From positions 287,597 through 351,596 of the forward strand of contig RQSC01000014.1 of the NCBI GenBank assembly GCA_013416795.1: DNA of 64,000 nt, read 5' to 3'. The stretch comes from Prasinococcaceae sp. CCMP 1430. Lineage: Eukaryota > Plantae > Prasinodermophyta. The notes below the pieces were generated by a model that made no database searches, was not told the origin of the DNA, and was given only the letters and a program-made list of their open reading frames with translations. Shown here one piece after another: positions 1 to 64,000 of this stretch (positions within the stretch are counted from its first letter, which is position 1; each line of letters begins with the position of its first letter). The position numbers and the translations under genes were made by a program.

Positions 1-888
1 GAGGGGGGTGTGCTCGCGGCGACGCTCAAGGCGCTCTCTGGCGCGCTGCGCTTCGCGGGGCCCAAGCTCACCGAGGGTGCAATGGCAGGCGTGTGGCCGG
101 CGCTCCAGGGGCCGCTGGCCAGCGACAACGAGGACGTGTGCGACGCGGCGGCCGCCACGGCAGGCGCGCTGCTCGCGCGGGCGCAGGTGGGCACGCTCGG
201 ACCCATCTGGAGCGAGATCGCCGACGGCTGTGCCGCCGACGGTGCGGCGGCCAACGGCCCCGCGACCGCGCTGGCAGCAGCACTGCGCGAGACTGGCGGC
301 GGTGCCAAGCGCGTGGCGACCGAGCGCGCGTTTGCCGACGCCGCCATGCGGGCCACGAAGGCGGCAGCGCGCTGCAGCGACTCGGTGGCGCGCTACGCGG
401 CCGCGCGCGCGCTCGGCAGGCTGCTGCTCGCCGAGCGGCGGCACGGGCCCGCCGGTGCGTACGCGACGACGCTGGCGGCCTCCGAGCGTGTCTTCCAGGC
501 GCTGCTCGCCGATACGAGCCTCGACGTGCGCAGAAGGGCGTGCACGAGCGCCAAGGTGGTGTCCAAGCTCTACCGCGGCGAGGCGGGCGTGCTGACGGAC
601 GGCGTGGTGTGCGCCATCGCCGAGAAGCTCGGCGACCCCAGCCGATCGGTGCGGGTGGCGGCCGAGAAGGCGCTCATGTACGCGCTCGACGCGCGCGCGT
701 CCGCCGCGGGCGTGGAGTCGGCGATTGCCGCGGCGAGCGCCGCGGGCTCGTCCAAGGCGGCCGGCCTCCTCAAAGAGCAGGCCAGGCGCCTCTGCAAGCT
801 GCCGCAGCACTCGGAGGACGAGGAATCCGACGAGGAGGAGCTGGCGACCAACGCCAAGCAGCTGGCGCAGAGCATCGGCGCGGAGTAG
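1..888 (+). CDS. GCN1: C-terminal HEAT repeats of GCN1/ILITYHIA (eIF2alpha kinase activator), 5'-partial
   Basis: Open frame from the window edge to TAG at 888. The end LGDPSRSVRVAAEKAL...RRLCKLPQHSEDEESDEEE resembles the plant ILITYHIA C-terminus (VRLAAERCAL...RRLSKFPEQSDDSE). Confidence 0.8.
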   Translation, partial: EGGVLAATLKALSGALRFAGPKLTEGAMAGVWPALQGPLASDNEDVCDAAAATAGALLARAQVGTLGPIWSEIADGCAADGAAANGPATALAAALRETGGGAKRVATERAFADAAMRATKAAARCSDSVARYAAARALGRLLLAERRHGPAGAYATTLAASERVFQALLADTSLDVRRRACTSAKVVSKLYRGEAGVLTDGVVCAIAEKLGDPSRSVRVAAEKALMYALDARASAAGVESAIAAASAAGSSKAAGLLKEQARRLCKLPQHSEDEESDEEELATNAKQLAQSIGAE

Positions 889-2397
889 TGAGTGAGGCAC
901 CCGGGCGCTCGCGACGGCCGAGACGCACGCATTTTGCCTAAACGATTCTGGTGTGTCACTCGATATCAAGCAGGCCCTCGCTCGCTCGTCGCGCGCCGCG
1001 AGCTGGCTCTCGCTAGCCTTGGGCCCTGCCTCAGCGCCACGCGCGAGGGCACGCGCGGGCGTCCCCACCGCGCGCTGTGCCGCCGGGCGCCGGGCCCGCG
1101 CGCTCTCGCGCGCACGCAGGCCCGAGTGCACGCACCGATGACCGCGTGCTCGCGCGCTCACGTGCGCGCGCACACAGTCAGCTTACAGCACCGTCGCCCT
1201 ACCAACCAATTGACCCGCACCCGAACCCTCCCTCGAACGCACAGTGTGAAGCACACGGGGTCGCACCCCACCCCCCAACTCGACGCGACGTGCCCGCCGT
1301 CCACTCCCTGCAGCCCCCCCTCTCCCCCGCCCCCCCCTCCCCATGCACACACGTGCACATTCCACCCCTACAAACCCTCCGGCGCGCCGTGGATTCGGGG
1401 TCTCGCGCGGCGGCCTCCCTCACCACGCAGCATCCGGCGGAATCCTCGCCCCGCGCGGCCTGGTGGCCCCCTGGGTTGGCCCCCAGGGCCATGGTTGAGG
1501 TGCGCCTGGGTTCCCACGTGGGCCTTTGGTGGCCCTGTTTGGGGCGCCAACGGGCAACGCGCGAGCGCGGGGGCGGGCGCGCGCTGGCGGAGAGGCTGAG
1601 CGTCAGGCGCTGCACGCGCGCGGCGCCAGCCTGTCGCGCGCGCGCGCGACGCGGCCCGACCCGATCCCGACGATCCCGATCCCGATCCGCGACGGAAAAA
1701 AAACACACACACACAACTCAAACGAGACGGTTACTCAGTATGCTACTAGACTAATGCACCGAATTGATGCCAACGGCCAGAATGTCACGCCGACATTCCA
1801 ACAGCCTCCGCCGCGCGCAATTCATCGGCGGGCCTTTTTTCGTGATAATCAGTCAGCATCCGGGCGATCGATCCGCTCACGGAGGGGATATTTCTGCGAC
1901 ATTGACGCGTGGGAAACAGGGTTGGCGGAATTTTCGTGTTCGGTGCGGGGTTGTTAGTGGTAGCGATGGGGTTGGCGCGATCGAGTCAGCGGGGTGACGT
2001 GGGCGCGGCCCCCCTCGCCCGGCCTCGCCTGGCGGGGCTGATCCGGGGTGCGGGCGGGGTGGCAGGGGGAGTTGGCTGCCGGTTTGACGCGGGGCGGGAG
2101 CTCCGAGGGCGGGAGCTGCCAGAAGGGCTCGACCCCCAAAAATTGGGATGTTTTTCGGGGCCGCCGCGCGGGGGCGCGCGGCGCGCGCGCGCGNGTACAG
2201 CAGGCCCTTGAGGATCCCCCCCCCTCTTATCCCCCCAGCGACGAGCGAGGGGCCGGCGGCAGCTGGCGGCGCCCGCGCATGGGGCGCGCGTGCGGGCTGC
2301 GCGAGAAAATTGCGCGGCGCCGCGACAGTGCGCATTTCCGCACGCGCGCGCCACACACCGCGCGCCAAGGCGCACGCACGGGACCCCCTCGCTCGCC

Positions 2398-4294
2398 ATG
2401 CGACAGGCGGTGATGGAGGCGGGCGCTGCCGCCCTCGGCGGCGAAGCCCTGCACGGCGCCGGGCGCCAGCTCCTCGAGATCGACACCCTCTCCTCGGAGA
2501 TCACCGCGGTCAACAATGCCGTCGACACGCTGTGGCTGCTGCTCTCGTGCGTGCGCGCGCGGGGGAGCCCGGGGACGCGAACTCGGCGACGGCGGCGCGC
2601 GCACGGCGCGCGCGCAACACGCGCGCGGCGAGAGAGACTCGGCGCATCCGTATGGCGCTGGACGCGCGAGCGCGGCGCACGCCTGCCCGCGGTGCAGGAC
2701 CTGTCGCTGACGGTGCCAGCCGTCGCGCCCCTCGTCCACATCCCTCCCACACACACATGCACGCACTCCCGCCGCACACTGCTCCCACGACAGCGCCTTC
2801 ATGGTGTTCCTGATGCAGGCGGGCTTCGCGGCGCTAGAGGCCGGCTCCGTCCGCGCGAAGAACACGAAGAACATCCTTCTCAAGAACCTTCTCGACGCGT
2901 GCGTCGGCGCCTTCATTTGGTGGTCGCTCGGCTTCCCCTTCGCCTTCGGCGTCCGTTTCAACGACGGCAACGGCTGGATCGGCGCGAACAACTTCTTCCT
3001 GGCCCAGTTCAACACCGTGGAATTCACCATCGAGCAGCCGCGCTACTCGATCGAGCTGTGGAACTTCGGCGGCGGCGGTCTGAGCGGCTACGCCTTCTGG
3101 ATGTTCCAGTGGGCGTTCGCGGCCACCACGGCCACCATCGTGAGCGGTGCCGTCGCGGAGCGCTGCCGCTTCGTCGGGTACCTGATCTACAACGTCTTCC
3201 TGATCGCGTTCGTGTACCCCGTCGTCGTGCACTGGGTGTGGTCCGGCGAGGGCTGGCTGTCGGCCTTCTTCGTGGCCCCGGACTCGGGCGACCGCGGCTC
3301 GTGCCAGAGCATCTGCAACAACCTCTTCAACGGCATCGTCGACTTCGCCGGCTCCGGCGTCGTGCACATGACCGGTGGCACCGCCGCGTTCTGGGCGGCG
3401 TGGATCCTCGGGCCGCGCATCGGCAGGTTCGGCGCGTCCGGCGAGGTGAACAGCATGATGCCGCACTCGCTGCCCATCGCCACGCTCGGCGTGTTCATCA
3501 TGTGGTTCGGCTGGTACGGTTTCAACGCGGGCTCGACCCTGGCGCTCAGCGGCGGCTTCTGGTACGTCGCCGCCAAGGTCGCGGTCGTCACGACGCTCGC
3601 CGCCGCCGGCGGCGGATGCGGCGTGGTGATGATCAACCTCATCGGGCGCATGCCCATCGACCTGGCGCCGGTGCTCAACGGCATCCTCTCGGGCCTCGTG
3701 GCGTCCTGCGCCAGCGTGGCGACCGCAGAGCCCTTCGCCGGCCTGCTCATCGGTATGGTCGCCAGCTGGCTGTACTACGGCGCCGCCAACGTCCTCAAGA
3801 TGATGAGGATCGACGACCCGCTCGACGCCTCGCCCGTGCACATGATCAGCGGCATGTGGGGCCTCCTGGCCGCCGGCCTCTTCAGCACGCGCACCAACAC
3901 TGTCGCCGCCTACGGCGACCCGGGCCCGGACAACCAGCAACCCACGGGCTTCATCTTCACCGACTCCGGCGGCAAGTACTGGGGCGGCTTCTACGGCGGC
4001 GGCGGCAGGCTGTTCGGCGCGGAGATCGTCGCGCTGCTCGCCATCTTCGCCTGGGTCTCGATCTGCTGCATCGTGCTCTTCGGCACGCTCAAGGTCACGG
4101 GCCTGTTCCGCGTGACCGAGGAGGAGGAGATTGTTGGTATGGACATCTCGCATCACGGCGGAAGCGCCTACGAGTGGCAGGTCAAGGACGGCGAGAAGGA
4201 CGACGAGAAGCCACCGCCGCCCGCGCCCGAGGAAACCGAGGGCGAGGCCCGGAGCGAGGAGACCAAGGGTGGGGACGCCGAGGAGAACGTCTGA
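2398..4294 (+). CDS. AMT1: AMT1-type ammonium transporter, join(2398..2546,2794..4294)
   Basis: Intron 2547-2793 (GTGCGT...GCTGAC...ACAG) restores LWLLLS-AFMVFLMQAGF. Motifs FQWAFA, DFAGSGVVHM, WFGWYGFNAGS, DDPLDASPVH (twin His) and the C-terminal GMDISHHGG are present. Confidence 0.96.
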
Positions 4295-4557
4295 GCGACT
4301 CGCTGACCCTTCGACCGACCTCATCGACTGCTCTCGGGCTGCGGCCCCCTCGTTTCGCAGTGTTAGCGCCTTCGCAGGCCACTCGCACCTGCTCGCCAGC
4401 TCCGGTGCCCGCGCGCTACAACGAGGAATTGGAGCTGCGCCGCGACCGATACGATGTGCGGCAGTAAAAGCAAGAAGACATATCTACAGCGACCGAACGC
4501 TTAGCTTAGTTGGCGCCTGCTCGTGAAGTTGTGCTCGGTGAAGATGCCACCGCCTCA

Positions 4558-5952
4558 CTAAATCCGACACTCATAGTTGCCGCTGCTCTGCGTGAGGTAC
4601 CTCACCCACTTGGTGGGGGCGTAGCCGCTCTTCTCGAACACCTTGAGAAAGCGCACGCGCATGCCCGAGGAGGTGAACATCGGAATGGAGAAGGTCAGCT
4701 TGATGGGCGGTTTTTCCCACGCCTTGTCTGCGACGGTCGACAGCATTGACACTCCCATGTTGAAGGTGGCCTCTGTCATGCCCGGGAACTCGCTGATCTT
4801 CCACACCACCACGCATCGCGCCTTGTCGTACTTGGACTTCCCGGCGGTCTGCTCGGTCTTCACCGCGGACGTGGTCTTGGGCACGGGAATCTCTATGCGG
4901 ACGCTGTACCCCGCGAGGGCCGGCGGATAGTCCGCGCGGACCTTCACGGTCATCTCAGCGCGCGTGCGCCCCGGCTGGTGGTACGCCGGCACGACCTTGA
5001 AAGGCAGCTTCACCTGGCCACTTTCGGTGAGGCGATACTGCACCAGATCGAACTCGCCGTCGGGCGGCACGAACATGATCTCCTTGGTTGCCTCGAAGTG
5101 CTTCAGCCTGACACACTGGTGAAACTTGAGCGAGTCCAGTGCCACCTCGCGCTTGGAGCCGAGGTTGGCCACCGCCTGCGGCCGGCTGACCTCGCCTGGA
5201 CCGCCGACGCCCGAGGCGACGCCTCCGACACCCGCGCCGCCGCCGTACGCGGACGCATCCGACTGCTCCATCAGGATCTTGTCGTTCAAGCCGAGCTTGC
5301 ACTCGGGCATGCCCGAGAGCTGCGACTTCATCACGATCCTGCCACTGACCTCGCCAAAGAGCATTTCTCCGGACGGCGTCAGCAAAGCGGACACGTTCTC
5401 GATCGTGTCGAGGAACAGCTCGTTTTTCTTGTACGCGATGCCCTGCCGACGCCAGGCGACGGCACCTGTGACGTCGAGCGTCAGGTTCTTCTGCTTCTCG
5501 CGCAGCGCGAGTATCGCGCGCGGGTCCTTCGGCATCCCCTTCTCGAGAATGAAGTCCTTCAGCAAGTTGTACGAGGTCACCTGCGGGTACCCATAGTCCA
5601 TCGCCTCGTCGAGAATGGCGTATAGCAGGGTGTACCCGAGGCGGACCTTGTCAGAGTTCAGCACGCCTCCGAAGTACTGCCTGATCGTGTGCACGAGCGC
5701 ATTGAGGAACTCGAAGGCCATGAGCGAGTTGGCGTTGAGGCGGGTGCTGGCCACGATGAATATGTCACCCTCGCGCACGAACAGGAAGGAGCTCCCTGCG
5801 CGCGTGGCGATGGGGCACACCTCGGTCTCGCGCGTGCGGATGATGCGCTGTCCGAAGTCCACAAGCGCCAAGCGGCTCACGTCGCCGCGGAAGTCGCGCC
5901 ATGCGAGCAGCCGCCCCTGGTTCGCCTCCATCAGCGCAACGCACGACAACAT
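4558..5952 (-). CDS. AP2M: Adaptor complex medium (mu) subunit, AP-2 mu-like, intronless
   Basis: Motifs DEAMDYGYPQ, LTLDVTGAVAWRRQGIAYKKNELFLD, SGMPECKLGLNDK, FVPPDGEFDL and SGMRVRFLKVFEKSGY. First ATG is at 5952. Confidence 0.88.
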   Translation of the reverse strand: MLSCVALMEANQGRLLAWRDFRGDVSRLALVDFGQRIIRTRETEVCPIATRAGSSFLFVREGDIFIVASTRLNANSLMAFEFLNALVHTIRQYFGGVLNSDKVRLGYTLLYAILDEAMDYGYPQVTSYNLLKDFILEKGMPKDPRAILALREKQKNLTLDVTGAVAWRRQGIAYKKNELFLDTIENVSALLTPSGEMLFGEVSGRIVMKSQLSGMPECKLGLNDKILMEQSDASAYGGGAGVGGVASGVGGPGEVSRPQAVANLGSKREVALDSLKFHQCVRLKHFEATKEIMFVPPDGEFDLVQYRLTESGQVKLPFKVVPAYHQPGRTRAEMTVKVRADYPPALAGYSVRIEIPVPKTTSAVKTEQTAGKSKYDKARCVVVWKISEFPGMTEATFNMGVSMLSTVADKAWEKPPIKLTFSIPMFTSSGMRVRFLKVFEKSGYAPTKWVRYLTQSSGNYECRI

Positions 5953-6316
5953 GGCTGCCAACAGCCGCTGTTGCCGCGCGCCCTCGCAGTGTGTAGCAGG
6001 TGGCGCCTCGCGCGCCTCGCGTTTCGCAACGGCGGCCTAAAAAAGCGCCGCGGCGGCGGCGCGCGCGGCCGCGGCGCCCTACCCACTCGTGCGCGCCGCG
6101 AAGGCAAGGCAAGGCACCTCTATGTAGCCGCCCGGAGCGTGCGCGCGCCCACGCCGGTCAGTGTGACGCGCGCGCGTGATTTGGGTGTGTGTGTGGGGGG
6201 GGGGGGGCGCGCCCGCCAGCACCCCCGGACGGCAACACCCCTCGCATAGCATAATGTGTGTGCGAAAGTGTGTGCTTCGCAGATGATGAAATTAATCCAA
6301 TTGTTGTTTTCCAATG

Positions 6317-9300
6317 TCAGCGCTCGCGCGGCCCCCACGAGGTGATGACCTCGACGCACTCGTCGCGGGCCTCGGCCTTGAGCGCCCTGTCGCTGCCGCG
6401 CACCGAACCTCCGGTCCAGTCTTCGAGCGTGCCCCCTTCGTCGGCGTGCGCGAGCCACCTCTCGACGGCCTCCCGCCCGGCCTGCTTCAACTTCTTGCCA
6501 ATGACGCTCCTCATCAGAAAGGCGTGCCGGATCTCGTCGGTGAGCGGCGGCTTGAGGACGATGTCGTTTTCCTCGAGCGGCTCTATGATCCTCTCGTCCT
6601 GGAGCCACTGTGTGAGCTCATGAAAGAAGATTGGATGCTTGTCACACCAGTTGTGCTTGAAGATGACCTTGCCCGAGGCATCGGCGGCTTCCGCGATGTC
6701 CTGCCTGAGCTCGTTGAGGTCGAGCGAAGGCGCGCTGTCATTCTGCTCGTCGTCGTCGCCGACGTTCATGGCCAGCACGGAGAGCTCCTCCATGCACGCA
6801 GTCTCTACCTCGTCTACCAGCTTGGCGAACTTCTGCGGGTTGGACTTCTCGATGTCGGTAAGCGAGAGCCACCAGCCGAGCAAATTGCGGATCTTCGTGA
6901 GGGAGCGGTTGTACACGAGTAGCTTCTCGCCGAAGCGGCTCTCCTCAGCGACCGTGACGAGGCTCGACGCTACCGCCACGGACACGGCCACGTATAGGCG
7001 GGTCTGGCGGAAGACGGCGAGCACCGTCCCCATCCCACCCAGCACGTAGTTGAGCACGTTGAAGAGGGCGAGGTAGAAGGTTATCTGCTTTGCCTTGCGC
7101 TCGAAGTCCGCCACGATGGGGCCCAGGCGCAGCTCGATGTAATCCTCGGGACTGAGCGTGCTCACGCCGTTGTCGACGTCGCTCACGGCGCAGTTGGATT
7201 TTCGCACCACGTTGCCGCCCTTCGCGCTCAGCGCACCCTCGGCAACCACCGACGCCAGCACTTCCTGCTGGATCTTCTGCACGCTTCGGTCGAGCTCGGT
7301 GGCGCGGTCCGACACGGTGACGGCCGCATACTCGCCCGTGCGCGTACGCCACCGATAAATCTGCGAGCGGATGCGCTCCGCCGCCAGTTTGAGCACGGCG
7401 GCCTTCTTTTTCGCTCGCAGCTTCAGCGAAATCGCAGAGATCACCGCCAGCACGATGGGCGCTATGATGACGGCGTGCTCGAGCCAATCCTCCAAGGTCA
7501 CAGACCATCCCGTCGACGTCGCCTCGGCGAGCCCCGCGCCGCGGATGGCCTCGATTGTGCAGGCCACGGCGGTGATGACCACGCCGATGCTCAGGAAGCT
7601 GTTACGAAGCCACTTCGACTGACCCTTGTAGATGTCGGTAGCGTGCGAGTACTCGCCAAAGCGCTCCCACGCGAGCCGAACAGTGGGGTCGTCCGTGTTC
7701 TTCGACTTGAGCTGCTGCTCCTGCGCGAAGAAGAGCCGCTTGATCATCTGTGACGTTGTGCCGCCGTCCACCTCAGACAGCTCGATAAACTCAATGTTGG
7801 CCTCCTGCACGATCTCGGTGATGGCCGAGTCGTTCATGTACGTGTGCCCCGCCTGCCTCGCTTTGTAGAGGCGATCGGCCACACCACCCGAACCCTTGAT
7901 GCACACAAGTGGCCAGCCCTTGCGCACGCACTCCAGCGTCTCCATGAGCGCGGGCTGGGCGCCGTTGACCAGGAAGGCCACCGCGGGCAGCTGTCGGTCG
8001 GTTGCGTCGTCTCTCGCGATGGCATCAGCCAGGTCGAATCGGTACTTGGAAATCGCCGCCTCGTCATCGGTAGGCAACAGCACCACATGCGTGTGATCTG
8101 GCTGCAGCGGCAGGCGGTCCCTCTGCCCCGGGCGCACGTCACCCGGCCAAGTCATCTTCGGCTTGGCGTTGACGGCCACCAGCGGGACGCGGTACTCGCG
8201 GTCGCGGTTGGCATACCCGGCATAGCCCGCAGGGCCCACATCCCACCCGCCGGACATCACAACAGCGTGCACCTGCTCTGCGGCGGCCATGATGCCGCGA
8301 CTGTAGACCATCTGCAGCCGCGCGATGGTTTCCTCCGGCGAGATCCCGTCGGGCAGGCGCTGGCCTGGCAGCTCGCCAGCGACGAAGTCGTCGAGCGCCG
8401 ACGAGGCCCCGATGACCTTGATTAGGCCGTGCACGCCCGCATTCGTGTGCTGGTGCTCCGAGATGTAGGATGACAGTTTCAGCATTCTCTCCACCTCATC
8501 GGGATGCGTGCCCGGGTCGGGTTCCACGACGAAGCTGGCACGCGCGCCGAAGAGGGTGGGGTCCCATACGATTCTCTCCACTTTCTCCGTCTCGCCCACG
8601 TAAGACGGCACATCTGCAAAAAACGTGTCGACGGGCAGCGGCGGGACCATGGTCCCGTAGTCCGTGATGGCCACGTATTCCGCATTCTCGGAGGGGTCGA
8701 TGTCCGATGGCGGCGCCGAGGGCGGAGGACTCGCGAAGGACGCGAGCGAGGGAGGCGTAGCGGGCTGCGGCATCAGCGCGAGCGCGCGCGCGTGAGCGTG
8801 CGATGCGCACGCATTTGACCCCATGTCCGCTTCATCGCCCGAGTCGTAGAATGGCGGCGATGGCGGAAGCGAGGCCATGAGTGGCGGCGACGGCGCGGGG
8901 GAGGTCGCAAAGCCACCAACGTTCGGCGCGCCGCGCATCGAGGACGCCATCTTCTTGGACATGACCATCGAGGATGCCACCCCGGTGACCGTGGACGCCA
9001 CCATGGGGTCGCCGTCTCCATCGTAGAGCTTCATGTTGTGCGTGTTGCACAACCAGGCGATGTAGATCTCAAAGAACTCGGGATATTTGCCCATCCACAC
9101 CTTGCCCCAGGCGACACTACCCTCGGACGTGTTCGAGCTCACATCTGCCATGAACTCGTCCAAGTTGAAGTTCAGCTCACCATTCGTGCCCTCCGTCTCG
9201 ACCATGGGCGCGCCTGGGTTCGTTGAGCGCCGCTGGTTGGACATCGCGCGTTCGCACACGCGCACGAGCTTAGAGAACTTCTGCGGGTTGGCCTGCTCGA

Positions 9301-11979
9301 TGGCCGTGCGCGAGCGCCACCAGCCAATCACCTCGAGCATCTTTCCGCTGGCGCGGTTAGCGGCAATGATCTTGGGCTCGTAACCAAGAGACTCGGTGAG
9401 CGTGAGCAGCGCGCTCGACACTGCCGTCGTGACGGCAATGTAGATATTCAGGCCGAAGATCGCGAACGCCGTACCCGACGCTGACATGAGGATCACTAGA
9501 ATGGACATGGCCTTGCTTGCACTGTCCATCATGTTCGCGCTCGTCTGGTACGTGAGCATGGCGGGCTCCGCGCGCATCTTGATGTACGAGTCCGGTGCCA
9601 GCACGCTGAAGCCGTCATCATCCTCGCTCACGCGGTAGTCTGTGTTGCGCAATGCCGTGAGGACCGAGCGGTCGAGAGCAACCTCGCCGACGAGCGTGCT
9701 TTGCAGACGATCGGTGATAATCTGATAACGCTCCGCCAGGATGGCATCGCATTTCTGCGCTGCCACGAAGGCCTCGACGCGCGAGCGATAGGTGTAAAGT
9801 TCCTTGCGCATGGCCTGGGCTGCCGCCGTGAGGATTTTTGCCTTCAGCCCATACTGGAACTTTTGGTTGATGGACACCAGAATTGTGTTGGCGATGGGGG
9901 TGAAGAAGATTATGTGGTCCATGGTGTCGGCGTCATGTGCGGACACGCGCGCGTACACCGAGTCGTTGCGCACCGATACAAGCACCACGATAAACACGGC
10001 GAGGAGCTGGATAGACGCGTACATGTACCAATAGATCTTTCCGAGTCTCGCTGAGTTGCTCTCGAAGATAGCGATGGCCTGATGGACCATCACGGACGCG
10101 CCGGTGGCGTCCTCTACGGGTGGGAGCCGCACGCGCCCATCATCGCCATCGCCGTCGCCCATGAGCGCCGCTCTCACGCCCTTTGCTCTCTTTTGGTCAC
10201 CCCCCAACTTCTCGTCCTTGTCTTCCTTCCCCGGTCCCGCCCCCCTGGCCAGCATGGTCTTGAATAACCGCTCCAGCATCGCCTGTAAAATCTTGCCGTC
10301 GGCGTCGGCTATGCTGATCACTTCAATCACTGCCGATCGAACGATCTCCATGAGCTGACGGAGGCATGCACGCGCGGGTTGCAGGTGCGAGTGCGGGCGC
10401 ACGGAGAATGAGATGGGAGGGCATTTTTGAGGGCGGGGGTTCGGCGACGGCTGTCAGTGGGCTGGATCGGGCGAGCACGGCGCACGAGCGAGCGAGCGCT
10501 GCGCGCTCGCGTGCACGCGTGCAGGATCGCGCGCAAATTGCGCGCGGGTGCGTTCGTTGCTCTCACCTTGGGATTGGGCACGAAGTGGTTGGCGTTCTCC
10601 TTCTGCGAGGCCCAAGCAATGGCGTCCGCTGCGCCACCCGTTCCCTTCACGATCACCAGCGGCCACCCACGCCTCACGCACGCAAGAGTCTCCTCGATGG
10701 CGGCCTCGGCACCGCTCACAAGCACACCCACCACAGGCAGTGGACCCGCGCCACGCGCGTTGCGGGCGAGCACGGCCTCAATCACGCGAAAACGCAGCTG
10801 CCGTGCCCCCACCTCGTCGTCCGTGGCGGCCATAACCACGTGCGAGTGGCCTGGGTGCACGCCGAGGCGCAGCTCGCGGCCTTTTGCCCCGTGGTTTGGC
10901 CTCGGGTCGCCCGGCCACGTGGCGCGTGACATGGGCACCACGCCGACCACGGGCATCTTGTTGCCCCGGTCCATGGCGGCACGGCCCATGTAGGCCACCG
11001 GCCCGCGGTCGATGCCCGCCGTGAAGACAGCCGCGTGCACCGACTCGGCCGCGCGCGCGAGCCCGCGGGAGAACATGAGAGACAGTCTCGAGCTCGCCTC
11101 CGTCTTGGTCACAGCTGCGGTCAGCCCGCCGAAGTGCTCAACGTAATTGGGGTCGCGTGCCACGCGGCCGTCGTGCTCGGCAATCTGCCTGTCGAGCAGG
11201 TCCGAGTCACCGATGACGGTGATGACACCTTGCACACCCGCGGTCGAGCCCTGCTCCTGCCGTATGAAGCCGCGCAGATCGAGCGTGGCGGCCACGCTCT
11301 CCGCAGTGTCGCTGTCGCACACGGCCACCGCCAGGCTGGTGCGCATTTCCATGTCTTTCGGCTGCCAGCGAATCTTTGATGTCGGCAGCAGCGGCGATGG
11401 TGCTGCGGCCGCGCGCGCCGGCGCAACGGTGCTGCCGGCATCGTATCCCGCGCTGTTGCTGTCGTCAGCGCCCTTGCCTTCTTCGTCAGCGACGCCTTCG
11501 GGATTCACCCGGCGTGAAAACAACTTGCTGAGAAGCCTGGGGACAGGCTTTTGGGGGGATGAGGGCGCTGGCGTGGGGTCGGCGCCGGCTTGAGTGTCGA
11601 ATGGCGTCGGCGGTGGCAGCGCTGATGCATCGACGTCCACGCCGGCAGCGGCGGCGGCATCGAGTGGGTCAGTACGTGCAGCCGAGCCCACGTCGGTAGC
11701 GCTCCCTCCCTTCTCTATAGGAGCTCCATCGATCCGGCTTTCCACAAGATATCCAGGCTCCACTCCGGCCTCTTTAGCTGCATGCAACTCGTGCGCAACC
11801 TCCTCCGCAACAGGTGCGACGCCTCCCTCGTCCATGCCTGGCGCGTCGACGGCAGCGTCGGGATCGGCGCGGCTAATAGATAGGTTCGCAGATTCCGTTG
11901 AAAGGGGTGCGACGCCCTCCGCGTCCACGCGCGGTACGTCTGCCGCACTCTCGGTGGGAAGCCCGCCGCCTCCCGGCAT
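6317..11979 (-). CDS. ~1816-aa membrane protein with duplicated [SLOG/LSDAT - SLATT(DUF4231-like) - SLATT - helical tail] modules; join(complement 10567..11979, 6317..10354)
   Basis: Intron 10355-10566 (GTGAGA...ACTGAC...TCAG, phase 0) joins the two long ORFs as PNPK|LMEIVR. There are two SLOG-like domains (GWPLVIVKGTGGAAD and GWPLVCIKGSGGVAD) and four hydrophobic 2-TM hairpins with LYTYRSRV/IYRWRTRTGEY and LAPDSYIKMR/LSPEDYIELR motifs. Confidence 0.82.
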
Positions 11980-12365
11980 GTCGGTGGCTGCGGCACTGCG
12001 GTCAATTGAGAGCGCCAACAGGGCTCGATTCCTGCCCTTGATGCTTTCCCAGTGGCGCTGGCTGCGCAAGTACGCCAGGTTGAAGAGCGGGACTTGGCGC
12101 GTGCGTGCGAGCACGCGCTAAAACGGCGCTGGTCCCTCGGGCGGCGGGGTCCGGAGGGCGGGTGGGTGTGGAGGACGCGCGCGCGGGGTGGGTGGGGGAT
12201 GGGTGAGGGAGCGGCGCGCCTGCACTCTTTTCCCCAACGGTCGCGCCGCGCGCCGCGCCGGCGGGCGCCGGCGCGCCCCCCCGGGTTCGAAAATCGCGCC
12301 GCGCCAGGTTTACTGTAGGGTCCAGACTTTGCGGGTTGTGGGAGGGGATGCGGCCGTGCGCCCGC

Positions 12366-12395
12366 GCGATGCGATGCGATGCGATGCGATGCGAT
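12366..12395. repeat. (GCGAT)6 microsatellite between HSP90 and the SLOG-SLATT gene
   Basis: Six perfect GCGAT copies read directly from the sequence. Confidence 0.95.
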
Positions 12396-12602
12396 GCGGG
12401 TGCCGTGCCATGCCATCGCCACATGCCACGAGCGCGCGGCCGCGCTGCGCCGGACGCACGTCTTGGGTGCGGCCGTGCGGTGAGGTGAGGGGTGGGCACA
12501 GAGGGATGCGGGGGCGCCTGCGTGTGCTAGTACTATGTAATGAACAGTGCTTTAAAGGCCCCCTGTGATGGAGACAACTGGAGAGCACGGCCGGCAATGC
12601 GC

Positions 12603-15520
<2,918 letters not shown>

Positions 15521-15807
15521 GTCCGAGGCGCGACCCTCCGGCACACGCGGCTTCCATTGTTCAAAATGCATGTGATTTTGGGTGGAAATAAACCCTAAAA
15601 GAGCATGACCCGTTCTGATGCGACCGTGTGCAGCGCAGTGTCATGTGCGTGCGCGCGTGTCTGGGTGGGGGGAGGCGTGACACCCCCCTGCGTGTGCACC
15701 CGCGCGGGCGAGCGTGTCGAACGCCCCGAGCCTTCCTCAGTCCACAGCGCGCGCGCGCGCGAGGGCGCGCTGCCCCGCGGGCGCTCGGCCCGTGCCCCCG
15801 CCGACCC

Positions 15808-16233
15808 NNNNNNNNNNNNNNNNNNNNNNNNNNNNNNNNNNNNNNNNNNNNNNNNNNNNNNNNNNNNNNNNNNNNNNNNNNNNNNNNNNNNNNNNNNNNN
15901 NNNNNNNNNNNNNNNNNNNNNNNNNNNNNNNNNNNNNNNNNNNNNNNNNNNNNNNNNNNNNNNNNNNNNNNNNNNNNNNNNNNNNNNNNNNNNNNNNNNN
16001 NNNNNNNNNNNNNNNNNNNNNNNNNNNNNNNNNNNNNNNNNNNNNNNNNNNNNNNNNNNNNNNNNNNNNNNNNNNNNNNNNNNNNNNNNNNNNNNNNNNN
16101 NNNNNNNNNNNNNNNNNNNNNNNNNNNNNNNNNNNNNNNNNNNNNNNNNNNNNNNNNNNNNNNNNNNNNNNNNNNNNNNNNNNNNNNNNNNNNNNNNNNN
16201 NNNNNNNNNNNNNNNNNNNNNNNNNNNNNNNNN
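15808..16233. other. Assembly gap
   Basis: Run of N. Confidence 1.
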
Positions 16234-16341
16234 TCGCCGTCGCCCTCGACGCAGCCCGCGGCGGCGCCCGCCGCCCGCCGCCTCACGCGGGGTCTTCCAC
16301 CCCCATCCCGCCCGCCTTGCCTCCCTCTCCCGCCCGGCGCC

Positions 16342-19300
16342 ATGACGCGCGCGCGCGTGTGCGCCCGCGTGCGCGCGCGGCGTTCCGACGAAGAGGACGG
16401 CTTCGACGAGGCGGTGCGCGTGCTCGCCGCGGAGGCCCACGCCTCGAACGCGGACGGCGCCGGCGCGCCGCAAAGCAGGGGGGGGGTCGTCGAGCTCAGG
16501 AAGGTGCGAGAGAAGTGCGCGTGCTCGCGCCAATCGGCGCGTGGCAGCGGCGCTCCCTGGACCCCTGAACGCCCTCGCGCGCTGACGCCCTCGCCCCCAA
16601 CCTCCACGCAACCCACGTCACCACAACTTCCCACCCCCAAACGCCGCTGCGCGACGCGACGACCGGCGCCGACGCCCTCCCGCCGCGCAACGCCCTCCCG
16701 CCGCGCCACGCAACACACCAACGCCAACAACGACGCCGGCGGCGACGACACCCGACACACAGACCCGATTCGGACAGGTCGAGCGCCACCAGCTTGACGC
16801 GGCCGTGTGCGCCTCGGACGGCCCGGCGGCGCTCTTTCGCGCAGCTGGTGCGCCCGCGGCGGCCGCCGCGCTAGCGGGCGCCGCCCCCGGCTGCGTGCTC
16901 GTGTGCGGCCACGGCGGAGCGGCTGCAGGCACGCGCTCAGCGTTCGAGGAGCTCCTGGGCGGCGCGGTCGGCGCGCTTTTCGACGCGGCAGGGGCGGAGG
17001 CCAGCGCACTCGCCACTACGATCTCGGTGAGCTACGTGGCGCTGCTCGAGGACGGCAAGGCGCGTGACCTGCTCGCCCCGGGCAGCGCGCCGCTCGAGGC
17101 CACACCGGCTACCCCCGCGGATGCCGCTCTCTCTTCAGGCGACGCCCTCGCGACCAGCCCAAGCGCGAAACGCCCCCCCCCAGCCGGGGGCTTTGACTTC
17201 TCCCGCTCCTTTCCCGGCGTGTACGCCCAGGAGGTCAGCTCGGGCGCCGACTGCCTCGACCTGGTCGCCGCCGCCGAGGAGTTCCGCGGCGTGACGCTCG
17301 CCCGCGCGGGCGCGAGTGCGAACAGCACCCACGGCGTGCTTGCACTGACCGTCACCCGGCGAGCGACGCGGAGGACGCGCGCCTCGGGGCTGGCGGCGGC
17401 CGCCGCCGCCGCCGCTACTGCCAACAGCAGCCCGTCGCAGACTCCGATGAGCAGCCCGCACAGCGACGAATCGCCCAAACGCGTGGAAAGCACCAGAGCC
17501 GCCCTGGTGCTCGTGGAGATGGCAACGGACGAATCGGGCGGGCAGACCATGGAGGCCTTGCGTGGCGCGCTCGCCGCGCGCGCGGCAGGTTCGAGCGATG
17601 CCGTCGGTGACCCGTGGGGCGCGTCCCCACTGACGTCGTCGCTGCGCGGCGTGCTCGGCGACGGCGCCGCCACGACCGTGCTGGTGTGCGTGGCGCCGAC
17701 CGCTGGTGACGAGGATGCCAGCGCTCGATCACTCCGATTCGCTGCGGCATGCGCGGGCAGGGAGGACGTGGCGGGCATCGCCGCAGATCTCTACGACCGG
17801 CAGCGCCAGCCAGGCGATGGATCCAACGCTCCTACTGCCGCATTTGTGACGACTCCGAGCGACGAGGCGGCTCGTGCTCCCTTGCGCTCCCCCTCCAACG
17901 CCCTGTCAAGCGCCGAGAGAGAGCGAAAGCAAGGGACTAAGAAGCGGACGGAGCTACCGCTGGGAGGAGTGCATCATCAGCACCAGAGCTCCAGCCAGCA
18001 GCCCGTGGTCGTGCCAAGCTCCGAGGGTGCAAACGACGCGGTCACCGAGACGTTGGACTCACCCGGCAGCAGCTCCCCGACAGCAGCGGGAAAAATTGTC
18101 CCCGCCTTCTCGCCGGCCCCGCCCCCCGCGCGGACTCTGAGCTCGATGTCCGCGCCGGCCTTCATTAACGAAACCCTGCCGCCCAAGGAGAGCCTGTCGT
18201 CGGTGCCCTCCGGCGGGACGCTGAAGACTTGCTCCGAAACTGGCAGCGTGGTGGAACACCCCAGCCCTGCCACTGGGAGCGTCAGCGGTGATCCGCCGCG
18301 CGACGACGACATCGTCACGAACCAAGCAGCGGGCAGCGTCGTCTATTTCGCGGACGAGCACGCGCCTGGAGAAAGGCAGCCCCCCCTCCCCTTGGCGAGC
18401 GACGTCGCAGAGGAAGTCAACATCGATGGTACGGACGACGAGTCTCTCCACCTCGACCCCACACTTCACTTCGATCCGCGAGCGGCCGCCGACCATGACC
18501 CGTCCGCGTACGCGCCCTCTGCTGAGGCGGTGGCCGCGGTGCTCGAGCGCAACGCGCAACTCGAGGCCGAGCTCGAGGCGCTGTGCGAACGGCTGGACGC
18601 GAAGCACGACGGCACGTCAAGGCGCACAGCCAGCCGCACCAACGCGCCCGGAGGAGGCGACTCGGAGGACGCGCCAGCCGGCCATCACAACAGCGACAGC
18701 AGCCGCCCGGCGTCGGTGCGCTCCGGGGTGCTCACGCCCAGGTCGTCGGGCTCGGAGGACGGCGCCTCCAGCGCGCGAGAATACCCCCGGCATCAGTCAC
18801 AGCTCCACCACAGAGGCCAACCGCAGGATCAACAAACGTCGCGGCGAGCGCTGCGCGCGCTGCGCGCGCGCCTCGCGGAGGCCGAGGCGGCGCTGGCGTC
18901 CGCCTCGCGCCGCCACGAGCGCGAACTGCGCGAGCTCAAGGAGGGCTTCCGACGCGGCCTCGCCGCGCGCGACGCCGAACTGGCCGAAGTCACGGGAGCG
19001 CTCGCGCACTTCGAGGAGCGCTCGGCGAGCGCGCTGGGGGCCGGCGGTCGATCCGCGGACGAGCTGCTGCGCGCCCTCGAAAACGAGAAGGCCGCGCATG
19101 AGCGCAGCCGTAGGCAGCTGGCCGTGCTCACCCAGATCGCGCTCGGCGCCGGCAAGAGCCGCGGCGAGAGGGAGCGTGGCGGCGGCGGGCGCAAGGGAGG
19201 CAAGGGCATGGGCGGGATCATGGGCTTCGGCTCGCCCGATGTGCGCGGCGGCCGCCGGTCCGGCATGGGCGGCACCGGCGGCAATCGCGGCGGCGCGGAG

Positions 19301-20488
19301 CGCGGCGGTCGCATGCTGTCCGAGGCTGCGCTGCAAGGCCTGGTCCATGACACCGAGGAACGCGCCGAGGTTCACGACAAGGCCATCGCCGAGCACAAGC
19401 AGATCATCAACATGCTTGTCGAGGAGGGCGAAGGTCTCAAGGCTCAGCTCAGCCAGGCGACGTCCGTGCTGGAACGCACCGGCGTCGACACGCTGCTGCG
19501 GCTGCTCCGCAAGGATGGAAACGAGGACAACGCCACGCGTCGCGCCGCTGCCAAGGCGCTCGCGAATATTTGCGCTCGTGCCGCGGGCGCCCGTGAGGTG
19601 CTCGCAGCGCAAGGCGTTGCGGCGCTCTCCGCGCATTTGGCCGACGATTCCACGGACGAGGCGCTGCGCCGTCTTGCCGCTGGCGCCCTGGCCAATCTCG
19701 CCATGTTCCCCGAGGGGCGCAGCGAGATGCTCGGTTTCAGCGCCCGCGTCGCCGACGGCGGGAGTGCCGAGCACGCTGCCAACGCGGGCGCAGGTCGCCC
19801 GACCCGCGCGCACGCCACCGCGGCGCTCTCGGCGCTCTGCGGCGCCGCGTACTCGTCAGCAGACGTCCACGTGCTTCGCATGGTCGCCGGTGCGCTCGCC
19901 AATCTCGCGGGAGGCGAGGGAGAGGGAGCGATGGAGGCCCGGCAGGCCGTGCTAGAGGGCGGGGGCCTGCGCGCACTCGTGGCACTCGCGAGCTCGGGCC
20001 ACCCGGACGTGCTCGCGCAGGTCGCACGCGGTCTCGCCAACTTTGTCGTGGGCAAGGAGGAGGGACCCGCGAGTGCGGCGCCGAGCGAGGGCAAGCCAGC
20101 AGACGCAACCACCGCCTCTACCACCGCCACAAGCGCCGACGCGCTCGACCCTGTCAGCCCGGGCGTCAGGGCAGGCGCGTGGCCCGGCGAGGCGCTCATG
20201 CACGCGGGCGCGCTGCCGGCGCTCGTGACGATGGCGTCGAGCCACACCATCAGCGTGAAGAGGCATGCGGCGCTCGCCCTTTTCAATCTCGCGGCGAAGG
20301 GCGGTGCGCCCGCCGCCGCGCGCCTCGTCGGCGCCGGCGCGCTTGAGCCGCTCGTTGAGATGCGCAAGTGCGAGCGCCCCGACGTGGCCAAACTGGCGGA
20401 GCGCGCCGTGGGTGCGCTCCGCGACGCCGATCCGAGCGTTCGCGGCAGAGTCGCGCTCCTGTTGGACGTCGAAGGCACGCAGCAATGA
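16342..20488 (+). CDS. Armadillo-repeat kinesin (ARK)-like protein with degenerate motor domain, join(16342..16503,16778..20488)
   Basis: N-terminal RVCARVR is a kinesin start. The intron runs GTGCGA 16504 to AG 16777, with an in-frame alternative AG at 16762. A coiled coil is followed by ARM repeats RRLAAGALANLAM, LRMVAGALANL and GHPDVLAQVARGLANF, which resemble plant ARK tails. Confidence 0.8.
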
Positions 20489-20714
20489 CTTTCGACGCAC
20501 CCGCGACGCACTCTCGCCTCGAGCATGCACGCACGCACGCTCGACCGCGTGCCTCACAACGACGCCTGCGGACATCACACCACATTCCACGCCCCACCCG
20601 CGCACTTCGAAGTACAGTACTGAAGCGCAATCCACACCGCACCACACGCCGACCTGTATCACACGCATCGCCCCACCACTCCCATGTACACTGGTACAGT
20701 AAGACTACTGCACA

Positions 20715-20719
20715 TGTAA
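20715..20719 (+). terminator. TGTAA green-algal poly(A) signal downstream of the ARK-like gene
   Basis: The same pentamer follows other plus-strand stops at 25038, 52578 and 62336. UGUAA is the known chlorophyte poly(A) element. Confidence 0.55.
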
Positions 20720-20896
20720 TTGAATTGCAATTGCGCATGACACAATCTGTGAAGGCTCACCGCGCTGTTCCCGCTGCCGCGCAGTTCATAAGGGTTTAGG
20801 ATAGCGCGGCCGCGGCGCGCGGCATGGCGCGGCTGGGTGCGGGGGTGGGCGGTTTGCCTCTTACTGTTGTATATTCGTTCTTGTACAATTTTGCAG

Positions 20897-21893
20897 GTTC
20901 CTTGTCGCGCGCCGTGCGCCGCGGGCGGGCGCTACGGTGGCGACCGCACCCGTGTCGGCGGACGCACCTGAGCCGCGCACGCGCGGCGAGCTCATCTGGG
21001 CGGCCGTGAAGCTGCCCATTTACTCGGTGGCGCTCGCGCCCATCTGCGTGGGCAGCGCGGCGGCGTACGCAGCTACCGGTGGTGCCGTGGACGGCGGTCG
21101 CATCGCGGGCGTCGTGGCGAGCAGCGTGGCTGTCATCGCGTGGCTCAACTTGAGCAACGACGGCCACGACGCGGACACTGGGGTCGACGCTGGCGGTGCC
21201 AAGCCTGAGTCCGTGGTCAACCTCTTCGGCGGCGCGAGCACAGTGCTGCGCGTGGCGTACGCGCTGCTCGCGCTCGGTTGCGCGGGTCTCCTCCGAGCAG
21301 CCGTGTCCGCGGGGGACGCGCGGATAGCCATGCTGCTCGCGGCTGCCATCGCATGCGGGTACGTCTACCAATGCCCCCCGTTCAGGTGGAGCTACAAGGG
21401 CGTTGGCGAGCCGCTGTGCTTCGCGGCCTTCGGGCCGCTCGCAACGTCGGCCTTCTACCTGTGCGCGGTGGCTGGGCACGAGCCCACGCTCGTGCTGCCT
21501 CCGGTCACGGCCGCCGCTGGCGCCGCCGCGGCGATGGTCGGCATGACGACCACAGCCATCCTGCTCTGCTCGCACTTCCACCAGAGGGATGGCGACATGG
21601 CCGCGGGCAAGAAGTCGCCAGTCGTGCGGCTGGGCACCGCGACTGCAGCCGACGTGCTGACTTCTGGCACGCTGCTTGCGCACAGCGTGGCGGTGGGCGC
21701 GTGCGCGGCGGGCGTACTACCCTGGGCCGCCGCGGCTGCGGTCGCAGCGTGCGCCCCGCTCGCGTTCAATATGGTGCGCTTCGTGCGGAGGCATCACGAC
21801 GTGCCCGAGGTGGTCTTCAGAGCCAAGTTCCTTGCGGTGCGGTGGCACGTTGCCATGGCGGTGTGCCTGTCGCTGGCGCTCGCGCTGGGCTAG
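20897..21893 (+). CDS. menA: DHNA phytyl/prenyltransferase (MenA/ABC4, phylloquinone synthesis); 5' exon unresolved
   Basis: UbiA-family motifs WAAVKLPIYSVAL, NLSNDGHDADTGVD, YQCPPFRWSYKGVGE and SHFHQRDGDMAAGKKSPVVRLG. A likely acceptor TTGCAG ends at 20896. Confidence 0.9.
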
Positions 21894-22050
21894 AGAGAGG
21901 GTGGTGTCAAAATAATCATAATTAGTCCAACGGCCCTCGCAACCGAGTGGCCGTGCGTCGCGCATGTCCGGCGCGCGCCTCCGCGAGCTCGCGCGCTCGT
22001 CGAGTGCGTGCCGTCCGCGCGCCGATATGGTAGCGGAGCTTTCACTCGGG

Positions 22051-22623
22051 TCAGACCGCGAGCGCCTCTTTCAGCGGCGACCACAGCTTGTCCATCCACG
22101 GCTCGAGCGCCTCCTCGAGGCCCTCCGCCTCGTTGCACTCGCAGCGCGACACGAATCGTGTCGCGCCGCACTTTGCGAGCTGGCCGTCCATCTGCTGGCC
22201 CACGCGGTTGCAGTCCTTCGCCGTCGTGGTCTGCCTATCCAGCAGCAAGTTCGTGTCGCCGATGGCCACGACGGCGAACTTGAGGCCGGCGAACGCACTC
22301 ACGTACGGGCATTTTGTACCGCACTGCGGGTTTGGGCGCGACGTGCGCGTGCTGCAGTAGTCGCACCTGCGCGCCTTGAGCAGCTGCGAGACGCAGCGCT
22401 CCGCCTGGGGCGCCGGCGCGTTGTTCTCGTGCGTCTCGAGCACAAGCAGCGCCACGGTCGACCCGGGCGCGCCTTCGAGCGCCTCAACGCACTTCTTGTG
22501 CTCGTCCATCGCCATCAGCGCCGCCGTGCACGAGCACTTTGCGGCCGCGCCGGCGGCGAGCTGCTTCGCCACCTCCTCGCTCGCCTCGCCGCCGTAGAGC
22601 ACCACCAGCGAGCGTGCGGCCAT
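22051..22623 (-). CDS. Stand-alone flavodoxin-like protein
   Basis: Flavodoxin fold pattern SLVVLYG...SEEVAK, LVLETHENNAP, FAVVAIGD and LEEALEPW. A Cys-rich insert or 69-nt in-frame intron lies at 22298-22366. Confidence 0.7.
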   Translation of the reverse strand: MAARSLVVLYGGEASEEVAKQLAAGAAAKCSCTAALMAMDEHKKCVEALEGAPGSTVALLVLETHENNAPAPQAERCVSQLLKARRCDYCSTRTSRPNPQCGTKCPYVSAFAGLKFAVVAIGDTNLLLDRQTTTAKDCNRVGQQMDGQLAKCGATRFVSRCECNEAEGLEEALEPWMDKLWSPLKEALAV

Positions 22624-23141
22624 CGCGCGCGGAGGCCGCTTCGACGCGCGCGGTCCGCCGCGGAGGAGGCGCTCCCCCCCCCCAGCCCCCCGACGCGCAA
22701 GCGCACCCGCGCGCACCCCGGCGCACCCGCGCGCACCCGCGACGCCGCGCTTGTGTGGCCCTCGCTCGTCCACACCGAGCCGGCCTGCCTACCGAGCTGC
22801 TTAGCGTGCGTCCCCATTCGTCTCACCTCAAATGCATAATGTAATATAGGGTTTAATGTACCCACGGGAGATGTCTCACACGTCAAATACGAAGAAACCG
22901 TCGCGCTCCGCCGCGGTTCCACCTCGGCGCGCGGAGGGGGGGGGGGGGAGGGGGGGAAGAAGGGGCGGCACATGCCACGCGGCATGCGAAGGTGGGGTGA
23001 GGCGAGGAGGAGGGGGTAGAGGTAGCAGGCGGCGCTCGGGCGCGCACGTGGCGGACCGCGGGTCGGGCGAGGGGTTTGGCTGTGCTGCCGCAGGCGTCTG
23101 CGGTGGCGCAGGAGCGCGGGGTGAGAGGACGCGCGGTCGCG

Positions 23142-24995
23142 ATGGGCGCGGGAGGGGAGGGTGGCGGCGACGACGACGACGGCGTGGCCGGCGGGCAGCT
23201 CTCGATTGCAGCAGTCGCAGCGGCGGCGGCGCTGCTCGCGGTGAAGGACGCGGGCACAAGCGAAGAGATTTGGGCGACTGGTCGCACGCGACGCGCGCAC
23301 ACGCCCGCGTTCTCCGCCGCGCTCAGCGCCCAGCGCAAGCGTCCAGCGACTGCCGGGGCACCCGATGACGTCGACGAGGAAGAGGCGGCACTGCGCGCGG
23401 CGTACGTGCGTGGCTTTCGCGCAGCCGTGGACCCGCATCATGTTGATACCGCGTTCGAGGCCGTGAGTCGAGCGCATCGCCCCTTTCTGCTGCTCGGTGA
23501 CGCTGCCTTCGCCGCGTATTGGGAGGGCAAGCACGCCGTCGTGCCGGGGCGCACGCCGCCGGCGCTGCTCGCCGAGCAGGTCAACGCCGCACAGGAGACG
23601 CAGCGACAGCCGGGCGAGCGGGAGCGAAGCGGGAAGGAGGCTGCTGCCTTCACTGAGGCCGATGCGGCCGCACTCATCACCGAGGTCGACAACTCCGACT
23701 TGCTCGTCGCCGATGGCGCGCTGGCGGACGACGACCGCGCGCACTGGCTCGCCCTCGCGCGGCGGCAGGCGGCGGGCCCAGCGCGGCTAGTGGTCGGGTC
23801 GGCGGGATCGGCGACAGGTACAGCGGCGCTCGTGGCGGCAAAGCGCGTGGCGCGGCAGGCAGCCGCAGCCATGGCGAAAGAGGCGCGCGAGGGCGCGCGC
23901 GCCGCGCGTGCGAGTGGCCGTGCGTACGCGGCTGCCAACCTGCTCGCATACACCGCTGAGGCGGAGGCGGCAGTTGCAGACATGGCGGCGGCCGCCGCCG
24001 AGCGGCGACGACAGCGTGGGCAGCCGACCACCGGTGCTGTCCTTGACGTGCGCGTCTCGGCTGCGGCAGGCGTGCGAGTGAACGTCGTCCCCGCGCCTGC
24101 GCCGTCGCTCGCGGTCACACTCGCCGCAGCCTCGAAGGGTGCCGAGGGCGTGCCCACCATCCGCCCGTGCGCACTGCGCCTTGCGTTGTGCTTCCGTGGC
24201 ATTTGCGTGTCAGCACGGCAGGCGGCGCTGCTCGTGGCGCTTTTCCCTACGAGCGAGGCCGCCGCGAGCGGGGACGCGGCCGTGCCGGTGGGCGCGTGCG
24301 ACGCCGCCGCGCTTCACGAGGCGCTGGCAGGCGCAAGGCTGGATGCAGAGGGCATCACCGCGTCAGACGGTGACACTTCCTCCGTCCCGATGGTGAAGCC
24401 CGGTGCCACCGACGCTGCGGAGAGCGTCGACGCTCCAATGGCCGCCGCCGCGCGCCTGCTCGCCGCACGCAACACGTCGCTGGTGAGGGCCCTGCGCGTG
24501 CTAGACGCGACGGGGACGGGGGCAGTGTCCATGTCTGACTTCCGATACGCGCTCAAGATGGCGGGCTGCCGCTCGCTCGACAGGGCCACGATTTGTAGCG
24601 TGGCGGACGAGTTCCCTTTTCCGCCTGCGAGGCTCGCGTTGGGCAAGCCGGAACCGCGCGTGGCGTGGCCAAAGCTCGTGGCCAGCCTGGGCCCCGCGCT
24701 GGCGGCGGTGCTCGCCGAGGCGGCCGCACGGGGGCTCCCGGCGCGCCGCGCGCGCCCCGACGATCGCACGGCGGCGATGGGTGCGCTCGCTTCCGAGGTG
24801 TTCTCCGAGGCCGTCGCTGCCGCGTTCGCGTGCGAGGCGCTCGGTAACGCGGCAGCGCCCGCAGCTGTCGAGGACGCCGTGGCTGGTTGCGGCGAGTGGG
24901 CACTTGCTCGATGCCCGGGCACCGCGCCGGGCACAATCGACGGGCCGCTCGTGGGCATGGCGCTTCTCGCAGCGGTCGAGGCGGTCGAGGGCTGA
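23142..24995 (+). CDS. Uncharacterised Ala-rich protein with one EF-hand-like motif
   Basis: Long ORF with RALRVLDATGTGAVSMSDFRYAL (DxxGxG loop), followed by TGTAA at 25038. Confidence 0.55.
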   Translation: MGAGGEGGGDDDDGVAGGQLSIAAVAAAAALLAVKDAGTSEEIWATGRTRRAHTPAFSAALSAQRKRPATAGAPDDVDEEEAALRAAYVRGFRAAVDPHHVDTAFEAVSRAHRPFLLLGDAAFAAYWEGKHAVVPGRTPPALLAEQVNAAQETQRQPGERERSGKEAAAFTEADAAALITEVDNSDLLVADGALADDDRAHWLALARRQAAGPARLVVGSAGSATGTAALVAAKRVARQAAAAMAKEAREGARAARASGRAYAAANLLAYTAEAEAAVADMAAAAAERRRQRGQPTTGAVLDVRVSAAAGVRVNVVPAPAPSLAVTLAAASKGAEGVPTIRPCALRLALCFRGICVSARQAALLVALFPTSEAAASGDAAVPVGACDAAALHEALAGARLDAEGITASDGDTSSVPMVKPGATDAAESVDAPMAAAARLLAARNTSLVRALRVLDATGTGAVSMSDFRYALKMAGCRSLDRATICSVADEFPFPPARLALGKPEPRVAWPKLVASLGPALAAVLAEAAARGLPARRARPDDRTAAMGALASEVFSEAVAAAFACEALGNAAAPAAVEDAVAGCGEWALARCPGTAPGTIDGPLVGMALLAAVEAVEG

Positions 24996-25122
24996 GCTCC
25001 CTCGCCCTCTCGGGGCTCAGCGCCGTGCCGCGCTCCTTGTAATACATAATGGTTATGAGACAACGAGTGGCGGCTGAGCGGCGCATGCCCGCGCCGCGCG
25101 TGCGTCGTGACACGCCTGCGCC

Positions 25123-25752
25123 TCAAGCCTTCTTGACATAGCGGGCGATGGCCTCCTTGCCTTTGAAGTTGCGCGCGACGCGCTCCTGCGGCACCATCTC
25201 GCACGAGATCTTCTCAAAGCCACGCGGCACGAGGAGGTCCTCGACGTGCTCCGGCGTGAGCGCGTAGGGCGGGCCGCCCTCGTGGTCGGCGATGGGAAAG
25301 ACGAGCAGGACGATCTCGCCGCCCGGCGAGACTAGCTCGCTCATCTTGTCGCCCCACTTTGGCCTCCAGTCGGGGGGGATCGCGCAGAGGAAGGTGCAAT
25401 CGTACACGAGCGAGTACGCGCCCTTGTGGGCGAAGAAATCGCCCACCTCGACCCGCGCCTCGCCCTTGGGCTCCGCAGAGGGGACGAACTTCCGAGCGAC
25501 TTCCGCGGCCGTCTCGCTCAGCTCGAGCCCGACGACACTGCGCTCCGGGGACGCGAGCGCCGCGACCGCGTAGCCTCGGCCGCAGCCCGGCACGAGCGCC
25601 ACGCCGCCCGGCAGCGGCCGGCCGCCGTCGTCGCCATCGATGAGCGCCTGCAGCGCGGGCTCCACGCGGTCGGCGTCGAACGCCTCGCCGCGCCCGAGGC
25701 CCGCCTTCCATATGCCGTCCCACCTGTCGTGCTCGCCCGGCGCGCACGCCAT
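25123..25752 (-). CDS. HOL: SAM-dependent thiol/halide methyltransferase (TPMT/HOL family), 209 aa
   Basis: Motifs WDGIW, ALVPGCGRGY, VVGLELS, GDFF, YDCTFLCAIPP, W...M..L...GGEI and GGPPYAL. Confidence 0.88.
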   Translation of the reverse strand: MACAPGEHDRWDGIWKAGLGRGEAFDADRVEPALQALIDGDDGGRPLPGGVALVPGCGRGYAVAALASPERSVVGLELSETAAEVARKFVPSAEPKGEARVEVGDFFAHKGAYSLVYDCTFLCAIPPDWRPKWGDKMSELVSPGGEIVLLVFPIADHEGGPPYALTPEHVEDLLVPRGFEKISCEMVPQERVARNFKGKEAIARYVKKA

Positions 25753-25971
25753 CGCCTTCGCCTCCGCCCCTCTCTCACCCCTGGCCGGCCAGACCCGCGC
25801 ACACCAGCACCGGTACGCGAACCCTCCCGCCCACAACCCCAGCGCTGCCGAACGCGCGCCGCCGTGCTCGCACTGCGCGGGGCGCTGCGCGCGGCGTGCG
25901 CAACGCGGCGCGACACGTTGGCGGTGTGGCATGGTGCGACGCTCGTGGGCCAGGTCGGCGCACGGGCAGCG

Positions 25972-25974
<3 letters not shown>

Positions 25975-26023
<49 letters not shown>
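25975..26023. repeat. 49-nt C homopolymer (G49 on the minus strand)
   Basis: Counted directly; it lies in the DNAAF5-HOL intergenic region. Confidence 0.9.
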
Positions 26024-26325
26024 TGGCCCCCTTTCCCTGGGCACCGCTGCGGCGCGCGCCGCGCCTGCCGCAAGCACTGCGTGGACTTTGAGGATAGGAA
26101 TAGGGTTTTGTCGCGAGTGCATTTGGGGATAGGGCGAAGGAGAGGGTTTGGATGCGCACGGAACGGAAGCGCGGATCGGCCGGCCGACCCGCCGCAGCGC
26201 GCGCTAGCGCCGCGCAGCGCGTGGGGGACCGGGCGGCGAGGGCTACCTCCGGGGCACCACGCCGACGGGCGGGGGGCGCGCGCGCCATGCGCCACGTGGC
26301 AGGGCTGTGCGGTTTTCACAGTGAT

Positions 26326-29300
26326 TTACGTAGCGGCGTCACACGCGGCGACCACCCTATCGCAGTAGTGTGGCGCGCGGTGCTTGTGCCTCGCCTGCTG
26401 CACGACCTCCCTGACCTGTTTGGGCTTGCGGCGGGCGGCGGCCTCGAGCACGCGGCACGCCGCCTCTTGCATGCGCGCGTCGGGGTCGTCCATGTGCACG
26501 ACCACGCCCGCCGCGCAGTACTCAGAGTTGGCGTCGCAGTAGTCGGCCGGCGTGGCCTCCCAAAACGCCACGAGCGCCGCGCAGGCAGCCATTCGCACAT
26601 CGTCCGACGCGTCGTCGAGTCGCTTCAGCAGCTCAGGGTAGACTTTGCGGCGCAGATCATCGGTGAGCCCGGCGGCGCCTGTGAGTTGCAGCATCGCCGA
26701 GATGCACTGCGCGGCAGCCAGACGCGTGTCGGAGTAGTAGTGCTCGTCGAGCGCGCCCTGTAGCGCCCCCCACAACTCCGAGTTGCCAGCATCGGCGGTG
26801 AGCAGCTCGGCCAGCGCGCGTGCGTCGCACGTAGGGCTCGCAACGAGGCGCGCGATCGCGGCCACGGCTGCGTAGCGCACCGCGGCAGCCGAGCGCCCCA
26901 CCGCCCACTGCGCGCTCGGCAGGCATAGCTCGCGCAGCACGCGGCGTGTGAGCACGCCGAAGGCTGGCGCGGCAGCACCCGCCAGCAGACGCTCCAGCAG
27001 CTGCAACAGCGACAGGCGCAGACCAGCGTCGCGTTCCTTCTCCAGCGCCCGCGCCAGCGCGTCCACCACCGCCGGCACATGCGGCGAGAGCGCCGCATGC
27101 GCCGCGCAGCCCTCCACCAACGCCACGAACGACTCCGCCTCGGGCGCGCCACCCGACCAAAGCGCGGCCGTGCCGATGGCCTCTGAGAGCAGCGGTGCCG
27201 CGTGCGACAGGTACAGTTCCGTGAGCGCCGCCTCGCCCTCGCCCTCGGTAGCGGATGCCGCCTCCATCCCACGCCAAGCCAGAGCGAGCGAGCGCATTGT
27301 AGTGGTTGCGGTACGCCTTGCAGAGGCAGGGACCGCTTCGCTGTCGGCCGACGCATTGGCGACCCCCACCAGCGCGCGGAAGAGAGCTACTGTGGTCGCC
27401 TCGGCGCCCCCGCTCGAGTTGGCATCGCTCGAGTCGAAGGCGTGCGGCGCGGCGGCCACCAGCGCGGCCGCAGCTGCGGAGAGCTGCGTGCGCACTCCGG
27501 CGTGCTCAGAACAGCGCATGTCCTCGGCGGCGAGGGTGGTGGCAATTGCGGAGACCTCAGTGGCACCCACCGCACGTGCACTCCCACGAGCGGGCGCCGC
27601 GCGCAGCAGCGCTGCGACCACCACGAGCGCGCTCGCACGCTGCGCTGGTGCCGCGCGTTCGCCCGCCGCCAGTTCGGTGGCCAGCGGCACCCATGCGTGC
27701 GGAGCGCAGACGGCACCCACCGCCTCCGCAGCCGCCGCCACTGCCGCGGCCACAGCCGCATCGTCGTCCGCCACCGCGCTTGCGAGCGCGGGCACCACAG
27801 TGTCAAGGTGGGCCTCGAGCGCTTTCCCAGCGCACGCTGCGCACGCACGCAGCAGCCGCGCACCGCACAGCCGCGCGGTTGGTGTCCACTCGCGCAGCTG
27901 CGCGAGGGCATCGTCCACTAGCGCGCGCAGCACGGAGCGGACCAGCGTGCGCAGCACAGGACGAGCGGTGGGTGGCTCGCCCTCAACTAGAGGCAGCCAG
28001 CTCTCCGCGCCCTCGTCGACCCCGCTCTGCTGCTGCTCGCTGTCCTCGCCCGCGTCGGCCATCGCGGCGTCAGTCTCGTCACCAGCGGCCGCCTCGGCGG
28101 CCGTGTCGAGGTCCATCCCCTGCACGCCAGCCACGGCATCAGGCAGGCTCGCCACCGCACCTCCGACACCATCAAGGAGTGCCAGCGCGCGCACACGGAC
28201 CGTTTCTGCCTCGTCCGAGAGAGCCAACAGTAGGCTGGGTAGCAGCAGTGGCAGCAACGCCGCCGCGTCCGCGCGCGAGAGCTCGTGGCGCAACGTGGCC
28301 GCGGATGCCTCCACGCCCATCGGCACCAGCACGTCCGCGTCCGGCGCGTGACCCATCCACGCGGCGGCGGCGACGATTGCGCATTCGCGCACGGCGGGCG
28401 AACGATCGGCGCCCAACGCGCGCACGGCGGCCGACGCGCCCCCGGTGAGGCTTGCGGCAGCCGGGCTTACGCCGGGCGCGGCGCCCTTCGCGTCATTCTT
28501 GGCGCTGCCGTTCCCCTGAACGATGGCGAGCGCCGCCGGCGCGGTGCCCGCTGAGGAAATGGCGCAGTGGGTCGCCTGCAGCGCTGCCACACGCACGCGC
28601 GAGTGCTGGTGCCCCAGCGCACTCAGTGCCGCGGCCGCCACAGCTGCTGCGCTGTGCGCCGCCGGCCCCGGGGCACGCGCGGCCACGCCCGCCGAGAGCG
28701 CGCATGCCGCCTTCTTGACATCGGGGAAGTGGTCCGACATGCAGCGGCGCGCGATGAGCAGCAGATCGTCGACGAAGGGCTCAATCTGTGCCACGTCGCA
28801 GCGCTCGAGCACGGGCCCGCCGAAAGCTCGCACGAGCCCAAGCCTCAGCTCCTCACTGGGTTCGAGCGCGTCGCGCTTGAGCGCCGCGGCGCTGAGGCTT
28901 CCGTCGGCTCCCGCGGTCTGCGGTGCGTGCGCGAGCGGCGGCGCGAGCCTCGCCTTGGCAACCGGCACGAGCGTGGGCAAAACGCTCTCTGCGGGCGACT
29001 CCGCCCGCCGCAGGGCCGCCTCGATCACCTCGAAGGCGCCCACACGCACGCTCTCGACGCTGTCCTCGAGTAGAGCGCGCGTCAGAGGCTGCGCGAGCGT
29101 CGATCTGTACACCTCGGCGAACATCGCTGGTGACACGCCGGCATCCTCAGTCACGAAGGCGGCGCGTAGCGTTGCTGCACCGCGCTTGCGCGCCGCGCGC
29201 TCCGCCGACGCATCCGCCAGGCAGTTGGCCGAGCGCACGACCGCCTGCCGCAGCGCAGCTGCGTCACCTGCTGCTGCTGCGGCGGCCACCGCTGCTGCGA

Positions 29301-29631
29301 CGCCCGAAGCGGCGCAGGCGTCCTCCTGCTGCCTCGCCGCCTGCTTGGGCGCCGGCTGCGCTGTCGCCGCGGTTGCTTTTTCGTCGGCGCTAGGTGCTCG
29401 GAGGCCACCGATTACCGCCGGAGCCGCGCCCGCGCCCGCCGCGCCCGCGCCTGGCGCCGCGGGCGCTGCAGAGCGCTGCAGGCCCGCATACGGCGCGCCC
29501 GGCGCGGCCGCGCGTGCGGCGGTGCCTGGCGCGCTGTACGAGACGAACCCGCCGGTGGCGCCCGCCTTGGGCCGGGGCTGCTGCGACTTTAGCGCCGCCC
29601 AGATCGCCGACACGTCCTTCTTCCCGTCCAT
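26326..29631 (-). CDS. DNAAF5: DNAAF5/HEATR2-like HEAT-repeat protein, copy 1
   Basis: Motifs EPSEELRL, DHFPDVKKAAC, HQHSRVRVAAL, DRSPAVR, LSDE, LLKRLDDASDDVR and VHMDDPD...RHKHRAPHYCD. Confidence 0.8.
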   Translation of the reverse strand: MDGKKDVSAIWAALKSQQPRPKAGATGGFVSYSAPGTAARAAAPGAPYAGLQRSAAPAAPGAGAAGAGAAPAVIGGLRAPSADEKATAATAQPAPKQAARQQEDACAASGVAAAVAAAAAAGDAAALRQAVVRSANCLADASAERAARKRGAATLRAAFVTEDAGVSPAMFAEVYRSTLAQPLTRALLEDSVESVRVGAFEVIEAALRRAESPAESVLPTLVPVAKARLAPPLAHAPQTAGADGSLSAAALKRDALEPSEELRLGLVRAFGGPVLERCDVAQIEPFVDDLLLIARRCMSDHFPDVKKAACALSAGVAARAPGPAAHSAAAVAAAALSALGHQHSRVRVAALQATHCAISSAGTAPAALAIVQGNGSAKNDAKGAAPGVSPAAASLTGGASAAVRALGADRSPAVRECAIVAAAAWMGHAPDADVLVPMGVEASAATLRHELSRADAAALLPLLLPSLLLALSDEAETVRVRALALLDGVGGAVASLPDAVAGVQGMDLDTAAEAAAGDETDAAMADAGEDSEQQQSGVDEGAESWLPLVEGEPPTARPVLRTLVRSVLRALVDDALAQLREWTPTARLCGARLLRACAACAGKALEAHLDTVVPALASAVADDDAAVAAAVAAAAEAVGAVCAPHAWVPLATELAAGERAAPAQRASALVVVAALLRAAPARGSARAVGATEVSAIATTLAAEDMRCSEHAGVRTQLSAAAAALVAAAPHAFDSSDANSSGGAEATTVALFRALVGVANASADSEAVPASARRTATTTMRSLALAWRGMEAASATEGEGEAALTELYLSHAAPLLSEAIGTAALWSGGAPEAESFVALVEGCAAHAALSPHVPAVVDALARALEKERDAGLRLSLLQLLERLLAGAAAPAFGVLTRRVLRELCLPSAQWAVGRSAAAVRYAAVAAIARLVASPTCDARALAELLTADAGNSELWGALQGALDEHYYSDTRLAAAQCISAMLQLTGAAGLTDDLRRKVYPELLKRLDDASDDVRMAACAALVAFWEATPADYCDANSEYCAAGVVVHMDDPDARMQEAACRVLEAAARRKPKQVREVVQQARHKHRAPHYCDRVVAACDAAT

Positions 29632-29965
29632 CGCGTCCAAGGACCTCTATCTCTCGCCTTCCCCCACTCCCACCCACCCACCCACCCACCCANGGGCTCC
29701 GACCTCGGCAAGGCGCTGTCGGAGGACTACATCGACGCCGCCTACTCGGCGGCGGAGGGCGCCGTCGACTATGCATACGGGGACATCGAGCTCGACTACG
29801 AGGTCAAGGAGTCGCTCGCGCCCATCAAGGACGACGAGGACGAGAAGCGCAGCCAGGCGTCGCCGCCGCCGCGCGCGGCGTCGCCCCCGCCGCCCCCGCC
29901 GCCGATCGTCAGGAAGGAGTCCCCGCCGCCGCCCGGAGCGGCAGCGGCGTCGCCACCGCCACCAC

Positions 29966-30035
29966 AGAGCGGGCACGGCGGGGACGGCGATCATCACAGG
30001 AGAGCGGGCACGGCGGGGACGGCGATCATCACAGG
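29966..30035 (+). repeat. Perfect 35-nt tandem duplication
   Basis: AGAGCGGGCACGGCGGGGACGGCGATCATCACAGG at 29966-30000 and again at 30001-30035. Confidence 0.95.
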
Positions 30036-30077
30036 CACGGCGGCGGTAGCGGCCGCGCGGCCGCGGCCAACCCGGGC

Positions 30078-33000
30078 ATGGAGGCGTTCTGGGAGCTCGC
30101 GAGCGTGCACGCCTCGGACCGCGCTGCGGCGGTGCGCGTGCTAGCGGCGGCGACACCCTCCCTCGTCGACAGCACGTACACGCGCCGCCGGCTGTGCCGC
30201 GGCCTCGGGTCGGGCCGCGGCGGCGCACGACAAGGCTTTGCAGCAGCGCTCGCGCACCTCGTCGCCGACAGGGCCGGCTCGGACAGCGACTGGACGCCCG
30301 CGGCGGTCTTAGACGAGATGGACTCGGCGCTGGAGATCTCCGGCGGAATGAAGGGCCCGGAGGTCCGCGACGCGCTCATCGGGCGCGTGTTCGGCTTCGC
30401 GGCGCTCGCCCGTGCGCACGCGGCCGGTGCCGCGATGGGCGCAGACGCGTGGGCGCCGCGCTGCGTGGCGGGCCTCGTCGAGTGCTACCATGCCAAGGCG
30501 TTCCTGCGTGAGGCGGCCGTGGACGCCCTTCTGGCTGTCGCGGGCGCGCTAGACGACGCGGAGCTCGCGCGCCACGTGTGCGCGCACGAGGGCTTCGCTG
30601 CACTGCTGTGCGCACCCGCGGAGGAGCTCTCCGCCGAGGCGCTGCTGCTCGTCGTCCGGCTGCGCGCGCGGCTGCCGGCGGAGCTGCGCGCGCGCGTGGA
30701 GGTGCTCTCGCGGGACGCCGACGGTGGGGCGTGCGCGTCGAGCGACGACGCGCTCTTCGGCTCGGCGGCGGCCGTAGCTCGGCTCGTGCCTGCGCTTAGG
30801 GACGGCACGCGCGCGCACCCGCGGCTGCACTCGGTGTGGGGGGCGCTGCGCGAGGCGCTGCTACCTGACGGTGGCGACGACGAGAGCGCCGCGACGGAAG
30901 CGCGCCTGTGCACTTTCTGGCGTGCAGCAGTGGACAAGGGCCTTTGCGAGTCCAGCGGTGAGCGCCGCTACGCGGCGCTGAGCCTCGCGGTCGCATGGAT
31001 GCCCGCCGTGCCGCCGCGCGCGCTGCTACGCACGGCGCTCTCGCGTGACGTGCTGGCGACGGTCGTGGCGGGCATTGGCAGCGGCAAAAAGGGCAAGGGC
31101 GAGGGTGACAACCTCCTCACCAAAGCCGCCAAGGAGTGCCTGTCCTCCATCGTGGCCTTCGCGAGCTCGGCGGAGGGGCGCGCGCGCGGCGTCGGCGCGA
31201 GCCTCGCGCTTGGCCTGTTGCAGCACGCCGATGCGGGCGCGAAGCTGCTCGTGCGCGGCAGCGCGGTGGCGACTCTCGTCGACGAGCTCGACGAGGACGG
31301 CGTGGCGCAGTACGTAGACCAGCTTGAGGCCGATTTCCTCACGCCCAGCGTGGACGCGGCGGCCGATGCCGACGAAGATGAGACGGGCGTGCAGGGGGCG
31401 GAGACAGCAGAGGCGCGGGCGAACGCTGCCGCCCATGAGCACCGCTCCTGGGCGCTCACGCAGATGTGTGGCACGCACCGCCTGCCACAGCTGCCACGCT
31501 CGGCCCGCGCCGCGCTGCGCGCGCGCTCGGCGCGCTTTTTGGCGACGCACGCCTTCTTTGTGGCCAAGCCCTCCGCCAAGGGGGACAAGACGCCCTCGAA
31601 GCGGTCCAGAGGCGCCGCCAAGAAGACGGCGGCGGTCGCAACGCCGGCGCTGGTCGACACAACGCGCGCGCTCGCGGCCGCGCGCCTAATGTCCCTGCTT
31701 GCGGATTCGCTCAAGGAGCGACCGGAGGCGGGCGCTGATGGGGCCGGCAGCGAGGGCAGGGACGCGCCGGTGGCGATGAGCACCGCGACGCTCGATGCTG
31801 TATGTGCTCACGTGGACGAGTGCGAGGCGTCGCGCGAGTGGGAGCTCGCCGCCGAAATCAGTGAGGGTGTGGCGACGGCCCGCGCGACTCTCGCGGCGGC
31901 GCCAGGCGCGATGGCGCTGGAGGCTCCGGCGGGTGCGGGTGCAGGCGAGGGCGCAACGCGCGCGGCGGCGCGCGCGCTCATGAGCGCATTGCGCCTGTCG
32001 CTGCTCGCGCCTGACGCCGAGCACGCCGATGCATCTGAGGACCTTGTCTCCGCCCTCACCAAACTCTTTCCTGCGCCCACTAAGGCCAAGAAGACGCCTG
32101 CGAAAAAGTCGAAGAAGGCTGCTTCCGCTGACGCGGCAGAGGAAGAGCCGGAGCCGATGGATGTGCTTGTCGACGTCGTGCTCGCGGTCGAAGCGTCACC
32201 CTCGCCCCTTCTGCGTCCCCTGGCAGAGACGCTGTTCCGCGGCACGTGTGCGCGCGTCTCTCAAACCGGCCTCGCGGACATTGTGCGCGTTGTGACCACC
32301 GAATCAAACACTGCCACCGCTGCGGGTGACGATGACGGCGTGCTCGTTGAAGGTGACAGTGACGACGAGGGGAGCGACGAGGACGATTACGACGATGATA
32401 TGGAAAGCGACGAGGAAAGCGATGAGGGCGGTGACGGGGCGGGCGTCTTCGGCGTGGCGGGTGGCGCGGCGGCGCGCTCGCGAGGCAGCGTGGGTGCCCA
32501 GAGCAGTGACGACGAAAGCGACGGGAGTGGCTCCGGCTCGGAATCGGAATCAGAGGAGGACGGCATGGACATGGATGATGCCGCCATGTTCCGCACCGAC
32601 AAGGCGCTGTCCGCGCACCTTTCACTCGTGCGCGAGCGTGCGCGCGCGCGCCGTGAGGCCACACAGGCCCTGGAGCACTTCCGCTCACGTGCGTGCGGCC
32701 TGCTCGAGGCGTGCGCTGGGCGGCGACCGTGTCCCGCGCACGCATTCGTCGACGTCGTGCCCCAGCTGCTCGCACTGGTCTCGAAGGCTGTTGTGACGTC
32801 AAAGGGAGCAGCTACTGACGCAAGCAGGGGGTCGCAGGCGCAGCTCACCGCGCTCGGCTCGCGCGTGGCTGGCCTACTCAAGCGTCTCTCAAGCGCCGAC
32901 GTGGCGCGCGGCGAAGCCGGCGAAGCCGCGGCTCTGGGCGACGCCGCTGCCGCGGCGTTGGCGAAGGTGCTCTCGCGCTCCCGCAAGCAGAGCAAGGCAC

Positions 33001-33701
33001 CGCCCGCGGCGATGGCGGGTGCGTGCGGGGGTGCGGCACAGTTCCTTTTACGCTGTGTGAGCCACGCGGAGGGCGACGCATGTGTTGGAGTTGCAACGCG
33101 TGCGCTGTCCGACGCGACTGCTCAATGCCTCGACCGGCGCGGCGGGCGGACCCTCGGGCGCGTGCTGCGCGCATGCGCGGCGAGGTCTCACGCAGCCGCG
33201 CGGGCGGTGTGCGAGGCGGCCGCGCCGCGTGTGGGCGGCGGCTCGGCCGCTCGCTCGGAGTTCGCGCGCGTGGAGGCGGCACAGCTTGCACTGGCCGGCG
33301 CGCGCAATCTATGTGTTGCGGGCGATGCGAGCGCCAAGGCTTCGCGCGAGGCCGTGAAGGCCGCATGCGCCGCCGCCGATGCGCCACTTGCGGCGCTCGC
33401 TCGCGATCGGGAGGGCTTCAACAACGCGCGGCATCGAGCGCAAGCTCTGGCTGAGGCGCGCACACTAGCGGCCGCGCTGCTGCGTGCGGGTGGAACACTG
33501 CCGGCGCTTGCGGCCGCTGCACCAGATGCGTTGGCCGAGGCGCAGGACGAGGCGAACGAGCTGAGTGGCAAGGTGCGGCAGGCACTGCGGCTGCTCGCGC
33601 GCACGGCGTCGGGCGAAGACGGCAAGCGCAAGGGCAACGGCAAGCCGGCGGAGGTTTCGGAGAGCCCCAAGAAGAGGCGCAAACGCGCCAGCAAGGCGTG
33701 A
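30078..33701 (+). CDS. MYBBP1A: MYBBP1A/Pol5 (DNA polymerase phi family) nucleolar protein; start uncertain
   Basis: Motifs FWELAS...AAV, YTRRRLCRGLGSGRGGARQGF, RDALIGRVFG, EPMDVLVDVVL, an acidic tract, DMDDAAMFRTDKAL, EHFRSR and a basic C-terminal NLS. Confidence 0.88.
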   Translation: MEAFWELASVHASDRAAAVRVLAAATPSLVDSTYTRRRLCRGLGSGRGGARQGFAAALAHLVADRAGSDSDWTPAAVLDEMDSALEISGGMKGPEVRDALIGRVFGFAALARAHAAGAAMGADAWAPRCVAGLVECYHAKAFLREAAVDALLAVAGALDDAELARHVCAHEGFAALLCAPAEELSAEALLLVVRLRARLPAELRARVEVLSRDADGGACASSDDALFGSAAAVARLVPALRDGTRAHPRLHSVWGALREALLPDGGDDESAATEARLCTFWRAAVDKGLCESSGERRYAALSLAVAWMPAVPPRALLRTALSRDVLATVVAGIGSGKKGKGEGDNLLTKAAKECLSSIVAFASSAEGRARGVGASLALGLLQHADAGAKLLVRGSAVATLVDELDEDGVAQYVDQLEADFLTPSVDAAADADEDETGVQGAETAEARANAAAHEHRSWALTQMCGTHRLPQLPRSARAALRARSARFLATHAFFVAKPSAKGDKTPSKRSRGAAKKTAAVATPALVDTTRALAAARLMSLLADSLKERPEAGADGAGSEGRDAPVAMSTATLDAVCAHVDECEASREWELAAEISEGVATARATLAAAPGAMALEAPAGAGAGEGATRAAARALMSALRLSLLAPDAEHADASEDLVSALTKLFPAPTKAKKTPAKKSKKAASADAAEEEPEPMDVLVDVVLAVEASPSPLLRPLAETLFRGTCARVSQTGLADIVRVVTTESNTATAAGDDDGVLVEGDSDDEGSDEDDYDDDMESDEESDEGGDGAGVFGVAGGAAARSRGSVGAQSSDDESDGSGSGSESESEEDGMDMDDAAMFRTDKALSAHLSLVRERARARREATQALEHFRSRACGLLEACAGRRPCPAHAFVDVVPQLLALVSKAVVTSKGAATDASRGSQAQLTALGSRVAGLLKRLSSADVARGEAGEAAALGDAAAAALAKVLSRSRKQSKAPPAAMAGACGGAAQFLLRCVSHAEGDACVGVATRALSDATAQCLDRRGGRTLGRVLRACAARSHAAARAVCEAAAPRVGGGSAARSEFARVEAAQLALAGARNLCVAGDASAKASREAVKAACAAADAPLAALARDREGFNNARHRAQALAEARTLAAALLRAGGTLPALAAAAPDALAEAQDEANELSGKVRQALRLLARTASGEDGKRKGNGKPAEVSESPKKRRKRASKA

Positions 33702-33986
33702 GGCGACTTTGTGGCGGCGGTGTGCTGGCGGCGTCGCATGCGACAACGTGCGGCGCGCGCCACAGACGCCAATTAAGCCAGCTGAATGCACGCCCGCGTT
33801 GGCCATGCTCGCCCCCAGCCCCAGCTGATGCGTACGCGCTGGGCACTGCGTGTTCGGCGGCGTGTCTGGTCAAGTGCGATTTGAGGGTGATTTTCAGTGT
33901 TGGGCTGCGCCCACGCGCACGCGAGCTGGGGCACGGGCGCCGCGGCGCAGCAGATGGCGCGGGCCTCGCCCGCTCGCTCCCCAGCG

Positions 33987-34790
33987 CTAGCTACCCTGGA
34001 GCATGCGGTCAAGCTGCGCCACCTGTTCCTTCAGCGCCCCGTACTTGCGAACGTCAAAGCCCTGCTTGGCGTATAAGGTGTCCATGCGTTGGCAAACGAT
34101 CTTCTGGAAGACGTTCTGGTTGGTGCACTCTCTCTCGGTGGTCATGAAGTAGGTGTAGCCCCCAATCATGAGCGCGAGGCCGGTGAAGTAGCTCACCGGC
34201 TCCATCACTGCGGCGCGGGCGGGGAGGGATGGCGCACGCGCGTCAGGAACGCGCCGCGCGGCAATGCAGCACGAGCGCGGCACAGGGGCGCCATCTGGGG
34301 CGTCCCCCTCACCGTCCCAGGACAGCTCGTAGAATGTGAGCTGGTAGAAGACGCCGAATTGCGTGAGCAGCCCCGCGTAGCCCGTCCACAGGATTGCCCT
34401 GGCGCGTCGCACAGCCGACCTTTCGATCTCGTCGTGCTCAGCGGCGAGCGGCTTGAGCTCGTCGTTTACGCGCTCGCGAAGCTCTGACAGGCGCTTGCGC
34501 AGGCTGTCCGTGAGCACCACGCCTCCCCCCTCCGCCGTGCCCCTCGCGCCCAAGGCCGCGCCCACTGCGGCAGTGAGCACCTCGGGCCTGAGCAGGACGT
34601 CGTCGCGCACGCGCAGCACGACACCTGCGTCGTGAAGGGCGTCGACCACGCGCTCGGCGTGTTCATCACTTTCCGCCGCACCCGCGTCACGGGCGAGAGC
34701 TACGAGCTCCTCGCGCGGCATGGTCGCGCGCGTCGCGCCATGCACGCTGAGCGCCTCGCGCAAGGCCCGCACGGACGCGCCGCGCAGCAC
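33987..34790 (-). CDS. MCU: Mitochondrial calcium uniporter, intron 34208-34312; true start upstream and unresolved
   Basis: Splicing GTGAGG...CCTGAC...GCAG gives TFYELSWD-VMEPVSYF (DIME filter) between two TM helices. The frame extends upstream through a transit-peptide-like Ala/Arg stretch. Confidence 0.9.
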   Translation of the reverse strand: MLRGASVRALREALSVHGATRATMPREELVALARDAGAAESDEHAERVVDALHDAGVVLRVRDDVLLRPEVLTAAVGAALGARGTAEGGGVVLTDSLRKRLSELRERVNDELKPLAAEHDEIERSAVRRARAILWTGYAGLLTQFGVFYQLTFYELSWDGEGDAPDGAPVPRSCCIAARRVPDARAPSLPARAAVMEPVSYFTGLALMIGGYTYFMTTERECTNQNVFQKIVCQRMDTLYAKQGFDVRKYGALKEQVAQLDRMLQGS

Positions 34791-35423
34791 CTCGGACTGC
34801 TCATCGGCAGAAAGCTCGAACGCCTCTCCGCCGTCGGTGCCGCTCGCCGCAAACCCGCGCAGCCCGGCCCCGAAACCGAGGCGCGGTGCAGCAGGCGCGT
34901 CCCTCGCGGGCGCCGCGGCCGCGGCCGCGGCCGTCGCGCGCGCGCGGACGTCGCCGTCGCGACGCCCGCCCGCGCGGACTCGTTTTGCCCTACATTACAT
35001 ACACTCGCCCGTGTGTAGCTCCAGCAGACTCCACATCAAAACACGTCCGCCCGCGCGCGCGCCCGTCGCGATCCGCGCGCGAGAGGTCAAACCGCATCTG
35101 TACGCGGCGTGCGCCCGCGCGCGGAAGAGGAAAAAAAAAAGGCGCCCGCGACGAACCGCGCGCGGTCGGAGGGGCCAAACTGTTGCTCGGTTCGGGCACG
35201 TCAGAATCCATTGCTGTGTCCCGTCCGTTTCCGGTCGAGTTCCTCCCGAAAACTCAATGTGCCTGCCTGCGAGGGCGGTGTTCCTCGTACGAGGAAAATC
35301 GTGAGAGGCGAGGTCGGCTCTGCGTGTGCCGAATTTGGGTTTGGTGTTTGAGCCCTAATCCGAGGCGCGCGCGCGCAGCGCCGGCGCCCCCGGACGCCCG
35401 GCCGCCCCGCGGCTCGGCAGGCN

Positions 35424-36145
35424 TTCGCGGCAGCGCTCCTCGCAGCGGCGGGGCTGGACGCGCCCGCACCGGCGCGGCCGCCGCCGTTGCTCGGCGCGGG
35501 GGTGGCAGAGCAGCCGCTCGCCGAGTCAGCCGAGGCCGCTGGCGGCGGTGCGTACGTCCTGCGCGCCGCCGCCTCCGGTGCCGCGTTCGCCGCACCGCGC
35601 GAGTGGAGCTTCGCTTCGCTCGCGGCAGCCGGACTCCGCGGCTCGTCGCGGCGCAGTGCGACGCCAGACTTCACGTACTGCGAAGAGATGCACCCGGCGG
35701 TGGCGGCGGGCACTTTTGCTCCACCCAGCACGAGCCGCCCAATGTCGGCGCTCGAGTGGGCCGCCCGCGCCGCCCTTGGCGCACGAGAACGCGCGGCTGG
35801 GCCTTTCTACTACCTGCAAGCGGCGCTCACGGGCTCTCCTCTCGAAAGCGAGGCGGAGGCCGCCGCATCAGCTGCCGCCGCCGCCGCTAGGCTGCCAGGT
35901 GGGCGCGCGACGCAGCCCCCGCGCGCGTGGTGCAGCCGCGCGGGCTACGTCTCGACGCTGCACTACGACGCCAGCGACTCGCTCCTGATGCAGCTCCGAG
36001 GCAGCAAGACCATCGTCGTGTGGCCGCGCGCGGCGCTCGAGTCGCTGCGCCCTTACCCAGACTCCCATCCGCTGCGTCGACGCTGCCGCGCCGACCCGCG
36101 CCTCCCCGCGGGTGCGCCCGAGGGGGTTCCTGCGGGCGGGGCGCG
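35424..36145 (+). CDS. JmjC/cupin-8 2OG-Fe(II) oxygenase fragment (first half of the JmjC fold)
   Basis: YYLQ, W..RAGYVSTLHYDASDSLLMQLRGSKTIVVWP and LRPYPDSHPLRRRC are present. The C-terminal strands with the third Fe ligand are not seen. The ORF begins at an N join. Confidence 0.7.
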
Positions 36146-36378
36146 GTGCGTGGCGCGGCGCCGGCGGAGGCGCGCTCGCGGCGCCTTCGTTGCAGCAGCT
36201 GCTGACGCCTCACGCTACTCTCGACCAACCCCTTCACACGCCTCCACGCCCCCCCTCCGTCATCCTCTACCCACGGGCCAATGACCCCGTACTCCGCTCT
36301 TCTCGACGCATCCTCTCTTTTGGCGTTGCCGCGCCTGTGGCTCCCCTGCCGCGTTGGCGCCGCCGCGGGCTCGAACAG

Positions 36379-38817
36379 AGCGGACACGTTCCGCATTCTC
36401 ATCGCCACTGACAACCATCTCGGGCTGAACGAAAAGTGCCAGGAGCGCAAGAATGACTCCTTCGAAGCGTTCGAGGAGGTGCTGAAGATGGCGGTGAAGA
36501 TGAAGGTGGACTTCCTGCTGCTCGATGGCGACCTCTTTCACGACAACGTGCCCAGCCGCGCGACGATGGTGCGCACGATGGACATGCTGCGCAAGTACTG
36601 CATCGGCGACGGCGCGGTGCGCTTCCAGGTCGTAAGCGACCAAGCGCGCAACTTCGACCGAGTGGGCGCCAGCAACGTGGTGAATTTCGAAGGTGCGTAG
36701 TGCCGCGCTCCTGGGACACCGCACGTCCGCGCCCGGTGTGCCTCCGGGCGCCGCCACTGGCTCTGCCGAACCTCGCGCCGTTGGTAGCGCTGACGCGAAC
36801 GCCCCATCCTCCGCGCGCTCGCGTTCCTCCGCCCGTGCCCGACGCCGCCTATCTGCCCGCGCACTGTCACACCCTCGCGCCAGATGAGCACTTGAACGTC
36901 AAGCTGCCCGTGTTCTGCATCCACGGCAACCACGACGATCCGACCGGCGCCGACCATCACAGCGCCCTCGACGTGCTCAGCTCCGCGCAGCTTGTCAATT
37001 ACTTCGGCAAGGCCCAGACGACCGTTCAGCCGAACGGCAAGGACACCACCGGCGCCATCAAGGTATGGCCCGTGCTGATGGTGAAGGGCGAAACGAAGCT
37101 CGCGCTGTACGGCCTCGGAAACATGCGTGATGAGCGCCTCCATCGCATGTTCCACCAGCCCGAGCACGTCAAATTCGTGCGCCCCGCAGGCGACAACAAG
37201 GACGACTGGTTCTCCGTTTTCGGCATCCACCAGAATCGCGAGGGATACGGATCCAAGGCGTTCATACCTCACAACGTGCTTCCGGACTTTCTGGACCTGA
37301 TCGTGTGGGGACACGAGCACGAGTCGAAGCCCGAACCGGAGAGTGTGCAGGGACTGGAAAAGGCGGTTGTCCTGCAGCCAGGCTCAACAGTCGTGATGCA
37401 GCTCACCGAGGCAGAGTCCAAACGCAAGCACGCGTGCTTGCTGGAGGTGCGCAGCGGGCAATACCGCGTGACGCCCAAGCCCATCCCCAACCAGCGCCCC
37501 TTCATCTTCGCCAGCGTCGCTCTGAGAGACCACATCGCCGCGGAGGAGGCGCAGGACTCGGAAGCGGTCGCGCGCTTCCTGCAGGACCACGTGGAGGGTC
37601 TGCTCTCTGAGCACGCGGACGAAATGGCCATGCGCGACGAGGACGCGCGAAATGAAGGCAGGGCGGGCGAAAGCAGCTGGCTGGATCCGCACAAGAAGCC
37701 GCTCGTGCGCGTCAAGGTCGACTACTCGGGCAAGGACAACAACAGGCCCTACACCACCATCAACGTGCAGCGCTTCGGGCAGGAGTTCGTCGGCAAGGTT
37801 GCCAATCCCAAGGACATTCTGAACTTCTCCAAGGCGGCGAGCAAGGCGCAGGGCAGAAAGGCGGCGGCGCATGGCTCGACGGCCAACGCAGAGATCGCTC
37901 GAGAAGAGGAGCTTCTGCGCAACGCAGGTGGCGGCGGGGGCAGACAAATCGAGCAGCTCGTGTCGCAGAATCTGTCCGCGGAGATGTCGATCATCGACGA
38001 CAGGGACCTCAGCCTGGCGCTGCAGAAGTACGTGCACAAGGACGACAAGAGTGCATTCATGGACATGGTGCGCGCCAAAATCGAGGAGACTGCGAAGGTC
38101 ATGAAGCAGCGCGATGCGACGAACTTGGGGAGCGAGCAAGAGGTGCAGGCGGCCGTGCGGGATCACGCACAGGCGCTTATGAAGAAACGCAGGGAGGCTG
38201 AGGGTGACGGCGACGAAGCGGTGGGCGGCGCCTCGACGGGCCCCGCCGCAGCTGCGAAGGGCAAGGCCAAAGCGAGGGCGCCGCTGAGGCAGGCGACGCT
38301 GGCCGACATGGACGCCAACCGCGAGGGGGGTGCACAAGCCAAGAAGCGCGGTCGCGCTGAGGCCGATGCGGCCTCCGGTGGCGACGCCTTTGGCGAGGAA
38401 GGGCCAACGCCTGCGCGCGCGAGCAAGCGGGCCGCGGCTGTGACGCGCAAGTCGCCGCGTGGGAAGGCACCGGCAGCGGCGGCAACGAGGGGTCGCAGCA
38501 CCCGCGGAGGTGGGCGCGCCACTGCGAGGTGTGAGGCGCAAGTACTCGACACAGACAGCGACGAGGACGATCCTGCATTCGCCCCAACTGAGGATGGCGG
38601 ATCTGAGGACAGCGAGATGGAAGAGGCTGCAGAAGCACCCAAGATGACCAGCAGGGGGCGCGCCGCCTCGCAGCGCGGCGCCGTCCGGGCGTCGCAACGC
38701 GGCACCACGCGAGGCACGCAGCGCGGCACGCAGCGCACGCGCGGCGGCAGCCAGCGGGCGACGCGTGCCGGTGGCGGCAATGACGATGACGACGACGGCC
38801 CTGGGTACCGCTTCTGA
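36379..38817 (+). CDS. MRE11: Double-strand break repair nuclease MRE11, exons 36379..36692 and 36884..38817, plus an upstream exon ending at 36145
   Basis: Phosphoesterase motifs ATDNHLG, GDLFHDN, HGNHDDP, IHQNR and WGHEH, with an RG-rich C-terminal tail. Introns at 36146-36378 and 36693-36883 are phase-consistent. Confidence 0.96.
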
Positions 38818-39088
38818 GCCTCACGTGGGTGAGAAAGTAGCTACTGACTCCTGCCTACGCCAGCAGCGCATAATGAGACGACAGCGGCGCAATGAGTGTG
38901 CGCGTACGAACCGAGTGCGCGTGCGAAGGCACCATGAGCGCGGGCATCGGGCGCTCTAGCGCACCGAGCGCGCGCGCGCGCGCACCGCATTAATACTGAT
39001 CGAAACACGAGCGTCGGGCGGCTTTGCGGCCGCTACACACATCTTGAGCCGCGTTGCCAAAAAATGAGCTGTGAGCCCCGTGAGTTCG

Positions 39089-39930
39089 TTAATGCTCGAG
39101 CCCTGGCGCCTTGTCGGCGCCCGTGTAATCGTAGATGTGCTGCGCGTCTTTGGGCCGCAAGAACAGAGAGCGCCGCTCGGCGCCAAAGGGGATCTTGTCT
39201 GACACCTGCGCAGCTCGAGCGTGAAAAGGTGGCGATGCGCCGATGGGTGTTGGTGTGGATGCAGGAAAGGCGCAAATGTGTGAGCCCGCGCGCGCGCTGG
39301 GGGTGCCCGCAGGAGGTCGCCCTCCCGTACACTCGCTCGCGCGCCTACGAGCAGTTCCAACGCACGCACCTCGTCCACCTTGTCTGCGGCGCCACAGGTC
39401 GTGAGGTCGAACGTAGTGATCACCTTCTCGCGGCTTCGGCGCTGTGAGTGAGTGTAGTATTTGATGTCGTACACGCGCTCGGGGGACGACCTCGGAATGA
39501 TGGCCGTCTCGGCCTTAGCCCTGCACGGGCGAGCCGGCGCGGGTGCGCAGCGAGCGTCAGCGCGATGTTCACGCACGGCGCCATGCTCTGAGGCCCCCCA
39601 CACGCCCGCGCGTCCGTGCCAGGCGCGCTCGTGTGCCAGGTGCGGCCGGCGCCCAAACCCAAAAAGCGCCGCCGGGCGAGACAAACGCGCAGACTGCGCA
39701 CCGGCGCGCGCGGGCGCCGCAGCAGCGCGGCGCGCGCACCTCAGGTTGGTTCGGTAGTCCGTGGCTTCCACAACCGCCTCGTTCCACTTCTCTGGGTCCG
39801 ACGCCGGGCCCGAGAGCGGCTTCCACGGCCTCCAGCCGAGCAGGCCGATGAATCCGCCGCTGTGCGCTGTCTCAGTCGCGTAGCCCGCGCGCGCGCCGAG
39901 CGCGCGCGCGGGCGCGGCGAGCGCCGCGGC
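39089..39930 (-). CDS. NDUFA7: Complex I subunit B14.5a/NDUFA7, exons 39740..>39930, 39370..39520, 39089..39205; 5' end in gap
   Basis: KPLSGPASDPEKWNEAVVEATDYR and AIIPRSSPERVYDIKYYTHSQRRSR resemble plant B14.5a (KPWQITGPCAHPEY...ATEYR; AIVPSSDPETVYNI...DQRRNR). Confidence 0.75.
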
Positions 39931-40832
39931 NNNNNNNNNNNNNNNNNNNNNNNNNNNNNNNNNNNNNNNNNNNNNNNNNNNNNNNNNNNNNNNNNNNNNN
40001 NNNNNNNNNNNNNNNNNNNNNNNNNNNNNNNNNNNNNNNNNNNNNNNNNNNNNNNNNNNNNNNNNNNNNNNNNNNNNNNNNNNNNNNNNNNNNNNNNNNN
40101 NNNNNNNNNNNNNNNNNNNNNNNNNNNNNNNNNNNNNNNNNNNNNNNNNNNNNNNNNNNNNNNNNNNNNNNNNNNNNNNNNNNNNNNNNNNNNNNNNNNN
40201 NNNNNNNNNNNNNNNNNNNNNNNNNNNNNNNNNNNNNNNNNNNNNNNNNNNNNNNNNNNNNNNNNNNNNNNNNNNNNNNNNNNNNNNNNNNNNNNNNNNN
40301 NNNNNNNNNNNNNNNNNNNNNNNNNNNNNNNNNNNNNNNNNNNNNNNNNNNNNNNNNNNNNNNNNNNNNNNNNNNNNNNNNNNNNNNNNNNNNNNNNNNN
40401 NNNNNNNNNNNNNNNNNNNNNNNNNNNNNNNNNNNNNNNNNNNNNNNNNNNNNNNNNNNNNNNNNNNNNNNNNNNNNNNNNNNNNNNNNNNNNNNNNNNN
40501 NNNNNNNNNNNNNNNNNNNNNNNNNNNNNNNNNNNNNNNNNNNNNNNNNNNNNNNNNNNNNNNNNNNNNNNNNNNNNNNNNNNNNNNNNNNNNNNNNNNN
40601 NNNNNNNNNNNNNNNNNNNNNNNNNNNNNNNNNNNNNNNNNNNNNNNNNNNNNNNNNNNNNNNNNNNNNNNNNNNNNNNNNNNNNNNNNNNNNNNNNNNN
40701 NNNNNNNNNNNNNNNNNNNNNNNNNNNNNNNNNNNNNNNNNNNNNNNNNNNNNNNNNNNNNNNNNNNNNNNNNNNNNNNNNNNNNNNNNNNNNNNNNNNN
40801 NNNNNNNNNNNNNNNNNNNNNNNNNNNNNNNN
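39931..40832. other. Assembly gap
   Basis: Run of N. Confidence 1.
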
Positions 40833-40954
40833 GCGCGCTCGCGCGCCCGCTGGCGCAGGCGCTCGCGCCGCCGCTCGCTTCGCCCCCCGCGCGCCACCGG
40901 GATGCTGTGCTGACGACAGCTGCCCGCACGCTTGGCTCTCACCCGCTCTTGTAG

Positions 40955-41503
40955 AAAATCAACGACTCGCTCGCCGCGCAGGTCGTGTCCTCGCTGCTGT
41001 ACCTTGAGGCGCTTTCCCCCGAGGACGACATCCGCATCTACCTGAACACTCAGGGCGGCATGGGCCACAGCGTGATGGGCATCTACGACACCATGCAGTA
41101 CGTGCGCCCAGACGTGCAGACTGTCGCGCTGGGCGTGGTGGGCTCGAGCGCGAACCTGCTGCTCGCGGGCGGCACGGCGGGCAAGCGCATGTCCACGACC
41201 AACGCGCGTGTCATGCTGGGGCAGCCGTTCGGCGGCGCGGCGGGTAGCGTGGTTGACGCGACCATCACGAGCAACGAGCTCGTCAGGCAGCGCGCGGTGA
41301 TCAACGAGCTCTACGCCAAGCACACAGGTCTTCCCGTGAGCGAGGTCGCCGCGCTGTGCGACCGCGACCGCTTCCTCTCGGGCCCGGAGGCCAAGGAGCT
41401 CAAGTTCATCGACGAGGTCATCGATGAGGAGTACGGTATCTTCGGGCCCGTGCCGGAGAGCTGCACGCTGCCCGAGTACGCCGCGCTCGACACGGTGGGC
41501 TAG
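40955..41503 (+). CDS. ClpP-family subunit, last exon; probably non-proteolytic (ClpR-type)
   Basis: LLYLEA...DIRIYLNTQGG...IYDTMQYVRPDVQTV, LLAGGTAGKR, DRDRFLS and LKFIDEV are present. The HQP motif reads GQP. Acceptor TTGTAG ends at 40954. Confidence 0.85.
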   Translation, partial: KINDSLAAQVVSSLLYLEALSPEDDIRIYLNTQGGMGHSVMGIYDTMQYVRPDVQTVALGVVGSSANLLLAGGTAGKRMSTTNARVMLGQPFGGAAGSVVDATITSNELVRQRAVINELYAKHTGLPVSEVAALCDRDRFLSGPEAKELKFIDEVIDEEYGIFGPVPESCTLPEYAALDTVG

Positions 41504-42058
41504 GCTGGTCTCCTGCGCGCGCGAGGGGGCGAGTGCGATGCTCGCGCTCATGTCTGCTTTGCGTCGCTGGCCCGGCGCTCGCACGCTTGCGTGTGCGTTG
41601 CACGGCCAGCCGCCTTCCACCCCCGTGTGCGGGGCTTAATACATTTTCATCTGCGTCACAGAAGCGCTGGTTCCTTTTGCACCGCATGGCCATGCTATGT
41701 GAATGAATCGCCCGTGGGACAATTTCATCTTCATTTTGTCGAATTTGTGGACCTCCCTGGAGCTGCAGCGCTCTGCTTCACGGCGATCAGATACCGAGGC
41801 GCGGACCGTAGCGCGTACCATCGCGATGGCGGAGATGGAGATGCGTTCGCGCACCATAACGTGCGCGCCGCGCTGGCGCCCCCCCTCCCCCCCTCCACCG
41901 CCCGACTCCGAGCCCCTTCCACCCACGCGCGAGGTCGCCGCCAGCTCGGCCCCCGCCGCGCCTCCCCCCCCCTTCCTTGGCCCGCTCCCGTCCACCCTGC
42001 GCCCAGGCCCAGGACCGCCCGCAGCCGCGGCGCGCGCGAGCAACATTTTGGTCGCGCC

Positions 42059-43810
42059 ATGAGCGGCAACGCGCACGAGATGTGCATGGGCGAGTTCGAG
42101 CGCGCCGCCAAGCGCGCCCGGGCGGGCTGCGCGCCGCCGTTTGCCGAGGAGTTCCCGTTCTCGCAGCAGGAGAAGCGCGCGCGGGCGCCGTACGGCGAGA
42201 TGAACCTGCTGCACGGCAAGGAGGCGGTGGGGCACGACGCCATGCACGCCGCTGGGGTCACAGACGAGGGGCCAATGCCCGTGCCGGAATCGTACTTCCG
42301 CGGCATGAACGGTTTCGACGAGGTGCGCATGCTGAGACGAACGCCTGCGTGCGCGGGGGCGGCGCGTCGCTTGGTGGCGCTGGCGCGAGTCAAGGGCGCT
42401 GACGCGCCCGCGGCGCGCCGCGCCGCGCGCCCCGCGCGTGTCACCGCGCGATCGTGATCGCACCGCGCAGCACTACGATTTGGTGATCGTCGGCTGCGGC
42501 CTGTCGGGCTGCGTGATCGCCGAGCGCGCTCTCGCCGAGTTCGGATACAAGTCGCTCATCATCGACAAGCGCGACCACATCGGCGGGAACTGCTACGACT
42601 ACCTGGACCGCCACGGCATTCGCGTGTCCCTGTATGGCGTGCACCTGTTTCACACCAAGTTTGAGCGTGTGCGCGAGTACGTCTCCAAGTTCTCCGAGTG
42701 GATGCCGTATGAGCACCGCGTCAAGGCGCGCGTCTCGGACGTCAGGGGCGACTTCAAAAGCGTGCCCGTGCCGCCCGTGCAACAAGCCGTCAATACGCTC
42801 TTCGACGCGAACGTCAACAGGTGCGTGGACGTGTGAGCGCCGCGAGCGCGGTGGGACGGCGAAGCTTGCAGGCGCCTGCTCGTGCGCTGCTGACTGTCGA
42901 TCGCCCCGGTCTCCAACGAACGCCGCCCACCGCCGGAATCCCGAACAGCGAGGAGGAGATGCTCGCGTGGCTGGACGAGCGCCGCCCGAAGATCGACAAC
43001 CCCGCCAACGGTGAGGAGGCGGCCCTCTCGCGCGTGGGCCCCGAGCTGTACGAGAAGATATTCAAGTATTACACGAAGAAACAGTGGGACAAGTATCCGG
43101 CGGAGCTCGACGCCAGCGTGCTCGCGCGCATTCCCTGCCGCACAAACACGGACGATCGCTACTTCGGCGACGACTGGCAGGCGCTGCCCGCGCGCGGGTA
43201 CACGCGCATCTTCGAGAACATGCTGTACCCCCACCAGGACAAGATCCACGTGCGCCTGGGCGTCGACTTCTTCGCCATGCGCGACAAGCTGCCCAAGCAC
43301 GATCTCCTGGTCTTCACTGGCCCCATCGACCGCTACTTCGCAGGCAAGGGCCTGCCCAAGCTCGAGTACCGCTCGCTCAAGTTCGAGTGCGAGTATCACG
43401 AGCCCGAGGGCGGCTACTACCAGGAGGCGCTGCAGGTGAACTATCCCGAGATGAAGTGCAAGGGCGAGGACGTCACCTACACGCGCATCACTGAGTACAA
43501 GCACAAGCCCAACCAGCCGGCGGGCGTGCACTCCAAGCCCGGTACTGTCATCTACAAGGAGTGGTCGTGCGACGACGGCGATCCGTACTACCCGGTGCCC
43601 AATCCTGCCAACCGCGAGCTGTACGAGAAGTACAAGGCCATGGCCGACGAGGAGAAGGGCGTGTGCTTCGTTGGCCGCCTCGCGAGCTACAAGTACTTCA
43701 ACATGGACCAGGCCATCCTCAACGCGCTCGAGATGTTCGACAACCTCAAGGAGACGGGCAAGCTCGCGCCCAAGACGGCCTTTGTGAACGGAATCGAGCC
43801 CAAGTACTGA
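42059..43810 (+). CDS. UGM: UDP-galactopyranose mutase, join(42059..42322,42471..42820,42949..43810), 491 aa
   Basis: Motifs DLVIVGCGLSG, IDKRDHIGGNCYD, YGVHLFHT, YTKKQW, LEYRSL, YTRITEYKH, DPYYPVP and GRLASYKYFNMDQAI. Both introns are canonical and phase-consistent. Confidence 0.95.
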
Positions 43811-44807
43811 GGCGGCCTGGTTGGCGTGCGCGGCCAGTAACGACTGCCACTATCCCAGCGGTGCACCCCTTCCCACCGCCACCGCCACCGCCACCAGCGC
43901 CCACACGGCGCCCGCGGCGGAGCGCGCGCCCGAGCGCGAGCGCCCGCGCGCCGGTCCGTGCGCTCGAGCGCTCCAGCTCGACCGCGGTCTCGATCGATAC
44001 CATCATGGTATCGTCCAATCGCGCTCCGCCGTCGCGACAGCGCCCGCGTCCGCGTCCGCCATCAAAAACGCACTGCCGCGCGGCGGCGGCGCGGCGCGCG
44101 GCCCCCCTCTCCCCCCCCAACCAAACATTATCCGGCCGCGGCCCCCAGCGCGATCCGCCACCGACGGAATTCCGTCACGAAGACGCGCGTGTGGGGTGGG
44201 ATTCCACCGGGATTCAGATCACTTTCGTGTGTCCGGCGACGGGCGGGCGCGCGCGCGCGCGCGGCGGGAGATGGAATCCGTGAGTGGGAGTGGCGAGTGG
44301 CTGTCAGCGCGCGCGCGCGAGCGAGCGCAGGGGGTAGCGAGGGGGGAATGGGGTTGGTGCCACTCGGCCGGCCCCTCGCCCCGTTGAGCCCCAACCCTCC
44401 CCCCTCGTAGCCAGGAGATGGCGATGGCAGCCCGCACGACGGCCGGCGCGCGCGCGGCCGCGCCCGTGCCCGAGGCCGCGCCCATCACGGCCATCGACCA
44501 CCCTCTGTCCCCCCCCCCTCTCGCCGCGCTCGCCCCTCTGCCGCGCGCGTAGTGGCCGGCAGCAGCGGGGCGCCCGCGTGAGGCCGCGCACTTCTTGTTA
44601 TCCACTGCCTCATGGACGGTGGTTACAAAGTTTTGGCTCTCGCAAAGGGTGGGAGGGTGGGCGAGCGACGCACACGCGTCGCGAGCAGCAGAACTGGCGC
44701 GTCGCCGCGAATGCCTCCCCCACCCCCCTTCGGCCCCGACAATTTCTGCCCCTGCAGAGTTTAGGGCTCCCTCGAGACCCCACGTTGGTCTCCTTCGCGG
44801 CTCCGTA

Positions 44808-46194
44808 ATGGCGTTTGACACCTTCACTGCTCACCGGAGCGGTGCGGCCGCGTGTGGTGCGACCACTGTAGTACCTCGGCGCGCGGCGGGCGCCGGTCGC
44901 GGGCGCTGTGCCGCCCGCCGGCCCTCATGCACTCTTTCCATGCGTATTCTCCGGCCCGACGCAGCTCATCCGCCACTGCGCTGGCCGGAATCCGCCGCGC
45001 GGCTTCCGATTCCGCGAGGCGTTCCCCAACGTCGCGCGTGCGCGCGGGCCCAGCGCGGGCGCCGCGGTAGGGGGCGCGGGCACCACACGCCGCGGCGGGT
45101 CGCCGGCGCCCGGGCAGCACAGGCAGGCGCTCGCCGCGGCCGCGGCGGCGCTCACGCTGGTGAGTGGCAGAGGCGAGCGCGCGAGGGCGCGGCGGAGGCG
45201 TGAGCAAGCCAGCACGCGCGCGTGAGATGCGGCAGATGGTTTTTCCGGGTGCTGACGCCATGCTCGCTTGTGGCTCACCGCGTGCGCGCGCGCGCGCGCT
45301 CCGCCTTTCTTCGGCGGCGCCGCACACCACCGCCGGGCTACCCAACACCGCCGCCTCCGCACCCTCCCAATCCTCTCACCCCGCGTGCCTCCCCTCCTTG
45401 CGCGCCCGCAGTCGCTCGCGCCCGCGTCCGCAAACGCCGCCTTCGACCCGTCGCGCATTGCCATGGCTTCGGCAGAGGCAGACGTGGCGCCCAAGAAGCT
45501 CTTCCAGTCGGAAGACAAGCCCAAGCCGGCGCCCAAGCCCAAGGCCGCGCCGGTGCAGAGGGTACGCGCGCGCGCGCGAGGCGCGGCAACGACGCTCTCA
45601 TGCGCGTGCGAGGGAGGGAGGAAGAGAAGGGGAGGGGACATTGAGCGCGACGGTGCCACGGCCAGGCTGCGCTGCTGCCTTTCTGCTCGCCGGCGAAGCA
45701 CCCTGCAGGCTGTCTTTTGGGCGACGCCGCCGCGAAGTCGCTGACGCCGCGTTGCCCATACTCAATGGCTCCCAACTCGTCCGCATCCCGTGCGCGCCTC
45801 CCCGTGCGCGCGCCGGAACAGGTTGGCCCGAGGACCGGCGGCGCCAAGGCCGAGCGCAAGCCCGTCGAGTTCAAGGCGCCCTCGCTGCCCAAGGTGCGCA
45901 GCAGCACGCGTCGCCCGCGTTGCTCGCGCTCGCGCTCGCTCGTTGGTACGCGCCTCGCATCCAAACGCTGTGCTGACAGTGCGTGCCTGGCCACCCGCCT
46001 GCGCGCAGTTTTCCGCGCCCAAGGTGTCGGCGCCCAAGGTGTCGGCCCCCAAGGTGTCGGCCCCCAAGGTCTCGGCGCCGTCGTTCTCGGGACCCGCGAG
46101 CGATACGCAGGAGGCTGCCATCGTCGCCGGCGCTGCCGTGCTGGGCGCCGCCCTCGCGAGCTCCGTGGTGGGCGGCCTGACCAAGCCTGAGTAA
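44808..46194 (+). CDS. Small Lys/Pro/Ala-rich, probably thylakoid-targeted protein with a C-terminal TM helix; exons ..45159, 45412..45561, 45822..45893, 46009..46194; 5' end uncertain
   Basis: Three phase-0 introns with GCTGAC give RQALAAAAAALTL-SLAPASANA^AFDP (lumenal signal-like), then FSAP(KVSAP)4 and a terminal hydrophobic AAIVAGAAVLGAALASSVVGGL. Confidence 0.6.
46012..46080 (+). repeat. 15-nt coding tandem repeat x4.5 (SAPKV)
   Basis: Units of TCGGC(G/C)CCCAAGGT(G/C) read directly. Confidence 0.9.
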
Positions 46195-46455
46195 TGCTCG
46201 CGGGCGTTGGGCACAGGCGACGGAGGTAGAAATACGCACACTTCTTTGTGACACTCGTTCACTTGTGAGCCGCTCGACGCGCGCGCGCGCGCACGCGCTC
46301 GCGCAATGGTCACGCAGCAGGCTCGCGTGCGCCCGATGCCGGTCCCGTCGGCAGATGACCACCTGCTCGCGACGACGCAGCGTGAGCTCAGGGCGACGTC
46401 TGTCACCCGACTTGGCGGGAATCTTTGTGTACATTTATAGAAAGGGCGCGCCTAC

Positions 46456-47997
46456 TTACTCGGGCTGCTTGAACGAGTCGACGATGGCGTTGGCGAGGTA
46501 CGCGGCCTTGGCCGCCGACAGGCCCGCGAGCGACACACGGCCGTCAAAGGTCATGTACACGTGGTGCTCGTCCCACATGTGCTGCACCTGGTTCTTGCTG
46601 AGGCCGGTGTACGAGAACATGCCGATCTGCGAGGTCACGAAGCTCCAGTCCTTGGCGGGGTCGAGCTTCTCGAGCTCGGCGCGCAGCAGCGTCCGCACGT
46701 TGTTGATGCGGCCGGACATGCCCTCCATCTCAGCCTTCCACTCGTCGAAGAGCGCGTCGTCGCCCATGACGGTGGCCACGATGCGCGCTCCGTGCACGGG
46801 CGGGTTCGAGTACATCGCGCGCGCAATGCGCTTCATCTGCGACAGCACCCTCCCGGCGGCGTCGGCATCGCTGAGCACCGCGTTCAGCGCGCCCACGCGC
46901 TCGCCGTACAGGCCGAGGTTCTTGGAGTACGACTGCGCGCACAGGAATTCGAGGCCCTTGTCGGCGAAGAGGCGCGGCGCGAACGAGTCCTTGTCGAGCG
47001 ACCCCGACGCGAACCCCTGGTAGGCCACGTCGAAGAAGGGGAAGAGGCCGCACTCCTCGCACAGCGCGGCGATCTGCTCCCACTGCTCGGGCGTCGGGTC
47101 GATGCCGGTCGGGTTGTGCGCGCAGCCGTGCAGCACGACGACGCTGCCCTTGGGCGCCGCGCGAAGGTCCTCGCACATGCCCTCGAAGTCCAGGCCGGTG
47201 GTCTCCTTGTTGAAGTAGCGGTACATCTTGGTGGGCACGCCCGCGTCCGCGAAAATGTTCTTGTGGTTGCCCCAGGTGGGGTTGGACAGGTACACGGTCG
47301 CGTCCGGCAGGTAGCGGTTGATGAACGCCGCGCCCACGCGCAGGGAGCCCGTGCCCGACAGCGACTGCACGGTCGCCACGCGGCCCTCGGCGGCGGCGGC
47401 GGACCCCTCGCCCAGCAGGAGGCGCACGGTGGCGGCGTTGAACTCGGCCAGGCCCTGGATCGGCAAGTACTCCTTGTTCTCCGCGGCAGCGAGCATCTGC
47501 GAGGCGAGGCGCGCGGACGCGCGGCGCAATCGCGGCGGACGCGCGGCACACGCTGAGGCGTCAGCTGCGTTCAGAGATGGTCCGTGCGACAGGCGACCGC
47601 AGCACACGCCTGGGACAGGCGGGAGGGCAAAGGGCTGGGTGGGGGGGGGGGTCGCCCGGATCGAGGGCGACGGAGGGCGAGGAAAGAAAGCGACACGAGC
47701 GCGCGCGCGCGCCGCCGCGCCGCGGCGCGCCGCCAGCGCGCCGCCTGAGCGGCGGCCCGATCGGTGCGCCGAGCCCCCCTCGAACGCGCGCCGTCGCCGC
47801 ACCTTCTCCTCGGCCTTGGTTACGACCGGCAGCACGTAGGGCTTCAGATCCTCCGTGCGGTAGGCGCCGACGCCAAGATTGAGCTTGTCGGGCGACTCGT
47901 CCTTCTTGAACGCCTCAGACACGCCGAGGATGGGGTCCGCGGGCGCCTGCTCGACGAAGCCGAGCGCCGACTCGGCCGCGCGCGGCGCGGCGCGGCG
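46456..47997 (-). CDS. ASP5: Aspartate aminotransferase, plastid ASP5-like; exons 47803..>47997 and 46456..47496; 5' end beyond an N join
   Basis: Motifs APADPILGVSEAF, LNLGVGAYRTE, NKEYLPI, QSLSGTGSLR, HGCAHNPTGIDP, FFDVAYQGF and QSYSKNLGLYGER (PLP Lys). The 306-nt intron is 47497-47802. Confidence 0.95.
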   Translation of the reverse strand, partial: RRAAPRAAESALGFVEQAPADPILGVSEAFKKDESPDKLNLGVGAYRTEDLKPYVLPVVTKAEEKVRRRRAFEGGSAHRSGRRSGGALAARRGAAARARARVAFFPRPPSPSIRATPPPTQPFALPPVPGVCCGRLSHGPSLNAADASACAARPPRLRRASARLASQMLAAAENKEYLPIQGLAEFNAATVRLLLGEGSAAAAEGRVATVQSLSGTGSLRVGAAFINRYLPDATVYLSNPTWGNHKNIFADAGVPTKMYRYFNKETTGLDFEGMCEDLRAAPKGSVVVLHGCAHNPTGIDPTPEQWEQIAALCEECGLFPFFDVAYQGFASGSLDKDSFAPRLFADKGLEFLCAQSYSKNLGLYGERVGALNAVLSDADAAGRVLSQMKRIARAMYSNPPVHGARIVATVMGDDALFDEWKAEMEGMSGRINNVRTLLRAELEKLDPAKDWSFVTSQIGMFSYTGLSKNQVQHMWDEHHVYMTFDGRVSLAGLSAAKAAYLANAIVDSFKQPE

Positions 47998-48258
47998 NGT
48001 ACAATGGGGCGCGCCGGCAGGACTCGCCTGTGGCGCAGCCGGCCGCGGCACGCACACGGAAGCCTGCGCGAGCGTCGGGAGCGCGCACGCCGCCCAAACG
48101 AAAGGGCCCGAATAGGGGCGGTAGCGAGGGTGGCTCTGCCTCAGAGGGTCACATGCGCTCGCGGCGGCGCGGCGATCGGCTGGTCCGCCGGAGGGGTCGG
48201 CTCGGCGAGCCGGATCGGCGCCGAGGTGCGGAGGGATATCCGCTGCGCGCAGGCGCGC

Positions 48259-48259
<1 letters not shown>

Positions 48260-48289
<30 letters not shown>
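48260..48289. repeat. (CAG)10 microsatellite
   Basis: Counted directly. Confidence 0.95.
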
Positions 48290-48290
<1 letters not shown>

Positions 48291-48711
48291 CGCGGGCCGC
48301 GAGCCAGCCCGGCGGAGCCGATTGGCGCGAGGGGCGGCAGGCCGAAGCAGAGAGAGACGATATTTGTAACCACGGGCGATCAATTGATGCGCGCCGCCGC
48401 GCGCGGGGGCGGCCCGGTGGGAGCTGAGCTCGCGCGCCTGGGGAGGCGCGCGCGGACAGGCAGCGAGCAGCGTCGCCCGCCGGGACGACGCACGCGAGGG
48501 GGGAGAGCGGCATGCAGTGCGCTCCCCGCGCGCGCCAGCCGGCAGGTGCCACCGCCAGCACGCGCGGCGAGGCGCCGTGGGCCCGTGGCTCGCATGTGAT
48601 GTATTTGTATATTAAAAAAATGAAATGCGCAGGCGTTGCCTCCAGCTGGGTAGCGAGGTAGGTCTGCCGCGCACGTGCTGTGGCAGCAGCCGCACGCGCC
48701 AGTGCCATATA

Positions 48712-51330
48712 TCACCCGGCGGTGGCATCCGCTGCCGCGCGCAGCAAGGCCCTGCACTCGCTCGCGGCGCTCGCCTCGTGGGCATCGGCGTGCTCGGCGT
48801 CGGGGACGGCGTCGAGGCTCTCGAGAACGACGGCCTGCTCCTCGCTCGTGAGCGCGGCGGCGTTGGAGGGCAGCAACGCGCGCAGTTCCCCGAGTGCGAG
48901 GGCGCGAGCGGCCCAGCGAGCACGCAGCCCCTCAGCGAGCGCTCCGCGTATGGCAGCCGCGGCGAGCTCAGGCACGCGCGCGGCACGCGCCGCAGCGGCT
49001 GCCGCCCCCAAGGCGCGTTCTGCCTGCGCGGCGTGTCGTGCCGCCACCACGGAGTTGCCACTGGCACGCGCCCTCTCAGCACCGCCGCGGGCCGAGCGCA
49101 CCACCGTGGCGGCGCGCTCGAGTAGCGCGCGCACCTGAGCGACGCCGCAGCCAGCGTGTGCGCGCACGCTCGCCAGCGCTGCGCACACCAGCGGCGCGTC
49201 CTGTGGCAGCGCCCACGGCCAGCTCGAGACCAGTGCGCTCAGCGCACCGCCGCCCGCTCCGGCGCGCCAGAGCAGCGTAGGCACGTCAACCTCCCCAACG
49301 CCCGTCGCCAGCCGTGCGAGCAGAGCCTCGAGCCGCGAAGCGCTCGTGCCGCCGCCTTCATCGCTACCAATGCGCGCGGCGGCGAGGTCGGCAGCGCGCG
49401 CGCGCTCGGCCTCGGCGGCCGCGCACGCTGCATGGAAGAGGACGCCGGCCATGCCATCCACATGCGCCGCCACATCGCTCACTGCCGCAGCTGCGATCAC
49501 CTCGTCCGCGCCCGCGTCCTCACCTGCGACCGACGCTTCCAGCGCGCTGCAGGTTGCTTCACCGAGCGCGGCCACCAGCCTGTTCGCCGCGTCGTTGGTG
49601 GCAGAGTCGCGGCACGCAAGCCTCGCGTGGCACAGCAGCGGCGGCAGCAACGACGAAAGTACAGCGTCGACATTGCCCGCGCCTGCGCCGGCTGGAAGTA
49701 GCACCGAGCGGCAGAGCGCGTCCGCGGCGCGCACCCAGCCCACCAGCGGCGCGCCTTCGGCGTCCACGAGCCCCGCCACGAGGGCCGGCAACCACGCGGC
49801 GGATGCCGTGGTCTGAGCAAGCACTGCGCAACACTGCGCTGCCGTCTCGCGTGTGTGCGCGTCGCACATGCAGCCTGCGAGCGCGCGCAACATCGGGCCC
49901 ATGTGCTGGACGCAGCGGCCCTCCACCAGCACCAGCATGGTGCGCAGCATCTGCACCGCCTGCAGGCGTGACTCGACGTTGCGCTCCGTGCACTCGTTGA
50001 GGAGTGCGGTGATGCCCCGGTTGAAGGCTCCGACGGCGATGAGACGCGCTCCGATGCGTGGCCGCGGCCGATCCGCGAAGGGGTGTGGCAGGTGCTCGGG
50101 GGCGATGCGCGCCATGCCCCCGAGGGCGCCGCACCCCGCGCGCCCCCCCCCCCTCTCGCGCACCGTCGCCCTCTCCTCTGGCAGCCAGTCGAGCTCGTCC
50201 TTGAGCTCCTCCTTCTTATCCTCCTCGTGCGCGGCCCCCAGCGACAGCAGTACGTCGAGCGCGGCCTCGCGCGTAGCACCGACCTCGTCGCTCATCGCAG
50301 CGAGCACGTACACGCCCAGCCGTGGCTCGTAGTCGTACCGCTCATCGAGCGAGAGCAGCCAGCGGCCGAGCGTGTCGAGGAGCGCGCGGCGCACCGCAGG
50401 GTTTGCGTCCCGTGCAAGCGCGGCGAAGTAGTTGGCGCGTCGCTCGCCCTCGTAGAAAGCCTTGATCGGTACGACGTTTGCGTCGCGGTGGCCGCTGAGC
50501 TCGAGCAGAACGTTTGCGCCCCCGTTGAAGACGAGCGCCTCGAGCGCGCTCAGCGCGGCGACGCGCACGCGCGCGTGCCTGTGCGCCAGCGCGGGGCACA
50601 GGCTGCGCGCCACGATCTCGGCGAGCGCCGGTGCGTCGCTGCCCTGCTTTCCGAGCGCGGCGCGCCCCAGCGCTGCGGCAACCATGGCGCACAGCGAACA
50701 GGCGGCGACGCACACTGCCGCGGCGGCGTCGCTCGCGCCGGCCATCGCCACCTCGGCGAGACGCCCGCCCTGCGCTCGCACGGCCGTCGGCGCGGCGGCC
50801 GCGACAGCAGGCAGCAGCCGAGACACCAGCGCCAGCAGCGCCGCGCGCACCTCCTCGCTAGGCTCGGCGGGCGGCGGCGCCGCGGCGTTGAACTCGACGG
50901 CGCCGCCGTACCGGTCGCTCACGACGCTCACCAGCCGGTCGCGCCGCAGCCGCGCCCATGCCACGGGACACGCGTACTTCCACATGCCCACGGCCGCCGC
51001 GCCGCCGCCCGCCGACACGAGCGCGTTGATGCACTCGAGCGACTCGACGCGTAGCGCTTCGGTGGTGTCCTCGAGGCGCAGCACGAGCGCCTTTCCGACC
51101 GCGCCGGCGGCGAGCGACGCCAGTGAGGCCATCGACGGCCCGCGCTCCCCCAGCAGCACCTCACGCACGCGCGCCAGCGCGCCTCGCCGCGCGGCCGCCG
51201 GCGTGCCGACAGCATCGGCCAGCGTGTTGAGGTCGCGCCGCACTGCCGCCAGGCACTCGTCCGCGCCCGCGCCCAGGAGGTCCGGGCATGGCGTGCTCCC
51301 AGTCGCGGGCGCCGCCGGCAGCGCCGCCAT
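48712..51330 (-). CDS. DNAAF5/HEATR2-family HEAT-repeat protein, copy 2 (may extend into the gap)
   Basis: Motifs RRDLNTLAD, EPSEEVR, LAHRHARVRVAAL, DANVVPIKAFYE...NYFAALARDANPAVR, YEPRL...LAAMSDE and RPRIGARL. Confidence 0.7.
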   Translation of the reverse strand: MAALPAAPATGSTPCPDLLGAGADECLAAVRRDLNTLADAVGTPAAARRGALARVREVLLGERGPSMASLASLAAGAVGKALVLRLEDTTEALRVESLECINALVSAGGGAAAVGMWKYACPVAWARLRRDRLVSVVSDRYGGAVEFNAAAPPPAEPSEEVRAALLALVSRLLPAVAAAAPTAVRAQGGRLAEVAMAGASDAAAAVCVAACSLCAMVAAALGRAALGKQGSDAPALAEIVARSLCPALAHRHARVRVAALSALEALVFNGGANVLLELSGHRDANVVPIKAFYEGERRANYFAALARDANPAVRRALLDTLGRWLLSLDERYDYEPRLGVYVLAAMSDEVGATREAALDVLLSLGAAHEEDKKEELKDELDWLPEERATVRERGGGRAGCGALGGMARIAPEHLPHPFADRPRPRIGARLIAVGAFNRGITALLNECTERNVESRLQAVQMLRTMLVLVEGRCVQHMGPMLRALAGCMCDAHTRETAAQCCAVLAQTTASAAWLPALVAGLVDAEGAPLVGWVRAADALCRSVLLPAGAGAGNVDAVLSSLLPPLLCHARLACRDSATNDAANRLVAALGEATCSALEASVAGEDAGADEVIAAAAVSDVAAHVDGMAGVLFHAACAAAEAERARAADLAAARIGSDEGGGTSASRLEALLARLATGVGEVDVPTLLWRAGAGGGALSALVSSWPWALPQDAPLVCAALASVRAHAGCGVAQVRALLERAATVVRSARGGAERARASGNSVVAARHAAQAERALGAAAAAARAARVPELAAAAIRGALAEGLRARWAARALALGELRALLPSNAAALTSEEQAVVLESLDAVPDAEHADAHEASAASECRALLRAAADATAG

Positions 51331-51349
51331 TGCTGCCTGCGCCGGCGAC

Positions 51350-51477
51350 NNNNNNNNNNNNNNNNNNNNNNNNNNNNNNNNNNNNNNNNNNNNNNNNNNN
51401 NNNNNNNNNNNNNNNNNNNNNNNNNNNNNNNNNNNNNNNNNNNNNNNNNNNNNNNNNNNNNNNNNNNNNNNNNNNNN
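51350..51477. other. Assembly gap
   Basis: Run of N. Confidence 1.
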
Positions 51478-51652
51478 CGGCCCACGGCCCTGGCCGCACC
51501 TGCGGCCGAGCTGGTGCCGCTGTCGCTGAGCCGTGCGTGTCATACGCGCGGCGCGCGGCGCGCATCGGAAGGTGGCCGCGGCCAGGCTGCGAGGCCGCGC
51601 CGACCGCACGGGAAGGTGGGGGAGGTGGGAGGAGGCGCGAGCGACGGCCGCC

Positions 51653-52570
51653 ATGAGGGCGCCGGCGCGGCTGGCACAGGCGGTGCTGGTGGCGCTCGCG
51701 CTCGCGGCTGCGGCAGCTGGCGCGGCTGCCGCGGCGCGCGTGCGGCCCGAGGCAGCAATCAGCAGCGACCATGACGTCGTGCTCGTGAGCGGCGCGACGG
51801 GCCGCACGGGACGCCTCGCATACGAGGCGCTCAGGGCGCGCCCGGGCGCCCCGGCGCTGGCGACCCGCGCGCTCGTGCGCAACGTGACCAAGGCACGCGA
51901 GGTGCTCGGCTGCGGTGCCTGCACGCCCGCCGAGGGTATCTTCGTGGGTGACGTCACTGGGGAGCTGCCTGACGAGGCCTTCGCCGGCGCGGACGCTCTG
52001 ATAATTGCGACCAGCTCGGTGCCGCATCAGCTGCCCGACGGCAGTTGGGCCTACTACGAGGGTGCCTACCCAGTCGACATCGACTTCAAAGGTACAATCA
52101 ACCAGGTTGCCGCGGCCTCCCGGCACTGCGACCGCGTCGTCCTCATCTCCAGCATGGGCACGACGCAGCCCGACTCGTTCCTAGACCTGTTGGGCGGTGG
52201 GCACGTGCTCATGTACAAGCTGGCGGCCGAGGCGCACCTGATGGCCGTTGCGAGCGCCAACTCACTGTCGTACACGATCATCAAGCCGTCGGGGCTCACC
52301 GACGTCGCCGCGGGCGCGGCCGCGCTCGTGGTCGGCCATGAGGATGACTTCGGCGCGCACAAGTGCGGTGAGGGCGCCGGGGGCTGCATGTCGGTGGCAC
52401 GCAGCGACGTCGCCGCCGTTGCCGTCGCGGCAGCGGCAGAGTACGCGTGCGGCGCGAGCTTCGTGCGCTTCGACCTCACGAGCGACAGGACAGGCGAGGC
52501 GCCCAAGGACTTCGAAAAGCTCTTCGACGCCGCGCGCGTGTACGCCAGCGCCACCGGCGCGCTCGCCTGA
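51653..52570 (+). CDS. Atypical SDR / NAD(P)-binding (NmrA-like) protein with a signal-peptide-like N-terminus
   Basis: Motifs VLVSGATGRTG, RALVRN, VGDV, VVLISSMG, K..AEAHL, YTIIKPSGL and VARSDVA. The N-terminus AVLVALALAAAAAG is hydrophobic. TGTAA at 52578. Confidence 0.85.
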   Translation: MRAPARLAQAVLVALALAAAAAGAAAAARVRPEAAISSDHDVVLVSGATGRTGRLAYEALRARPGAPALATRALVRNVTKAREVLGCGACTPAEGIFVGDVTGELPDEAFAGADALIIATSSVPHQLPDGSWAYYEGAYPVDIDFKGTINQVAAASRHCDRVVLISSMGTTQPDSFLDLLGGGHVLMYKLAAEAHLMAVASANSLSYTIIKPSGLTDVAAGAAALVVGHEDDFGAHKCGEGAGGCMSVARSDVAAVAVAAAAEYACGASFVRFDLTSDRTGEAPKDFEKLFDAARVYASATGALA

Positions 52571-52743
52571 GCTGGCATGTAATCGGTCCGGCCGCCTGGG
52601 TAGCCGCGGGGGGGAGGAGGGGAGGGGAGGACTCGCGGACCTGGACACGGGACACTAGCACTGCCGGTGAGGCGATGAGACGTTTGTAATTACGATGTCC
52701 ACAAGTGGCGCGCCATCCATGCGTCCTGGCTCCCCGCCCCCAC

Positions 52744-53769
52744 TCACTGCACCCACCCGACCTCCTCGAGGGCCGCGTGGGCCGCCCAGCCCCCGCTTGT
52801 GGCAGGCATGGCGTGCGTCCCCGCCACGTCGGGCAGCGCGAGCGCGTGGCGGTGCAGTGCCACTGTGCGTGCGAGCCACAGCGCGGCGTCCTCGGTGGGC
52901 GCCGTGAGCGTTGCCGCTGCGGCTTGTCCGACCTCTTCCTCCTCACGCGTTGGCTCGGGGCCCCGCCACGTGCCGTCTGCCTCGAGCCCCAGCAGCTTCA
53001 GCCAAAACGCGTGCGCACCGGCACTCTTTAGAAATGGGAGGCCCACGACGACGGCGGCGCGCGACGTGAGCGCTGTCTCCTGCGCTGCGCTCGCTCGCTC
53101 CCACCATGCGTCAAAGGGCCCGCGCGCCAGCGCCGGCTGCGTAATGATGCACGACGCACCGGCGTCCACCTTGTCGTGCGCGCGCTCGGGCGGATCCTGC
53201 GGAGGGCCTTCGAATGGGGAGCCCCCATCGACGTCGAGAGTGCTCGGATTTGCCACCGCGAGGAGCGGCACCGACGGGTGACGCTTCCGTATCGCTGCGA
53301 TGGCCACCGCAGCGCGGACCCGCTCCCCTCGGCGACCGGCGGTGCCCCGGGTGAACATCTCGCCTTTTCGAGCATCGCTTCCTCCAACGATGAGCAGGGC
53401 GTCGGCGGGCCTCTTGTCACGGTCGCAGAGCAGCGCGTCGGCCTCGGCGCACAGCTCGGGCAGCGTCTTGGACGAGCACGGCACAGTGCGCACGCGCCGC
53501 GGGGCGGCGTCCAGCGAGCGCAGCGCGAGCGCGTCCGACGCAGCAGCGGTGCTGCTCGGCGAGCCGCCCGCGGAGAGCGAGGGGCATCCGAGGTGCGGCG
53601 CGGGCAGCGTGGGGAGGAGCCCCGCGTCTGCGAACGCCGCGGCGCGCACGGAGGCGGCGATTGCCCCGCACTCGAGCAGCTTCAGCGATGCGGTCCCGCC
53701 GCCGCCGCCGTCGTCCGGGCGGGGCGCTCGGCCGCGGCTCGTCTGTACCGCCCCGCCGCCGTGCTGTCC
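52744..53769 (-). CDS. MTHFR-like FAD-linked oxidoreductase (TIM barrel), 5' end in gap
   Basis: ALLIVGG, LLAVANP and the KVDAGASCIITQP motif typical of the MTHFR catalytic domain. The frame stays open to the N-run at 53770. Confidence 0.6.
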   Translation of the reverse strand, partial: GQHGGGAVQTSRGRAPRPDDGGGGGTASLKLLECGAIAASVRAAAFADAGLLPTLPAPHLGCPSLSAGGSPSSTAAASDALALRSLDAAPRRVRTVPCSSKTLPELCAEADALLCDRDKRPADALLIVGGSDARKGEMFTRGTAGRRGERVRAAVAIAAIRKRHPSVPLLAVANPSTLDVDGGSPFEGPPQDPPERAHDKVDAGASCIITQPALARGPFDAWWERASAAQETALTSRAAVVVGLPFLKSAGAHAFWLKLLGLEADGTWRGPEPTREEEEVGQAAAATLTAPTEDAALWLARTVALHRHALALPDVAGTHAMPATSGGWAAHAALEEVGWVQ

Positions 53770-54417
53770 NNNNNNNNNNNNNNNNNNNNNNNNNNNNNNN
53801 NNNNNNNNNNNNNNNNNNNNNNNNNNNNNNNNNNNNNNNNNNNNNNNNNNNNNNNNNNNNNNNNNNNNNNNNNNNNNNNNNNNNNNNNNNNNNNNNNNNN
53901 NNNNNNNNNNNNNNNNNNNNNNNNNNNNNNNNNNNNNNNNNNNNNNNNNNNNNNNNNNNNNNNNNNNNNNNNNNNNNNNNNNNNNNNNNNNNNNNNNNNN
54001 NNNNNNNNNNNNNNNNNNNNNNNNNNNNNNNNNNNNNNNNNNNNNNNNNNNNNNNNNNNNNNNNNNNNNNNNNNNNNNNNNNNNNNNNNNNNNNNNNNNN
54101 NNNNNNNNNNNNNNNNNNNNNNNNNNNNNNNNNNNNNNNNNNNNNNNNNNNNNNNNNNNNNNNNNNNNNNNNNNNNNNNNNNNNNNNNNNNNNNNNNNNN
54201 NNNNNNNNNNNNNNNNNNNNNNNNNNNNNNNNNNNNNNNNNNNNNNNNNNNNNNNNNNNNNNNNNNNNNNNNNNNNNNNNNNNNNNNNNNNNNNNNNNNN
54301 NNNNNNNNNNNNNNNNNNNNNNNNNNNNNNNNNNNNNNNNNNNNNNNNNNNNNNNNNNNNNNNNNNNNNNNNNNNNNNNNNNNNNNNNNNNNNNNNNNNN
54401 NNNNNNNNNNNNNNNNN
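53770..54417. other. Assembly gap
   Basis: Run of N. Confidence 1.
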
Positions 54418-57400
54418 CTCGGCGCACGCGCTGCGGCGCTCGCGGCCCTGGCGGCGGGCGCGTGTGGGGGCGCCGCGCTGGCAGTGGGCGCGGAGGCTCA
54501 GCTCGTCGTTGACAAGAAGTCGCTCGGCGAGTGGGTGCCGTGCGAGAGTCCGCTCTCGGTGGACGTGGCCGGCCTAAAAGCGGGGGAGTACTCGCTCGCG
54601 GTGCGCAGCTACAGCCCCGAGTGGGCCGGCGCCGGTTCGCCGCTCGGCTACGCGCTGGAACGCGCGTGCGGGTGCTCACAGACGTGCGACTTCTGGGAGC
54701 GCGAGGTGGGAAGCCCAGCGCCGCCGAGCCCGCCGCCTCCGCCGAGCCCGCCGCCCTCGCCAAGCCCCCCCCCGCTGAGCCCGCCCTCGCCGCCGCCGCT
54801 GGCGCCTCCCTCCCCGCCGCCGCTGCCGGGGGCAGCAATGACTCTGCTCCTTCAACCCCGATGGCTCCGCCGAGTCCCCCACCGCCGCTGCCGCCGAGCC
54901 CGCCGCCACCCCCGCCGCCGTCGCCTTTCCCGCCGCCGTTGCCGCCGAGCCCGCCGCCCGGATCACGCGTGGCCTCGCCGCCACCTCCGCCCCCGTCGCC
55001 GCCGTACGAAGCCCCCAGCCCGCCGTGCGTCCCCGGTGCGGTGTGCTGCGAAGGCAGCAAGAAAGCGAAGGGCGTGTGGAAGGACCTCGTTCTGGATTAC
55101 GGGGTGGTGACGGACGGTAGGCGCAGGCTCATGGCGCGCACGGGCATCGCACCGGCGCGGGCGTCGCGCGCGCTGCGGGAATCGTCCGCTCCGACGTGCT
55201 CGGAGGGCTCCGGCGCGTACACCGCCGGCAGCGCCGCGATGGTCGCCGACGTGGGGCTGGCAGGACGCTTCCCAGTCGCACTGCAGCCGCAGCTGAAGCT
55301 CCCAAACGGCGCGAGCGCCGTGCTGCCGCTGACCGTGTCTGAGGACTTCGTGGTGGCGTCGGCGCGCGTGGTGCTGAAGGGGGCGCGCCATGCCGACGCA
55401 GGGCAGCTCGAGGCTGTGCTCAGCTCGCCGGGCGGCGGCATCAGCGCGACGCTCTTCAAAGCCGCCTGTGATGGCGCAACGTTGGGTGCGCCCCTCGTCG
55501 ACGAGGCAGACTTGCTCGCCGCGGCCGGTTCTGGCTTCGTCTTTAGAAGCTATGGAACGACCGAGGAGGCACCCACGGAGCTGGCCGAGGCGTGCCCTAG
55601 CGCGGGCGCGAGCGCTGTCATCGGCGGCGGCGAGTACAGCAGCGTGGGTAGGCTCTCTGCCTTTGTTGGCGGCGGATCCCAGGGGCAGTGGACGCTCGAG
55701 ATCAAGGACTCCGCAGGCGACTCCGCCGTGGGCTTCGTGTCCGACGTGGTACTCCTGCTCGAGGGCGAGGATGGTGAAACGGCCGAGGCGTCGCTGCCCT
55801 TTCACACAACCCTCTTTGAAACTCCCACGGAGGGCACGCTCAGCCGTGACCTGGCAGGCACGCTGTCGGTCGTCGAGGGCGACGCCTTCAGCGGGGAAAC
55901 TTTGTACTACTCGCCCCCCGCTGGCGCCACCCTCGGCGACCAGTACGAGCTCGAGTTTGGCGTCGGGCTGGGCGAGTGCGAGCCGTCGTGGCGACAAACG
56001 GTGTTGATGACTGTGGCGCCGCGCACAATCACGACGCCTTCTTTTGACATGCCGCTGTCCGCAGGCGTGCTCACGGCGCCGTTCGAGCTCGACATCGGCG
56101 TGCCGACGGCGAATGGACTGCAGGTGACTGTCTTCGGCGAGGGCATGGTGTTCGAGCCCTACCCGGCGCAGCCAAATCCAACGGCGACCCTGTCCTTCGC
56201 GGGCAGCACGACCACCCGGCAATTCAGCGTTCTGGCGGTCAAGCCCGGATCTGTCGAGGTCACCTTCGTGCTCACGGGCGCAGACGCGGAGGTGTTCTAC
56301 ACGCCTGCAGCCGTCACGGTGACTGTGACGCCGCCCAGCCCGCCGCCCCCGAGCCCGCCGCCAAGCCCGCTCCCGCCGCCGAGCCCACCACTACCACCGC
56401 CACTGCCAGCTCCCTCGCCGCCGCCCGCCCCGCCGTCGCCCCCTCCGGCACCGCCGAGCCCGCCGCCGCCACCGAGCGCGCCGCCGAACCCGCCACCCTC
56501 TCCCCCTCCGCCGCCGCTGCAGACTTGCACCGGCACCGTCTTCACGGCGGCGCTCGAGCCGGTTGATTCTACCGAGCCCGCGCGTGTCGACGTGCCCGTG
56601 CGTACGGCCACGCTCGTGTCGCTCCCGGGCGATTTCAGCTGGCCGTATCAGGCCTCGCAGGCGGTATCACTGGTGGTCGCGGGCGGCTTCGATGTGTCGC
56701 GTGTCAGCGTGACGCTGCACGGCTTCAGGCACGACTATGCCAACGAGGTCAAAGTGCAACTAAGGCATGGGGGCCAGTCGGCGTTGCTCGTCACCCCGAC
56801 GTGTCATCGCAACCACTACGGGACGTTTCTCAACGGCACAGACATGCAGCGCGTCGGTGGGCAGGACTACACCTTCTCCGACAGCGCGCAAAGCACCATT
56901 GCATGTGCCGAGCCTGGGAGTGACCCTCGGCTCGACCCAGGTGTCATCGGTGGCGGCATCTACCTCCCTGTGACGCCACTGAGCGCTTTCGAAGGGTCTG
57001 AAGGCGCGGGCGAGTGGGAGGTGGTCCTTGAGGACGTCGGCAACGTGGACTTCGACACAGGCTACATTCGTGAGGTCTCACTGTCGCTCGAGGGCGCAGG
57101 TGGCGAGATCGAGGAGGTGGCGTGGCAGGTCATCACTGAATTCTCCGAGCTTCCGACTACAGGCGTCGTGTACGAGTCGGATGACGAGGGCATGCCCGGC
57201 GCGGCCGCGGAGACGGGCGTGCACTACGCAGGGAGCTCGTTCTGGTACGTCCCAAATAGCCTGATGGCCGTCAACGCATTGGATACGCTCGCGTACAAGT
57301 CCATGATGGTCGGCGGGTGCGAGCCGCTGTGGAGCTACAACGCGGCGATCCGCGTTCGTCCGAGGGCCTTTCCCGTGCCAGAGTTCCCCGCACTCGCGTA

Positions 57401-58015
57401 CGACGCGCGCAGCTCGACGATCACCATTAGTATCACCAATCCCGCACCGGCGGCGGCCTTCGAGGTGATCCCGTACGCGCTCGGTCTGGTCTTCACGCCG
57501 CAGCGCTTGACTTTCGGCCCAAACACCACCGATGCGTCGTTCCTGGTGACACCCAAGGTGGACGGCGTCGTAGAGGTCTCCTACTCGCTGTTGGGGGAGG
57601 GCGCTACCGAGTTTGCCGAGCCGAATGCCACACGTGTGACTGTTTCACCCGCGCCGCCGAGCCCCCCTCCGCCGCCGAGCCCGCCCCCTCCTCCAAGCCC
57701 GCCCCCTCCTTACGAATCCGTCGAACTGACGGACCTACGCACGTGCTCGAGCTCGAGCCTCCTGAGCCAGTGGGAGTTCAAGGAGATGGCGACGTGCGTC
57801 GGCGTGGGCCACCCCGGTGACCAATGCGACTTCAATCAGCGCGTGTGCGCGGGTGGCGTGACTTTCGGCTCGTACGAAAGCCAGGCGGAGGCGCTCAAGG
57901 TGGCGGTGGCGGCAGGCGGGCGCCACCCAGACTGCCCGGTCCCTTGTCCTCAGACGCCGTGCCCGCCGCCGAGCCCGCCGCCGAGCCCGCCGCCGCCGAG
58001 CCCGCTGCCGCCGCC
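54418..58015 (+). CDS. Giant Ser/Pro-rich cell-surface protein, part 1 (two proprotein-convertase P-domain-like/Ig-like modules); frameshift at the G5 run 54828-54832
   Basis: SPPPP spacers separate duplicated modules (RHADAGQLEAVLSSPGG...LSAFVGGGSQGQWTLEIKD versus RHDYANEVKVQL...LSAFEGSEGAGEWEVVLED; GECEPSW versus GGCEPLW). Confidence 0.7.
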
Positions 58016-58042
58016 TGCGCTGCGGCCGCCGCGGCCTCGAAG

Positions 58043-59551
58043 ATGGGCGAGCGCGCGGCGCGCGGGGCGGGGTCGTACGCGCTGCCCGCGCTGCAGTACA
58101 CGTACGACCGCCGCCACCCGGCGTTCGAGGCCGAGGCGGGCCGCCGGCGCCTGGCGGCCAACTTTTGCGGCGAGGCGCTGCGCGCGCAGCTCGCCCAGGA
58201 GGCCATGCTCTGCGCCGCGGCGAGCGGCTCCCCCGGCGACGTCAGCGAGGAGCTCGGCATCGAGATCCCCGCGAGCGTCGGCGCGTACCATACCCTCCTG
58301 CCGCTCGACGAGCATGCCGACGCGGTGTCCTCCGCGCTCGGCGTGGGCACGCTCGTCTTCAAGGGCGTGTCCTCCAGGGACGGCCTCCCGTACGCGCTCT
58401 ACCGGCTCGAGCCCTCGCACGCGGTGCCCTCGACGCAGACGCTGGACGCCGCCAAGCGCGAGGTGGCGCGGTGGAAGGCGCTCGGCGGGTCGACGGGCCT
58501 GGTGCCGCCGCGCGACGCCTTCGTCAGCCGCGACGTGGAGGGCGAGGCGGCGCTGTTCTTCGCTTTCGACTACATCGCCGACGCGCAGACGCTCGAGGAG
58601 GCGCACGGCGGCGCGCACCCGCCCTCGGAGGATCGCCTGTGGTCGTACCTGGTGCAGGCCACCGCCACGCTCTCGAGCGTGCACGCCGCGGGGCTGACGC
58701 TCGGATCGGGCGTGCTGCATCCCACCAAGGCCCTCGTCGGCCCGGACGGCCGCCTGCGGCTGTCGTGGTGCGGCGTGCGGCGGGCGATCGGCGCCGAGGG
58801 CACCTCGGGCGACGCGGCGATGCTCCAGTGCGCCGACGTGGGCGCGCTCGGGCGCATGCTGCTGGCGCTCGCGCTGGGCGCCACGGTCGACGCGGTCGGG
58901 AGCGACCTCGCGCAGGCGGTGGGTACCCTCGAGCGGAGCGGGCGGCTCGGCGCGCCGCTCGTGCGCGTGCTCTGGTCCGCGGCGAGCGGCGAGGCCACCT
59001 CGGCGTCCGCCCTGCTGCCGCTGCTCGGGCCGCACGCGCTGCGCGAGCTCGAGGCGCGCTCCGTCCAGGCGGACGCGCTGCGCGCCGACCTGGCCGCCGA
59101 GGTCGGGTCGGGGCGCCTCGCGCGGCTGCTCATCAAGATGGACATGGTGCTCGACCGCTACGACGACCACCTCGACCCGAGCTACGCGGTCCAGGCGGGC
59201 GACAAGCACCTCCTCCGGTGCTTCAGGGACTTCGCCTTCCACCAGGTGCGCGACGGCAGACCGGACGTCGACTGGGGCCACGTCGTGGAGAGCCTCAACA
59301 AGGTCGACGTTGGCGCCGCCGAGCGCATGATGCTCAGCAGCCGCGAGAACGAGCGCTCCGTCCTCGTGGCGAGCTTCGCCGATGTGCGGCACGCGGTGCA
59401 GGGCTGCTACGCCGATCTCGAGCGTCGGGCGGCGGGCGGCGCCGCGCACGGCGTTGTAAAGCGGGAAGGCGGCGGCACCCGCCGCGCCAGCCCCCACTCC
59501 GGTGCTCGCCATGCTCGCCGCCTGGGCCATGCTCAGGCTGCCGAAGCCTAG
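58043..59551 (+). CDS. PAN3: PAN3 pseudokinase (PAN2-PAN3 deadenylase subunit), lacking the N-terminal ZnF/PAM2
   Basis: Motifs [91 protein letters not shown] and LVASFADV. Confidence 0.9.
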
Positions 59552-59990
59552 GCTGCCGGACTCGCCCCACTTGGGCTTGGCGTCGATCTGCTGGGAGCCG
59601 TACGCGAGCCCTATGCCACGAGCGCGCCGGAGCGCGCGAGCGCGACAGGGAAAGAGGGTGGGTGGGGCGCTCATCGTCAGCGGGTGGTGCTTGAGCGGCG
59701 CTGTGCTCGTTCTCGCGCGGCCGGCGCGGTGGCAGCACCCGCCTGCGCGCCGTCTCCCGCCGGTGATGGCTGACGCGCTTTCGCGTGCGCTCCCTCACAC
59801 GCACGCTGCGCAGGCGTGCACGGCGCACGCACGCACCTGAGCCGAAGCCCAGCCCCACCCCGAGGCCACATCCGCCGCCAAAGCCCAGCCCCGCCACGCC
59901 GAGCTTGGCCCCGCCGAACCCCCACCCCACGCCGAACCCGCATCCCACGCCGCAGCCGACGCCCACGCCCGTGCCGCGGAAGCCCTTCAT
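59450..59990 (-). CDS. TGD5: TGD5-like Gly-rich protein (ER-to-plastid lipid transfer); exon 59837..59990, second exon from 59610, 3' end undefined
   Basis: [22 protein letters not shown]...[22 protein letters not shown] resembles Arabidopsis TGD5 ([22 protein letters not shown]...[20 protein letters not shown]). Phase-1 intron at 59611-59836. Confidence 0.8.
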
Positions 59991-60018
59991 CGCGCGCACG
60001 CACGCTCGCCGCGCCGCT

Positions 60019-62229
60019 CCGCCGCCGTGTTCTGAGACGGGCGACTGTTCGCCGCCGCCGCCCAGCCCGCCGGGCCCGCCGAACCCGCCAAGCCCTCCTC
60101 CTCCACCTCCGGAGCTCGCGCCCTTCTGCTCGTGCCCCGAGATCATCAGCTTGCAGCCGCAGGTGGAGGCGTGGCCACCCAGCGTGAGCGTCTTCTTCCA
60201 GGCAAACACGAGCACGGCACGCTTCGAATGTCGCGTGTCCAAGACCTGTCCCGTGCTTCAGCACGAGGTCTTGGATGTGCAATTCCTGCCGCAAACGTAT
60301 GCCTCCTTTAGCGGCATCGGTGGCGACGCCATCGAGGCGCTGCCGGCACTGCTGGGCGACACCAGCACCGCCGACAAGGACATCAGCGATGCTTCAGCCG
60401 CGGTGTCCTCGCCAGTCTACGCTGTGGATGCTGATCTGAGCCTCACGCTGCCTGACATCAGCGACGGCGCCACGCCCGGGCCTTGCGCGCCGGCAACGCT
60501 CGCGATACTTGAGGAGGCCGTCACCAGCGTCAGCAACCTAGCGGACATGGCCAAGAGTCAGGCCCGCATCACAACCTGCAGCAAGGGCTCGCCGTTCACG
60601 CCCGCGCGACGCGCCCTGCGTGAGAGTGGCAGAGTCATGGTTGCAGCATACAGCGCGACCATGTCTACCACACAGCGGAACGCTTTTCCCATCGTGGCCC
60701 AGGCCCTGAGCAACGCCAGCGACACGGGCTTGCTGCTTTCGACGCTTCGGTCGTCGGGCGACGCGCTCCTGTCGCAGGCGAGCGCTGCAACCGCCGCCCC
60801 CGAGACTGAGATTCGCACGCACGTCAGCGCCACGCTCATCGCTTCCGCCGAGTACAAGAAGGGCAAGCGCTCGAAGGCGCTCGAGCTTGGCAACGACTTC
60901 ATCGCTGCCACCGCCACAGTTGCTAGCGTCGTCGAGGCGCTGCAGGTGGCAGGGGTCTCGAGCCCCGTCGCCGGGATCGATCTCGGCGGGGTCCCGATGA
61001 TAGCTGCGCCGCCACAGCCACCGCCTGCACCGCCGCCTGCACCGTCGCCGCCGCCGCCGTCGCCGCCGCCACTGCCGCCGCCTCGAGCGCCCCCATCTCC
61101 GCCACCCTCTCCTCCACCACCACCCCGCCCGACTGCGCAGCCTGCACCGCCGCCTGTGCCGTCTACGCCCTCGCCACCGAAGTCTGGCGAGGATCTTATT
61201 CTCGGCCCGCTTAACCTGTGGCAGACCGCCACTGCTGGCGGCGGTGTGCTGTTGCTCATCGTCGGCGCGGGCTGGGCGTACGCGCGCCGCCGCCGCGGCG
61301 GCGGAGGCGGCGACGGCGGCGATGGCGGCGGCGCTCGTGCTCGCAGGCGCGATCGGGCGCGAAACGGAAGCCGGGATGGACCTTCGCCCGAGGAGATGGC
61401 CGCTCGCGCGCGTGCGCTGATGGCAGGGGGAGGGAACGGCGCGATCGACGCGGTGGCGGAGATGCATGCCGAGCAGCGGGTGGCTGCAGAGGCTCGTCGG
61501 GAGGCACGCGGGGCGGCAGCAGCTGGGCAACGCGCACGCGGCGCCAATGGGGACACCAACGGCGAGACGGCCAGCGTGGTGACCGCGAGCTCAATCGACG
61601 GCCGACGGATACCCGAGTCGAGCGCCGCGGGAGAGTATGCTGGGCCACAGCCCGGGAGCACGCTGACGCGCGCGAGCACCAAGCTCGTGGAGCGCTGGAC
61701 GCGCGGGGCGGCCGATTACTCGTCGGACGAGAGCGACTCTGACGTTAACACCGAGCCCCCTGCTGCGGGCATAATGGACGACGTCGGCGGGGGCGTCGAC
61801 GTGGCGAGGAGCGACGTCGCGTCGGCCCAGCTGCGAAGCGGCTCGAACTTCGCCACGCCGGTGCATTCGAAAGGCTCCGGGACGGCCGAGCCAGGGTCGG
61901 CTGCACACAGCGCTGCAGGCGCGCGTGCGGGCAAGCTCCCCGCACGCGCCGCGCCGCCGCCCCCACGCCGCGCTCCCCCTCCGCCTCCGCCGCCTGGCGG
62001 TGCAGCGACCGCCGACGAGGGGCCGCAGGCCGATGAGGAGGCACTCGCTGCCGCCGAGGCCTTCCTGTCAGAGTCGGGCTCGGACGAGGACAGCGAGTAC
62101 GACTACGATGCCCCGGCCGGCGGTGCGAGTGCCGCCAACGATGCGAGTGGTGTGACGATCGACCTTGACGGCTTCCTGGACGATGACGGGAGCGACGTCA
62201 CCGGCGCGCACTCGAGCGAGGAGGACTGA
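60019..62229 (+). CDS. Giant Ser/Pro-rich cell-surface protein, part 2 (ectodomain end, single TM, acidic/poly-Pro cytosolic tail)
   Basis: The frame resumes at [17 protein letters not shown]-like [15 protein letters not shown] is followed by RRRR. TGA at 62229 and TGTAA at 62336. Confidence 0.75.
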
Positions 62230-62815
62230 TCACTCCCTTTCCCTCTCCCCCTCCCTATCCCCTGTCCCGCCGTGCGGGCACTTCCGCGTCGCAGAGCAGA
62301 GAGACGCGCTTGTCGGGGGCTAGTCTACATGTATTTGTAACAAACATAGGCACCAAGCAGCTCTGGCGCCCGTGCGCGTGCGCACGAGAGAGAGAGAGAG
62401 AGAGGCGGGGCACCGTGGTGCGATCACCCGCGCCCCTGGCCGAGAAGCGCGTCGCAGCGAAGCTCGAGCCGCCTGACGAGCAAGCGAAGCTCTCTCGCGC
62501 GCTCCGCGGTGGCCTGCGCGTCGGGTATCCGCGCGACAACGCCGCGCACGCGCTTGAGCAGCTGCGAAGCCGCCGCCGCCGAGCGGCCCGCGACGTCCTC
62601 GGCTGAGCGTGCGGCGCGAGCGCGTGCGTCAGGCGCCCGCACAGTCCGCCGGGTTCGCCACCGCACGCGCGCCGCGCGCTCGCTCACGCGCGTGCTCCAC
62701 CGCGCTCACCGGGCCCGCCGCGGCCGCTCGCGCCCGCACCCCTCTCTGCCTCATCGGCGAGCTCGTCGGCCGCGCGCGCCGCCGCTGCAACGCACGCGGT
62801 GAGCTGCGCGTCCGC

Positions 62816-63370
62816 NNNNNNNNNNNNNNNNNNNNNNNNNNNNNNNNNNNNNNNNNNNNNNNNNNNNNNNNNNNNNNNNNNNNNNNNNNNNNNNNNNNNN
62901 NNNNNNNNNNNNNNNNNNNNNNNNNNNNNNNNNNNNNNNNNNNNNNNNNNNNNNNNNNNNNNNNNNNNNNNNNNNNNNNNNNNNNNNNNNNNNNNNNNNN
63001 NNNNNNNNNNNNNNNNNNNNNNNNNNNNNNNNNNNNNNNNNNNNNNNNNNNNNNNNNNNNNNNNNNNNNNNNNNNNNNNNNNNNNNNNNNNNNNNNNNNN
63101 NNNNNNNNNNNNNNNNNNNNNNNNNNNNNNNNNNNNNNNNNNNNNNNNNNNNNNNNNNNNNNNNNNNNNNNNNNNNNNNNNNNNNNNNNNNNNNNNNNNN
63201 NNNNNNNNNNNNNNNNNNNNNNNNNNNNNNNNNNNNNNNNNNNNNNNNNNNNNNNNNNNNNNNNNNNNNNNNNNNNNNNNNNNNNNNNNNNNNNNNNNNN
63301 NNNNNNNNNNNNNNNNNNNNNNNNNNNNNNNNNNNNNNNNNNNNNNNNNNNNNNNNNNNNNNNNNNNNNN
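62816..63370. other. Assembly gap
   Basis: Run of N. Confidence 1.
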
Positions 63371-64000
63371 GGGCTCGCCGCCGCGGCGCTGCTGGCGCCC
63401 GTGCCGTCCGAGGCGACGTTCGCGCTGCCTGCGATGGGCTTCGCGGGTGCGGCGGCCACGCGCGACGCGCGCGCCACGCTGCGCTTCGACCACCTCGAGG
63501 CGGCTTTCGGCGAGGACGAGGAGGTTGAGACCGACTCGGACGCAGACTCGGACGCCGGATCATACGCTGGCATCGAGGCGGGCGCCTTGGTCTCGGTCAT
63601 GCCCGAGTCGAGCGACGTCACGCGGGGCGACCACGGTGCCGGGCCTTTCAGCGACCCGGCCGGCAGCCGCGAGGGCCGCTTCTACGAGCCTGCGAGTGCC
63701 CCTGTTGGTGACGATCGCCCGCCCGACGCGATGTCCGATGCGATGTCCGACGCGATGTCTGACGCGCCCTCGGAGGCCACCGTGGGTGCCGCCGAGCGCG
63801 CCATCGAGGTGGCCACCGAGGCCACGCTCAGCGCGTGGGCGAACGGCAGCTTCGGCAGCGAGCTCAGCGTAGGAGACATGAGGGAGGGCGCGGAGCGCTG
63901 CGACACACCCGCGCCTCCCGCGCTGCCGATGCGCCTCGACGACGCGCGCGTGGCGCGGCCGGCGTACGGGCGCGCGCGTGCGGACGTTCCCGGCGCGCTG
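63371..64000 (+). CDS. Unidentified acidic low-complexity coding segment, partial at both ends
   Basis: Stop-free frame with G/C-ending codons (LRFDHLEAAFGEDEEVETDSD...DAMSDAMSDAMSD). Confidence 0.5.

Follow-up and report, generated by a model that had tools for sequence, protein, structure and literature searches.

The gene described here, which lies on the minus strand of a 64,000-nucleotide stretch of DNA from Prasinococcaceae sp. CCMP 1430 (the window), raised the question whether a green alga might use a bacterial-type combination of SLOG sensor domains and SLATT membrane domains as a nucleotide-gated channel in defence or regulated cell death. This had been proposed in a sequence-only reading, which had noticed a spliced ORF of about 1816 aa containing two copies of one module. 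The gene consists of two overlapping minus-strand ORFs (6317..10402 and 10327..12114), which are joined via a phase-0 intron. The first in-frame ATG is found at 11979 and the donor (AAG/GTGAGA) at 10567/10566, and the length of the spliced product is exactly 1816 aa. Without splicing, the frame of exon 1 reaches a stop at 10327. Exon 2 comprises the end of SLOG-1, the first TM block, the linker, SLOG-2, the second TM block and the tail (Table 1).

Table 1. Positions in the window of the coding parts, domains and motifs of the two-exon gene.
Feature	Position	Strand	Residues (aa)	Description
Coding exon 1	10567..11979	-	1-471	low-complexity N-terminus and most of SLOG-1
Spliceosomal intron	10355..10566	-		212 nt, phase 0, GTGAGA...CAG (GT-AG)
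Coding exon 2	6317..10354	-	472-1816	uninterrupted ORF; stop at 6317-6319
N-terminal ~235 aa	11275..11979	-		Ala/Pro/Asp/Gly/Ser-rich (composition), poorly conserved
SLOG-1 (LSDAT type)	10253..11262	-	~240-505	interrupted by the intron; Pfam match
TM block 1	9224..10096	-	~558-848	DUF4231-like 2-TM hairpin and SLATT_1 2-TM hairpin
Eukaryote-specific conserved motif, copy 1	9050..9178	-		after SLATT_1; acidic stretch, then W..KYP.FF....WL
Inter-module linker, ~150 aa	8591..9049	-		Pro/Ala/Ser-rich (composition), no domain match
SLOG-2 (LSDAT type)	7706..8590	-	~1060-1354	Pfam LSDAT_prok E 6.8e-26
TM block 2	6749..7705	-	~1355-1673	DUF4231-like hairpin and SLATT_1 hairpin
Eukaryote-specific conserved motif, copy 2	6602..6724	-		after SLATT_1; aligns with copy 1
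C-terminal charged tail	6320..6601	-		translation and composition; no domain match

The splice is supported indirectly by three sequence comparisons. The junction NPK/LMEIV is found exactly in an intronless relative (P0002, 63% identical), two 2-nt deletions of strain X4 lie inside the intron and none in the exons, and module 2 is colinear across the position of the splice in module 1. Two small runs labelled as this species and presumed to be RNA covered next to none of the gene. The conspecific database proteins all read through the intron and are therefore derived from DNA, which would fit the view that the locus does not encode one functional protein at all: the modules might belong to separate genes or transcripts, or the locus might be a relic in decay or have arisen through misassembly or contamination. 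This view is highly improbable, because the 4-kb open frame of exon 2 spans TM block 1, the linker and module 2, the same continuous tandem ORF is kept in five other protein clusters, and family-invariant residues are kept in both halves. In addition, the gene has a GT-AG intron, its neighbours on either side, HSP90 and the gene of an AP mu subunit, share its strand, and the whole gene stretch is covered with zero differences by a 6.4-kb contig from run X1, which is possibly the source sample. The locus is a genuine, intact nuclear gene of a marine green alga; its eukaryotic status is evident from the HSP90 and AP-mu neighbours, the intron, and relatives on eukaryote-like contigs.

It is near certain that the product is a large polytopic membrane protein built of two tandem bacterial-type modules, in each of which four TM helices (a DUF4231-like hairpin and SLATT_1) come after a SLOG domain of the LSDAT type. 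The SLOG and SLATT assignments and the internal duplication of the sequence-only reading were both borne out. Pfam and NCBIfam models matched above their cut-offs in both modules, with 85.7 and 91.2 bits for LSDAT_prok (cut-off 25.4) and SLATT_1 also above its cut-off in both, and the proposed domain coordinates were within about 30 aa of the HMM boundaries. Between SLOG-1 and SLOG-2 the identity is 40% over 259 aa (E 1e-50), and between the TM halves it is 29% over 299 aa (E 3e-35), far above chance, and all four quoted pairs of motifs were present in the translations. An HMM of 630 positions, trained on 98 relatives that have a single module and are presumably bacterial, matched aa 290-502 and 562-846 of module N and aa 1114-1663 of module C. 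The N-terminal region had no Pfam match and showed no alignment to that of P0002. Identity to P0002 is 71-74% in the modules versus 63% overall, and thus both halves appear to be under constraint. The motif after SLATT_1 is absent from the bacterial consensus; copy 1 also occurs in the relatives P0002, P0003 and P0004, while copy 2 falls in a low-confidence region of the predicted model.

The SLOG domains were compared with known structures. SLOG-1 matched LSDAT_prok (E 3.2e-24) and LSDAT_euk (E 8.7e-15), and it has kept the conserved columns G322, G326, G332, H378, H380, G423, E430, R436, G446, G448, A451, D452 and E474. The AF2 model of SLOG-2 (pLDDT 89) superposed on TRPM MHR1/2 with Z 23-25 and an rmsd of ~3.3 A over ~268 residues, as the proposed kinship with TRPM2 had implied; VIA-align gave Z 25.3 for the TRPM2 chanzyme (3.3 A over 269 aa) and Z 24.0 for human TRPM2. 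The family profile matched residues 143-373 of human TRPM2 with E 6e-31. The near-invariant Gly-rich loops of the family, including GSGGxAD, are kept in both copies, and in the profile alignment the algal GSGGxAD coincides with the GSGR358VAD loop of hsTRPM2. In TRPM2, R358 and the N-terminal end of helix alpha7 interact with the phosphates of ADPR, and R302 contacts the adenosine ribose (PMC6759353). The R302 column, mapped by relating the TRPM2 profile alignment to the algal/bacterial module alignment, holds Arg in 10 of the 11 algal modules. An equivalent of R358 is missing from the algal pocket, where position 358 is Gly, and the WGxE motif carried by the bacterial proteins is absent from the pockets of the algal modules in the module alignment. 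Both differences count against the defence reading given below.

The SLOG superfamily also takes in the LOG phosphoribohydrolases. The algal domains might thus be LOG-like enzymes that process or hydrolyse nucleotides, with TM helices as mere anchors and no gated pore, and the only non-TRPM chain found in a profile search of solved structures, the 195-aa conserved hypothetical protein 1rcu (E 6.5e-7), would agree with this. It is nevertheless an improbable explanation, since every strong match in sequence or structure is to MHR1/2 of TRPM channels, a region that binds a ligand and is not catalytic. Moreover, the TM part is conserved to the same degree as the SLOG part and has invariant polar and aromatic positions (R661/R1474, D717/D1532, Y728/Y1543, N804/N1620 and the WW pair 816-817/1632-1633), which is unexpected for an anchor.

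In the membrane part, TM block 1 matched Pfam SLATT_1 (E 8.7e-17) and NCBIfam NF033634 (48.6 bits, cut-off 41 bits), and TM block 2 matched NCBIfam SLATT_1 (49.1 bits) and, weakly, Pfam DUF4231 (15.6 bits). With a Kyte-Doolittle threshold of 1.5, seven of the eight TM helices that had been proposed were recovered, namely those at aa 581-599, 753-771 and 772-790 in block 1 and at aa 1390-1408, 1432-1450, 1568-1586 and 1589-1607 in block 2. The second helix (aa ~615-633) peaked at 1.32 and is marginal, yet it aligns with the strong TM6. That one helix of eight is only marginally hydrophobic speaks against a defence channel. The AF2 model of TM block 2 (pLDDT 91) matched ESM Atlas clusters with DUF4231 and SLATT_1 (and LSDAT_prok) with TM-scores of 0.81 and 0.80. 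A comparison of the TM part with the PDB yielded nothing specific and no TRP pore; it matched bacterial DUF4231/SLATT_1 models only, in agreement with the claim that a 6-TM TRP pore is lacking.

The preferred reading, to which a probability of about 0.45 was assigned for mechanism and role jointly, is a nucleotide-gated SLATT protein that acts in threshold-type defence or regulated cell death. Each cytosolic SLOG domain would bind a phosphate-bearing, NAD-derived nucleotide, e.g., ADP-ribose itself or one of its cyclic or modified forms. Once bound, the ligand would alter how the SLATT hairpins pack or oligomerise, and their rearrangement would open an ion-conducting or membrane-breaching path. 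Through the covalent duplication, each chain would carry two sensors and some eight TM helices, and its two halves may pair with one another. We infer a threshold-type effector with a putative antiviral or immune role, which would be derived from a bacterial Thoeris-like TIR and SLOG-4TM system.

Bacterial loci were a source of evidence for the proposed signal. Relatives with a single module are spread over about 500 bacterial species, and among the 80 best-matching loci of this kind 21 had a TIR gene in the flanks; about 14 of the TIR ORFs lie immediately downstream on the same strand and encode TIR-WD40 or TIR-F5/8C proteins. Because of these neighbours, a link to NAD-derived signalling gains support. 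In published Thoeris systems the effector switched on by TIR products is of the SLOG kind in type I and of the SLATT kind in type VII, where the signal is cADPR. No PADLOC model, including those for Thoeris, matched the family. TIR with "SLOG and 4TM" is a listed candidate Thoeris type in bacteria (10.64898/2025.12.03.692087), and the single-module family is probably its effector. Two TIR plus "SLOG and 4TM" operons, which may belong to the single-module LSDAT_prok-DUF4231-SLATT_1 family, gave no defence in E. coli (Table S2 of 10.64898/2025.12.03.692087). This result and the lack of a PADLOC match speak against the defence reading. The remark that no characterised example was known from green algae is roughly right, but the bacterial configuration had already been listed, and eukaryotic DUF4231/SLATT_1 clusters, some with LSDAT, are also found in haptophyte-rich sets.

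In the flanks of the algal gene and around an orthologue no TIR gene and no other signal-generating gene was found, which counts against the defence reading; the neighbours are housekeeping genes. Tandem proteins form five other clusters. Cymbomonas is the source of one, the others come from metagenomes or public assemblies, and one of the five is that of the intronless P0002. In the module tree a long branch leads to a single clade of the eukaryotic modules, in which N-modules of different taxa group with N-modules (support 94/93), and therefore the duplication is old. A lineage-specific duplication was rejected (p-AU 3e-16), while an independent duplication in Cymbomonas was not (p-AU 0.107). 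A conserved physiological channel would be just as compatible with N- and C-halves that are old and orthologous and with a location among housekeeping genes.

Such a channel, a non-TRP functional analogue of TRPM2 with the same nucleotide-gated SLATT conductance, which would be gated by an ADPR-type second messenger and serve stress or Ca2+ signalling instead of immunity or suicide, is a rather unlikely alternative. The age of the tandem form and the TIR-free neighbourhood speak for it, as do the Arg shared with TRPM2 in a pocket that differs from the bacterial one and the eukaryote-specific tail motif added to each module. Against it stand the ties of SLATT domains and of the bacterial relatives to conflict systems, the patchy eukaryotic distribution with its long branches, and the presence of at least three related genes in Cymbomonas. 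Within the species, 8 of 17 substitutions between strains were non-synonymous in low-depth contigs, which also argues against it; three of these eight lie in the inter-module linker.

The defence channel proposed here can be compared with several known systems. With TRPM2 it shares the LSDAT-type SLOG of the ADPR-binding MHR1/2, but MHR3/4, the 6-TM TRP pore, the TRP helix and the NUDT9H domain are missing, two SLATT-type hairpins per module form the membrane part, and the sensor is present twice per chain. In Thoeris, the SLOG domain of ThsA (SIR2-SLOG, type I) reads a TIR-made ADPR derivative, and ThsH (SLATT, type VII) is a membrane effector activated by cADPR. The bacterial relatives of the algal protein combine SLOG and SLATT beside a TIR gene, whereas ThsA kills through NAD depletion and not through a membrane domain, ThsH is not annotated with a SLOG (10.64898/2025.12.03.692087), and no TIR gene adjoins the algal gene. 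Bacterial LSDAT_prok-DUF4231-SLATT_1 proteins, e.g., the "SLATT domain-containing protein" of Aquabacterium sp. OR-4 (P0005), have the same domain order, per-module length and predicted TM fold as the algal protein. Both algal modules match positions ~58-561 of the single-module HMM, and the motifs RG..A, GG...G, H.H, G.G..AD, DDG.S.L.P..Y...R, YN and WW are common to both groups. The bacterial proteins have one module and are often followed by a TIR-WD40 or TIR-F5/8C gene, while the algal protein is distinguished by the tandem duplication, the linker, the intron and the added tail motifs. In Cymbomonas tetramitiformis, the related proteins of which are only 31-33% identical to the algal protein and are annotated as hypothetical, KAK3234247.1 and KAK3279022.1 are partial and have a single module, but KAK3285041.1 has the same tandem SLOG-4TM-SLOG-4TM order, and its N and C modules fall inside the same eukaryotic clade as the algal modules.

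Removal of the 212 nt of a predicted intron fused the frames of two minus-strand ORFs, which overlap at 10327-10402, in phase 0, and translation from the first in-frame ATG (11979) gave a product of exactly 1816 amino acids. A single spliced ORF of about 1816 aa at 6317-11979, composed of two copies of one module, had been proposed from the sequence alone. Every motif pair quoted for the two copies was present in the translations of the two ORFs, and the internal duplication was verified, with 40% identity between the SLOG regions (E 1e-50) and 29% identity over 299 aa between the membrane regions (E 3e-35). The intron and start codon model, together with the homology of the two halves, therefore confirmed both the observation and its coordinates.

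Positions of the window gene, its neighbours and its clear transmembrane (TM) segments (nucleotides are window positions, aa are residues of the 1816-aa product)
Feature	Position	Strand	Remark
ORF	6317..10402	(-)	1361 aa
ORF	10327..12114	(-)	595 aa
Intron	10566-10355	(-)	212 nt, phase 0; donor AAG/GTGAGA at 10567/10566, acceptor CAG/ ending at 10355
HSP90 gene	12603-14957	(-)	just upstream of the window gene, same strand
811-aa ORF	12540-14975	(+)	opposite the HSP90 gene; no Pfam match; probably a high-GC artefact
Clathrin-adaptor medium (mu) subunit gene	4558-5961	(-)	directly downstream of the window gene
TM segments, module N	aa 581-599, 753-771, 772-790		hydropathy
TM segments, module C	aa 1390-1408, 1432-1450, 1568-1586, 1589-1607		hydropathy

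The predicted splice appears to be supported, indirectly, by three facts. The database protein P0002, which is 63% identical to the window protein, comes from marine metagenome contigs, among them a TARA scaffold, on which a single ORF of 5.3 kb encodes it without interruption, and it reads NPK-LMEIV precisely at the predicted junction. Sequencing run X4, derived from another strain, differed from the window by two 2-nt deletions (10426, 10540) and one substitution in the intron, and by substitutions only in the exons. Lastly, module 2 is colinear with the intron-split SLOG-1 region without any interruption. No spliced joint was found in the sequencing runs compared, all of which were contigs and none of which was recorded as RNA. 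Two candidates were discarded as spurious, i.e., run X6, guessed to be RNA, with matches to the window gene of 17-19 nt only, and a "joint" in run X1 from 10160 to 11046 (side 20, AT..CT), which came from a contig whose matches were 22 nt long. In every conspecific database protein (P0001 and its cluster) translation continues across the intron, and therefore these proteins were regarded as mispredictions derived from DNA. The frame of the intron was found to vary between strains; it is in frame in some public assemblies and shifts the frame in others and in the window. The in-frame versions account for the read-through predictions of 1931 aa or 1677 aa by gene callers (P0001, P0155). Strain differences within the window gene comprised nine synonymous and eight non-synonymous changes, three of the latter in the linker, and they are weak evidence because the contigs were of low depth. 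The gene is compact, nearly intronless and apparently intact, and that it might instead be non-functional or split was considered extremely improbable.

The window gene lies within three consecutive minus-strand genes, separated by short spacers of about 350-620 nt. The HSP90 protein carries an N-terminal extension of about 145 aa and is possibly an organellar or ER form. An orthologue is flanked by genes for GCN1, a histone deacetylase (HDAC) and an EF-hand protein, and the flanks of other relatives contained fragmented ORFs, suggesting intron-split genes. Bacterial contamination was ruled out by the intron and the eukaryotic housekeeping neighbours.

The domain identity of the window protein is nearly certain. 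The profile LSDAT_prok (PF18171) of Pfam matched with 85.7 bits in copy 1 and 91.2 bits in copy 2 (cut-off 25.4), and LSDAT_euk (PF18139) reached 55.3 bits in copy 1 and, just below its cut-off of 25.7, 24.5 bits in copy 2. SLATT_1 matched two stretches with 61.7 bits in Pfam (PF18181, cut-off 26.3) and each module once in NCBIfam (NF033634, 48.6 and 49.1 bits, cut-off 41). Hence LSDAT_prok and SLATT_1 were above the curated cut-offs in both modules, as the sequence-only reading had anticipated. An AlphaFold2 model of module C, based on an alignment of 96 rows, had a pLDDT of 89 and a pTM of 0.79, and TRPM channels made up 50/50 of the best 50 Foldseek matches listed for it. With VIA-align the SLOG-2 part superimposed on the choanoflagellate TRPM2 chanzyme (8sr9; Z 25.3, rmsd 3.3 A, 269 residues), on human TRPM2 (8e6t; Z 24.0) and on an LSDAT protein of the Tetrahymena ciliary tip (Z 23.4), and most low-rmsd superpositions of the module C model were confined to its residues 1-300. 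The family profile aligned with residues 143-373 of human TRPM2 (E 6e-31). A bilobed, Rossmann-like MHR1/2 fold, as expected from the proposed relationship to TRPM2, was thus present in the model of copy 2, to which copy 1 is 40% identical in sequence.

For the membrane part, eight TM helices had been claimed. Seven are clear in the hydropathy analysis; the eighth (aa ~615-633 of module N) is marginal, with a maximum of 1.32, and its counterpart in the alignment is the strong TM6 of module C. If each module contains four TM helices, both SLOG domains would face the same side of the membrane. The SLATT_1 matches correspond to two-TM hairpins with a short loop (aa 753-771/772-790 and 1568-1586/1589-1607). 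The first hairpin of each module is weakly similar in sequence to DUF4231 (PF14015), for which 15.6 bits were obtained in Pfam at a cut-off of 24.7. The 4-TM block was modeled as long paired helices (pLDDT 91), and as a whole it resembled ESM Atlas clusters with DUF4231 and SLATT_1, with or without LSDAT_prok (TM-scores 0.81 and 0.80 over 306-318 residues). A search of 48,161 solved chains gave no specific match to the block; the best Z of 9.2, to generic helical hairpins, is too low to be meaningful for helical proteins. MHR3/4, a six-TM TRP pore and a TRP helix following MHR1/2 were searched for in the window protein and were absent, and membership in the TRPM channels was rejected because there is no TRP pore. 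From the matches of the SLOG and the membrane parts it follows that the window protein has the bacterial-type architecture SLOG(LSDAT)-SLATT-SLATT twice, without a TRP pore, and the profiles as well as the SLOG and 4-TM models bear out this part of the earlier proposal. Moreover, each eukaryotic module has a conserved element after SLATT_1, an acidic L.L.EF..D stretch and then W..K(Y/H)P.FF....WL (9050-9178 and 6602-6724 in the window); it is not part of the bacterial consensus, has no Pfam match and was modeled with low confidence.

The conserved Gly-rich nucleotide-binding loops of the LSDAT family (GG...G, H.H and G.G..AD columns) have been retained in both SLOG copies. They belong to the columns with a conservation of at least 85% among 74 bacterial relatives, nearly all of which are present in both copies (RG..A, GG...G....G, H.H, G..E..L..VR...P....G.G..AD, EI). 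Likewise, both TM blocks have retained R661/R1474, D717/D1532, Y728/Y1543, R732/R1547, N804/N1620, the WW pair and two Glu residues. Judged by these columns, neither half looks degenerate. For the ligand, columns of the pocket were mapped by relating the TRPM2 profile alignment to the family alignment. In human TRPM2, Y295 clamps ADPR in MHR1/2; R302 is in contact with its adenosine ribose, and its phosphates are contacted by R358 and by the N-terminal end of helix alpha7 (PMC6759353). The algal GSGG/GTGG loop corresponds to GSGR358 of TRPM2; the loop is conserved, and Arg is replaced by Gly. Of 11 algal modules, 10 have Arg in the column mapped to R302, where bacteria have Met, Leu or Ile, and the bacterial WGxE motif, the Trp of which was mapped to Y295, is missing from the algal modules. 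A phosphate-bearing nucleotide is a plausible ligand of the algal SLOG domains, and the ligand probably differs between the algal and the bacterial proteins. The view that the protein is a membrane-anchored SLOG enzyme was regarded as very unlikely.

An exhaustive HMMER search with module C against representative proteins yielded 1561 matches at E <= 1e-3, of which 131 reached E <= 1e-30, and most of the best 150 of the 1561 consisted of one module and had about 550-750 aa. In bacteria, with each species represented by one genome, a pattern-based scan revealed 508 loci, which were rich in Acidobacteriota, Chitinophagaceae and other Bacteroidota, giant sulfur bacteria, Myxococcota, Chloroflexota, Verrucomicrobiota and some cyanobacteria. 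Tandem proteins formed six clusters, i.e., the window species, the database proteins P0002, P0190, P0191 and P0003/P0179, and KAK3285041 of the green alga Cymbomonas tetramitiformis, which has the closest named relatives of the window protein. In maximum-likelihood trees the eukaryotic modules formed one clade (100/100) on a long branch apart from all sampled bacteria. The N-modules clustered with support of 94/93 (99/96 without Cymbomonas), and the C-module of the window protein grouped with those of P0002, P0190 and P0179. A recent, lineage-specific duplication was rejected when the N- and C-modules of the window lineage were held together (delta lnL 79, p-AU 3e-16), and the same constraint was not rejected for Cymbomonas (p 0.107, AU test); the groups for these constraints were named after the tree had been seen. 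The duplication therefore took place before the window lineage and the organism of P0179 diverged, and it may or may not be common to Cymbomonas as well. It is reasonable to suppose that the two modules may form a pre-assembled pseudo-dimer. Three further proteins of about 1000-1080 aa (P0011, P0132, P0150) contain two SLOG domains followed by a single 4-TM block, a sensor-only duplication that arose independently, and they hint that the pairing of SLOG domains matters.

The ESM Atlas also contains clusters with DUF4231/SLATT_1, some of them with LSDAT_prok, that are 50-100% eukaryotic, with haptophytes as the commonest phylum; therefore eukaryotic SLATT proteins are not confined to green algae. 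The DUF4231 and SLATT_1 proteins of these eukaryote-rich clusters have about 1000 aa and may or may not be related to the window protein. In a preprint, the SLATT gene EMIHUDRAFT_256646 of Gephyrocapsa huxleyi, likewise a possible relative, was reported to be oppositely regulated in virus infection with versus without a bacterial quinolone.

The flanking ORFs of the 80 best-matching bacterial loci with a single SLOG-4TM module were clustered, and representatives were annotated. A protein with TIR_2 and WD40 repeats was a recurrent downstream neighbour on the same strand (loci L008, L018, L036, L042, L044, L074, L076 and L080); L042 and L044 are from Thiotrichaceae. These proteins, downstream of the SLOG-4TM match (~6001-7900), have 550-1770 aa, with several TIR copies in L008 and L018; in PADLOC they showed a strong HEAT-ARM_XIII match over the repeat region and weaker matches to Aga_TIR and ThsB. 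A second type, TIR with a NADase-translocation/F5/8-type-C domain, was annotated upstream and on the opposite strand in L069, and similar ORFs were present in L041, L048 and L073. With an HMM built from the neighbourhood TIRs, a TIR ORF was detected in the flanks of 21 of the 80 loci, about 14 of them with the ORF immediately downstream, where 9 of the 80 loci have less than 1 kb of sequence. In three loci of the Thiomargarita/Thiotrichales type (L010, L014, L016) the SLOG-4TM gene lies between an upstream NTP_transferase gene and a downstream gene for a GGDEF diguanylate cyclase; this may be a different nucleotide-signal partner. In nine loci of Pyrinomonadaceae/Blastocatellia (L002, L004, L006, L051, L053, L061, L064, L068, L072) a DAO-type FAD oxidoreductase is encoded directly upstream, which may be simple synteny among related genomes.

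It is proposed that the window protein is a nucleotide-gated SLATT membrane effector in defence or regulated death, mechanism and role together having a probability of about 45%. The effector would have been inherited from a bacterial TIR-linked system, and the duplication would have resulted in one chain with two sensors and about eight TM helices. Pore formation or membrane permeabilisation by SLATT domains upon activation is a prediction for the family in the literature. The same gating logic could instead serve physiological signalling, as an analogue of TRPM2; this explanation, which was held to be possible, if doubtful, is favoured by the age and conservation of the tandem form and by the housekeeping gene context. 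The proposed effector role can also be extended to a joint reading, considered unlikely: a TRP-independent second class of eukaryotic ADPR-type nucleotide-gated channels would have arisen from the bacterial LSDAT-SLATT stock that gave TRPM MHR1/2, and would act in early-branching green algae as the membrane effector of a NAD-derived (TIR-like) immune or death signal.

According to citations in other papers, the LSDAT, SLOG and SLATT domains, their bacterial fusion and its predicted role were described by Burroughs et al. (2015). The eukaryotic, intron-bearing and anciently tandem-duplicated form in early-branching green algae is new, as are the tail motifs added to each eukaryotic module and the apparently altered algal pocket with a TRPM2-like Arg. 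No paper describing a tandem algal SLOG-SLATT protein was found in the literature searched, and the relatives in Cymbomonas carry the annotation "hypothetical". The window protein brings together three subjects that are mostly treated separately: the SLOG/SLATT conflict systems linked to TIR in bacteria, the N-terminus with which animal TRPM channels sense ADP-ribose, and the nearly unexplored machinery of cell-autonomous immunity or death in marine picoalgae. The gene is a concrete candidate for the gating of a membrane effector by NAD-derived nucleotides in green-lineage algae, and it offers a route to the ligand of an LSDAT domain outside TRPM and to the action of the SLATT hairpin, for which the search matched no solved structure specifically. 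As a natural "concatemer", the old tandem duplication lends itself to asking how many modules make a functional unit. Even as a mere housekeeping channel, the protein would provide the first demonstration of an LSDAT sensor in eukaryotes outside the TRP proteins. Taken together, the window gene offers a good starting point for experiments, and it is no categorical surprise.

In published Thoeris systems, the effector is activated by TIR products; it contains SLOG in type I and SLATT in type VII, where the signal is canonical cADPR. "SLOG and 4TM" is among the candidate Thoeris effectors of a 2025 preprint (10.64898/2025.12.03.692087), and two operons of TIR with "SLOG and 4TM", which may belong to the family of the window protein, gave no defence in E. 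coli (Table S2 therein). The PADLOC models matched neither the algal modules nor their bacterial relatives. In contrast to Thoeris, the immediate flanks of the window gene (AP-mu, HSP90) and of the orthologue (GCN1, HDAC, EF-hand) contain no TIR neighbour. The TIR-flanked bacterial SLOG-4TM loci share the Thoeris layout of a TIR gene and an effector gene, and a TRP-independent channel of the ADPR type in these algae, if true, would be a Thoeris-style pathway that has survived in Viridiplantae.
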